A DNA stretch of 64,000 nt from Vitrella brassicaformis CCMP3155. Taxonomy: Eukaryota; Protista; Chromerida. A model generated the notes under the pieces. That model saw only the letters and a program-made list of their open reading frames with translations. It was not told the origin of the DNA and did no database searches. Below are positions 1-64,000 of this stretch, in pieces. Position 1 is the stretch's first letter. Every line of letters starts with the position of its first letter. The position numbers and the translations under genes were made by a program. The stretch spans positions 124,001 through 188,000 of the forward strand of contig CDMY01000376.1 in assembly GCA_001179505.1 (NCBI GenBank), written 5' to 3'.

Positions 1-1349
1 TGAGGACACCGGCAGGCGGCCCAGCACGGGGGTGTTGCGACGCCTCGCCTGGCGTGCGCCCTCGGCCGGGGTCAGGTTGGGCTCGCCCTGACCAAGAAGG
101 GCAGACAAAAGCAAAGCGGTATGTGTGGTGGATGGGGTGAGTGTTCCGTCATTTGGTCGCGTACCTCGTCCCAGAGGTGTAGCTGTCTGCGCCACAGTCG
201 CACACGGCTGTCAAAATGACGCTTGGGACAGCACTGCAGTGCACATGAGAAAGGGCGGACACACGCAGGAGAGAGTGTGGTGTGGTGTGGTGTGTCCACA
301 GACATACGTACTTATCCATCCATCCATCCATCCATGTATGTATCTCTCTCTGTATACCTCGTGTATGTTGGGTGTTTGTGGGTGCAGACTGTCGCTCCAG
401 TGGGGCTTGCGGCGGTCCTTAGGCACATGGGCACTGTACTGACGATACCCCTCCGTGTCCTGCAGGACAGACACACACACACACACACACACACACCGAC
501 ACGAGCACACGAATGAGTGCCGCACCCACCGCATACGTGCAGTGAAGTGCAGGAAAGCCATACAATCCTGATGGCCCGTGGTTGTGTATTGATTGAGTCT
601 TGGCTCGCTCACCTTCCCAATCTCAATCTGCCGGCCGCGCTGTAACAGACGATGCTCATCCAACTCTGAAATGACCATAAATGCACGCACGTCAATCACA
701 CACTCATGATCCATGCCGACCTCCCTCCCTCCCTCCCTCCCTCCCTCCCTCTCTCCCTCTCTCTCCTTCTCCCTGACCTTTTGGCTGGGCCCCGCCAGAA
801 AATCTCCGCCCGCGAAACCTCCTAGGGCTCGTATACCCCCCTCCAGCTCCCCCTCCCCCTCTCCGCCCGACCAATCCATATCCAGACCGGCGCGTGGCCG
901 CATGATGATGATGGTGGGTGAACCCGCCGCCCCCTCGTCGATATGGCGTACCGTTGCCGTCGTCAGGCGACCCGCCGCCATAGGATGACCGCTTGGCGGG
1001 GGAGCGGTGGTGCTCTGACGAGTCGTCGGTGCGGCGCCGGCTGTCGCCCTCTGTCCTGCGCGTGGTGGGTGCAACAGGAGTGTGATCAACCTGTGTGTGA
1101 CGTGACACACACAAAACATCAATCAGACATAAAAGACATATCAAGCATACGTACGTCAGACTGCCTATCTCGACCACTCACTCGTGCAGGCCAGCCAGGC
1201 ACATGCAATGCAGTCAGTGCAGGTCTTTAACCCACCTAACCCACCTGGTGCTTGCTACTAGTGTTGGCAGGCTGCAGCCGGGGCCACGTATCATCCTCCT
1301 CCTTCTGATCATCGCCGCCAGCGCTCCGCCCGAGTGCGCCCCCGGACAT
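1..1349 (-). CDS. SLBP: Histone RNA hairpin (stem-loop) binding protein; 3' end runs off the window
   Basis: Exons 1349-1245, 1090-778, 665-613, 459-358, 233-165 and 87-<1 join in frame at GT-AG sites. They give ELDEHRLLQRGRQIEIGK-DTEGYRQYSAHVPKDRRKPHWSDSLHPQTPNIHE-CCPKRHFDSRVRLWRRQLHLWDE, which matches the SLBP RNA-binding domain (RRQKQI.YGKNT..Y..Y...VP...R....HP.TP......SRR.WD.Q...WR..LH.WD). The start codon at 1349 is inferred from an in-frame upstream stop. Confidence 0.88.
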
Positions 1350-1979
1350 AATGATCACGAAGCCGCAGACCTCGCTATTCAACCGCCGGGCACACCAAGG
1401 CCGATAATACCGCCATCAGAACGCATCAGGACGAAATGGGACGGGCAGATGATGCTGAATGCACTCGAATCCGGCTGTCTGCTCTTGGCGGTCGGCTTGT
1501 CAGTCGAGTGTTGGGGCAGCTGTGGCGACAATCTGTGGTTGCGATGGTGACAAACGCTTCGTGGATGCGCGGGATGCACACCGATAATGCTGAAGGGTGC
1601 TCTCGACGGGCGGGCTTCACGAGTACTTGCCCTGCACGTCCTCCAGCAGCGCTCCGTGCCACCGCCAAGGTCCAACGAGCGCTGCCCTCGGATCGAAGCG
1701 GGCTCGAAGCTCGCAACCAAGAAGGGAGAAAAGGAGGGAGAAAGAGGAGAAGAAAGCGAGCGTGTTCTCTTTATCTTCGCTTGTGATCTGTCAATCCCGT
1801 CGTCTTCACTTCCGGTCGGCACTTGCTGATGCATCACAGATGACCCGTCGGCAGCGCACGACAGCAGCAACTAGTATCGTCCCGTTTTGACCATTTTGAA
1901 TTCATCCTATCATCTTACTTATTCGTTCTCCCTTCTGAATCACGTGACCGACGTCAATTGCGTCTAGCCATCTGGTTTG

Positions 1980-2963
1980 ATGGGGCTGTCCTTCTGCCAA
2001 TGGGTCTCGCTCGGCACCTGGATGCTCGTGTTGCTCCTCTACCTGCTGTCAGCCATGCTCTTCATCCACCGCCGGAAGCAACAGCCCGTCAAGAGCCGCA
2101 GCCCCATACTCGTCATGTTCTCCACGCTGGGCGGCTTCCTGCTGGCCACATGGGCCATCATCGAGTACGCCATCGCCAACACGCCCCTGGCCGACGATGG
2201 GTGGGTCGTCTTCACGCAGAACACACTGCTCACCCTCGGACACCCGCTCTTCTTCCTTCCATACTTTCTGCGATGCTATCGGCTGGCCTTTGTCTTCCGG
2301 AACGTCAAGCAGCGCGCCAATGGTGAAAGGGGGCAGAGGGAGAGGGAGGTCGTATCGGCTTACCAGCCCCCAGCTGCGCCGCTCTCTGACGGCTCTGTGG
2401 CGACTAATGACGGGACGGGCCACGTCAACACCCCATCTCACGTCACGGAGGCCTTCCTCCCGTCCTTCGCAGCCGACGACCTCTTCGCGCGTCGCTTCCG
2501 GCGCGCGACGGAGCGGCGGTTGATCGTGATCCTGCTTCTCTCTCTCTGCCTGTTTTTGGCGTTGTTCTTCATGATCTTCCTCATGTCCACTCCGCCGACC
2601 GCCCCCGTGCCCGTGCCGCACGGCCACATGTGGGCGGACTGGCTGTGGATCGCCGTGCACGTGATCGAGGTGGTGGCCATGCTGATCGGCGTGTGCATCG
2701 TGCGGCGCATCCAGGACGAGTTCTCGATCCAGTGGGAGATGGTGGGGGTGCTGAGTGTCTCGCTCGTGGCAGGGGGCGTCGTGTGTGCGCTGTATTATGA
2801 TCCGTGGGGCGGGCGGCGCGACAGGACGGCCGTGGAGTGGGGCATCTTCCTGGCGGCCGTCATCGGCAGGTCCGTCACATGCCTTGGGCTCAGTGCCGTG
2901 TGGCCAGGTGGGTTACCAAGCGAACCACGGGCGGGCCCGGCACACATCTGCATCTCTCTCTCC

Positions 2964-2995
<32 letters not shown>

Positions 2996-3894
2996 CGTGG
3001 CAGTCGATTCGTGCTCCCCCCGTGCTTACGTGGTCATCGAGTGTGAGCGCCGAGCGGCTCGAGGCAGTGCTGCTGGACCCTCTGTGCCTAGAGTTCTTCG
3101 GCAGGTACACACACACACACACACACATCCAACACATCCCATCCCCACAACCGCCCGCCTCGTCCAGGTTTTTGCGTCGGTCCCCCGACCTGGACGAGCA
3201 TGCCCTGTACTTCTGGATGGGCGTCGAGAACCTCCGCACCTCCCTCAAACCCCCCTTTCCCCTCCACTCACCGTCATACACACTCCCGCCCCACCCCCAC
3301 TCCACCGCCCCATACACCCCCTCGCCCTACTCGGCATCGTCCTCGCAGCCGGCGTCATTGGCGCGGCTGACGCCCCCTACGTGCGGCCCGGCGTCCCTGG
3401 AGGCGGTGCAGACGTGTGAGTGGCTGTGGGGGACGTATCTGTGTGAAGAGCCCACATATCGGCTGGCCTTTGCCCCGGACGGTGGGTGGGTGTGGGAGGA
3501 TGGGGGCGGGGGAGAGGGGAGGACCTACATGGACTTCTGCAGAAACCTGGAGGCGCCGCAGGTAGGTAGGCGGAATCAAAAAAGCTTATGCGTCTGTAAT
3601 GCAATCCATGCATTGAATTCATTGGGGTGTGTCACTTCTGTGTGTGTGTGTATGTATGTGTGGCTGGCTGACGTGGCGCATGCAGCGTGCGGCGTTGCAG
3701 TATCTGGAGCATTCTTGCTTTTTGCTCTTCCGGAACTCACCCGAATATCAGGAACTCCAAGTAAGTAGGGTATTTGAAGAGAAACACATGGATGGACGAC
3801 TGGATCGCTCCTTGCACACACACATATATATCAGGTTCAGATCAACCGTCAGAACACTCTGCGGCAGCGGCTGGTGGTGGCTGACATGATCTGA
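1980..3894 (+). CDS. 7-transmembrane RGS-domain protein (AtRGS1-like architecture)
   Basis: Exons 1980-2907, 2996-3104, 3168-3561, 3686-3760 and 3835-3894 join in frame. Seven hydrophobic segments include the motifs FIHRRKQQPVKSRSP and RRIQDEFSIQWEM. An RGS box follows: LEAVLLDPLCLEFFGRFLRR..DEHALYFWMGVENLR ... AALQYLEHSCFLLFRNSPEY. Confidence 0.82.
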
Positions 3895-4374
3895 GGATAC
3901 TCATGAGTGCCCTCTGCCCCCCCTTCCCCCGTCTCGCTCTTCCCCTTGTTTCGACGTGGTTCTTGTTCAGCTGTCTGTATCGGCATGGATCAGTGCCGCA
4001 CCGACATCAGGGGGAGGACGACGACGCGTACAAGATGAAGACCAGGCAGGATGAAGCGGCAGGGGGCAGCGAGTGTGGAAGAATGGACATGCCACCGAGA
4101 TGTTTTTTCCTGAGTTGAGGTTGGATGGATGGATGGATGGCGTCACGTGGAGACATTTTCTTGAGCGAGGGAGCCCATCTGTGTATGGGTGTGGTGTGAT
4201 GTACATGTGCAGTGAGAGACCCAGCAACAGACAGACAGACAGACAGACGAGCAAGCGGTCTTGTGCTCTTGTACATAATACACATTTTACGAAAGAAAGT
4301 ATTGTACTGTATGTATCATCCATGGGCCGATGGTCCGTGAACCAGTGAGTCTCGTCAAGCCATATATCGGCCAC

Positions 4375-6761
4375 TCAATGCGCAGCAGCGCTCTCGCTGT
4401 CTTTTTCCGCCGCCATTATTGACATGTTCGACAGGTCCAGTAGGGAATCGACCTGCGCCACAGAAGAGAAAAATGGAGCCATAAAAGTGAACACGGCCAT
4501 GGGTCCTCCACTCCCTCAGTCACCTCCTGCCTGCCGATCTCGTCAAGTCCCGACCAATCCCGGTCCTCCCCAACCATGCCCTCCAAACACGATGAAGACG
4601 ACGACGGACGCTCAGCCACATCGACAGCCCCCTTCTCGCCTACTGCAGCTGCATCAGCCGCCCTCTCTTGCCGCACTCTCTGTAACCGCGTCACCTCAGT
4701 GCCGACCTCCGCCAGGTCAACCCGCACTCGCTTGGCCTCGTGGTCAAGCCCTGCGTCGCGCTCAATGCCCCTGTCTCTGTGTGGTGGGTGGTGTGTCAGG
4801 CGTGTTGCAGGGGCCTCGGCAGCCAGCAATGGTGTCTTGGGGGGTGTTGGGAGGGCGAATGATGGGCATGTGAGTGCTGGCAAAGGGGGGTGGTGAGTGG
4901 CGGCCTCCAGCCTGGCCAGGGCGTCGGCGAGGAGGGCGCGGAGGGAGGTGTGCTCGGGCTCCATCTGGGCTATTTTCTGCTGGTGTGCACTAATGGCCCG
5001 CTCGGCCGACTCAAGAGTGGCACGGCGCTCAGCCACCTACATTCAACACACGCACACACACACACACACACACACTTGTCTATGTGTGTATGTTGGTGCC
5101 TCTCTCCCTCCCTCTCTTCCAGCCACCTGCAGAGCGATCTCATTTTTGAGTGTCTGGTGTTCCCTCTGGTGTGCGACCACCTCAGCCTCCGCCCTCAGCT
5201 TCTCGTCCATCGCACGCGTGGCCGCCGCCTCGGCCATTTGTCGATCCCGCTGCTCGCGGTCCAGCCGCCCCTGTAGCTGCCGATGGGCATCCCTCATCGC
5301 CTCTAGCTCTGCCTTGAAGGCGGCCATCTGCTGGCGAGAGTGCTGCTCGAGCTCACGAGCCTGCAATGGAGGCATGCAGCCATCCGTTGTCCGTGTGTGT
5401 GTGTGTTTGGGGCTGGTCTGCCTACCTGTTTGTGCAGTGCGTCTGCCATTCGTGTGCGCAGCTCCTCCCTCTCCATGCGACACGCCTCCTCTATCTCGTG
5501 CTGAGGTCGCACACAGCACAGGCTGCAGACCATGTGAGTGTGTTGTGTGTGTTGCATCCGGGCTGCCTCGACTCGCCTCAACTCACACAGTGTGCCACTT
5601 GGCAGTCGAGCACTCGCTGCAGTCTGCCCAGGTCCTTCTTGGTGGCCTCATATTTCTCCCTCGTCTGCTGGCACTCGTCTGTCAGCCGCCTGTTGTCGGC
5701 AGCTGCAGCCTCCATCTCGATGCGATGGCTCTCGGCCTGCTCCTGACGCACCCTCTCCGCCTCTGTCAGCCTGAGAATATGATAGGGCGACAGCAGCAAG
5801 TCTGTGGTGCGTCATTCCTGCTGAAGTTGCTCACTTTGCCTGCATGTGATTGCATCTCTCCTCAGCTATCCTCCTGGCCTCCTCAACGGCCGCCTCCCGA
5901 CGAGTGGCCCTCTCCAGCTGATCCCACACACTCTGCTGCACCTCCGCCTGGTTCTCCACAGAACTCGCCAGCGCCCCCTCCAGCTTCCGAAGGGCGCTCT
6001 TGAAGCTGCCCAGGAAGTCATCTGGCGGTGTCAGGGGCGGCAGGGCGGGTGGGACTGATGGGGCCGGCTGTGGGATGGCTGGTGGGGGTGTGGGGATGAC
6101 TGGTTCTGGCGGTGGGAGTGCAGCGTAGGGCGGCGGCGGGGAGGGGGGAGGCGGCGGGGAGGGAGGGGAGGGGGGCTTGGGCCGTGCCTACAAAGCGCAA
6201 TTGATGAATGACAAGACGACACATGATGCAATGAGGCAGGCAGGCTAGTGTCTGTCTGCCTTGGTCCCGTACCTTTCGGACAGGCGGCGGGACATTCTGA
6301 ACGAGCCGAACAGCGCATAGGAGACCACAGCACAGGACAGAGTGATGGATGCATTGTCTTAAGTATATTGCATTGCATTGCATGGTGGTCTCACCGCTTT
6401 GACTCTTCTAAGAGGGACGACAGTGCGGTCAACTCTATGTGATGGAGCCGCCTCCTCACCGGCAGCACGGCACCCACTGCAAGTGGACTCTAATGCACCT
6501 CTCAGCTGCACGAGAAGAAAGAAACAACACATACCATCATCCTCGATGCATTCAGATGGAAGGCTTGGATGGATGGCTGACCTGCGATGGGTGCACTTCG
6601 CCTTCAGACAGCGCTTCGCCATCCGAAAGGCCATCATCACTCGCCGCTCGCCAGAGAGGATTCCGAAGCGCCGGGCACTCGGATGATTCTGATGTGCTTG
6701 AAGGCGTTGACACACGACGGCCGCTGATGGGACGATGATACAGCGGTACTGCAGACAGCAT
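4375..6761 (-). CDS. Hypothetical proline-rich and long coiled-coil protein
   Basis: Multi-exon. N-terminus MLSAVPLYHRP..., a Pro-rich exon (PKPPSPPSPPPP...), then E/R/A/Q-rich heptad exons (LTEAERVRQEQAESHRIEMEAAAADNRRL, ARELEQHSRQQMAAFKAELEAMRDAHRQLQ). The last exon VDSLLDLSNMSIMAAEKDSESAAAH* ends at 4375. No family recognised; start codon uncertain. Confidence 0.65.
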
Positions 6762-7043
6762 TTGGAGCAAATCTTACCCTTAACCACCACCACGCATTTA
6801 AAGGCGCCTTTTTTTGAATCGCGAGGGAAGGAAGGCGTCGACAGGAGGCGTGTAGAGCTTGCTGACGCCCTGGAACGGCAATTCGATTCATAGCTTTCCG
6901 CGACGTGGCTGCGAGATGGCTGCCAGCGCAGCTCAGGTGAGAGAAGAGGAGCCAAGCGAGGCACGCAGATCACGGCGTCAGTCGGCTGTGGCGGGCTGTC
7001 GTTGATTGTGTTGTTTGTCATGCCAATATCTCTGCAGACGTCG

Positions 7044-8869
7044 ATGGCTGCGATGCGGGAGCAGCTGCTGGCGGGGATAGAAACCTATCAGACCAATCAG
7101 GCGAATGTACCTAACCGACACACTCGCTCGCTCACTCACTCATTCGGTGCATCGCTCATTGCTTGCTTGGTGTTGTTTGTGTGTGACGCTCAGGTCAACA
7201 GTTGCATTGACCGATTTTCTCAGATGGACACCGCTGCGGTGTCACCACTGGTGCGGGCAGACTGCCAAGCACACACACACCGCACAATCACAGCACAAAG
7301 GCCTCTGTGTCATCTGTGCTTCACTCGTTCATGCATTCATTCGTTCACCAGATGATGTCCAACGTCATTTGGCATCTCGTCGCTGCATCGGCCCGACTGG
7401 CCCAGCTGGCGGACAGCATGTACTCGACCATCGCACTCACAACACATACCTGCACACAGGTGAGAGAGTGACGCAAACACACAGACACACCGACATGAGA
7501 CCAGACACACAGCTCCATGTCTTCCTGTGTGTCATCAGGCTCAACGGTGGCATGTGACTGACATGCCCGCCGAGCCCATGCGCATCATCATTGCCCTGTC
7601 TGACGTCACCACCATTGCCCGCTTCAGCTCGACAGCACGCCCCATCACCGCTGCCCTCCGGCCCATCGTCCGCCGCTTTCGCCTGTCGAAGGCCGTCGAG
7701 GTGGCGGGTCTGAGTGGTGTGGTGCGGTTTGACACTCAGCTGGACCACGGCGATGTGATGAAGGCCATGTGGATGGTGGAGAAGGGGGGTGAGGGCGAGT
7801 GGAAAGAGGCGGGCGAGGCACTTAGATTCGCTGAGCACTGCGGCTATTGCCAGCTGCCCATCACTGTGAGCGCTGAAGATCTGCAGACACACGCCACCAA
7901 AGCGGTAAACACGACACACAGAACAGGCAATGGGTGAGCTGCTGGATGTGGGTGCGTGTATGTGTGTGTGTGCAGGACTACTCATCGCTGCCCCGCTTCT
8001 GTGCCCAGTGGATGGTCGTCGGTCGCCAGGTGGCCCTCCGTCGCCCCACCGGCCAGCAGGACGGCACTCTCCAGCTGTTCCGCCACAACAACGAGATCCG
8101 GATCATCCGCAACCAGCCCAACTTCGCCATCACCACCAACCCGCCCCTCCCCCTCCCCAGCCGCCCCACCCATCCCTTCTCGCAGCACCCCTTCACCCAC
8201 CACGCCAAGCCACACGACCCGCCAGTCCGCCACAGCATCGTGTGGCAGCATGGTGTGGGCTGGACGGCGGCTGGTGCCAACAACGTTCACGCGTCAGCGA
8301 GTTCCATGTTGAAGAGGCTGCTGCGGGTTCACCGTGTGTTGGCTGTGGGCGGCTTCACCCAGTCGCCAGCAGTGGTGGTGGACCGGTAAGTGGATGGACG
8401 GCACTCAATGAGAGGGCAAATCGCTATGTGGTGCGCTATTGATGTGTGTGTCAGGAGTGCGCGTGGTGGCCACCTCGACCGCATCATGACTCGATCGCCA
8501 CATACACCCCTCAATGGATGCTCGGAAGCGCTGACGTGCGAGGGGGCCAATGGGCGGTGTGTGCAGCTGCATGCGTTGACGACGTCGGACGACCCATTCA
8601 TCTCATGGATTCCCTTCGGCATCCCCCCAGGCAACAGCCAGGACGGTACGCATACACAGTGACAACACATCCATGCTGTCGTGTCGTCGGATCATCCGCT
8701 CCTCTCTTGTCTGCATGCAGTGCTCGTCAGCATTCTCACCAGCGAGGCGCCAGCAGCAGGTGTCCCTCAGGACGCGCCCTTCGCACAGCGATTCCCCTTG
8801 ACGGCCGCGAAGGCGCGCCGTGTCCTCGGCCCCATCGCCCCTATCGTCCTGGACGGCCAGGCACCATAG
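7044..8869 (+). CDS. Hypothetical protein, no recognisable family (probably lineage-specific)
   Basis: Exons MAAMREQLLAGIETYQTNQAN, ...RFDTQLDHGDVMKAMWMVEKGGEGEWKEAGEALRFAEHCGYCQLPITV..., DYSSLPRFCAQWMVVGRQ...HDPPVRHSIVW..., and ...RRVLGPIAPIVLDGQAP* are separated by microsatellite-containing GT-AG introns. Confidence 0.65.
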
Positions 8870-10238
8870 TCACACAGGTGGCTGGCTGGATGGCTTCAAG
8901 GAAAGACACACAAGTAGCTGACTGCTTGGCGGGGCGGGGTTAGGCGAGCGGACTGGGTGTCTGTTTGTGTGAGCATTGTATCTGTTGGCTGCATGTCTGC
9001 ATGCCAATATATGACAATGACGATGGACCCATCCGTGGAAGCGTGTGTGCGCAGACAGATGAATGCGCGCGTGTGTGTGTATGCGGGAACGAATTGGTGG
9101 CGACAGACACTCATTGCTGCACATGCATTGATTACATCTGTCTGCGTATACGGATGTCATGTCAATTGTCATCCATTCACTCATCCACTCATTCACTCAC
9201 TCAGTGGATGCAGACTCATGCTGACTGGACTGCCGGAGAACAGCGCAGCACAGCACGGTGCACCCATGTCGACGCATGCAATACACATGAGCAGATGCAG
9301 CCACAGACGACCGACGGATGGACAAGGCAAGCTTCGCGCGCTACCCTCTAGACACACACAATGTCATCACCATGAACGAACGCATCAGAGATATGTATGT
9401 AGCAAAAAAGCACATCAAACCAACCAACACAAGAAGGAAAGAAGCTAGAGTGGTTGTTCTGTCCTCTGTCGATTCGGTTCTTTCCCAATTCAAAGCACGG
9501 CAGACAGACGGATGAATCAGTCAGTGTGCCAATCAGTCAGTCAGTCAATCGACCACAGCAGCAGCAGCGATACTGAGATACACAGGGAGGTAGGCAGGAA
9601 GCTAGACCCTCTTCGTTGGCCTGCCTTATCGACACCAGCGGCAGCAGTTGCATGAGGGGGGATGCATTGCTCGATATAGGTAGACAGCAGGCAATGGGTG
9701 GTATGTATGGTACATCTGTGTAGGGTATCTTACATGCGCACACGCACACAATAATGAATGAATGCGACGCAGCCAAGTGGATAGATTAGAAGGCTAGGCA
9801 GATAATCTCTCCGTGCGTGTGACCGACCGACCGACCGACCGACCGACGACCAATGGATGAATGGACAGGCACACACAGACAAAGCGATGGCAGACGGCAG
9901 ACGGCAGCGAGTGAGGTAAAAAGGCCAATATATCTGACGGGAGCAAAATCATTGACTGACTCCTGCGAAGGTACGATCAAAAGAAGCTTCGCCGATCCTG
10001 GGTGGACCATCCCATCCGTCCCACCAACACAACAGCCCCCGCCCTCCCCCACCCACCCTCCCAGCAAGCATTACAAATCAATCAGACTCGCTTTGCGCAG
10101 CATAAGCATACCACACACTCTTCCTTACATGGACACACACCACACACATCTACATCTACACGGACACTGACTGATTTGATAAGTATGCATGTAGTATACA
10201 AGAGATACAAATCGGTCACCCCACCACCCCACCCCGCC

Positions 10239-11524
10239 TCACCCCCTATATGGCGGGTGGTGGTGCTCATAGCCATAGCCGTGCCGCACAGGGCTCCCAG
10301 TCGCCCTCGACAGATAAGTGGGGTTGGCCGTCGAGTAGGGGAAGGACGGCCGCTTCAAGGCCATCAGGTGGGGCACCGAGTGCGATAAGAGGCTCTCCTG
10401 CATCGGCACCGGCACGCACGAGTCGCCTGCGTCTGCTGGCGACGGCTGATGGGGCGGTTGCGGGTGGTGTGGGTGTTGGAGGAGGAGCGTCCTGCCAGCT
10501 GTGACGGATGAAGCCGCACAGAATGGGTAGATCTGGAGGCCCGTCATCTTCTCGTACATCTTCTCAAGCCTGCGTAGACAGACAGACAGACAGACAGACG
10601 TGTGTGTGTTGTGAGAGTGGCTTGCGGGGAGGGAGGGGGGATTTCGTGTGTGGCTGGGCTGGCTGACCAGAAGAAGTATGCGGCCTGGACCTCCTCCCTC
10701 AGAGGCAGCGGGTGGGCTTCGCTGCCCTGCCATGTGCTGCCCAGGTCAACCAATAAATCAGCCGGCAACTGAACACACACACAACAAAACACAACAACAT
10801 ATCGCAAAGGAAAGGTAATGGAGCCACCACAACCACAACCGCCCATCCCCATCCCCATGCCGGCGCACAAGCATACCTCCTGCAGCAGATGGGGGTTGGC
10901 GTTGATCTCGGCCCTCTGGAACTCCTCAATCCTGTGCAGAAAGCTGATTGCCTCGTGGTCGTACCCCCATATCCGCCACTCTGGCCCCCCCGGCCCCTCC
11001 GCCCCCTCATGCACACCAATACCCATCCCGTCATCACCTTCACACACGCCTGCCGTAGTCGAGCCGCTGACGTTGCTCGCGTGCACGGAAGACCCCGACT
11101 GGCTGACGGTTGTAGGGGGCGGGGGGTGGGGCGGCGGGTGATGGTGCATCATCAATGGGTGGATCTCGCGAGCTGATGCTGATGCCGTTGCGTGTTGGTG
11201 TGCACCCGACATGGAGAGGGAGAGGGAGTCCGCGGCTGTGGGGGGGGCTGTGGGGGGGTGTGGGTGGCCATGGTCGCCGTCTTGGTGCTGCTCTTCTTGT
11301 GAGTGTTGTGGGGGTGGGGTGGGGGTGGGCGCGAGTGTTGGCTCGTTTTCGTCGCTATAGAGCGTGTCCGAGGCTGCAGCGGCGGACGCCACCATGCTCT
11401 GCACCATGAGGTCGTCGTCATCGTGCCTCGCCGCTGCTGCTGCTGGGAAGAGGGAAGTGCACGTGCGGTGGGGGGGCGGGAGGCGATAGTATAGCTGATC
11501 ACCACAGAGCCATTGCGAGGAACG

Positions 11525-11559
<35 letters not shown>

Positions 11560-14213
11560 TGTGCGCGCTCTGTGTGTGTGCGTCTGTGTGTGTGATCTGC
11601 TTACCACGAAGCTGAGCAGTGATTTCTCGAGCTTGCCCAGCTGTGACGTCAGGTGGTAGCCCTCGGTCGGCCGCAGGGGTGACATCAGCTCGCTCGCCAC
11701 CGCCCTCTCGTGTGCGCGGGACAGAGACAGCCTCCCCCTCTCTCTCTCCCTCTCCCGCCCCGCCTGTAGGCCGATGCTCTGCGACATCTCCATCTCGACG
11801 GCCATGCCCACCGCACGATTCATGCTCTGACAGACGGCAGGCAGGCGTGCATGGGAGATGTCTGCGGGTCTGTGGGTGTGGAGGAATGTGTGTGCGTGGG
11901 CTTGTGCTTACGGCGTGCAGAGGCTGCAGGTATGGCGGCGGTGCGTTGTAGAGTTCGTTGCCGTGCCGACGGAGGTCAAAGTGACCAAAGGCACACCTGA
12001 CACACACACACACAGAGGGAGAGAGCGAGATGAATGGACAAGCATGTCCTCCCCATGTGTGTGTGTGTGTCGTCGTCCGTGCGTACCAGTCGCCGAGTGC
12101 CTGCGTTTCGTATTTGCAGGCCTTGATGAAATTGGTGATCTCGGGGGCACTCGCAGGCAGCCCTACACACAACACAAAGCAGCACCACACACCACAGCAG
12201 GAGTTTGAGCACCACCCATCCCATGTGTGTGCGTGTGTGTCGGCGTACAGATCATGAGGATGACAGGCGCCAGTATGACGCCCATGATCTCCTCGAGGAG
12301 GTATGCCAGGCGGTAGTTGTAGAAGTCGGCGCAGAAGCTGTCCCTCACGGACCGGTGCAGCTTGGCCAGACCCAGGTTGAACCCTCCACCACGGCCGACA
12401 CCATCTGCACACACATACAAACACACACCCAGCAAACAGACACACGGAGAGAGATACAGAAAGAGGTTCAGACGGACGCCGTCCGTGTGACGGACGCAGT
12501 TGCAGGTAGGTACCTACCAGTGGTGGGTCTCCAGGAGGGCGGGAGGTAGTGTGTGTGCTGCACCACCCGCATGGTGGCCAGGTAGGTGGACAGCAAGGAC
12601 GAGTCGGCACTGCTGTCGTCCTGGTGCGTGTGGCTCAAGGCGACCAGGAAACCAAACACCGCCAAGTACCACAGCAAATTCTTCTCAAACACCTGTGTGG
12701 ACAACACACATCACCGCACACACAGGCATCCAGCCATCCCTCCACACTCACTCTCTCTCTCTCTCTCTGCGCTGGGGTGGGATGATTGACCTTACCTTGA
12801 CGAAGAGCAGGGGCGTTTCGTCCCAGAGTGCGATGGCCACCAGCACGGCCAGGAAAGACCCCGCAATGTACTTGACGCACCGCTTCACGCTGTCCTGAGC
12901 CGGCGATTGCCTGAATCCATTCCATGACATGACACACACCGATGTCGTCACTCATGGAATGGTGGATGGGATGGGCGAATCACGTACCATCCCGAGTTGA
13001 CGTACTCCTCGGCTGCTTTCCTGGCCTTCTGCAGCCTCCGTTGGAACTGGTGTGGCAGCTCGTTGAGCTCCCTGAAGGTCCACTCGGCGTACGAGTTGAA
13101 CTCCCGCTTGAAAGGCATGCTCTTGTTGCTCCGGAAATCCTGCACACATGACATGAAGCCAGCCAAGACACAGACGCCCACAGATGGATGGCACACGTGT
13201 GTGTGTGTGTGTGTGTGGATGTGGGTGGCTCAGTGACCTCGGCGTGTCGTAGGAAGAAGTAGATGGTGACGAACAGCAGCACCGGGAACAGCAGGATCAA
13301 GTTCCACAAGGCCATCCAGCGGAACCGATACGACAACCTGACAGACAGACGCCCATGTGGTGTGTTGGTGTGTGAGTGTGTGTGTCTAATGGCGTGATGA
13401 TCTGCCTACCCTACCTGTCTGGGAAGTTGATGCATTCCGGCCGTATGCGGGATCTGCTGTCGAATATCCACTGGAACAAGCAAAACCGGACGTTCCACAG
13501 TAAAGACCTGGACACGACACAAACCCAACCATCACACGGTCCGGTCCCTCCTCTCTCCTCTCGCCCTGCCCTGCCCCCTCGGTCTGGTCTGTCTTATATA
13601 TTCTCACACACATACTTGGTGTACATGAGCCTGGCGGGTATGAATGGCGGCAGGTGTGCCGTCAGCAGGTGGTAGTTGGTCAAAGCAACCAGAAAGTTGT
13701 CCTCACGCAAGATGATGTTCGTGATCTCTGCATTGCCACACACACATGAAGCGGCACACAGGGATGGGAGGGAGGGAGGGACGGAGGGGGGGAGATGTAC
13801 CGAGGGCAGAGAGGTGTTCCTTGACGATGCAGAAGGGCGATATGTCCTGCTGCCGTATCAGCAAGGACAGCACCTCCGGCCAATCCAACGCATTCAGCGC
13901 CTCCTACACACACACAACCAACACACACACAGCATCACGCACACACATGATGAGAGATGACACTCCGGTGTGGTGTGTGTGAGGGGATGATTCCACGCAC
14001 GTCTGAGGGGATTTTGAGTCGATCCCGATAGTAGATTGAGATGTCGTGTGCCTCTTTGAGGTTGTGATAGGACCAGTAGCAGTTGAGGCACCAGAACAGC
14101 ATGAACAGCCCGAAACAACACAACGACAGCACCTTCAACACCGTCATGCTGCAAAGACACACACACACACACACACACAAACGAGTGTGGCGGCCTGTTT
14201 CCCTCTCTCTCTG

Positions 14214-14244
<31 letters not shown>

Positions 14245-14806
14245 GCGTGTGTGTGTGTGTGTGTTTATGATGCTTCCTTCTTACGTAGCGAAGGGTTGTT
14301 GTATGAAGATGGAGACTTCCCTGCAGGTCTCCTCCGAGTCGCACTTGAGCACCGCACCCCAGTTGACGTACACCAGCAGGAAGAACGAAAACACTATCGT
14401 GAACAGCAACGCACTGCAGTCAGGGAGGGAGGGCGATGATCGCACACACACGGAGAGAGAAGAGCGTGCATGTGGGTGCATTGGATCTCTGTGTGTGTGT
14501 GAGAGGCGTACACGAGGTGTGTGACGTGCGATGCGACGATCGAGGCGAACCCCTTCTCCTCGTAATACTTGTAAAACTGAACACACACACACACGCACAC
14601 ACACAATCAATGAACCATTCGACTAAGCTATTGTTGAGTTGTCATGTCATGTCATGTCATGTCATGTCATGAAGGGCTCAGCTCACAGTGGATAGGAATC
14701 TGTCGAGGTCCTGGACGGCATCCCACTGGCGGCTCTGCCGGGGCGGCTCCTCGTGCAGCTCCTCGTACAACCCACCACCATTGCCGACGCCACACAACGA
14801 ATGCAT
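10239..14806 (-). CDS. ATG9: Autophagy-related protein 9 (lipid scramblase)
   Basis: Many exons give the ATG9 hallmarks WDAVQDLDRFLST|FYKYYEEKGFASIV, EITNIILREDNFLVAL, SYRFRWMALWNLILLFPVLLFVTIYFFLRHAE, AEWTFRELNELPHQFQRRL, YRLAYLLEEIMGVILAPVILM, LGDWY|AFGHFDLRRHGN and GKLEKSLLSF, followed by a long low-complexity C-terminus. Confidence 0.92.
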
Positions 14807-15326
14807 CGATACAAACAGACAGACCGACGACGGCTGAGGGCTGACGGGGGGGTTGAGGTGAGGTGGGGTGTCGGGGGTCAGGCGCTACGACACACTCACA
14901 AACGACACACCGATAGTATGGACAGTCACTGCACACACACCAAAACAGCACAGCACGACGAGCGAACACAGGTGATTCCGGTGCGCTCAGAGGCGTCTGC
15001 TGCCCGCTGTGTGTGTCCCTTGTGATCACCGCTCATCCCCCTCTCCCTCTCACCTTCAGTGTGCCGTTCTGCGTCGTCAGCAGGAATTGGTGTTCGCGAA
15101 TCAGGGCTTGTTGAGCGCAGTTTTCACTCTCCTTGTGGTCCAGCTGTCAACTGCACGTGGACGAACGCCTTGTTGTGTCCATCTGACGCCATTCTTCGAC
15201 TTGGGTATCCGATCGCTCAGCTGTAAGCTCGCGCTGGGAGTTGTTGGCGCAGGGCTGCAGGGCTGCAGCGCGAGGACGGTGGTGTGGCGTAGCATCGATT
15301 TTTGAAGCTCTTGTGCGGTACTCGTG

Positions 15327-16300
15327 ATGCAGATCTTCGTCAAGACCCTCACGGTGAGAGGGCGGGGTGCAATGCCTGGTGGGGGGGCGGGGAGGGCTGC
15401 AAAGGGCGCGGGGGGACCTCTGCTGTGCTCTGCTGTGTGTGCAGGGCAAGACTATCACGTTGGATGTGGAGCCCTCCGACACCATCGAAAATGTCAGCTG
15501 TCTGTCTGTGTGTCTGTCTGTCTGACTGCACGGGCAGAAGGCAGGCGGGCATTGACTGGACAGGGCAGCGCTTGTGTGTGTGTGTGTGTGTGTGTGTGTT
15601 GCAGGTGAAGGCAAAGATTCAGGACAAGGAGGGCATCCCGCCCGACCAGCAGAGACTCATCTTCGCTGGTGGGTACAGACCCCACACACACATAGACACA
15701 CGAACACACACACAGAGATGCCCACGGCGCCCTCCCTCCCGTCTCATGCCTTGCTTGTTGTGTGCAGGCAAGCAGTTGGAGGACGGGCGCACGTTGTCTG
15801 ACTACAACATCCAGAAGGAGTCGACGCTCCACCTGGTGCTGCGCCTCCGGGGCGGTGACCTCGTCATGCGTGCCGCGCGACGGGTGCAGCGGGCATGGAG
15901 CGACTTCCACTACTTCGGGGAGCCCTGGACCGGGCTGCACTGGTATGGTAAGTCAAAGACCAACAAAACACAGGCACGGCACACACAGACACCTCCAGGT
16001 CTTTTGGTGGTGGGCAGACCTACACACCGACACATTGACACAGTGGCACCGACACGAATGGTCGTTTCGTTTTCGTTTGCATGTCATGTCATGTTATCAG
16101 GTGTGTACTGCGGGTCGAACATCTACGGCTGGTGGTGGATCCACAACAACTACAGCAAGGACTACGCTGAGACCACCTCCAAGCCCGTCCAGAAGCTCGA
16201 CGGCCGCTGGGCCGAACTCGCGGAAATCAAGAAGAAGGTCGACGAGCGGAACAACGTGGTCCCCGGACAGATCCTGCCCAGCGGCAAGATGAAGGCCTAA
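15327..16300 (+). CDS. Ubiquitin fused to an unrecognised ~96-aa C-terminal extension
   Basis: Exons 15327-15353, 15445-15492, 15605-15668, 15768-15947 and 16101-16300 give a canonical 76-aa ubiquitin ([76 protein letters not shown]). It continues directly into [52 protein letters not shown]...[11 protein letters not shown]. Confidence 0.92.
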
Positions 16301-16587
16301 CCAACAAACTAACTAACACCCAACCAGTGGTCAATAGGTAGGCAGGCCTGTCTTGACAGAGGGGCGGTACACGCGATGGGTGTCTGTTGGGTGTATGTGT
16401 GTGTGTGCAGGGGTGCTTGCTGGCGGGGGTGGGTAGGGTGAGTGGGGTGTGGCGGGTCGTGCGTGTGTTGTGTACGACGTGTTGCCGTAGTGGTGTGGGA
16501 GTGAGTGAGTCACACGGACTCATTCCTTCATTCATTCGTGAGAGCGGCTGCTTTGTATCCCTTCCCCCCCCCCCCCCCCCCCCCCCC

Positions 16588-16887
16588 NNNNNNNNNNNNN
16601 NNNNNNNNNNNNNNNNNNNNNNNNNNNNNNNNNNNNNNNNNNNNNNNNNNNNNNNNNNNNNNNNNNNNNNNNNNNNNNNNNNNNNNNNNNNNNNNNNNNN
16701 NNNNNNNNNNNNNNNNNNNNNNNNNNNNNNNNNNNNNNNNNNNNNNNNNNNNNNNNNNNNNNNNNNNNNNNNNNNNNNNNNNNNNNNNNNNNNNNNNNNN
16801 NNNNNNNNNNNNNNNNNNNNNNNNNNNNNNNNNNNNNNNNNNNNNNNNNNNNNNNNNNNNNNNNNNNNNNNNNNNNNNNNNNNNNNN
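16588..16887. other. Assembly gap (300 N)
   Basis: Run of N preceded by a long C homopolymer. Confidence 0.99.
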
Positions 16888-17081
16888 CCCTCCCTCCCCC
16901 GCCAAGTGTCTGGCTCGTCCGTCTGTCTGTCTGGTTCGTGTGTACTATATGACGACGTGAATGTGTGGCTGCGGGACGGCTGGCGGGCTGGCTGCTGAGT
17001 GAGTGAAGTTTCCCGGCTGTCGAACCCTGGCTGCCTGCCTACCGGCCTCCTTTTTTCACCCAAGTGTCTCTGTCGTGGTGG

Positions 17082-17200
17082 ATGAATGCCGTGTCCGGTT
17101 CAGTGCAGTCGGGTTCGGTGACCTCGACACCGTGGTGTCGTGCCGCACCATGGTGTCGAGGTCACCTGTCGCGGCCGCACTGAATCGATGGAGCATTCAT
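17082..17200 (+). other. Long imperfect inverted repeat / stem-loop in non-coding DNA
   Basis: 17117-17138 pairs with 17145-17166 (20 Watson-Crick plus 2 G-U pairs, 6-nt loop). Outer helices TTCAGTGC/GCACTGAA (17099-17106/17177-17184) and ATGAATGC/GCATTCAT (17082-17089/17193-17200). Confidence 0.8.
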
Positions 17201-17666
17201 GGTGCGAACGAGTACGTTACGGACCGGTCGACAAGTGTGGATGGGATAAGGTGACGGTAAAGGATCTCTCACGACAAACTGGGGGCGAATTACGCAGTTC
17301 TGGCGATAAGTCATGATGATAAATTAGCCAAGGGGCAAGTAGGTAGGTTTGCGGCTGTCAGTCACCACACACGTACTCACGAACACACACATGCACTCAC
17401 TTACGATACCTCACTGTCGGTCCACGGCAGGCAGGCAGCCATGAGAAAGGAGGCACCATCGCAGCGTCAAAAAGGAGCTGCGGGCCTCAGCAATATGCAT
17501 ACGCACTCGCTGACACACACACTCATAAGAACTAAAGACCCACACACACACAGCCACCATATGCAATCAACTCAGTCAATCAGTCGGCAACAGCGCTGTA
17601 CACGTGCCTCAGCGCCCGCCCCACCCAACAGCATCACGACGATAACACAACCCCACCCCCCCGCCC

Positions 17667-17966
17667 NNNNNNNNNNNNNNNNNNNNNNNNNNNNNNNNNN
17701 NNNNNNNNNNNNNNNNNNNNNNNNNNNNNNNNNNNNNNNNNNNNNNNNNNNNNNNNNNNNNNNNNNNNNNNNNNNNNNNNNNNNNNNNNNNNNNNNNNNN
17801 NNNNNNNNNNNNNNNNNNNNNNNNNNNNNNNNNNNNNNNNNNNNNNNNNNNNNNNNNNNNNNNNNNNNNNNNNNNNNNNNNNNNNNNNNNNNNNNNNNNN
17901 NNNNNNNNNNNNNNNNNNNNNNNNNNNNNNNNNNNNNNNNNNNNNNNNNNNNNNNNNNNNNNNNNN
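17667..17966. other. Assembly gap (300 N)
   Basis: Run of N flanked by C-rich sequence. Confidence 0.99.
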
Positions 17967-18680
17967 CCCACCCCCCCGCCCATCACAGCGACACGACTAA
18001 CGACACCACGACACGAGGGGACATCTCTCTGGTTTCGCCCGGCTGTGGGCGAAGCGACACACATCACGCACGACAGGCGAATACGGAAACGAGTCATTCG
18101 TTCGCTCATCTCTCTACGAGTACGTTACGTGCGTCACACTGGACTGTCTACGATCTGCATGCAAGCATCTGTCTGTCTGTCTGTCTGTACACCACATGAT
18201 ATCACATACGCATAGCGATAAACCCCTCCCCTCTTCTCCCACACATACGACCCCGCCCCGCCCCACCATTGGCCACTGTGATCCGGTGCGACTGACAGAT
18301 TAGATGGATGCCTTCGCATCGCACCACCGACATGCGCACCAGCCATCGACACACGCAACCACACACAAGCACGACACCGGCTCAAAACACACGCACTCGT
18401 GTGCGTGTTCTTTCTCGTCTCGCTGCTTCGCTGACTTTCAAAACACGCCTGCCTTCCAACGACTGCTGAATGGATGGATGGACGGCAAGGCGATCAAAAC
18501 AACACCACCACATGTAGGTCTGCCACAGAGTGTGGCAGCATTCACTCACTCACACGCAATGCGACACGGGCGATTGGCGAATGCAAGAAGAGACCGCAAG
18601 AAGAGACCGAACAGAAAGGGCCAAAAACAAAAAAAAAACCACGACGAGCGACAGACATGGACACACCGCCCTCTCGCCCC

Positions 18681-19224
18681 TCAGATCTTGTCCTCGGGTG
18701 AGGGGACGTCTGATGGCGTTGTGGAGTTGTTCTTGGACTGGTCGGCGACCTTAGTGCTGCTGTTGCTCTGGGTGAACTTAATGTGGGGATTCACTGCGCC
18801 GGGCTTGGCCTTGCAGAACATGCCGCCGAAGTGGGGCCAGTACTGCAGAAATGGACACGAGACAGAAAAGGCGTCAACATGACAACAAGTGAGACACGAA
18901 TGGCGCGTTCGTTGCGTGTGGATGTACCATGAAAGGCACAGTGAGTGCCATGGCGATGACGCACAGGCCGTGGATCTGGAAAGGGACGTTCGCGTCGACG
19001 TCCTTCATGTACTTGTAGATGAAACCTGTCAGCACCGCGCCCAGGTTGCCACCCTGGAGGAACAATCAACATGTGCAGACATTCAGCTACGAGAGGTGTG
19101 ACTGACGCAGCTTCCGAGTCTTCTCCTGCCTTACCGCGCCGACGAGCGCCGAGACGATGCCAAGGTGCTGGGGCATCATGAAGGGCACAATGCCGTAGCT
19201 AGTGCCCTCAGACGCCTGCACACA

Positions 19225-19259
<35 letters not shown>

Positions 19260-21064
19260 CCCGTACGTGTGCATCTGGAATGGCTGTCGGTGAGCTCCCT
19301 CCCTCACCTGGACGAATAGAGAGAAGATGACGAGGCATGCCATGGCGGCTCCGAACATGGAGCTGCCCTGCAGGCCGAAGGCGACGAGCATGATGCCCTC
19401 GAACAGCAGGCATATGAAGTGAATCCAGAAGCGGCCACGCATCCCGTACTTCTTGAAACAGAAGTCAGACGCAAGCCCGCCCTGCACACCAACGCAAGAC
19501 ACGGCAACACATGACGGCGCGTTCATTACTGCGCTGCGTCAGTGGGGCCACTGACCAGTGATCTGGCGAAGAGGTTCATGAAGCCGAAGGCGCCGGCAGC
19601 GAGACCGGCGAGCTCGATGGGGAGTCCGAAGAAGTCGAAGAAGTAGAGCGCCAGCTGGTTGTTCATCTGCAGCTCAGTCCCGAAGCAAGCCGCATACTGG
19701 AACACCATCAACACGACACGATAATCCCTCAGAGCCCTGCAACAACGAGAACACACACAGACCAACGACGCAGGCAGGAGAGAATGAATTTAAAGCTACG
19801 TCCCTCTCTCCACCCACATCCCTCCCTGCCCCCCTCCCTCCCTCCGTCCTGCCCCTTGGCCACTCACTCGACGTAGTCCCAGAGAGATGTCTTGGCCTTG
19901 CCGAGCATGGATGCGTGGAACTTGCCGTGGGGGGTGTCTTGCGAGAAGAACCACACGCACAGCGAAACGATGATGAAGATGACGCCTGGCACGAGCAGCG
20001 ACACCCTCCACGCCATGTCGCGCGACAAGACAGCCGTGAAGCCCGAAAAGATACCCGCCATCAAGAACTGGGTCACACCACCGCCCAGATTGCCCCATCC
20101 GGCAGCTGCATTCACACAGGACGAAACACACAGACAACAAAAGAGTGAGGTGAGCATGTTCTTGTGTGTCTGTGTGTCCGTCCGTCCGTCCGTCTGCCTG
20201 CCTGCCTGCCTGTCTGCGTCAAGTACCTGTGGCGTTGGCAGTTCCGACGACATTTGGGGCGAACATGAGGGAGCACCAGAACTGGTTGGTCACGAAGGTG
20301 GCTCCAGCACCGCCGATGAAGAAGCGTACGGCGATGAGGCCGGCGCCGTTGTAGATGAAGGCCGCGCACAGTACGGGGATGGCAAAAATGGCCATGTACG
20401 CCGACTGCACGACACGCGGGCCGAACTTCTCGAGTAGGAAGCCGGATGCCACCCGCACACCAATCGTCGATGCAACAGAACTGATGGACGACAACAGGGG
20501 AGACAGACAACCAGACAACAGACATAAGATGTGCATGGCGCCGATGCTTGTATGGGTGCGGTGCTGCCACAACTCACCAGATGTTTGCGTTCTGGATGAC
20601 GTCCTTGCACTTGGGGCCGCACAGAACGCACTCCCGGAATCCGGTTTCATCTGGCGGGCCATATTCGTCACAGATACCGATGGATTCTCGCACGGCCGGC
20701 ATGAGAGGCGCGAATGCAAACCTGAGACAGCCAACACGAGACAGACAGACACACACAAGCAATCACATGCGCACACGTCTCCCTCGAGCAGTGTCTGGTG
20801 GGCGCACCATCCGACGAAGGCGAAGAAGAACGAGATGACCGAGAACCAGAATGCACGGGCATGCGGATTGGTCTTCTTGCTCCTCCCAAAGTTCCTGCGA
20901 GACACATACACATCCACACAAGACCATCAAGACAGATCTGCAGAGATCAGGCTGCATCTCCTTCCCTGCGTTGCTCACCAGATGCGCAGGACGGTGGCCT
21001 TGTCGTTCTCATCGACGGGCCACTCGAACTGGGGCTTGCTCTCCTGGATAGCAGGGGTGGTCAT
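18681..21064 (-). CDS. NRT2: High-affinity nitrate/nitrite transporter (NRT2/NNP family, MFS)
   Basis: Exons give NPHARAFWFSVISFFFAFVGWFAFAPL, LEKFGPR, RFFIGGAGATFVTNQFWCSLMFAPNVVGTANA|AAGWGNLGGG (nitrate signature), QYAACFGTELQMNN, FGFMNLFARSLGG, ASEGTSYGIVPF, GIVSALVGAGGNLGA and YWPHFGGMF. Confidence 0.95.
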
Positions 21065-21299
21065 CGTGGCAACGGAAGACGGGAGGCTGAAGGACTGGAC
21101 GATGGATCAAAAGCTGTCAAAAGGTGGCAAGACGGTTGGGTGTGCCAGAACTGTGAGGAATGCAACGCTGGCGATGTGGCAGCGGAGTAGAACAAGTATG
21201 AACGCTAAGTCTGTGGCCAAAAAGCGCCAAAAAGATTCAGCTTATCAGCCCGCTTATTTTCAGCCCAACTTAGGGTGTCCTGAAACCTGGTCAGCTGAG

Positions 21300-21317
21300 C
21301 CCTAAACCCTAAACCCT
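21300..21317. repeat. Interstitial telomere-type repeat (CCCTAAA)x2.5 (telo-box-like)
   Basis: CCCTAAACCCTAAACCCT lies in the intergenic spacer between NRT2 and the next gene. Confidence 0.6.
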
Positions 21318-21434
21318 GGACCCCTCTGCCTTTCCCAGCACACTCTCAACTGATCCCGTCGGAAGGAGCCCCATCGGCAACTCACGCAGCCGCTACTGAG
21401 CCACTTCATTCTATGCATAACTAACGCCCTCGAT

Positions 21435-24400
21435 ATGCGGCAGCGCAGCATGATGGCAGCTCCACTCATCATCGGGGCCCTTCTCCTCTCCCTTTGCCGC
21501 CCTGCTTCATCCGTCGTCACGTCAGTTAATGTGGCTCCTGACGTGGCCGTGCTTCATCCTCTACGTCCATCCGTCCATCCAGTGAGTCTCACATTCACCG
21601 TGACGGACCCCCCAGCGCCTCCCCCGGGACCCCCCCCGGCGCCTCCATACACTGGGATCGTCTCATTTGTTGCAGGAGGTGAGTGAGACGGATGGGGGAC
21701 ACAATCAATCGCCACGCACAACTCACCCTCATCCGTGTGTTGAATTCATTCGTCTCATGCAGGCACCGTTGGCTCGCCGGCTGAGTGCGAGTCTGGGCTT
21801 CGGGCTGCGCTGGATGATACTTTGACGGCTTCATTTCATTTCTCGGAGGTAGGAATGTATGGCCTTTGTTATCGCACGAATGCATCGGAGCCCTTGACGT
21901 GGTTCACCGAGAACAACAAATTCCGAGTGGTCAACGCCCCCTCGGCCATGGATATTGACTGGATTCTCGGTGGGGAAACAACTACCATCCAATTCACCAT
22001 CCCGAGTACGTGAGTCAACAGAAGACAGGAGGAGGCCAATGGTGACATACCACTCTTGCGCTTGCTCGGTGTCTCTCGTTTGTGTGTGCATGCAGACTAT
22101 GAAGCTCCGCAACCAGGAGGAGTTGACCAAGTCAGCTTTAGCCAGATTGGCGAAGACTGCAACGCGCATCTAGGCCGAGACGACCTGACGGGGGCCGGTG
22201 ACAATTTCAATGTGCCCGTCGGTGCAACCGACCGAGCTGACCATCCGGGCCGGTACTATGCTTGCTTCCACGCTGAGGAAACAACGGCAGGAGCTGGAGT
22301 TGTCACAGTCCCGCTTGACTATCTCGGTCTGACAGTTGCTGGCGTGACTGCCGTGAGGCCGGCAGTGGTCATGGATGGGGTGCCAACCAGAATCACTCTC
22401 GAGGGGGTGGGGCTAGATGAGAACACGGAGATCTCTATCGAGGATGATGGGGCATGTCCTGCATCGGGGGCGGGAGCAAACACAACTCCTCTCAAGCGAG
22501 AGGATGTAAGGGCGGTATATAGTGCGACGCTCACGCGAGGGACGAACGCGGAAAAAAATGTCTGCATCAAGGTAAGGCGCATCCAATCAGCCCTCGGCAC
22601 GCAGGAAGATCCACATTCACTGCAGGCCCTCTCCACCGTCTTTCTGTGTCTCCGTCTGTGTGCAGTCGCCGAGCTCTGGCGACTACTTTCGCGTCCCTCC
22701 CGCTGGCCCGCCACACATCACTGTCCGCAGCCTTGTCGACATTGGCCCTAAGGAGGTGCTCGACGGCCAAACGCAGATATTTGAAGTATTGACTCCTGAC
22801 GTCACCACCCTTCAACCAGGCGACGCAGTAGCTTTCGTCAAGGACTACAGTGTCGTCGGCGACTGCTCGGAGCCCTGGGTCAAGTACTATCGCCTGGATA
22901 CAAGCCTGCAGACGGGAGCCATCGATCTGTCGGCCATGAACGGCACTGGGACGTATGGAGTGTGCTACAGGACGCAGGTGGGGGGATCGGCTGTGGGTTA
23001 CAGCGGCAGCGTAAACGATGTGACGGTCACAGAGACGACAGTGCCGCCCTCCATAGTTGGGACAGCCGAGCAAGGCAATGCGGCCACAGTCGAGTTCCCA
23101 GACCTCTCACTGGTTGAGACATGCACGAACACGGCGAGGCACATACATGTCATTTATCACACTTCCCTCTTTTTCAGTATACTCGCGTTGGGATCGTGCC
23201 CCCGGCGACTACCTCCTTCGCCGACCCGTGCCCGACCATCACGACATACGTCAATCTGGACAACTTACTTGGGACGCTGGGCACCCCGTGCGCCCCCAAC
23301 TGCCGGGAGAGATTCACAATGCGGTGGGCTGGCGAGGGGTTCCGGTTCTGCGCGTTCACCGATCCCGGCACCGCCCCTGCCCCTGCCGCCCCTGATGCAT
23401 CAAAGGCGTCTCTTCTTTTCGGCAACATCACTGTGGATGGACTCGAAAGCATCAGCCCCACGCTCATTGATCCAGGGACTGACACTCTCAGTGTCACCGC
23501 TACTGGGTCGACCCAAATCCGAATCACCAACCATACGGACTGTACCGACGGTCCACCGCCACCCGCAGATACACCTGTCGACGATGAGACAGCCTTTCCA
23601 ATATCGACGACTTCACTTGTCGATTCGTTTTATCGCGTGTGTGCACGCATCACAGGGGGCACTTATCAAGATACTGGCATAAGAATACTGACCTACGCAG
23701 CGCTGCCGACTGGCCTCACCTCCATCCCCACCAACTACATGATGGGAGTGGCGAGTGATCCAAGCGATCCTCCCCCTTCCCCTTCCCCTGCCCCTGCCCC
23801 TGTGACTCTCGGCAGCGTCTACAGACAACAGATGGACGGTGCCAATTATTACGTGATTGCTCCATCTCACCTGGTTCGTTGGTCACGAGAATTTTCTTTT
23901 GTCTCTCCCTGGTATCGTCATGGCTGCCTATTTATCGCATGCAGAAGGAGCGGTTTATTGCTGTCCGGAGAAATGGCGGTAACAGCGATTGGTGGGAGCT
24001 CTCAATCTTGAAGCCTCAGTCGTGGCCAGTGTACGTTGGCGGCACTGCTGTGACGAATCCCAGCCAGGTTGGAGACGGAGCAGGTTTCGGCAGGACCCAT
24101 ACTTCTGTCGCGGTTGGTCATTCGTTGGTCTACTCATTTGTCAATGCAGGAGGGGCTGGTCAAAGACCAACTTGCGGAGCCTCGTTTTCGTGGTGGGTCC
24201 TTCCCAGCGGTCCTCGACGACTCATACTATCGCGGCCCAACGAGCGGCTGTGGCGGCCTCGCTACGATGTGAGACAGAACAAAGGAATGCTGCACGTGCA
24301 CCGTCTCTCTGTCTCTCGCTTTGCAGGATATGTAAAATCCGTCATCTTCACATGTCGGTCGACGGCATTTTGTATGCACTCGACGAGCATCGCGCGCTGC

Positions 24401-27080
24401 GATTTGCAGACCACCCCGTCACGTGAGCGAGAACGACACAAGGCGACTGCTAGCCAACCGGCGAGATCACCCCTCTTGTGTCGATGCCTGTGTGTGCAGT
24501 GAGCATGGAAGTCGCGGTTTTGAGTACGGGAACGCCACACAGACATTCGGCGACATAGATGCAGCGGGATCGACTAAAGCAACGCTCAACGCTCCCAGGT
24601 GAGACACGGAAGAAGGGAGGGGTGAACACAAAAATCAATCCTCCCTCTCCCTCTCTCTGTCTCTGTGTGTGTCTCTGTGTGCGCGTGTGTGTGTACGTGT
24701 GTGGCTTCCCTTTCTTCCACTAGGGGCATGTCCGCCTCCTCCACCCATGTATTTGTCGCCGACACCAACAATCACCGTGTTGTGGTCAGCCAACCGACGT
24801 GCACACAGCATGTGAAATGAATGTACCCATGGACGCTTGCACAAATGCAGGTTTTGCGGGCGAGCAATCTGACTTATGTCACCCAATATGGCTCCACGGG
24901 CCGCGCGCTCGCGACGGATTATGGCTTTGAGGAGCCCTGGGACACTCAATACATAAATGCACCGGAGCCCTGCCTCTACGTCACCGACAGGGAAAACGCA
25001 CGCATTATGGAGTTCAAAGTCAAGAACCTGTCTCCCGACGGCCGCGGGGAGATCATCACATGGCGACACATGACTGACACGGACTGCCCCGACGCCCTAG
25101 GGGGACCAGCCAACAGCAGGACGACAGACATCTATGAACTGCCAGTGTCACCACCACCAGGCGGTGTGGACTCGTACGTGACGGTGGACCAGTGCAAGAG
25201 CGCCTGCCACCACAACCCTCTGTGCGACTGCTTTTCGTACACCAAAACCGTCACGTGCCCCGGCGGGACGCCATGCGCCGACTATTACAAGGGCACTTGC
25301 ATGCTCAAACAGGGATGCTGGTATGTGTGAGGGCAGAGACAGTCAAACGCATGATATGTGTTTTGCTGGCTCTGTGTGTGTGCGTGTGTGTAGGGACACC
25401 GACAACGACTGTCCGAACCAAGGCACAGTCACCGGTATCGACATGTATTTTATTGAGCGGCCGGGCTCCCTGGCTTATGAGGGCCAAAAAAACGTCGGGA
25501 ATCGTCCCCTGCAGTTGGCCTGGTCCTACCCTTACCTGTTCGTCCTGAAAAACAACCGGGAAATCCGTGTGATGGATGTGAGCAATGGGCTTGGGCCTTC
25601 GACTGTCAGCGTTTTAGTCACAGTCCCTGGCGGTGGTATGCAAAGCACTTACCCACTTCGTCTGTCATTGCATTGTATGCGTGTTTTTGCCTGTCACACA
25701 ACTCCGTCATTTGTAGGGTTCGGCACCAACCTCTACGGCTTTTTCGTCCACGGGCCCTATCTCGTCCTTTCCTGTACCCAGGGTGGCAACGAGTACATCA
25801 TGACCATCCCCTTCACACACACCATCACACCGGATACTGTGTCTTTCGCTTTCGGCGGCAACCTGGATTCCGACAAGGATGTTGCTGGCGTGGTGAGAGT
25901 CGTCGAGGGCAGAGACGCCACGCTCACCCTGTCCAGTGTAGAGGGCCTCGAGGTCTTCCCCAGGAGCGGCCAAAATATGAACTATGTGACGCTGAGGGGC
26001 AAGCTCAACTTCGTCAACGCTGCACTTGACTCGGTAAGCGAGACGGCACATCACACATATCTGAATGTGTCTCTCATCATGTGTGGTCTGGCGGGAATGC
26101 AGGTGAGGGTCGAAAATTTCAAGGAGGACCGATATGTCATCGAGGCGTCCATCACATCCGACGACGGCGTGCTGCCGGGGGCATATGCATCCGCGCGAAC
26201 AACTATCGCCGTCGGCACGAAACGGCTCCTCGGGACGGCTGACTGCCCCATCCACGACAGCCTCGTCTGTGGCGGCCGCGGCGAGTGCCATCCCGTGACA
26301 CAAACGTGCGTGTGCGCCCACCCCTACACGGGCGGCAACTGCAGCGAGACACAATGCGTGCCGACATGCCAGAACGGCGGCATATGCGACCTGAACACGG
26401 GCACATGTACCTGCACTGGGAGCTTCAGCGGCGCTGCTTGCGAGGAGCTGGCCTGCCCCGTCGCCCCCGTCTCCGGCCTCGTTTGCAATGGCGCCGGCAC
26501 GTGCAACACGACCACCGGCGTGTGCATGTGCGAGTACCCCCACTTCGGCGAGATGTGTCAGTACACGTCCTGCCCCACGGCTGAAGTGATGGCATACGGC
26601 ATCGCAGCGACCGAGTGCGCCCTCCACGGCCGCTGCGACATCAGAAACGACACGATTGCCGAGTGTGTGTGCGACGTCGGCTGGTACGGCAGCGGCTGCA
26701 ACCACGCCATGTGCGTACACGGCAGGAGACAACAGTTCCAGATGGAAACTGGGGTGATCCCGGTACGAGGGGGTAGCATCGAGGCGGGGACGGTCGATGC
26801 CTTCGAGTGTGGCTTGGCCCGGGCTTCACGATGCGACCCCCTGACGGGCGAGTGCTTGTGCTCTGACCTACCACCGGGTGGCAGCGGCAGCCGTGCTTGC
26901 ACATATCACGAGTGCACTAGTGTGGGGGCTGACTTTGCGGGTCAGGAAACTGGGACGGATTGCGGGTGGAGCAACACGGATGGCGGGAGCTACTGCGACT
27001 TCACCAGTGGGCGGTGTATGTGCCAGCCGGAGGTGTCCATCAATGGCGGGGGCTTTGGGTGGAACTGCTCACAGACGTAG
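21435..27080 (+). CDS. Large secreted modular protein: signal peptide, repeated Ig-like modules, NHL repeats, a Cys-rich (PAN/apple-like) module, and C-terminal EGF-like repeats
   Basis: Signal peptide MMAAPLIIGALLLSLCRPASS. About six modules share a Y/F-x-x-C core (YGLCY, YYACF, NVCI, YGVCY, FRFCA, YRVCA), several followed by [IL]TV..I.P. NHL motifs HVFVADTNNHRVV and FEEPWD...LYVTDRENARI. Module VDQCKSACHHNPLCDCFSY. Tenascin-type EGFs (CGGRGECHPVTQTCVCAHPYTGGNC, CQNGGICDLNTGTCTCTGSFSGAAC, and others). No C-terminal TM seen before TAG at 27080. Confidence 0.78.
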
Positions 27081-27387
27081 TTGACTTTGGTGTTAGCTAG
27101 TCCTTTTCATGTGTGCCGTGTGACGGTGTCTCTCGGTGTCGTGTTGTGTGTCTTCTGCGACTTGTGCGGTAGTACTGGGGCTTTATTAGGTAGGTCTTTT
27201 GTGGGTGTGGGTGTGATCTGTGACCGACTCTCACATGTGTCTCGTGTACATTTTCTTTCAACGGCCTGGCCAATCCACTGTGGCACCCTGGTCTCTCACG
27301 CTCGCATGATATAAAGAGCAAAAAGGCTCACACCAAGACCCCGACACAAAAGACCCCTACTCCATCCATCCGATACTTCGTTTTCAG

Positions 27388-28876
27388 TCAACACTGGTTC
27401 GCCCCTTGCTGCCCGATCTGTGGCTGTGAGTTGCCGTTGCTCGTCTCGTGTATGGTGTCGAGCAATGGGGCACTTATCCTCTTCCTGAGATGCTCATTCT
27501 CCACCTCCAGCTTGTTGTTCTCCACCCTGAGCTCCTCCAGCACCTCCTTGAGTGCGTGCAGCTTCTCCTTGCCGAACTCATCCTGCATTATCGCTATGCC
27601 GTGTACCTGCACACGCACACACACACGCACACAGGCAGACAGCCATCGACACGTGCTGTGTATGTGTGTGCAGTGGCGAGCTGTGCTTACGATGCGGACA
27701 ATCCTCCACATCCGAACGACGGCAATCAGCGACCCTGATACACAGACAGCAAAGCAGAGAACCATTGGCCCTCCTGGCTGATGTGTGTATGTGCTATGCT
27801 GCCCCCCACCTACCCGCTGAGGGGAAGTATAGTTCTAAGGCGAGAGATGTTGGGGCCACCAGAAGATCCGTGACGTAGCCCAAGTGATAGAAGAAACGCC
27901 ACCCAAACGCCACCAAATGCAGCAACACATCCAAATCTGAGGGAGAACAGAGCACGTGTGACTGCAGCACACTGTGCGCGTGTATGTGTGTGTTCATCCA
28001 AGCCTTACTGAAGATGCACAAAATGGTTAGCCCGATGATGTGGAGCGTGTGCTGATGATCGAACACCCACACACACCATTCACAGATCCATCCATCCATC
28101 CATCCACACGGCGTCTTCTCACTTCCCACCTCTATCGTCTCATAGGTGCTGTGTCCCTCCCCATGTCCCTTCTCTCCGCCGTGTGCCAGCCCCTCCTTCT
28201 TGAAGGCGCACGCCCCCTCTCCCCCGAATACCCCCTCCAGCGCCAACAGCTCCAGCAGCACCACGATCACATCTATGCCCAGAACCGCGAGCATAAAGAA
28301 GATGTACACCCTACACACAGACCAGACGAACAAACCAGGACAATCGATGAAAGACCAACAAGAATGAGTGACCGGATGTTCGGCCCTTCACGAGCCACGC
28401 TCCTCACCTGGAGTCGAGAATGAGGGCCAGGCGTCCCCTCCAGTTGTTCTTCACACCATAACTGCACCAAAGTCGAGAGCAGCCACAACCAGACCAGGGC
28501 TCATGCAATCTCCCTTCCAGACGAGCGAGCAACGGCACTACCTACGTGCCAATGAGGTCGTGTGTGAAGCGCCGCTTGATTTGGAATGGCGGTGGCGGAG
28601 GCTCCGTTACCTCCTCAGCCAGGGCCTGAGAGGGGGAGGGGGCGGGCACAGTGCCGGTCTGTAGCGCGTCAAGGGCGGCAATACGCAGCGATATCTGGGA
28701 GATGGCCGAGTCCACGCGGATCTGCAGCTCTGACCTGTGAGTCAGTCAGCAGACACACACAGAGCCTGAATCGATGAATGACTTGAACGAATGAGGGTGG
28801 ACCTGGCGGAGTCGGCTCGCTGCGTCGCGTCTGCGGCATCTCTGTCAGTTGAGTAAGTGGGCGACTGTGCGCTCAT
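27388..28876 (-). CDS. HVCN1: Voltage-gated proton channel Hv1
   Basis: Spliced product has S0 WRGRLALILDSR, S1 VYIFFMLAVLGIDVIVVLLELL (Asp at 28271-28273), S2 ETIEHTLHIIGLTILCIFNLDVLLHLVAFG, S3 FFYHLGYVTDLLV, S4 VRMWRIVRIVHG (RxWRxxR at 27691-27714) and a C-terminal coiled coil KLHALKEVLEELRVENNKLEVENEHLRKR. No pore domain. Confidence 0.9.
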
Positions 28877-29081
28877 CTTTCTCGTGGGCCTGAGAGGGAA
28901 GGACAGACACAGGCGATGAGTGAATCTGCGGATCTCTCATGTAACCTGTCGAGTAATGGCTTCTGAAGATCCCCAGATGGCATATAGAAAGCCCAAGCTT
29001 CCTCCTCCTCACCCCTTGCGAGTTCACAAATGGCGAGCTGAAAAACAAACTTTCAAATCTGGCTGACGAAAGACAGGTGCA

Positions 29082-32000
29082 ATGCAGGCTCTCGACGAGC
29101 GTAACGCGACGAGAGCTTACGTCAAATGGATAGATGAGCAGCGCGAGGCGGCGGTGCGCGCAGACAGCGCCCTTGCTTCTCTGATCACGGCCGAGGAGCG
29201 GCTCACCTCGAGCTTCACCCGCTCGCAGAAAGCCACTTCGTCATGCACGGCCATCGACCTCAAGTGCCGCACTCAGCTGGACGGATGGACCAACCTGCTG
29301 CTCGACAGCGTGCACCAGTGGGTGGCGGAGAAGGGCTATCACGACAATCTGAAGCTCTGCTACACGGAGCTGCAGAAGGCCACACAGCCGCCCATTCCCC
29401 AGCGGCTGTCGGACGAGAGGCGCAAGTGTGTGGAGTTCGGCCAGAGGGTGGTCAAGGACATTGTGGCGGCCAGGCGGGCAGTGCAGTCGGCAAGGTCACG
29501 ATATGAGGGGGCCATCAGGGCGGCGGAGAGCGCCGCGATGGCGCGGGATAGGGCGAACGAGCAGGAAGAGACCGGCCCTGAGGGCCCCTCTCAGAGTGAG
29601 GATAGTGTTCGTTCATTCGTTCATTCATTCGCTGTGATGAATGGACGTCATCCATCCATTTGTTTGTTTGTTTGTTTGTGTGTGTTGTGTGTCTGACAGA
29701 TCTAGTGAAGCTGATAGCGAGGGCGGACAGCAGCTTCAAGGCCTACATCATGGCCAAGAGGGAATTCCACAGGGCAGTTGAAGTGCTCGCCAGGGCAGAA
29801 AACGACTTCCAGGTAGATAGGATCGATCCCATTTTGCCAATGAATGGATGAATGAATGAATGCACCGATTTATGGCGGTTGATTGGCTGCAGGTGCAGAT
29901 GGTGAACTTCCACCGGGAGTTTGGGGAGTTCTTCGTGCAGAGCATCCTCAAGGGCGTCAAGAGCCAGATACAGCTCTGCCTCCAGCACCAGAAAGTCATG
30001 CTCAAGGAAACCATGGAAAGGCACCAGTGAGAAACTATCAGCAACACACACACACGCACACGCACACACACACACACACACTGCTCGACACACATGTGCC
30101 TCCATGTGTGCTATGTGTGTGTGTCAGGGAGTCGTTTGCGGCCCTGTCATCGGCCGAGCGGGTGGAGCAGAGCCGCCAATTGACAGAGAGCCCCGACACA
30201 TCCAAGCCGACAGGCGGCAGGAAGGACGACGCCGACGGCGACCGGCCGCTGCCATCATCAGGCTCGGCATGCCTGTCGGTGCCCGTGAGCGACCCCAGTT
30301 CAGGAGGGTCGTCGCCATACGGCCCCTCCATCCTGCCGTCACAATTGCTGCCCCCGCCGCCAGCAGGGGTGTCCCCCAGCCCATCTGCTGTGATGCTGGC
30401 TGTGCCGCCCCCTCCCCCGCCACCCGACGGCAGTGTGGCCAGCAGCACCACAGACGAGGACTTCTTCGCTGTGGAACCTATCAGGTGCGCAGAGGGAGAG
30501 AGGGAGATCTTGAGATGGGTTGAGAAGATGTCACTTGTGTGTCTGTGTATGCATGGTGTGTCTCCTGCAGTTATGGGTCTGACGTGGGTCGGTCGCGGTC
30601 GCCCACGAGCACGTCAGAGAGGAGAAAGGCCATCGAGGTGAGTAAGCGAGCGCTAACCCTTTTGTGTGGTCATCTGTCTGTTGTTGGTGTTTGTCTGATA
30701 TTTAGATGACGTATGAGATCCGCATCAGCCACCTCGGAGACCGACGGAAGATACTCAAAAAAGTCCGTAACGCACCGCACCCACAGAGAGACAGACAGAC
30801 AGACCATTCGTGTACATGTGTGAATGGCAACGTCTTCAGGTGGCCGAGGCGCTCCGCCCCCTCGTGGAGGGCCTGCAGTCCTACAGCCGGCAGATCGGCT
30901 CCACCGCCTTCCCGGACACGCTGCTGGGCGGTGCTGGGAGGGTAGGCATGCGGGCCCTCAACGACGCCATACCCATGCTGTCGGCCTGCTTCTCGCAAGC
31001 CAAGGAGGCCATCGCCACTAAGGTGAGATGGCGGAGGGGAGGGGACAAGCAAACGCCAACGCCCTCCACTGAGTGCTTTGGTACTGTGCAGATGAGCCAG
31101 GAAATGGACAAGATCATCGAGGTGGGTGAGGGGTCGAGAGAATTCTCATGGTGCTCCCATTTGATTGATGTCCTTGCCGTGTGATGTCTGTGTGCATGTC
31201 TGTCTGTGCAGGAGCAGCGCGACGACCGCAATCGCATCATGGCCGACTTCAGGACGCTCTCACAGACCCTCAACCAGACCATACAACACGCCAGAAACAT
31301 CAAGGTATCCGCTCAGCCATCAACTTATCCATCCATCCATCCATCAAGCAACACTCTACCCCTTCCCTCCCTGCAGACGATCCGCGCGGACCGACGCCGT
31401 CTGTCCAGCGGCCCCACCGAGCCCTGCTCCACCACCGCCCGCAGCGGCAGCGACGGCAGCTCCCCTTCAATTATGTCGGCTGGGGGGGGTGGGGGCCCAA
31501 ACAGCCCCTCACTCTCACCTGACGCGCAACAATTGCACCAACAGCAGCAGCAGCAGCAGGGCGTTGGCGAGCTGTCCGAGAGCGATGTGCTCATGCAGGT
31601 GTGTTTTGGGGGTTGGAGGGGAGGGGGGGGGGGGGGGGGNNNNNNNNNNNNNNNNNNNNNNNNNNNNNNNNNNNNNNNNNNNNNNNNNNNNNNNNNNNNN
31701 NNNNNNNNNNNNNNNNNNNNNNNNNNNNNNNNNNNNNNNNNNNNNNNNNNNNNNNNNNNNNNNNNNNNNNNNNNNNNNNNNNNNNNNNNNNNNNNNNNNN
31801 NNNNNNNNNNNNNNNNNNNNNNNNNNNNNNNNNNNNNNNNNNNNNNNNNNNNNNNNNNNNNNNNNNNNNNNNNNNNNNNNNNNNNNNNNNNNNNNNNNNN
31901 NNNNNNNNNNNNNNNNNNNNNNNNNNNNNNNNNNNNNNNGGGGGGGGGGGGGGGGGGGGGGGGGGGTGAGTGAAGTGCACATGATGCTGTCTGTCTGTCT

Positions 32001-35000
32001 GTCTGTGTGCAGGAGATATCAGAGTGCATCCAGAGTGCCGAGGTGTCGTTCATCAACAGCCTCTCACAGAGGGTGCAGGAGCTCGACGTGTCAGAGGTAC
32101 ACACGTGCAGATCACTCGTGAAATGGCCACATGCCCACGCATCCTGAATGAATGCACTGACGGCGTCACTGTCTGTCTGCTGCAGCGGGGTCGCTACCTC
32201 CGGGCCATCACGAGTTTCAAGGAGGGCCATCGGCAGATGGTCAACAGCTTCAAGAGCGCCTGGAGCGTCATGAGCGACGCACTTAGACACCTCGAGACAC
32301 TCGACGTCGACAGAATTTACACGTGCGTGACGCCCCCGACACACACACACACACACCCACACACACACGCGACACCTTCATTAGTCCTCTGTGTGTGTGT
32401 GGGTGTGTGGGTCCGTGGTTCAGTGATTGGCTGCACACGCATCTGCTGGCGCCCTCCTCCCTCCCCTCTCTCCCCCACGGCGCCTCATCCCCGCCATCAG
32501 CCACACGACGCAAGAGCTCAGGCGAGCACCAACACCACCCACGCCCATACCCGTACAACCACCACCACCACCAGCAGCAGCACCAGCAAGAGCACCGGCT
32601 CGGCTCTCAGACGTCATTCCTCACAGCTGACGACACACAGACACCGACATTGGCGCAAACTGAGCTGGAGAGGCAGCCGTCTGCCGGTGCTAGAACGGTG
32701 TTCCGCAGGTGGGAGGCGGACCAAAACGACGAGAGAGAGGAGGAGGGAGAGAAGGAGCCGAATGCTCATCATCAGAGGGAGATGGAGAGGCGGCACTCCA
32801 CCGGCTCTTCATCGTGCGACGACGGCGGGGCGCCCTTCTACTCGCCCGAGAGCGGCTCCCTGGAGGTGCTGCCCCATGCAAACGAGCACGAGCCGGACAG
32901 CCCCACGGCCATCTCAGAGCGGGCCTTCCCCTCTCAGCCCCTCACGGACACCCCCTTCCACTCTCTCAGCGAGCGCGCCATCCCCACCGCCGAGCTGATG
33001 GACGACAGGGCATACAGAGACCGGGAGAGGCGCCTGTACTCTCACCCAGAGCTGCCGATCGTGCCAAGAAGGAAATCTGAGGACACGTTCGAGGCTGACG
33101 GAGGTGGTGGTGGGGGAGGTGATGGTGAGGGGAGCGGTGAGGGTGATGACCCCCCCGAGCCCTTCAGGCCCCGCAGCATGAGTGAGCAGGAGAGGTCGCC
33201 GTCCAACCCCGACTCCCCCTGGAACCGACGCACCGGCATCTCACCCGCAGAGAGGGAGAGGGAGCGGCTCAGCGGCTCGCGAGACGGCCTCCCCTTCCCC
33301 GCGCCGGCCACCTCAGACACACCCACACCACCCACGCCAGAAACACCTGGCGAGAGCAACAGTGATGGACACGCCCAGTCGGTGCGCAAGTCGGCCCCGG
33401 CAAACACGCTCCTGACGAGCGTGTCCCTGGACCCCTGCAAGCCCACCCCTCAAGTCATCGGGCGGTCGACCAGCTCACCCATGGTGTCCTATGATGGCGA
33501 GCCACTCGTCCTTATAAGAAAGGAGTCTTCCCGCCACAGCCACAGCCAGAGAGAGGACGGTGAAAGGGAGAGGGAGAAAGAGAGGTTTGCGCGGCCAGAG
33601 GGTGTGGCGGGCCCGTTCTCCCTGGCCGGGTACCCTGCTGCCAACGATGTGAGTGTGCCTGAGAGCGGCATGCTCGAGGCGGAGGAAGAGAAAGTCAAGT
33701 TCACCGTGCGGGCCGTCAAGCCGTTCGCGAGCGAGGATGGGGAGTTTCGGTTCAAAGAGAACGACATGGTGAGTGAGAGACGGAGGGGGGGGTGAATGTG
33801 TGTGCACACACTGTGTGTCTGCTGTCTGTCTGTCATCAGGTGTCTGTGACGGTCCCTGTGGGAGAGACATGGGAGGGCCTGACGAGTGACGGCGTGCCAG
33901 GCAGCTTCCCCGCCAAGTCAGCCCTGCCACTGGCACGCACACACACGCTCACACGCACACACACATGCACCTGTCTCTGTATGTGTGTCGTCCATCTGTG
34001 CATCAGCTGTGTGGAGGTGCCTGCCGACACCATCTGGGCGCAGGGCGTGCTCGAGCCAGAACCGGCGCCAATCGACAGATTCTTTCAGGCACGAAAACAC
34101 CCCTCCACACCACACCACCTCCCCACGCGCCCACACACACATGTGTGTCTGGTTAGGATCTGTTTGGGACCGGCAAGAAGCCCTTCATCCCCAACGCGAG
34201 CAGCAGCAGCCATGCCGCGCAGGTCACCCCTCCATCCGCCACACAGTCCTCGCCCGCACGGGACGATGCCAAGCGAACACACATGAGCGGATTTGAGCTA
34301 GGTCACTAGCCCACCCACCCCTCCCAGCCCCCTCATCCATCCAACCATGTGTGTGTGTGTGTGTGTGTGTGTGCAGGGGAAGGTGTGGATGCGCTGAGTC
34401 CGTTGAGTGACAGCCGTGGTGGTGCTGGTGGTCACGATGCTCATGGGCAGCCAGCACGGAGTGTGTCGCTGCACTCCCACACGGAGAGCCTCGACGGCAC
34501 CAGCGCCGTCACCGCCGTGGGCGTCATGTCGTCAGCAGAGGACGAAGAATTCCGAATGAGGTAGAAGCCATGCTAACACAAACCTTCCTGCAGCTGGATG
34601 GATGGATGGTGTGTGTCCGATCCGTGTGGGTGTGGCAGGTTTCACGTGGATGGCAACGTGGTGCAGTCCTATGCGTGCGCTCTCAACCGGAAGATCCTGC
34701 TGCAGGGCCGGATGTACATCACTCGGGACCACATCGGGTTCTTCTCCATCTTCAACGACAACACCCTCTTCGGCGGCGACACCGCGGTGCTCATCCACTT
34801 CAACGACGTCGTCGCCATCACCAAGAAGTGGAACGCACTCATCTTCCCGAACTCAATCGAGATCGAGCTCGCCGACGGCACCGCCCACTTCTTCGCCTCG
34901 TTCATGACGCGCGACCGGGCCTATGACCTTCTCACCCAGATATGGATGGGCAGACAGACCGTCAGATTGGTAAGCGAGCACCCCATAGCACGTCCATCTG

Positions 35001-37174
35001 GATGGGCCCCTCTCCCTACCTCTATGTGTGTGTGGTTATGGCTGGATCAGCTTGACGGCCTTCCCGCCCCTGTGTGCCGGTCCGGCTCCTTCAAGAGCGA
35101 CCACGTCATGATCTCCCGCCTCCCCAGCGGCACCCACGACACACTCACAGCCGACGGCCCCCCACCGGACTTCGTGCGTCAGGCCGACACCGTGCAGCCC
35201 TTCCCCCTGGCACTCTCGCCACGCGCGCTGGCCTCCCTCAACACCCCCCACTCTCTCCCGGCCTCGCCCATCTCGGCACCGGCGCGTCCGATGCCCCCGC
35301 TGCCACGGGAGTCGCCCCCACTCACCGCCAGCGACCCTGGTGATGCGGAGAGGGGCACCTTGGCGGGGGCAGCGGCAGCGGCGGAGGGGATAGAGATGCA
35401 GACAATGCTGCTGAGTGGAGGTGATGAGGGCGGGCAGGCGCGTGACCTCTCACCCATATCGCGGGGAGAGGGAGAGGGAGAGGGAGAGAGGGATCGTGTG
35501 ATGGACGCTCGTGCGGTCGAGATGGCCCCCGCAGCCCCAGTTTTAGCACAAGTACCACTACCGGCAGCAGCGGAACCATGCCCCACTGAGCCGCTGAAAT
35601 ACGTCGTGCCCGGGTAAGTGAGTGAGCAAAGGACACTGGAAGGAGAGAGGACACGTGCACGCTTGCGCGTGTGTGTGTGTGATCAGTGCGATATGGAAGC
35701 GTAGCATCCGTCGGGTGTTCGACATCCTCTTCAACTCGTTCGACAAACCCAACTCGTTCTACCACCGGTATGTATGTGTGTATGATGACATCCATCGTTC
35801 ACACGCGCACATCACATCCGCACAAGAAAGACACAACACCCCCTCCCCCTCCCTCCCTCCCTCCCTCTGTGTGTGCCCATGAGGGCAGTCTGCTGCACCG
35901 GACCAAGGCGTGGGACTACCGTCTGCCTGGGTGGGATCCCCCGCCCCCGCCCCCATTCGGCAAAGGCGACCCATTAGGCAAAAGACCCACCAGATGCGTC
36001 ACATACAAACGAGCCGGTAGGCACGCACCGCACACATCCGGGTCGGATCACACGCCACGCGTGTGTCCACCTCACCTGTATGTCGATCGGTGTGGTCAGT
36101 GCGTCGGACGGCGTTGACGGCGCTGCTCTCTCTGCCTGAGCAGTGCGTGTGCACGGAGACGTACAAGCTGTTTGTGTACTCGGCTCGCTGCTTCCTGGTC
36201 GACGTGCGGGTGCAGATCTCTGACATGCCGCTCGCCGACTGCTTCGAGATACACACACGGTACGGTGGGGGTGGGGCAGCCACACAGTCCACACATGAAT
36301 GTCATTGCCGCAGTCGTTCCATGGATCCGTGTGTGTGTGTGTGTGTGTCAGGTACAAGTTTGTGTCTGTGGGCGATGAGGGTGAGGGCATTGAGACGCAG
36401 CTCGACGCCGACTTCCAAGTCGACTTCGTCAAGAACACCATGCTTAAGGCAACTCGCACACCCACACATCCATCCACCCAGCACACAAAGACACGTGTCT
36501 GATCCTCCCCCCTCATCGATCGATCAGGGCAAGATCGAGTCGGAGGCCGTGACGGAGTTCCGCGACATCAACCTGCCGGTGTTCATCGAGGTGGCCACGG
36601 CCTGCCTGGCCCCGCCACCCACCACACGCCCGTCCCCCATCCTCCCACTCACGCCAACCAGACCGCCGCTGCCCTCCAGCGGTGCCCCGTCGGTGCTGCT
36701 GACGCAGAGGGAGCGGCCGCCACAGACGAGTGCTTTGGGGGTCATCATGGCGCCCGTTGGTACGTACGGGTGCATTGCAGACACACCCACGGGGCCAGAC
36801 ACCAGAATGGTGGCTGTTGTGTGCAGTGGGTCTGTTGAGGTGTGTTGCGGCTGTATGGGCCAAGGCGTGCACCCTCTGTGGGGTCGATCCATACCCCAGA
36901 ACGGAGGAACACGCTTTCAGAAGTAACCACTGACTGACCACCTCCAGACACACACTATGCATCCCATTCTTTCGTGTGTGTGCACACAGGGACGGTTTTG
37001 GTGTTCCTTGCGGCGATAGTGCTGCTGTTAGTGATCATATTTCTGGAGCTGCGTCGTTTGGTGTCGGTGCTGGAGGTGGTGGCGAGTGGTGGGGGTGTGC
37101 AGGCTGGTGGCAAAAGGCTGGAGGAGCAGCTGAGCATGCTGCTGTCGTCTGTGAAAAGAAGCGATGGTTTGTAA
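29082..37174 (+). CDS. F-BAR-like + SH3 + GRAM + VASt (StARkin) + C-terminal TM protein (LAM/GRAMD1-like sterol transfer protein)
   Basis: N-terminal helical, BAR-like exons. SH3: FTVRAVKPFASEDGEFRFKENDMVSV...WEGLTSDGVPGSFPAK. GRAM: SYACALNRKILLQGRMYITRDHIGFFS...IFPNSIEI...FFASFMTRDRAYDLL. VASt: SIRRVFDILF...QISDMPLADCFEIHTRY...QVDFVKNTMLKGKIESEA. TM: VLVFLAAIVLLLVIIFL. Exon phases from SH3 to GRAM join continuously. A gap lies in an intron. The 3' end may extend via a donor at 37171. Confidence 0.75.
31640..31939. other. Assembly gap (300 N) within an intron
   Basis: Run of N flanked by long G homopolymers on both sides. Confidence 0.99.
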
Positions 37175-37713
37175 GTACGTATGTGGCGATGGATGGCTGG
37201 GATGGCTGCGTGGACGCGATGCCTGGTGTCTACAGAAGGGAAGTGTGCAGGTTCGTCCATTCGTCCATTGGCCGTGCATGTACGTATGTTTGTGTGTCGC
37301 TGTCGCATACACACTACTTATTTGTAACCACACGTGTGTGACGTGCCTTTCTGAACACACACACAGCAACACACACACACACACACACATACACACATGA
37401 GAGCGTCGTCGCTCCCCATCCTCATTTATGTACCCAGGTGTAGCAGCTGCTCCAGGGCACCTCCAGGTCCTTCGCTGTCTCATCGTCATCTATGCGCGGT
37501 TGCCCGAGAGCAGATGGAGCAGATGGACGGACAAGGGACAAGACGGACGACGAAGACGTTAGTTTCGCTTCCGTCCGTCCTCGAAAGAGGGATATCTATG
37601 GTGCGCCATCCGTTCTCGTGCAGCCTGGCCGGCCGAGTGAGTGGGGAGGCGAGAACACCATTGCTCGCTGTATCAGTGCCTCTGATTGGCGAGACGGCTC
37701 GGGATATCTCTGC

Positions 37714-37746
37714 CTTCTTCTTCTTCTTCTTCTTCTTCTTCTTCTT
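37714..37746. repeat. (CTT)11 microsatellite
   Basis: Direct reading of the sequence. Confidence 0.9.
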
Positions 37747-38022
37747 TGGTATCCGTATGGCCGGCAGAGTGAGTGGGGAGGTGAGACCACCGCGGTATCG
37801 GTGCCTCCGATTAGCTCGTAGGGCGAGAAAGGGAGACGGCGCGAGAATTTACACTTTTTGCGAGACGGGCGGCTGAATGATCATTCTCTACCTCTGTTCT
37901 TCGCTTCGAGTCAGCACACAGCAGAAAGAGCTCTCCTCTCTCAGCTGTTTGCGTCAGTTGTGATTCGCGAAGTCTCTGTCACATCGATTCCGCCTCATCG
38001 TGTTGTCCCTGCCTGTGCGAAG

Positions 38023-40333
38023 ATGGCAGTGGCGGTGACGAGCATCGACTCGCTGTTCGACGAGGTGGCGGAGGAGATGGCGGAGGAGGGAATGGGAAAC
38101 CAGCAGTCAGGAGGTCTGCAGCCAGCGTCAGGCAAGCATTTCTTCCTCAGAGGGCGCACTCGGTGCACGTGCACTGAATTTCCGTTCTTCCTCCCCCCGA
38201 CCGCCTCGCCCGCGTTGCATCTGAAGAGGACCTCAGGGAGGTAATTGCGGCGCACCTGCAGGCTAACCTGCGACACCTGCAAGGCCAAGCAGGTGAGCTT
38301 AAGATGCCAGAATAGGCTCTTGAAATGCTCTTTGCCTCCCCTCCTCTGCTGTGTGGTGTACAACAGGCCGCGTGGCACCTCCGGCAGATGTCGGAGCAGC
38401 TCGAGGTTGAGGTCTCCTACGCCAAGCCGGCCAAGGAGCATAAGGTCAACAATGCCCTGCCTGCCATGGCGTCGGCAACCTCCCCACTACCCCCAAGTGC
38501 CCCCACCACGACCACGCAGAAGACGACCACCGGCCACACGGCCGGCAGCAAGACCAGCAGCGCATGCCAGCTGCTGCAGACCGCCTGGGTGGCCGTCAAG
38601 GGGGTGTGGGAAGGGGTGAGCAAGATGGTGGCCGGCTGCAGCTGCACCAACATGACCACCGCCTCGCCCGCGTTGCATCTGAAGAGGACCTCAGGGAGGT
38701 AATTGCGGCGCACCTGCAGGCTAACCTGCGACACCTGCAAGGCCAAGCAGGTGAGCTTAAGATGCCAGCATAGGCTCTTGAAATGCTCTTTGCCTCCCCT
38801 CCTCTGCTGTGTGGTGTACAACAGGCCGCGTGGCACCTCCGGCAGATGTCGGAGCAGCTCGAGGTTGAGGTCTCCTACGCCAAGCCGGCCAAGGAGCATA
38901 AGATCAACAATGCCCTGCCTGCCATGGCGTCGGCAACCTCCCCACTACCCCCAAGTGCCCCCACCACGACCACGCAGAAGACGACCACCGGCCACACGGC
39001 CGGCAGCAAGACCAGCAGCGCATGCCAGCTGCTGCAGGCCGCCTGGGTGGCCGTCAAGGGGGTGTGGGAAGGGGTGAGCAAGATGGTGGCCGGCTGCAGC
39101 TGCACCAACATGACCAACGTGGCATAGACAGCCGGCCGGGGAGGGTCGGGAGGGCGCAGTGAGAGGTGCTTCCCGTACCCCAAGGACGCCTTCACCGCCT
39201 TGTCAGCCAACACGGACACCTCACTGATACACCACACACACACCTGCCATGTATGTGTCTCTGTCTGCCTTGTCACCCAGTGTCAAGCAGGTTGCGTTTA
39301 AGCGTTCGTTGTCGTCGGAGGGCCGCCACGAGTCGCCCCAGCAGCACTACGAGCGGAGCGTCCCGGCGGTGGAGGGCCGCTTCGCAGCAGTCGTCCTCCG
39401 CTGCTGCTGCTGCTCCCGTCGGACAGGTGAGACACAAAGCCGAACAAAAGAGACAGACAGTACTGACGACCCATGTCCTTGTAGATTGGTTGCCGAGCAT
39501 TCGGGGTGGTCGCTGATGAGTATGATCACCTCTGCCATCAGCAGCTCGCTCCAGTGCTTGACTTGCCCCTTTGGGTGTTGCGAGCGGCCGGTTGTTGCTT
39601 TAAGGGCGTCCCGGCGGTGGAAGGCCGCTTTATCAGCGAGGCGGCCTCAGCCGCGAGCGCTTCGACTCGATGTAAGTGGGCGGCAGCCAGTGTGCGCGCG
39701 CTCACTTGTACACACACGACACACCCCCACACATCCATGTATGTCTTTCTTTGCGTGTGTGTCTCTCCTGTTTGTCGTGTAGGGTGTTGTTGGGGGCGTA
39801 TGCTCTCTGGGAGGCCGAGAAGACCGCAGGCCGCCCCGAGCAGTCATCGAGGCCGTCGAGAGGGAGGCACAAGCGCAGAGGTCACTCCCGGCACCTTCCG
39901 CACTGGTGGGCGGGGTGGATGGGCCGTAGACCAGTAGACAGATAGATAGCTGAATATATATAGCTGGTTGCAACGTTGGGTGGCTGTAGCTGGCTGCAGA
40001 AAGGGATAAATCGCAGCCAGTCGAGTGTGTGTGGTGGTGAGTGTGGTCGGTCAGATGAGCATCGCCGCCTGCATTTTATATACGTTGGTTGATGGACGAT
40101 TTCACATGCTCCTTCTGAATGACGGCTATGATCAACTGCACCGAGCGGGCCGTCATCGAGCGGCAAAGAACCCTCGACCGACCGCTGGACCGACGCCGCT
40201 GGTGACAAAAGAGATCGAAGACCACAAGGCCATCTGTCTGTGTAGGGTGTTGTTGGGGGCGTTCGCTCTCTGGGAGGGCGAGAAGACCGCAGGCCGCCCC
40301 GAGCAGTCATCAGAGCACTACTACTACGCCTGA
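38023..40333 (+). pseudogene. Unresolved, internally duplicated coding-like locus (gene or pseudogene)
   Basis: Starts MAVAVTSIDSLFDEVAEEMAEEG. GC3-rich exons (AAWHLRQMSEQLEVEVSYAKPAKEHK..., VLLGAYALWEAEKTAGRPEQSS) each occur twice. An in-frame TAA is present in both copies of the first repeat. No clean single gene model. Confidence 0.35.
38200..39115. repeat. 458-bp near-perfect tandem duplication (38200-38657 / 38658-39115)
   Basis: The copies differ by at least three substitutions (gccagaata/gccagcata, aaggtcaac/aagatcaac, cagaccgcc/caggccgcc). Confidence 0.92.
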
Positions 40334-40559
40334 CGGTGCACCTCCCGCACTGGTGGGCGAGGTGCATGGGCCGTAGGTCAGTAAGTAGACAGATAGGTAG
40401 CTGAATGCATACATAGCTGGTTGGCTGGTTGGCTGCAGAAAGGGATAAAACGCAGCCAGTCGAGTGAGGGTGCACGTGGTGGTGAGTGTGGTCGGTCAGA
40501 TGAGTATCGCCGCCTGCATTTTATCCGTTGGCTGATGGACGATTTCACATGCTCCTTCT
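39778..40559. repeat. Diverged direct duplication of ~330 bp (39778-40116 / 40241-40559)
   Basis: Both copies start tgtagggtgttgttgggggcg..ctctctggga and end gatttcacatgctccttct, with many substitutions and indels. Confidence 0.85.
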
Positions 40560-40739
40560 TGAACGACTGGAGCAGATGACGGCTGGAGCAGAGCCAGAGG
40601 TCATCGGCTCTGCGAGGCGAGGAGTGGAGAGCATTCAGCCGAGATAGAGCAGAAGGATGGGCAAGGGTATCGCTGCCTTTTTAGATCCGTCGGGATTGTC
40701 TTTGATATCGGACGAGACACCGGAGGACTGGATGGATGG

Positions 40740-43700
40740 ATGGTCCAGGACGACAGCTATTATTATTTGAGTTCGCTTTTTATTTCGCCCAAGGCAAAGG
40801 CATGGAGCCGGGGATTCGGAGGCGATATCATGAATGTTTCTAGCCCTCAAGGACAGTTTGGGTGTTTCTGCGAAGATGTGGTAAGATTGCAACCACGCCG
40901 TGTGACGCGTGTGATAGTGGTTGTGGTTGATCTCATCAGGGATGCGCTTTCATGCGCGACCTCGAGCAGCAGGGGGTGAGCAGGCGAATGCAATAACACA
41001 GAAACGGGATTTGGTTTGCTTGTCGTTTTTGCGTGTGCAGATGTCGGGCGTCGCCGCTCACTTTCGTCTTCTTCACACTGCTCACAGGGAGTTTCAGTCC
41101 CAGTTGCAGTCACTCAAGCACGAGAATGCCGTACTTAAGCAGGAAGTGGTGCATCTTAAGAAGGTCAGACAGACAACCGCCCAGACACGAACACACGGGC
41201 CTGGTGAGCAAGCGGCTCAGTTGCTCGTTGTCCTGTGTACTGGGTCATGCTGTGCCACCAGAGTTTGACTAGCGCATCATCTAGCGCTCGCGGCTCTCTG
41301 GCCGATCGCAATCCCCTTCCCCCTCCCCTCCCTCCACCGCACCCCACCCCTCCCCCACACCCATCGTCGCCATCGCGCCTGTTCGCAGGCCGATCTCAGG
41401 GCAAGAGGAGCATCGCTGACGAGGAGGCCGCCAAGGCGCTCCCCGCAGCAGCCGACGATGAAGTGCAGGAGATCACCCCACCCTCGCCCAAGCGGCCGCG
41501 GACGGATGGCGGTGGGGGGCAGGGATACCTGGGCGCTGAGCAGATCGACGACGATGACGATGACGAGATGACGATGCGGCCGGCCATCGACGATGAGATC
41601 ACCATGCGACCGCAGGCAGCCGTCGAACCGCAGCTGCAACCTGCTGACAAGGAGGAGCGGGAGGGACAGCGAGAGGCACCGGGGGAGGGAGAGGGAGAGG
41701 GGGAGGGTGGCGTCAATCACGAGGCGCCGGCATGTGTGGCCATGGACGTGGACCAGCAGCCATCCACGCCTGTCCGCGAGCCGCCCAAGACAGACGATGA
41801 CCGTGACGACGGCTCAGGGTCTCAGACGCAGCAGCCAGCACAGCCCGTCCCCCCACCGGCCCCCAACACCCAAGCCCGCGAGCAGCGCCAGCAGCAGCCG
41901 GCAAAAGGGGGAGGGGACAAGGAGGCCAGCGGTGGCTCCTCACTGGAGGAGCTGCGTGTGTGGGCGAAGGCCGAGGCGGGGAGGGCCAGGAAGCTCATCA
42001 ACGATGGCAGGCATGACGAGGGGCTGGCCGCGGTTGACGCTATGCTATCGAAAGTCGGCTACCAGCAGGACGGCAGTACGCAGACACACACACACACACA
42101 CGCATCTGCAACTGGGCTGCAGGAGGCCATCCACTCTCGTCTCTGTCTTTGTGTGTGTGTTGGGCGCATTGTTTTCAGCTCTCAATGGCATTCTTGGGAT
42201 GGCCAACAGCAACAAGGCTGCTGTTCTCACACTGAAAGGCCAATTTGAGGCCGCCCTACAGGTATGCAATCAGCATTTCAGATGGACGAGAGGGCCATCC
42301 CCTCATTATGTGTGCGGTTGGCTGATACGGTCCCCGTAGGCGGCGAACCTGAGTGTTGCTCTGTGTCCCGGCTGGCCGAAGGGCAGGCTGATCCGTGGCA
42401 ACGTCTACCGCAAGCAGGGCAACCTCGAAGCCGCCACAGCGGAGTATCACGCCATCATCGCAATGGTCACACACAGCACGACACAACACAAAGATACTCA
42501 CACCGACCGAGACGCATCGACAGCAGCTCTCGTTTCTTTTGCTCTCCTTCTTTGCTGTGCACTCAGGAGGAGAATTTCAGCGGGTCGGCTGAAGATGCTC
42601 GCAAGGCCAAGGAAGACGCCCGGCAGAATCTGTCCAGAATCGCGGCCGCAAAACCACCACCCCGACCCCCTCATCCCGGCAAGACTGAGAGACCCCTTTA
42701 TAATATCTAGGCCACTCATGAGTGCGTCATTATTACTGTGTGTGCCATGCTGTGTGTAGGGAAGAAGAGCGCACCGGCGCACACACCAACACCAGCAGGC
42801 TCGGCAGCCCAGGGGCAGCGCAAAGGCAACGGCGTGCGGACCAAGAGCGAGCCCAAGGCAGCAGCAGCAGCAGCAGCGGTAGCAGCATCGGCTGCGGTCA
42901 AGAGGGAGAGTGAGGCGGAGGGGGGGAAGGTTGAGAGAGGGGGAAGGGACCAGGGGCTGCTTGTGTGGAGCGGGAAGGTGTGTCGTGAGCAGTGTCCATA
43001 CTCGGCGATTCGAGCCGTCAGCTCCGTCGTCGAACGGACTGTCAGGTACAAAAAAAGACGCCGGCCGCAGAGAGAAGGAGGCCTGCCCGGTGACCGCTTG
43101 TTTGCTTATCCCATCCCATTCATGGTCAGAGTGATGCGTCTGCAGCGTGGCAGCCCCATGTACAACACCGTCAAGGCCATCGTGGACGACCGCCGCCTCA
43201 CTGAGATGCGCATCACGCGCTACCCGGCGGACACGAGCAGCGGCACCCCCACCCTGCTTCTGGTGCGAGGGCAGGTGTGTGTGGGCCGGGGCGGCAATGG
43301 CGAGAAGTTGGAGGTGGAGATCAGACTGCCTGAGGTGGGGGAGGGGGAAGACTCGCAGAGTGAGGGCACCGAGGAGGCGGCCGCCAAGTTCGTCAAGACC
43401 AAATGCACATGCCCTCTCGGTGAGTGAGAGGGTGCAAGAAACAAACAAGCAACACGGCGATGCGATAATCGATCTGTCGTGTGTGTGCCCGTCTCGTCTC
43501 GTCTTGTGTATGCCATGCCATGTCTGACAGGTCGTTCTCCTGGGATGGGTATGTGTCAGCACGTCTCTGCGCTGGTGCTGTGGCTGCGGGAGTGCCTGCG
43601 GGCGCCATTCGCCAACGGCAGCCACGCCAACGGACGACAGATCACACTCAACCCCGCTGACGAAAGACGGGCGATCGAAGAGGTAGGTGGCCTGGCTGAG

Positions 43701-44468
43701 CCAGGCCACCTACATGGATTACAGTACACACACCGACGACGTGTTTGGATGTGTCTGGGTGTGGTGTGGTGTGGTGTCTGTCAGGCCAAGGGTCGTCTCT
43801 CTCGCCGCACTGTGGAAGAACTCAAGACGTTGCTCAGGTGAGATGCGATGCCGACATGACATCCACGCAGCAGACCAGACCGACGTTTGGGCCCACGTGT
43901 AGTGTAGTGTGCTGCACTGACCTGACCTCATCTGGTTTGTCTGGGTGCGTCTTGTCGTCCCATCCATCCACAGGTTGAATAACCAGTCCGTGACTGGCGA
44001 CAAGGCTCAGTTGGTCGCCCGAGCGGCCGACAGGGAGGTGCGAGGGTACGGACGGACGGACCGACGCACCGACGAACCGACACAACACAAACACAACCAC
44101 AACCGCACCGAACGAACACCTTGCAGACTCGTCCATTGGCCTTTTCTTGTCGGTCAGTGCCATCCCGAAGTGTCCCAAGTGTAAGGCCTACTACCTGCGC
44201 TACCGAGAACCCGACAGAGGTCCAAATCGACACACTCACAGTGTCACGGAGAGTCCGCCCCACGTATCCTATCCCCCTTTGTGATTGCAGGTTCGGGCAC
44301 TCAGGGGGTCTACTACTGCCCCGGCCGGCCTCAGTACGATGAAGATTTCTGCGGCTATGAGTCGAGTGACGTGCAGAGGATCCCGTGGAGACTCTCGTGA
44401 CGGCCGACCGACCGACCGACAGAGAGACAGACAGACAGACAGACATCGACGGAGAGACAGATGGATGA
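40740..44468 (+). CDS. TPR + SWIM zinc finger + PADR1 (SAP-like helical plus zinc ribbon) protein
   Basis: TPR-like segments: NSNKAAVLTLKGQFEAALQ and WPKGRLIRGNVYRKQGNLEAATAEY. SWIM CxCxnCxH: KCTCPLGRSPGMGMCQHVSALV. PADR1-like: LSRRTVEELKTLLRLNNQSVTGDKAQLVARAADREVRGAIPKCPKCKAYYLRY...VYYCPG...DFCGYESSDVQRIPWET. Start and stop are approximate. Confidence 0.72.
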
Positions 44469-45203
44469 GTCACAGTTCTGCCCATGCCGTGCCGTATGCC
44501 AGCCCGCACTTCCTTCCTGGGTTGGGTGTTGTGTTGGGTGAGCGACATGACATTCTGTGTGCACCACCAATGGAATGCATGTACAGTAAGTACATACCAA
44601 TGCTCATGCTTCATTATGCTGCGTGGCGTGGATGAGTGAGTGGATGCTATGCTCATCCATGGTGCAGCGCTGGCGTTATTTGTATCCAACAGACAGACAG
44701 ACAGACAGACGGTTCAGTTCAACGCCATCCGTCCATTCCATGCATGGCATGAATGGAATGTGTCCGTCCATTCGTGTCGGCACCTCTGGCTGGGACGGAG
44801 GGCATGAGCAGCCCCCTTGCCACCCACAGCCGTCACTCGCAGACACAGACACATCCACCCACCACATCAATCCAATGACACACATGATCATATGATGTCA
44901 CTGACACAAAACCCACAGACAGACAGACAGGCTATACATACAGTCAGGACGAAGAACACATTGGCAACATTCGACAGACAGAGTGCAATAGCTTGGACCC
45001 GACCCCCCACGGAATACCCCACCCCTGGTTGTGATGTCACAGTCTACAGCAGTGCGAAATACGGCAGGGGGCAGTCACCACGGAGAAAATACGAGCTCAG
45101 AGCAAAGAACGAATCCATGTCATGTGTGGCGGCACGGCATGCATAGGGCGATAGATGCGATGACAGCGACGATCCGTCGCTGCCCACCGCATCACGGCCT
45201 TTA

Positions 45204-45959
45204 TCATCCACCGATCAAGTTGTAACGCTCACGCAGCTCATCGATCGTGGCAGCGACCAGCAACAAGTACGGGTCGTCGGGCGGCAGTAGCCTCTTCAGC
45301 CCCTTGAGAGTCTCCCAGCCTTCATGCAGCGCCTCAGTTACTTTGCCCGCGCCCTGCAGCACCAACATGCGAAGCACCTCTCTGCATCAGTCACACACAC
45401 ACACACACACACACAGCGGCAGATGACTGACTGACTGACTGACTCATCCTCAAGGCGATGTCTTATCTGCCCACGGCTCCCACATACGTTCTCAGTCGGG
45501 TGTTCTCGTCCTGTCCTGCCGAATCGATGACTCCCTTCAGCCCCTCGGCTGCCTCCAACCACCGCCGCCTTGCCAGATTGTCTCCCACATCTGCCATTGG
45601 GCCGTCGCCCAGCCCGCCCCTTTGCTGATAGAAAAACGCCTGGGCATCGTCGAGCCTATTTGCCGCACTCAGCGCCAGCAGATGGTGCAAGATCTTCAGG
45701 GAGTGTTGCGTGATAGTGGGGCTCTCGACGACAACTGCTGTGCGATGGGCATGCACCCTGGAAGAGGCGGAAAGCGGCCGGGCTGCCAGAAACAGAGAGG
45801 AAGGAGAGGTATGCAATTGCTCTGTCTGTTGTGTATGTGTCACTTACCGAAGGGTGGTTTGGCGTGACGATGAACGGCATCGAATGCGGCAGCAACTGAA
45901 GAATCCCACAGCAAGATGAGGCAGATTCGAAAGACAGCCAATGCTCCAGCTAAGCTCAT
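45204..45959 (-). CDS. Small helical (TPR-like) protein with a probable bipartite plastid-targeting presequence
   Basis: Three exons give MSLAGALAVFRICLILLWDSSVAAA-FDAVHRHAKPPFARPLSASSRVHAHRTAVV...LARRRWLEAAEGLKGVID...TEVLRMLVLQGAGKVTEALHEGWETLKGLKRLLPPDDPYLLLVAATIDELRERYNLIGG*. Confidence 0.6.
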
Positions 45960-46695
45960 CGGGTAAGAGGCTACACATCAAAAAAGCTCAAAAAAAATGC
46001 GCGCTCTGAACGAATGGAGGATCTCCAGCTCGCAGATCTAACTTCCTCTTGCTTTCCTGCGGGGCTTGACATCGTGGTCGACTCCTATGGCCGTCTCGTG
46101 AATGAATCGGCAGTTTGGCCCTGAGTGACCGACGACTGCCTGACCAGCACCAGCATATCGCAGCAGCGGAGGCGGGATCTGGGCTGCCAGCACTCATTCG
46201 GAGAGCAGTGCACACCGGCAGCAAGGCAGCAAGACAATAGGGCACCCAGGCAGCAGAGAATGAGGATGTGTGCCCCGCGGTGTGGTGGCTGTATTTTGCA
46301 TCGTCGCCGGGCGGGCTGTGTGTGACTGTCTTATCGCATTTTGCGGCTCAAGGGTTTTGGAGCGACTGCCGCTGGCCTGGCTGTTTGCTGTCCCTTGGCC
46401 ACCAACGGGCCTCCTCCCGTGCTTATCCTCTAACACCCCACCCCTCACCCCACCCCTCACTCACTCACTGCATGGCATGATTGATTATGTGTGCTCTGTG
46501 GCTGACTGGCTGACTGACTGACTGAGTGACTGAGTGAGTGAGTGACTGATCGGATCGGTCTCTCTGGTGGCTGGCTGGGTGGTTTTGCATAGCGTATAGG
46601 CTCGTGTGTGTATGTAAGTGTGTCTGTGCGTTGCCCGCCTAATTCGTGCTTGCTCTGAGAGGCCTTGCCTTCTTCCTGGGATGGGAGGAACAAAC

Positions 46696-49600
46696 ATGGG
46701 TCTGTTTTGTGGCTACTTGGCGCCCCTGGTGTTTGTGGTGGGCCTTTTGTCGACGTGTATAGGCGGCGATGGCCGCTCCCTCTCCAACATACCCGTCTAC
46801 GAAGGTACGCAAGCCGAAAAGGCAGGCACCGATGGATGGATGGATGAGTATCCCTTTCGACCTCTTTCCTGTTTGTTTGTCTGTCTATCTGTCTGACTGT
46901 CTGGCTGTCCGTCTGTCTGTGTCTTCAGGCGGCTATTGGTGTCGAGTTCGCTCACCCCCTCTCGGCTTCCCCTTCCCCTCCCCGGCCCGCCCCGGCCGCC
47001 GTGCCCTGCAGTCATCGCCGGGTGACCGCAAGTTCGACTTTTTGGACTCGTTCGCCTTCCTCGAGGGATTCGGCATCAGCCGGTCCTCCCTCACACCCAT
47101 ACAGACCTGCGAGGCATGCGAGCTGGACCGCGACCTGCTGCTCTCCGAGCCGGTCGCGCAGACATACGGGCTGGGCGGCGACGACCTGCCGCCCGCCAAT
47201 GCGTCGGTGTGCGGCCTGCCTTACGTGGCCTGCCTCGAGTGGCGAGACGAGATGTACGCGGCCAACAGTACACAGCAGGGGTATGCGCTCGTGTGGGCGA
47301 CACGGCGGATCGACCCACCGAGGAAGGCTGTGCAGTTCCCATCGGAGGTGGTGGTGCAGCTGACGCGGGTGGTGGTGGTCTTCTCATATCGGTGGCCCTT
47401 CTACGGCTCGCTGGACCCAGTCATCAACACACGGCCAGATGGGGTGGGGGAGAATGGTCTGGGGAGGCTGGCCGTGCTGTACATGTTCGGGGCGTCCGTC
47501 AAGGGCACCTTTGGAGAGGCCCTCACGCGGCTGACCAACCTGCGGACGCTACGGCTCTTCGAAAGCAGCATCGAAGGTTAGAGAGATGGGAAANNNNNNN
47601 NNNNNNNNNNNNNNNNNNNNNNNNNNNNNNNNNNNNNNNNNNNNNNNNNNNNNNNNNNNNNNNNNNNNNNNNNNNNNNNNNNNNNNNNNNNNNNNNNNNN
47701 NNNNNNNNNNNNNNNNNNNNNNNNNNNNNNNNNNNNNNNNNNNNNNNNNNNNNNNNNNNNNNNNNNNNNNNNNNNNNNNNNNNNNNNNNNNNNNNNNNNN
47801 NNNNNNNNNNNNNNNNNNNNNNNNNNNNNNNNNNNNNNNNNNNNNNNNNNNNNNNNNNNNNNNNNNNNNNNNNNNNNNNNNNNNNNNNNNNNNAAGCCGA
47901 AAAGGCAGGCACCGATGGATGGATGGATGAGTATCCCTTTCGACCTCTTTCCTGTTTGTTTGTCTGTCTATCTGTCTGACTGTCTGGCTGTCCGTCTGTC
48001 TGTGTCTTCAGGCGGCTATTGGTGTCGAGTTCGCTCACCCCCTCTCGGCTTCCCCTTCCCCTCCCCGGCCCGCCCCGGCCGCCGTGCCCTGCAGTCATCG
48101 CCGGGTGACCGCAAGTTCGACTTTTTGGACTCGTTCGCCTTCCTCGAGGGATTCGGCATCAGCCGGTCCTCCCTCACACCCATACAGACCTGCGAGGCAT
48201 GCGAGCTGGACCGCGACCTGCTGCTCTCCGAGCCGGTCGCGCAGACATACGGGCTGGGCGGCGACGACCTGCCGCCCGCCAATGCGTCGGTGTGCGGCCT
48301 GCCTTACGTGGCCTGCCTCGAGTGGCGAGACGAGATGTACGCGGCCAACAGTACACAGCAGGGGTATGCGCTCGTGTGGGCGACACGGCGGATCGACCCA
48401 CCGAGGAAGGCTGTGCAGTTCCCATCGGAGGTGGTGGTGCAGCTGACGCGGGTGGTGGTGGTCTTCTCATATCGGTGGCCCTTCTACGGCTCGCTGGACC
48501 CAGTCATCAACACACGGCCAGATGGGGTGGGGGAGAATGGTCTGGGGAGGCTGGCCGTGCTGTACATGTTCGGGGCGTCCGTCAAGGGCACCTTTGGAGA
48601 GGCCCTCACGCGGCTGACCAACCTGCGGACGCTACGGCTCTTCGAAAGCAGCATCGAAGGTTAGAGAGATGGGAAAGAAAGGGCAAACCAACCAGACGCG
48701 CCTTCTCGTGTCTGTCTGTCTACGAATGGGTTGATGTGATTCATGTATTGGTGCAGGTCCGTTGCCGTCGGACATCGACAGATTGACCAAGCTGTGCATT
48801 CTGGACCTGGAGCGCAACCCCATCGGCGGTGCCATCCCGCCGTCACTGAGCAAACTGGGAGAGCTGCGGCGGCTGTCGCTGGCACAGAACAAGCTGACGG
48901 GGGCCATTCCGGAGGACATCGGTGACTGCAACAAGCTGGAACAGCTCCTGCTGGAGAACAACCAGCTCGACGGTAAGTGAGAGGTGGAGCAGGGGAGGGA
49001 ATCGCTGTGTATGTGTGTGTGTGTGCTGATGGGTATATCAATGAATGAATGCATCCATCCATCTTTGCAGGTCCCCTGCCTCCGTCGCTGGGGCAAACCA
49101 GCCTGCAGCAGCTGTACCTCACCAACAACAAGCTCACCGGTACGGTCGGTACACACGACACGCGGCACAATCGTATGTATCGTTGCATGTGTGAGCGCCA
49201 CCCACCCCACCCGTCATCATCCTCTGTCTGTTTGTCGGCCGACGTGTCGTGTCGTGTGAATCAATCATCATCAGGTTCTCTGCCCGACATCTGGTCCGAC
49301 CTGGGCAGCACTTTGGAGCAGGTGGATCTGAGCAGCAACCGGTTCGATGGCGATATCCCCCTCTCCATGTGGGTCGGCGCACAAATCCTCTGGGACCTCA
49401 ACCTCGCCAACAACCAGCTTGTTGGCTCCCTCCCGTCATTCAGCACCGTCAACTCGTCCCTGCGGCACCTGGACCTTTCAGACAACGAGCTGACGGGTCG
49501 GCTGCCGGATGACATTGACGCGCTCACATCCCTCGAGCGGCTGTTGCTGCATGGCAACCGGCTCAGCGGACCGTTGCCTGAGAGTGTGGCCAGCCTGGCG

Positions 49601-52600
49601 CAGCTGCGGCAGATCGACCTCAGTCGAAACCGGCTGGCGGGTCCGATTCCCTCTGCGTGGGGGTACTCGGCTGGCTTCAATGCGACGATAGAGGAGATCA
49701 ACCTCAGCCACAATGAGCTCACCGCCCTGCCCGACACACTGCCGAACGCCACACTGCGCGTCTTCAATGCCGAACACAACAACGTACGTGCCTGCAGCCA
49801 GGACCTGTCTCTCTCTGTCTGTAAGTGCCTGTCTGTCTGTCTGTCTGTGTGTGGTCGATCAGTTGACGGGCGGCTTCCCCTCCACGTGGCGCCAGCTGCC
49901 CTCCCTGCAGCGGCTGCTGTTGCGGCACAACCGTCTGTCTGGCTGGATGCCGTGGGGCCGCCAGCCCGACCAGTTCTTCAACGAGGACGGCTCGTTCGAC
50001 CTCTCATACTGCTGCGCCAACTGCACCGACACGGCCTTCACCTCCCCGCTCGAGTGGAAGAACCTCGAGGAGATCGACGTCTCTGAGAACCCAATCAGCG
50101 TCCCCGTCCACCACATGCTGCGGTCGCTCTCTCGGTCGGCGGGGCTGGTGACGGTGCGGGCGGCGGGGTGTGGGCTGACGGGGGTCGTGCGGGAGACCTC
50201 ACTGGTCTATGTCCGCGGCATCGACGGGGGGCCAGAGGACGAGGACTGCGTCGCCATAATGGGATTCAGGTCACTGCAGCAGGTCGACCTTTCCAGGAAC
50301 GACATACATGGTATGTCCACGAAGGAATGAGCGGCCCGGCCCACCACACGGGCTTGACAGGCAGACAACAATGTGGTGTGGTGTATGTTATGTGCAGGTC
50401 TGAAGGTGCGCTTGAACATCGACATAGGCGACTTCCCGGGTTTCGTCAACTGGAACCTGACTTCTAACAACATCACCACCCTGGAGCCGCCGGGCTACTG
50501 GCTGCAGCGGCCGGACTTCTCATTCAAAGACAACCCCTCCCTCCACACAGTCGTCCAGAAACCAATCGTCGTCAAACACGGCAACAACAACTCCACCACC
50601 AGCACTGACGACGATAGCAACAACACCACCACCACCTCAACCACCAACGGCAACACGACCTCAAGCTCCTCGTACCTGCTAGGTTGCCGGGCCATCGAGA
50701 GCCTCAAGCAGCAGGCCCTAGAAGCAGAGGAAGACACTGAAGAGGGAGAGGGAGAGGGGGAGGGGGAGGGAGAAGCAGAGGGCGGTGAGGAGGCCGAGGA
50801 GGACACCGAGGCAGATGGAGGAGACAGCACCACCACGGAGGGCGGCGACGCCCAGATGCCACAAATTGAGGCGGATGCGGTGTACGTGGACCCTGCTGGC
50901 TGGCGGGGTGTGGGCGAGACCTATGAGTGCACGGGGCTGTGCGAGCCCAGCGAGGTGGACCCCAGCCTCAACGTGACGGCCATGTGTCGGTGCAAGCAGG
51001 GCTACGGCGGCGTGGGGCAGGACTGCCATCTCTGTGGCGACAACAGATACTCAACTGTTGACCCTTTTCAGCCCTACAGCACTCGGGTGAGTATGTGTGG
51101 ACAGACACACACACACACAAAGAGTTTGTTGGTCGATCCACCGGTGATCTGTGTGCCGTGCCGTGTGTCCTTTTCTCCTTCAGGAGTGCCGTAACTGTCC
51201 GCCCGGCACCGTCACCCTGCCGACCGAGCGCATACACACGTCAAGTGAGTGGGAAATGGCCCGTCCGTCATGCTGCATCCACACATGACATGTATATGTA
51301 TGTCTGTGTGTGCACCTCTGTTTGTTGTGCGCTGCAGTCCGTTCCTGTCGGTGCGAGGCGGGTCGCTACGAGATCGCCCCCTCGGTGTGTGAGGTGTGCC
51401 CCAAGGACACCTACAACCCCCACATAGCGGGGGCCGGCCGAACCGCATGCAGACAGTGCCCCCCCAACAGGGTCACTTTCACCGATGGGGCCAAATCACC
51501 GGACCAATGCGTCTGCAAAACAGGCACGCATCGCACCTGTCGCACCATCCTCCCCAGCCACACCAGCCCAACCCACTACCGCAATTAACATATGGCATGG
51601 TGTGTGTGTGTGTGTGATGTGGCCTCAGGTTTCTACGACCCCACACCCGTTATGGCCACCAACACTACCCCCACCAGCAGCAGCAGCAGCACCAGCGATG
51701 GCACTCGAGTGTCACCGGGCAACGACACCATCTGTCGGCAGTGCGGCGAGGGCCTCGAGTGCGAGACGGACGGCCTCGACGTTGCCACCCTTGGTCTGCG
51801 GCCGGGCTACTGGCGCCAGACACAGGCATCACTCAATGTCCGAAAATGTCCCCTGCTGCGCAGCTGCCAAGGCTTCCCATCTCGGCCCCGCACCGGCACT
51901 CGGGCAGACAGCAGCCGACTGCTGCAAGAGGCTGTTGATGGTGAAGAGGACTGGGAGCCTTCCATGTACTGCAGTGAGGGTTTCGAGGGGCCCCTGTGCG
52001 CCGTGTGCAAGCCGGGCTACGCGAGGATGGCCCAGACGTGCATCTTGTGCACCAAGCGGTTCACTGCCGGCCAGGGAGCGCTGTTCGGTGTGGCCCTGAC
52101 ACTGCTGCTGATAGTGGCGTGCAAGCTTCTCTACGACATTTTGATCCACCGGCCGCGAGCGCTGCGTCGGGACCGGAGCACGCAGCACGTCGACGAGGAG
52201 CTGCATTTGAAGCGGGGGAGGTGGGTGTACCTCTACAGGTTCATACGACCCAAGGCACAGATACTCATCGTCTTCCTCCAGATACTCGGTAGGTACCTAC
52301 CTGCACACTAAACCCTTACGCATTGCATTGAGAGCGTCTGTTGTCTGTCTGTCTGTCTATGTGTGTGGTTCACATCAGCCGCGTTCCCTGATTTGGACAC
52401 TAGTTTGCCGGCGGCCGCTCGTCAGCTGGCGAGCGCCCTGTCCATCCTCAACATCGACTGGGAGCGGGCATTCAGACTCGGCTGCCACGCCAACATCCTG
52501 GCCGACCTGCCAGACAGACAGACCGCCACCAACGCCTACGTCTTCCGGATGCTGCTCATATCGCTCACGCCCGTCGTGGTGGTAGCCTTTGCGGCCGCCC

Positions 52601-55600
52601 TGCTGGCCGCCAAGGCCGCTTTGGTGGGGTGGGCGAGGGCGAGACGGGGAGAGGGGGAGAAGGAGTGGCGAAGACGCTGGATCGACCCAAAGGTGTGGCG
52701 GGAGGAGATGAGCCGGCTGGTGCCCGTGTCGATCATTGTGCTGCACTTCTGCTACTTCGCCGGTGGGTGTGGGGAGAGATGGGAAAAGGGCATTGGTGGG
52801 TGGGTTGGATAAGGGTGGGGTGGGTGTGATGGATATCATATGTGTGTAGTTGCGATGGTTGTGCTGCGGTACTTCTCGTGCGACGGCGACTTTGACGACG
52901 GCAGCAGATACCTCATGGCCGACTACTCCACCTCATGCCAATCCAACGTGGGCTGGGCGATGCGAGCCACACACACACACACACACTGCATGGCATGGAT
53001 CGGTGGATGGATGGATGGATGGACGTGTGTGTGTGTGCAGGAGTACTACGGTATGTTGGGTTTTGCGAGTGTGATGCTGGTGGTGCTGGTGATCGGCACC
53101 CCGGCCTACTTCACAGCCATCCTCTTCCCAATCCGCCGCGACCTCTCGCCCCTCACATCAACTGCCACCACACCAGACCTCACCGTCGCCATCACATTCG
53201 CTGCCGATAACACCAGCAACACTGGCACCGGCAACAACAACAGCAGCAAGCCTCCCCTACCGCCACCCACACCGCGAGCCCCAATCTCGCCTCACCACCT
53301 GAACACACACACGCCTACGCCTACACACGGCACCGCCCCCGGTGTCACCTTGCCGCGCACCGCGGCCATGCTCAAGCTGCCGTGCAGCCCCCCCAGTAGC
53401 CATCGCAATGGCGAGAACGACATGTACAAGGACCCCGAGCGCCGGTCGCCCCGCTCTCCGCCGCGTAAGGTGCATTTCGACCCGCCCAAGAGCCCGCAGC
53501 TGGATGTGGGTGGCGAGCTCAAGGTCAGCATATCGGTTCCGGCGGCCGTGCACACGCACCGGGCCAAGGAGGGTGAGAATGAGAATGATGGAGGAGAGGA
53601 TGGGTGTATGGAGCAGCGGCTGGATGTCAAGCCCCCACCCCCGGGGCCGCAGCTCGAGGTGGCCGTCGACCGAGTCGACCGGCTTCACACCGTGCAATTG
53701 GTGGGTGAGATAGATGAGAGAGTGAACACAGCACAACACCCCCGCACGTGACGTGAACCTTGTGTGGTGGTATCAGGTTGAGGAGTGGGCGCTTGCAGCG
53801 GCGGTTGGTGCCGAGCTGGATCGGCGTCAGGTCAAGTACGGCGTGCGGCTGGGCGAGTCGCACCCTCACGGCACTCTGCTCGAGGACCTGGACGACATGA
53901 TGCAAGAGGGAGAGAGAGAGGGCGAGGGCGACGGAGCCCAGGGCGACGGCAAGCCACAGGCCAACAGGGCCATCAGCATCCCCACTGGCCCAGGAGGAGA
54001 CTTCTACGACATCCACAACAGGAGCACCGGCAACAGCAACAGCAACGACAACAACAGCAGCAGCGACAACAACAAGCACGCCAGCCGACGACAGACGTTC
54101 CTCGAGCTCATCCCCCCCAAGGACATCGACCTCCTAACGACCCTGGGCGACAGTGCCGACGAGAAGGGCTGGGTGATGGGCCTGCTCGGCGGGTTTGGCA
54201 TTAACGGCCACAAGGGCGGCGGCGGGGGAGTGGTGGCAGGGAAGGCCTTGAGTGAGGAGGAGGTCAAGGAGATGGTGGGGGGTGCGGTGGAGAGGTGGGG
54301 CAAGCAGCCGCTGAAGCATGGGGTGCTGATGGAGCTCATGGCCAAGCAAAACGCCTGGAGGGAGCTCGTCAACAGATGCAAGCAACAGGTAGATAGGTGC
54401 ACTGCACTGCACTGGACCGACCCACCATTGCACGCGCGGACATTGAGTGGGAGAGATCTACAATCAATGAGTGTTGGTTGTGGTGTGTGTGGGTGTGTAG
54501 GGTGAGGGTATTCCGATGTTTTACCTGACGATGGGTCTGCACGCCAAGTTCGTCCCCCGCTACTTCTGGTGGGAAGTGTTTGGCCTCTTCATTCGATTCA
54601 TGTAAGCAGGAACCTGCCTGCAGAGGCACACCACCTGCCCACCTGCACGTCGTGCCCCCCNNNNNNNNNNNNNNNNNNNNNNNNNNNNNNNNNNNNNNNN
54701 NNNNNNNNNNNNNNNNNNNNNNNNNNNNNNNNNNNNNNNNNNNNNNNNNNNNNNNNNNNNNNNNNNNNNNNNNNNNNNNNNNNNNNNNNNNNNNNNNNNN
54801 NNNNNNNNNNNNNNNNNNNNNNNNNNNNNNNNNNNNNNNNNNNNNNNNNNNNNNNNNNNNNNNNNNNNNNNNNNNNNNNNNNNNNNNNNNNNNNNNNNNN
54901 NNNNNNNNNNNNNNNNNNNNNNNNNNNNNNNNNNNNNNNNNNNNNNNNNNNNNNNNNNNNCCCCCCCCCCCCCCCCCCCCCCCCATCCTCTCTCCCTGTC
55001 TGTGTGTGCGTCTGATGATCCATCAGGCTGGCTGTCGTGCTGGTCACACCCCCACCCTGGCAGCTGCTGCTGGTAAGGCCACAACCACACCACAACACAC
55101 ACACGGGGCAATGAGCACAGAAACAAAAGTACACCCACCGGGCGGTGCGATCGTGGCGCAGGCGTGTTCGGTGACATCTCTGTATCTGGGGACCATGCTG
55201 GCGTATCGGCCGTACCTGGACCGCAGCAACACCGTGCTGGCGACGGTGTGTGCGGCGTCTTTGCTGGGCCTCTACTTGTGGACTGCCTTCTCACAGCTGC
55301 ACGCTGAAGTCATACAGGACCCACAAGTGAGCCAGTCAGAGACCTCGGAAAACTCTCAGACGGACCAAATCGCGTGAATGTGCTGTGCTGTGCTGTGTTG
55401 CGCTGTGTTGTGTTTCCTCCACAAATTCAGAATGAGTGGTGGACGACGACCATCTTTGTGTTGCTGATGTGCTGTCCCCTTGTGACCTTCGCCATCTGCT
55501 GCGGAGCCGCTTTCTGCCCCGACCTCACTGGCGAGCGGTTCAGGCACTTCTTGCTCAAGTGAGATGGATGGATGATACACATACACTCACATACACTCAC

Positions 55601-57741
55601 ACACCATTAAGCTTATCCCCAGCACACATAAGGAATGCCTTCCTCCCGCTTATTTGTCTTGCAGCCAGCCGTTTTCGATGGAGGACCTGTGCGCCAAGGT
55701 GTCGTTCATCGACCCCCTCCTTGGCGACGACGACCTCGACGACATATTCGACGACCTCACGCGATCCATGGGCGTCACCCCACCCCCACCGCCGCCCCTG
55801 GACACCACCAAGACACCAGACAACCAGCAGCCCGCATTCCTCCCCCCGAACGACACACACTCGTCGTCATGCCCCTTCCCCAGCGAAATGACCGTCCCTG
55901 CACCGACCCCTACCAACAAGCAGACGCCCTCCATGATGCGGCAGAAGCTCAGGGCGCGGTATGCGGTGATGGCCGCCGCTCGGGAGCTCTACCGCACCCG
56001 CACACAGAGCCGCCTGGAGCGAAGCAAGACAGGCGTGTCCACTGCCTCCGAGGCGTCCCGCGGCGCACACGGCCGCCCACACAAGTCCAGGTCCTCACAC
56101 GCACTCGAGAGGCGGCGAAGGAGGATGCTCGCCAGGCGGGGCGCCGACACGCCCACGATGGAGACCGACAGCACCAGCTGCGACGTCTCGCCGGCCGTGC
56201 TGGACCCCAGACTGCCCTCCCCCCATCACAACCGCCATGGTGGCCCGTCCAGCAAGCGTGATCGTGCCCCTGTGGTGACGTTCAGCCTGCCTGGGGAGAG
56301 CGGCAAAGGCCCTCAGCCCCAACCCCACGCACACACACCCCAGCACCTGGTGCAGGCGACCACGTCCACACCGACCATGCGGCCGTCATGGAAGAAGAAG
56401 CAGCAGCAGCAGCAACATGAGAAGCCACCGGTGCCGGTGTCGCCCGTCTCGGCCCCGGGGGTGGTGGTGTCGACGCCCCACAGGCATCGGAAGGTGCCGC
56501 TGTTCCGACCGGTCCGTCTGTTCGGCCAGAGCCACACCGAGAATGTTGTTGCCCGCCTGGGCATCATCCTGCCCACTGCGACCCGAAAGTGGGGCGGGGG
56601 GCTGAAATGGGGCAGCACCACCGACGGCGGCCAGACACCACCGATCTCACCAGCAGCAGCAGCAGCAGCAGCGGGGGCATCAGCGCCGTTGCAGCCCAGC
56701 AGCAGCAGCTCTGCTGCACCCAACCCGCCGCCCATTTCCCTCCTCGGCCATGCGACATCGGACATGCTGCCGCTGATGCAGCCGCGGCTCAACCTGGCGG
56801 ACCGCTCTGTGGTGTCCAAATACGACCTGGCGATGCCCGATTCCTCGCCCACCCAGACCTACGTGGACCTGGTCCAGGCCCACCACGAGACCACAGACCT
56901 CCCTCCCGACCCTGAGGCCGACCCCACCCCGGTCCCACTGCCACCCCGCGTACCCGTGGCGCCATCGCCCCCGTTCAACAACCGGCCGTTCGCGTCCTAT
57001 CTGCCGCTCAAGACCGGCCCTGGGACCCCCATGGCCCGGCTGGCAAACATGGCGCAGGTGCAGACACCCAAGACGGGCCTCTCCCCCTCCCACTCGCAGA
57101 TCGTGTCGGTAGCGGGGGACATCTTCCTGACCCCGAGTGCGACGCCGGGCGCGACGCCGCGCGCGATCGGTCTGGGCCCTCTGTCGCGTGTGGACAGCGG
57201 CGCGGGCGTGTGCCTCGATGGAGATGGGGAGGTGACGGTGAGGAGGCTGGGGACCCTGGGCCGTCTGCCGCCTGCGCTGCCCGAGAACAACGATGGTGAA
57301 GACGCCGACTCGGACAAGAGTGGCGACAACAACAACAACAACGACAGCAACAATGCAGAGAGAGCCGAAGGGGGAGGGGGAGGGGGAGGGGGAGAGGGGG
57401 ATGCAACCACCAAGTTGCGTCATTCCTCGTCGTCGGCCATCTTCCCCTCCAGCCCCTTCCTCAGTGCCCTGGGCACCCACAGCCCCTCCAGCGCATCACT
57501 CTCGGGCAGAGAGCGGCGCAAGGCGAAAGAGCTGATGGCGAGGCGGTCCAAGAGCTTCGCTGGCGAGCCGACTTCCCTCCCTGCCGAGGCCCTCAAGTCG
57601 GCCGTGTACCGCTACCAGGAGCAGTTCGGCGTCAGCAGCCCCGCCGCCAGCGGTCTTTTGAGCGTGCCGACGGGTGGGCGTGATGACGAACGGTCGATCC
57701 TGAGTGGTGAGGTGGGGGAGTGCAATGAAGGGGTAGCTTAA
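46696..57741 (+). CDS. Giant receptor-like protein: signal peptide, LRRs, Cys-rich repeats, multipass (7-8 TM) region and long low-complexity cytoplasmic tail
   Basis: Signal MGLFCGYLAPLVFVVGLLSTCIG. More than 10 LRRs of the LxxLxLxxNxLxGxIP type (48758-50450). Cys-rich modules CEVCPKDTYNP...CRQCPPNRVT...CVCKTGFYD and CSEGFEGPLCAVCKPGY. TM region with KAQILIVFLQIL, RYLMADYSTSC, KFVPRYFWWEVF and AYRPYLDRSN. Tail exon about 55662-57741. Interrupted by two gaps and a duplicated contig end. Confidence 0.75.
46811..48676. repeat. 783-bp identical direct repeat (46811-47593 / 47894-48676) flanking a 300-N gap (47594-47893); probable assembly artefact
   Basis: The copies read identically and their ORF translations are identical. 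The second copy starts exactly at the gap edge in mid-exon. Confidence 0.9.
54661..54960. other. Assembly gap (300 N) inside the receptor-like gene
   Basis: Run of N flanked by C runs. Confidence 0.99.
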
Positions 57742-60700
57742 GCTGGGTGGGGTGGTGTATGGGGTGGGGAGGGTTCGTGGCTTGTGATTGATTAGTAGTG
57801 CTGCTGTGCTGCTGGGGTCGGGGGGGAGAGGGCAGGGAGGGCCTGAGGGAGGGTCGGGGGGAGAGGGAGGGAGGGAGGGAGGGAGGGAGGGGAGTGGAGG
57901 GAGGGAGCTGTCAATTTTATTGTTGGTTGGTTGGGCTTGAGATCCAGCCATCTATACTCCATATACATCTATATATCTATCTATCTGTGTTGGTGTCTGC
58001 CTGCGCATCGCATACATTTATGTGTGCAGCGAGTGAGTGAGTGAGTGAGTGTGTGAGAGTGTGTCCGTAGTGGCCGACCCATCCATCGACCCGACCCCAA
58101 TACCTACTTACCGACCTATGCCAACCAACGAAGGTCGTGCACACATGTATGTATGTTTGTATGTTTGTATGTGTCGATGCATCCAGCAATCAATATCATC
58201 CATCACGCTAGGCAAGGCAAGGCACACAGGCGTCGTTTTTCGGCAACAAGATAGATAGGACTGGCTGGCTGAAGCTGACCAGGTCAGGTGGCTGACTGCC
58301 TGCAGCTGCATGCCATGCAGTCGTCCTATTTGCCCCTCCCTCTACACCCCAGCACTGTCTGTCCCATGCGTGTGTGTGTGTGTACGTGAGTTGATCGGGT
58401 CTCTCTTCTAAGTATATACCTCACTAACTAAGTTGAGGCAAGGCAAGCCCGGCGCCTCAGTCAGTGAGTGGGAATATACATAACAAACAGGAGACGGGAC
58501 CATATGTGTGTGTGTGCGTGTGTGTGTGCGTGTATACTTGTTTGTGTACGTGCGCGCCCCATGTGGCGTGCTATCTATGTAACTATGTAATAGTGTGTGC
58601 CTGCCTGCCTGCCTGCCTGCCTGCGTATATAGGTATGTGTGTATGATTGAGGAGCGAGCGAGTCATGTCATGTCATGTCATGCATGTCATGTGTGTGCGA
58701 TTGATTTATAAACACACTGTGTCTGTCGTGTGTGCACTGCATTCATGGCAGGGCAGGATAGGATAGGATGTGTGTCTGCTTACGTCTCTCCATAATTACT
58801 CCATGTGTGGATGTGTTGATGTGTGTGCGTGTTCCATCGACGGGTGCATTCGTATGCTTCTTCCCTTCTCCCCTCCTCCCTCCCTCCCTCCCTCCCTCTA
58901 TTTGGCGGATCTCTCCCCTGCAGCCTGTCTGTGATTTGGTGTGATGTGATGTGGTGTGCGTGTCGGGTGCCGTCTCGTCTCGTCCCCACCGAGCGCACGT
59001 ACGGTACGGGCACACTGCGGTCGGTGGCGGGGGAGAGATCTGTTGTTTGCAGATTCCTTTCAACCACACGACATACATACGCCACACATCCATTGCATTG
59101 ACACACAAGGATCGCACGATATACACAGGTGCTGGTGGCCAGGTGGGTGGCTGTGCTGGTGCCCCGGGGGGAGGGAGAATTGATCATGGTTGGTTTATGT
59201 ATGGTTTGTTGCATCGCATCAAGTGACCAAAGCAGGCAGGCAGGCAGGCCCTTCCCCTCCTGACGCGACCCACTCCTTTCTCTCTTTTTGTTGATCCATC
59301 CATCCATCCGTGTGTCGTGCGGCACTGGTTGTCGTTGCGGCGTGGGTGGCTATCATGTTGGTCGGTGCAGTGACCGCAGAGGTGGTGTCTGTCTGTCTAG
59401 TTTGCTTGCTCCTGCAAGGCGGGCGGGGTGTGGGTGTGGTGTGGATGCGTGTCGCGCTGGTTGGCGTGTTCTCTGCTTTCTGTCTGCATGGATGTCAAGC
59501 GTCAGTCAAATCACCTACCGCACCGATGGTATTTAATCAGTGTGCAAACATGACTGTATTCTGGGTTCTCACTCACTTCATCGCTCACCCGAACCCCCCA
59601 GCATTTGTAATTGAAGGCGACCGACCGACCGACCGACTAGTGCTCAGTTTCTCCCCGGCTGGCTGCATGCGTTTCACTCATGGGATGGATGGCTGCACCG
59701 AATGAGTGTTCACCGCATGGCTGACTGCATGGCTGACTGCATGGCTCCATGACTGGCTGGCTGGATGGATGCGACTGACTAACTGTTTTGGTAACACGTG
59801 CCACCGCACGAGTGGTTGGTTTTGTGGCTGTCTGTTTTGCCTGTCGTGCCTGTCTGGCTGACAAGTCACATAAGGGGAGGGAGGGAGGGAAAGGGGTGTA
59901 AGGGGGCGGTGTTTCTGTCTGCCTGCTTGGCTGGCTGGCTGGGCTAGCATGGATGGATGAATGGATGGATGTGTGCGTGATTTTGTGCTTGAGTGAAGGG
60001 CCGTGACGGGTGGATGGGATGGCGGCATGACCGATAAATACACAGATAGTGAAGGGCATCCGCATGCGTGTGTGTGTGTGTGTGCGTTGTGTCGGTGGTT
60101 CGGCGCACGCCGCGCCACACATGACAATGCCCTCTCTCTCGCCCGGGTGAAGCGTTGAAGCGTTAGGTTAGTAGATGTACCTAGCTTTAGGAGGAGCTAG
60201 CATGGCAGACAGACAGACAGGACGGGACAGGACACAACGACTATCGTCTCAATCAGTGAGCAGTGCCTCCCATCGATGGATGGCATCCATCATTCTCACT
60301 CATGCCGTCGACAACACTCACTCAGCTCACTCATAGGCACATTGGCTGTAGCCATTATCCCTCGCTAGCTACTTGTCTTCTTTGTCCCTGCGTCTCGCTT
60401 TGCTCGAAATTCCCTCATGCACTGCCTGAGTGAATGGTGGGGGACCAAGCAAGCAACACAGACGATCTCACACGACTGCACCAGTGAATCCTTCCCCCTC
60501 TCGTCTCTCTCACTTGTAATGTTCGCGGACCGCCTCGCAGTCGTCAACAATGCCGCGCAGACCCATCGGATGACTGCAGAGTGACAGGAAGACAATCAAG
60601 CTGGCACTCACTTCTCACTCTGGTTCCTCTGCAGTGACTGACTGGAGGGGATCTCACTTCTTCACGCAGTTGAGGTAGGCGTCCTGCACATCACACAACA

Positions 60701-61032
60701 CCCACCCAGATGAACGAAAAGTGCATTTCTGTGTCGCAGTGTGTATCTGTCAATCGTATCGTCGGCCGTCGGTGCCGTACCATCTCGGCTCCACAGGGAT
60801 GGTCATCTCCTCCTTTCTGCGGAGCAGGCTGAGGAGGGTCTGCGGCTGATCCCGGCTCTTCTCTTCTAGATCCTCCGGTTCCCATCTCGAGCAACTCCCG
60901 CTGCGAATGATGCGAGCTTTTTGGGGCGAGCTTGGAGAGTTTGAGTCGCGACAAGACAGCGCGTTTTTGTTGGTGAAGACATCGTATAGATATAGATAGA
61001 AGAAGTGAATTGTTTGCAGAGCAATCGCTGAC

Positions 61033-63590
61033 ATGTCTGCTTCCGCTGAGCAAGAGGACCCCTCTGCCGCTGCGGGGAGCAGCTCAGCGAGTATGGACGT
61101 CGACACGGCCGAGGAGGTCGGTGTCGCCAAGAACACCACCGTCACAGAGGTCGCCGCGGCGCAGCAGGCGGCCTCGAGGGCGGAGGAGGACGAGACGATG
61201 GGTGGATTCGGCGTTCCCACGTTTGACGACGTACGACCGGCCGTCCAGGCAGGGGGCGCCGCCGCAGCTGCCGCATCGTCGTCAGCTGCCAACCAGGGAG
61301 TGCCCGACTTCGGTCCGGCGGAGGATGGGAATCTCACGCGAGGGATGTCAGGTGCGGAGGGAGACAGAACGGGTGCGACACAACACCGCGCGCGCGTATC
61401 GGTTTGTCTGTGTGGCGGTTCAGGTATCAGTCTCGGCAACGGTGTGACCACTGACAACCTGCGGCTGACGTCAGACAACCCCTCGGCCCGCAAGGTGATG
61501 CGTCTCCTCTCACCCGACTCGCCCGTGCACACCTTCAACCCCGCCAACCAGCCCAAAGGCCTCAACTTCACCCTCAGCGGCTCCATCTTCGATGCACTCC
61601 CACCCCTCCCACCCGCTGGGTCGCCTGGCGCCGACGGACCAGCCCGGATGGCCTCCCCCCAGGCTCCTCCGTTCCCCTCCCTGTCGGGCGACGGACCAGG
61701 CCGGATGGCCTCTCCCTCGGCCCCTCCATTCCCCTGCCTGTCGGGCCAGAGCAGCAACTCACCCAAGCCCACTGGTGGGGGCGCCATGCCTGCCACGAGC
61801 AGCTCATCGGGCAACCCTGGCGACGGGGAGGGCCGCAGCAGTGCTTCCCAGAGCCCGGAGGGGGATTTCAAGACATATGCACACGGTGCGGAGGACACAG
61901 ACAGTGAGCCGGAGAGGGAACCGAGCGACAGTGACGCATCTGTGTCGTCTGACTCCTCTTGCTCCTCCTCAGGGGTGGGTGCGCCGGTGAACCAGCCGAG
62001 TGGCGGCAACCTGAGCGTCAACTACATGCAGGGCGGCAGGCCCTTCAGCTACACACAGCCGCCCACGGCTCAGTGGCCGGCGGCTCCCCAGTTCCCCGGC
62101 TCGTCCAGCGCAGCTGTGGCGGGCCGCATCCGTTCGAGCGAGACTGAGGAGAGCAATAGTTCCAGCAGCGACCACCCCATGGGTGGTGCCATCGCACGGT
62201 CGCGCCACCCTGCCGCCGCCGCCGCACACATGACCAGGGCGCCCCTCATGCCCATCATGGAGGGCGGGTCGAGCTCATCGGCAGCAGCAGCAGCGGCTGC
62301 AGCTGCAGCTGGCAGTGACGATGCCGGCCCGTCGCGGCATGACCTGCGGCCGCGGTCAGCCCGCAACCGCAAGCGCAGTCGTCCGGGTCGTTTGTATGAG
62401 GACGAGGGGGAAGGGGAGGCTGAGGGTGGTGAGGAGATGGGCGATGACGATCCTGAAGATGAGGACGCCGACGAGGATGAGGAGGACGAGATGGATGAGG
62501 ACGAGGAGGACGACGAGGAGGATGACGATAGCGGCCCGTCGTACTCGTGTGGCCGTGGCGGCGGCCGTGGGCGCCGCGCCAACGGCCTCGGCCAGGTGGG
62601 GCCGGCGTTGGTCAAGGAGGAGTTCGACAGCGACGACGAGAACGAGCGCAAGATGGCGGGCAAGTACGGGCTCAAGTACCCCAAGGTGACGACGCCCCTG
62701 GCCGTCATGAACGACATCTCAAACATTGACGAGACGCTCCTCAAGCGGGTGCCCGACTACTACGAGGGCATCAGCTTCGGCCTGGGCGAGGGCGGGCGGG
62801 AGCTGCTCAGGAAATACATCAAAATGACTGGGTGAGTGGATAGGATCCGATCCAACACACCACACATCCATCCATCCATCCACGGTCATCTCATCTCTCT
62901 GTTGGTGTGGTGTCTGGTCTGGTCTGGTCTGGTCTGGTGTGTGCTTATCTATCTGATAGGTACAAGGGTCGTGCGCTGCACAGCACGTCGATCCCCGAGC
63001 TGCTGGCGCTGGCGCGCAAGGTCAACATCTGGAACGTGGCCATCCGCATCCACCTCGAGTACAAGGCCTTCATCCCCCTCTCCAAGTGCCACTTCGACAT
63101 GCGCCAGTACAAGGCGTCTCTCGCCGAGCGCAGGCGCGAGAAGAACCGCACCAAGGCGCCCCTGGCGCTGGTGACCAACCAGGCGGGCCGGCCGACCATA
63201 GCCTACCAAGAGGGCATCCAGCTGCCTTTGGGAGGGGAGGGGCGGAAGCAGCTCCTGGCCAAGCTCAGACAGCGACACGACATGGACCGGGAAACCATGG
63301 ACGAAAAACTCGCAAAGTGAGTGAGGGGCTGAGGGGAGGGGAGGGGCGTCACAACAACACGCATTCACACATGCATCTCTCCCTCTCTCTCTCTCTCTCT
63401 CTGTTTGTGTGTTAGGTATGGTTTGCGGTATTCGGCGATGCGCGACGCGACAGTGGCGATGCTGCTGAAGATGGCGTGGGCGGTGGGCCTGTGGGACGAG
63501 GCCGTATCCCTGCACCTGCTCAACCAGAGCAAGAAGGGCGAGTCGCGCAAGAACGCCAAGACCAACTACCACAGACGATCTTCCGGATGA
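61033..63590 (+). CDS. Hypothetical protein: long Ser/Pro/acidic low-complexity region and two C-terminal helical repeats
   Basis: Large first ORF with an in-frame 72-nt intron (61352-61423) and a D/E tract. Two later exons carry a repeated motif: EGISFGLGEGGRELLR...SIPELLALARKVNIWNVAIRIH and EGIQLPLGGEGRKQLL...ATVAMLLKMAWAVGLWDEAVSLH. Stop at 63590. Confidence 0.7.
61633..61746 (+). repeat. 57-nt (19-aa) coding tandem repeat x2
   Basis: DGPARMASPQAPPFPSLSG / DGPGRMASPSAPPFPCLSG. Confidence 0.85.
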
Positions 63591-63653
63591 TCAACCAATC
63601 GGGTCATAGAAAGACACTGGACGACACGTACAGCTGTGGGGAGAGGGGAGGGG

Positions 63654-63953
63654 NNNNNNNNNNNNNNNNNNNNNNNNNNNNNNNNNNNNNNNNNNNNNNN
63701 NNNNNNNNNNNNNNNNNNNNNNNNNNNNNNNNNNNNNNNNNNNNNNNNNNNNNNNNNNNNNNNNNNNNNNNNNNNNNNNNNNNNNNNNNNNNNNNNNNNN
63801 NNNNNNNNNNNNNNNNNNNNNNNNNNNNNNNNNNNNNNNNNNNNNNNNNNNNNNNNNNNNNNNNNNNNNNNNNNNNNNNNNNNNNNNNNNNNNNNNNNNN
63901 NNNNNNNNNNNNNNNNNNNNNNNNNNNNNNNNNNNNNNNNNNNNNNNNNNNNN
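63654..63953. other. Assembly gap (300 N)
   Basis: Run of N after a G-rich stretch. Confidence 0.99.
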
Positions 63954-64000
63954 GGCAGTTGGTGGTGCAGTGAGCGACGTACGCAGATTCATGGCGTGGA

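What the first reader, a model, noticed from the sequence alone, without database searches (positions are those of the whole stretch)
15327..16300. Ubiquitin fused to an unknown 96-aa Trp/Tyr-rich protein (not eL40 or eS31)
Seen: an intact ubiquitin ending LRLRGG is followed in the same exon by [30 protein letters not shown], then by a last exon [22 protein letters not shown]...GKMKA*. Known: standard linear fusions are polyubiquitin, Ub-eL40 and Ub-eS31 (basic zinc-finger ribosomal proteins). A few algal lineages have other partners such as actin, ribosomal P1 and Ni-SOD. Deubiquitinases cleave after GG. The tail has no zinc-finger Cys pattern and resembles none of these. Inference: cleavage would release a small protein with an Arg-rich N-terminus, an aromatic ~20-aa possible membrane segment and a charged C-terminus. 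That profile fits a small organellar (e.g. mitochondrial complex) subunit using ubiquitin as an expression or folding leader. The new N-terminal Asp could also couple it to N-degron turnover.
Basis: partly seen in the sequence, partly recalled or inferred. Interest (0 to 1): 0.75.

Follow-up and report, generated by a model that had tools for sequence, protein, structure and literature searches.

The report
Ubiquitin fused to an orphan protein
The alga Vitrella brassicaformis has a well-formed gene that joins one normal ubiquitin to a 96-residue tryptophan/tyrosine-rich protein with no detectable relatives; fusions of ubiquitin to unknown proteins are already known from other algae, and what this tail does remains unknown.

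Summary
Window 15327-16300 (+) holds a five-exon gene of Vitrella brassicaformis CCMP3155 with four GT..AG introns. Its product is the public 172-aa record P0001 (CEM07556.1 / A0A0G4F507, "Ubiquitin-like domain-containing protein").

- **Ubiquitin part:** residues 1-76 are canonical ubiquitin, 75/76 identical to human, ending LRLRGG.
- **Tail:** residues 77-172 are the 96-aa tail, beginning inside the same exon.
- **Real coding sequence:** third-position GC is 0.92 in the tail, 0.44 in intron 4 and about 0.57 in the flanks.
- **Fusion is robust:** no stop follows GG, and intron 4 is 153 nt without a stop, so it survives intron retention.
- **Not a known partner:** the tail is not eL40, eS31, NiSOD or a second ubiquitin.
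- **No relatives found:** nothing in Pfam, PDB sequences, two word searches, an exhaustive HMMER search of 1.84 billion proteins, or JGI metagenomes.
- **Mitochondrial-subunit idea:** neither shown nor excluded. The tail has a strongly amphipathic Arg-rich N-terminal helix but no classical membrane segment. Published tables show Vitrella lacks a detectable complex II subunit SDH10, and the tail has a DY motif at the same position, but the SDH10 signature is absent.

I class it as a new member of a known kind, of moderate interest.

The parts
15327..15353 (+). Exon 1: start codon and ubiquitin residues 1-9 (MQIFVKTLT). An in-frame TGA lies 24 nt upstream, at 15303-15305.
15354..15444 (+). Intron 1 (91 nt, GTGAGA...CAG, phase 0)
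   Evidence: removing it restores the ubiquitin sequence exactly
15445..15492 (+). Exon 2: ubiquitin residues 10-25
15493..15604 (+). Intron 2 (112 nt, GTCAGC...CAG, phase 0), containing a (GT)n run
15605..15668 (+). Exon 3: ubiquitin residues 26-46 plus the first base of Gly47
15669..15767 (+). Intron 3 (99 nt, GTGGGT...CAG, phase 1)
15768..15856 (+). Exon 4, ubiquitin part: rest of Gly47 to Gly76, ending LRLRGG
15857..15947 (+). Exon 4, tail part: tail residues 1-30 (DLVMR...LHWY) plus the first base of Gly31. It includes the Arg-rich amphipathic helix (tail residues 2-18) and runs on from GG with no stop.
15948..16100 (+). Intron 4 (153 nt, GTAAGT...CAG, phase 1). It is a multiple of three with no in-frame stop. 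Third-position GC in the retained frame is 0.44, so it is non-coding.
16101..16300 (+). Exon 5: tail residues 31-96, comprising the aromatic core ...[18 protein letters not shown], the DY at tail 51-52, the predicted helix at 66-80 and the stop codon (16298-16300). Third-position GC is 0.94.

Best explanation
This is a genuine nuclear gene of Vitrella brassicaformis, and its codon bias suggests it is well expressed. It encodes a ubiquitin-fusion precursor: one canonical ubiquitin followed directly by a 96-residue protein found only in this lineage.

By the general rule for linear ubiquitin fusions, deubiquitinases cut after Gly76. That releases free ubiquitin into the cellular pool, together with one copy of an 11.3 kDa basic (pI 9.3), aromatic-rich protein whose new N-terminus is Asp. 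Ubiquitin therefore serves as a removable N-terminal leader. It aids expression and folding, couples output 1:1 to ubiquitin, and makes a non-Met N-terminus, as in Ub-eL40, Ub-eS31 and Ub-NiSOD.

The gene structure, the canonical ubiquitin, the coding signature of the tail and the absence of relatives are shown. The cleavage, the Asp N-terminus and any role of the tail are inferred.

My leading guess for the tail (about 35%) is a small protein acting at a membrane surface, most likely mitochondrial. This rests on an Arg-rich amphipathic N-terminal helix followed by a Trp/Tyr belt. Next most likely (about 25%) is a cytosolic protein kept short-lived through its N-terminal Asp by the Arg/N-degron pathway.
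For: - **Gene model:** four GT..AG introns. Three are validated because removing them restores ubiquitin exactly, and every exon translation is found in P0001.
- **Public annotation:** it carries the same 172-aa model on contig CDMY01000376.1. That annotation used strand-specific RNA-seq as intron evidence for Augustus (PMC4501334).
- **Ubiquitin:** canonical.
- **Fusion:** no stop or strong alternative exit after GG, and the frame stays open through intron 4.
- **Coding signature:** third-position GC is 0.916 in the tail, 0.867 in ubiquitin, 0.6-0.8 in long open frames elsewhere in the window, 0.44 in intron 4 and about 0.57 in the flanks.
- **Other frames:** other reading frames of the tail DNA hit no Pfam family.
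- **Tail has no relatives:**
- **Amphipathic N-terminal helix:** hydrophobic moment 0.96-0.99 over 11 residues and 0.77 over 18. Both AlphaFold runs predict a helix there.
- **Precedent:** ubiquitin fused to unknown proteins in algae, with RNA-seq support (PMC6332867).
Against: - The exact protein is on record only on the genome contig.
- With no orthologue, purifying selection on the tail cannot be shown; codon bias shows translation, not function.
- Structure predictions of the tail are unreliable (pLDDT 43 or below 50), and the two methods appear to disagree on helix versus strand.
- An N-terminal Asp is atypical for a mitochondrial presequence, and hydropathy does not support a classical membrane helix.
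Confidence: 0.6

Rival explanations
1. The tail is the unrecognised Vitrella counterpart of a small myzozoan-specific respiratory-chain subunit. The specific candidate is complex II subunit SDH10 (TGGT1_227920 / PF3D7_1448900), the subunit that carries the DY motif. On this reading it is delivered as a ubiquitin fusion.
For: - In the published HMMER table, Vitrella has homologues of eight of the nine Toxoplasma complex II subunits, but none of SDH10 (PMC7987180 S7 Table).
- SDH10 evolves very fast: Toxoplasma against P. berghei gives E 1.5e-4, against Perkinsus 0.055, and nothing against Babesia.
- PfSDH10 is 75 aa with its DY at 52-53. The tail's only DY is at 51-52, which is the same place once the missing Met is counted.
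- The size fits: 9-11 kDa for these subunits, 11.3 kDa for the tail.
- MPODD, another small subunit of this complex, is an integral membrane protein although some transmembrane predictors (including CCTOP) find no membrane segment in it (PMC11285852).
Against: - The signature shared by Toxoplasma (RKEWADICLDYCYSKR) and Plasmodium (RRKEWADIMLDYVHHKRC) is absent. There is no match even with 4 substitutions, and BLASTP finds no alignment at E<=100.
- A DY occurs in 28% of shuffled tails. Its position match (1.9%) was noticed after the fact.
- TgSDH10 has no predicted presequence, whereas the tail has an Arg-rich N-terminal helix.
- No hit to any PDB chain.
- MPODD and SDH11 are excluded, because other Vitrella proteins fill those places.
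Confidence: 0.1
2. The gene exists mainly to supply ubiquitin. The tail is a disposable C-terminal cap, like the extra residues that end polyubiquitin genes. After cleavage it is destroyed through its destabilising N-terminal Asp and has no function of its own.
For: - The ubiquitin is perfectly canonical.
- The tail has no relatives in 1.84 billion proteins and no confident fold.
- N-terminal Asp is a secondary destabilising residue in the Arg/N-degron pathway (established knowledge).
- Ubiquitin monomers with unexplained extensions are listed for B. natans and G. theta.
Against: - A 96-codon useless extension in a strongly codon-biased gene would be costly, and a single stop mutation would remove it.
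- The tail's codon bias is as strong as ubiquitin's or stronger (0.916 against 0.867).
- Its composition is peculiar (7 Trp, 6 Tyr) and organised into helix, aromatic core and helix, rather than random.
Confidence: 0.15
3. Gene-model artefact. Ubiquitin and the tail are not made as one polypeptide, because transcripts use another splice or polyadenylation site, or because the locus is not expressed.
For: - No RNA was examined here.
- The model comes from an automated Augustus annotation.
- A GT at 15855 lies in the same phase as the real donor.
- An assembly gap lies about 290 nt downstream of the stop.
Against: - There is no stop after GG, and the frame is open through intron 4, so any transcript containing exon 4 encodes ubiquitin plus tail.
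- Even the alternative GT at 15855 would keep ubiquitin fused in frame to the last exon.
- The strong frame-specific GC3 of both tail exons, against 0.44 in intron 4, fits exactly the annotated splice.
- The donor GTAAGT and acceptor CAG are consensus.
Confidence: 0.1

Closest known systems
Ubiquitin fused to 'hypothetical proteins' in Bigelowiella natans (e.g. AAP34639, 200 aa, one N-terminal ubiquitin) and Guillardia theta (PMC6332867)
   Same: A single N-terminal ubiquitin is followed in frame by a short polypeptide with no detectable similarity to known proteins, in a secondary-plastid alga.
   Different: The lineage differs (chromerid alveolate). The tail is unrelated to any protein in the searched libraries, so it is an independent fusion. 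Expression was shown by RNA-seq for those cases but not checked here.
Ub-eL40 and Ub-eS31 ribosomal fusion precursors
   Same: Same architecture (one ubiquitin, then a small basic protein), and presumably the same processing after Gly76 and the same leader/chaperone logic.
   Different: The tail has no Ribosomal_L40e or Ribosomal_S27 Pfam match even at E<=10, has one Cys rather than a C4 zinc site, is 96 aa, and is aromatic-rich rather than Lys/Arg-rich.
Ub-NiSOD fusions of marine algae
   Same: A non-ribosomal partner, where cleavage by deubiquitinases creates a defined non-Met N-terminus.
   Different: There is no Sod_Ni match and no N-terminal His-Cys Ni-hook; the tail starts DLVMR. No functional need for an N-terminal Asp is known.
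Myzozoan-specific small complex II subunits (SDH10, SDH11, MPODD)
   Same: About 9-11 kDa, lineage-restricted, fast-evolving and only mildly hydrophobic. SDH10 has a DY at the same distance from the N-terminus.
   Different: There is no sequence similarity, and the SDH10 signature KEWADI.LDY is absent. MPODD and SDH11 have other Vitrella homologues. None of these is reported as a ubiquitin fusion.

Membership tests
Canonical ubiquitin (Pfam PF00240) as a precursor moiety | Full-length 76-residue ubiquitin fold match | tested here: met
   PF00240 at E 1.8e-33, covering residues 3-74 on model positions 1-72 of 72; 75/76 identical to human ubiquitin.
Canonical ubiquitin (Pfam PF00240) as a precursor moiety | C-terminal LRLRGG and all seven lysines (K6, 11, 27, 29, 33, 48, 63) | tested here: met
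   Read directly from P0001; the only difference from human is E16D.
Canonical ubiquitin (Pfam PF00240) as a precursor moiety | Cleavage after Gly76 by deubiquitinases | not testable with these tools
   Inferred from the general rule that Ub-X bonds are cut unless X is Pro; here X is Asp.
Ub-eL40 fusion | Tail matches Ribosomal_L40e and is about 52 aa with a zinc-binding Cys pattern | tested here: not met
   No Pfam hit at E<=10; 96 aa with one Cys.
Ub-eS31 (S27a) fusion | Tail matches Ribosomal_S27 with a C4 zinc ribbon | tested here: not met
   No Pfam hit at E<=10; one Cys.
Polyubiquitin | Further head-to-tail ubiquitin units after the first | tested here: not met
   tblastn of ubiquitin against the window finds only the one split copy at 15327-15856. 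Other frames of the tail DNA hit no Pfam family.
Ub-NiSOD fusion | Tail matches Sod_Ni and begins with the His-Cys Ni-hook | tested here: not met
   No Pfam hit; the tail begins DLVMR.
Non-ribosomal N-terminal ubiquitin fusions of algae with an unknown partner (PMC6332867) | One N-terminal ubiquitin joined in frame to a polypeptide without detectable homologues | tested here: met
Non-ribosomal N-terminal ubiquitin fusions of algae with an unknown partner (PMC6332867) | Fusion present in transcripts | not testable with these tools
There is only indirect support: the public model came from an RNA-seq-guided annotation.
Myzozoan complex II subunit SDH10 | Conserved KEWADI.LDY-type block around the DY motif | tested here: not met
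   DY is present at tail 51-52, but the block is not matched with up to 4 substitutions. BLASTP against the Pf fragment gives no alignment at E<=100.
Myzozoan complex II subunit SDH10 | Co-migration or co-purification with SDHB | not testable with these tools
   Needs Vitrella biochemistry.
MPODD (complex II) | Being the Vitrella homologue found with TgMPODD | tested here: not met
   Published hit is A0A0G4EQ94 / Vbra_1532 (E 1.2e-14), a different protein from A0A0G4F507.
MORN repeat | Y.G.[WFY]..[GND]...G.G repeat core | tested here: not met
   No match even with 2 substitutions; no Pfam MORN hit. The consensus was recalled from memory.

The most novel reading that the evidence does not exclude
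Vitrella makes a small mitochondrial respiratory-chain subunit as a ubiquitin fusion. The most specific version is that the tail is the missing quinone-site subunit SDH10 of complex II, carrying the DY motif. That would be the first case of ubiquitin serving as the removable leader of an organellar membrane protein, with mitochondrial import competing against N-degron destruction of copies that are not imported.
Probability: 0.1. Interest if true: 0.75.

Novelty: new member of a known kind. Interest (0 to 1): 0.42.

Why it matters
Natural linear ubiquitin fusions are few, and each has revealed why a cell wants a removable ubiquitin leader: ribosome assembly for eL40 and eS31, and a precise N-terminus for NiSOD.

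This chromerid example pairs a perfect ubiquitin with a partner found in no other sequenced organism. It adds to the evidence that algae with complex plastids invent such fusions repeatedly.

It is also a natural 'Ub-Asp-X' construct, the design used in the laboratory to make short-lived proteins. It could therefore show whether cells use the ubiquitin-fusion route to set a protein's half-life.

If the tail proved to be a mitochondrial subunit, it would also help fill the gaps in the divergent respiratory complexes of apicomplexan relatives. None of this is established: the tail's function is unknown and the gene is already in public annotation, so the present value is moderate.

Tried and rejected
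- **Pfam on the pieces.** I scanned each tail exon, the read-through stretch and the spliced tail. The only hit was a sub-threshold RIMB1_N match (E 0.1-0.24), which I take as noise.
- **PDB sequence search.** Two chance hits (E 0.41 and 2.6).
- **Word searches.** One sized for fused relatives and one for unfused relatives found only the protein itself, or nothing.
- **Exhaustive HMMER search.** It found itself plus P0002, a 1093-aa fungal-type NACHT/TPR protein. That hit is a 26-residue match to a six-fold repeated TPR unit, GRWAEAEELEVKV..., so I rejected it as repeat-inflated chance.
- **JGI metagenomes.** 503 pattern matches, none confirmed by tblastn.
- **ESM Atlas.** No feature hits, and structural matches at TM 0.36-0.53 to unrelated proteins.
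- **AlphaFold.** The whole protein and the tail alone gave tail pLDDT below 50, so I ran no fold search on them.
- **Other reading frames of the tail DNA.** No domain, so the tail is not a frame-shifted known gene.
- **MORN-like look of [13 protein letters not shown] Rejected.
- **MPODD, SDH11 and SDH10 identities.** Tested through published tables and peptides. The first two are excluded and the third is unsupported.
- **eS30-like 'NVVP' near the C-terminus.** I noticed a resemblance to the eS30 C-terminal sequence as I recall it. No Ribosomal_S30 Pfam hit, so I dropped it.
- **IQ-motif look of RRVQRAW.** By eye, the Arg-Gly positions are Ser-Asp, and there is no Pfam IQ hit.
- **Literature.** Searches for the accession numbers found nothing.
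- **Exact-protein look-up.** It found only the genome contig and no transcript assembly.

Full report
**What is in the sequence**

Reading window 14700-17000 and translating exon by exon by reference gives a five-exon gene on the + strand.
- The exons are 15327-15353, 15445-15492, 15605-15668, 15768-15947 and 16101-16300.
- The four introns are 91, 112, 99 and 153 nt. They begin GTGAGA, GTCAGC, GTGGGT and GTAAGT, and all end in CAG.
- The first three introns interrupt ubiquitin, and removing them restores its sequence exactly. This validates the local splicing rules.
- Exon 4 runs from ubiquitin Gly47/Lys48 through LRLRGG straight into [30 protein letters not shown]. The last exon supplies the rest of Gly31 and [12 protein letters not shown]...GKMKA, then the stop.
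- An in-frame TGA lies 24 nt upstream of the ATG.

**How the spliced product was handled**

I searched the model exon by exon and as a contiguous read-through stretch, always by reference. I made no hand-joined sequence.

The word search returned the public protein P0001: 172 aa, CEM07556.1, UniProt A0A0G4F507, 'Ubiquitin-like domain-containing protein', Vitrella brassicaformis CCMP3155. Every exon translation is an exact substring of it. From then on I used P0001:77-172 as the reference for the tail.

The gene lies on contig CDMY01000376.1 of assembly GCA_001179505.1. It sits between an ATG9 gene and an MFS transporter gene, both on the other strand.

The only typed letters I sent to tools were short: a 22-residue fragment of PF3D7_1448900 quoted in a paper's supplement and a 10-residue motif pattern.

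**Is the tail really coding?**

Third-codon-position GC compares as follows:

| Region | Third-position GC |
|---|---|
| Tail part of exon 4 | 0.87 |
| Exon 5 | 0.94 |
| Whole tail | 87/95 = 0.916 |
| Ubiquitin part | 0.867 |
| Long open frames elsewhere in the window | about 0.6-0.8 |
| Intron 4, read in the retained frame | 0.44 |
| Flanks | about 0.57 |

- The binomial probability of the tail value against a 0.58 background is 3.5e-13.
- Second positions in exon 5 are 0.38, so the three-base periodicity is strong.
- This is the signature of a long-standing, efficiently translated reading frame. It places the coding/non-coding boundary exactly at the annotated splice sites.
- The fusion does not depend on intron 4. 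No stop follows GG, and the 153-nt intron is open in frame, so any transcript containing exon 4 encodes ubiquitin plus tail.

**The ubiquitin**

- It matches Pfam PF00240 end to end at 1.8e-33.
- It is 75/76 identical to human ubiquitin, with E16D the only change.
- All seven lysines and LRLRGG are present.
- It is a working ubiquitin, not a degenerate ubiquitin-like domain.

**The tail**

The tail is 96 aa, 11.3 kDa, pI 9.3 and net charge +4, with 7 Trp, 6 Tyr and 1 Cys.

It has no Pfam match, even at E<=10. It is therefore not eL40, eS31, NiSOD, P1/P2 or any other catalogued domain. Other frames of the same DNA also match nothing, and there is no second ubiquitin unit.

The searches for relatives found nothing:
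- PDB sequences: only chance hits.
- Word searches sized for fused relatives and unfused relatives: nothing.
- ESM Atlas: nothing.
- JGI metagenomes: nothing.
- Exhaustive HMMER search of 1.84 billion representatives: itself plus one repeat-inflated match to a TPR array.

A limit applies. With that library size, about 35 bits are needed to be listed, so a very divergent orthologue of a 96-residue protein could escape.

**Shape of the tail**

- Residues 1-18 form a strongly amphipathic, Arg-rich helix. The hydrophobic moment is 0.96-0.99 over 11 residues and 0.77 over 18. Both AlphaFold runs predict a helix there.
- Residues about 17-45 are the aromatic core.
  - The best 19-residue Kyte-Doolittle mean is only 0.15, far below a classical membrane helix.
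  - The Wimley-White octanol sum is -6.2 kcal/mol because of the Trp content.
  - AlphaFold draws three beta-strands here (pLDDT about 50 or less). The ESM Atlas model's nearest structural matches for this stretch include segments of membrane proteins. Neither model can be trusted.
- Residues 66-80 are a charged helix.

**The mitochondrial-subunit idea**

Small myzozoan-specific subunits of complex II look broadly like the tail. They are 9-11 kDa, fast-evolving and weakly hydrophobic. MPODD is experimentally an integral membrane protein, yet some transmembrane predictors find no membrane segment in it (PMC11285852; PMC10735183).

The published HMMER table (PMC7987180 S7) gives Vitrella homologues for SDHA, SDHB, SDH31, SDH15, MPODD (A0A0G4EQ94 = Vbra_1532), SDH11, SDH23 and SDH18. 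It gives none for SDH10. PfSDH10 is 75 aa with its functional DY motif at 52-53 (PMC8217502), and the tail's only DY is at 51-52.

The test fails, however:
- Toxoplasma peptides (RKEWADICLDYCYSKR) and the Plasmodium sequence (RRKEWADIMLDYVHHKRC) share a strict block around the DY.
- The tail does not match that block even with four substitutions.
- BLASTP finds no alignment.
- A DY occurs in 28% of shuffled tails.

MPODD and SDH11 are excluded because other Vitrella proteins hold those places. The tail's accession also does not occur in the held supplementary files of PMC8217502, which list the Vitrella orthologues of complexes III and IV.

The mitochondrial reading therefore remains a possibility resting on general features, not on a demonstrated relationship.

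**How it most likely works**

- Shown: a canonical ubiquitin is fused in frame to a translated, codon-optimised orphan sequence.
- Inferred from established knowledge: deubiquitinases cut Ub-X bonds for any X except Pro. The precursor should therefore yield free ubiquitin plus the tail with N-terminal Asp.
- N-terminal Asp is a secondary destabilising residue of the Arg/N-degron pathway. The tail could therefore be short-lived unless its N-terminus is quickly buried, modified or imported.
- Whether Vitrella has the arginyltransferase was not tested.

**Comparison with what is known**

[quoted passage not shown] The authors of that study suggested such fusions may be more common than previously thought and may be overlooked by automated annotation (PMC6332867).

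Unchecked notes from this scan mention other odd ubiquitin fusions in the same genome. This gene is therefore a new, independent member of a known kind. I found no literature on it.

**What could not be done**

- The only indirect support is that the identical public model came from an annotation that used strand-specific RNA-seq as intron evidence (PMC4501334).

**Verdict**

The gene is real with high probability, its partner is a true orphan, and its function is unresolved. It is a new member of a known kind, with interest of about 0.4.

Noticed in passing
window 15948-16100: Intron 4 is 153 nt (a multiple of 3) with no in-frame stop. Retaining it would insert 51 residues without breaking the ubiquitin-tail frame. 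The whole stretch 15302-16300 is listed as one 332-aa open frame.
   Followed up: partly
window 15855-15856: A GT inside the Gly76 codon (GCG|GTGACC) lies in the same phase as the real donor at 15948. If used with the acceptor at 16100, it would join ubiquitin directly to [12 protein letters not shown]..., skipping the Arg-rich helix. There is no evidence that it is used.
   Followed up: no
window 16565-16920: A poly-C run is followed by an assembly gap of about 300 N (16589-16887). This starts about 265-290 nt downstream of the stop codon, so the 3' UTR of the gene may be incomplete in the assembly.
   Followed up: no
window 12327-14806 (-) and 18681-19300 (-); L001 1-2480 and 6355-6974: The neighbouring called genes are an ATG9 homologue (966 aa product) upstream and an MFS_1 transporter (510 aa product) downstream. 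Both are on the opposite strand and both run beyond the fetched locus.
   Followed up: no
window 15669-15767 and 15948-16100: Introns 3 and 4 are CA-rich in their 5' halves (A+C 0.76 and 0.62) and carry TG/GT dinucleotides towards the 3' end, in line with the scan's note on polarised introns. Introns 1 and 2 are TG-rich throughout and do not fit.
   Followed up: partly
literature, not the window (PMC7987180 S7 Table): Vitrella has detectable homologues of eight of the nine Toxoplasma complex II subunits. It has none of SDH10 (TGGT1_227920), so its quinone-site DY subunit is still unidentified.
   Followed up: partly
P0002 residues about 790-1030: The only non-self HMMER hit is a 1093-aa NACHT/TPR-type protein. 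Its six near-identical TPR units (…GRWAEAEELEVKVMETRRTVLGEAHP…) each resemble tail residues 65-90. I judge this a repeat-inflated chance match.
   Followed up: yes
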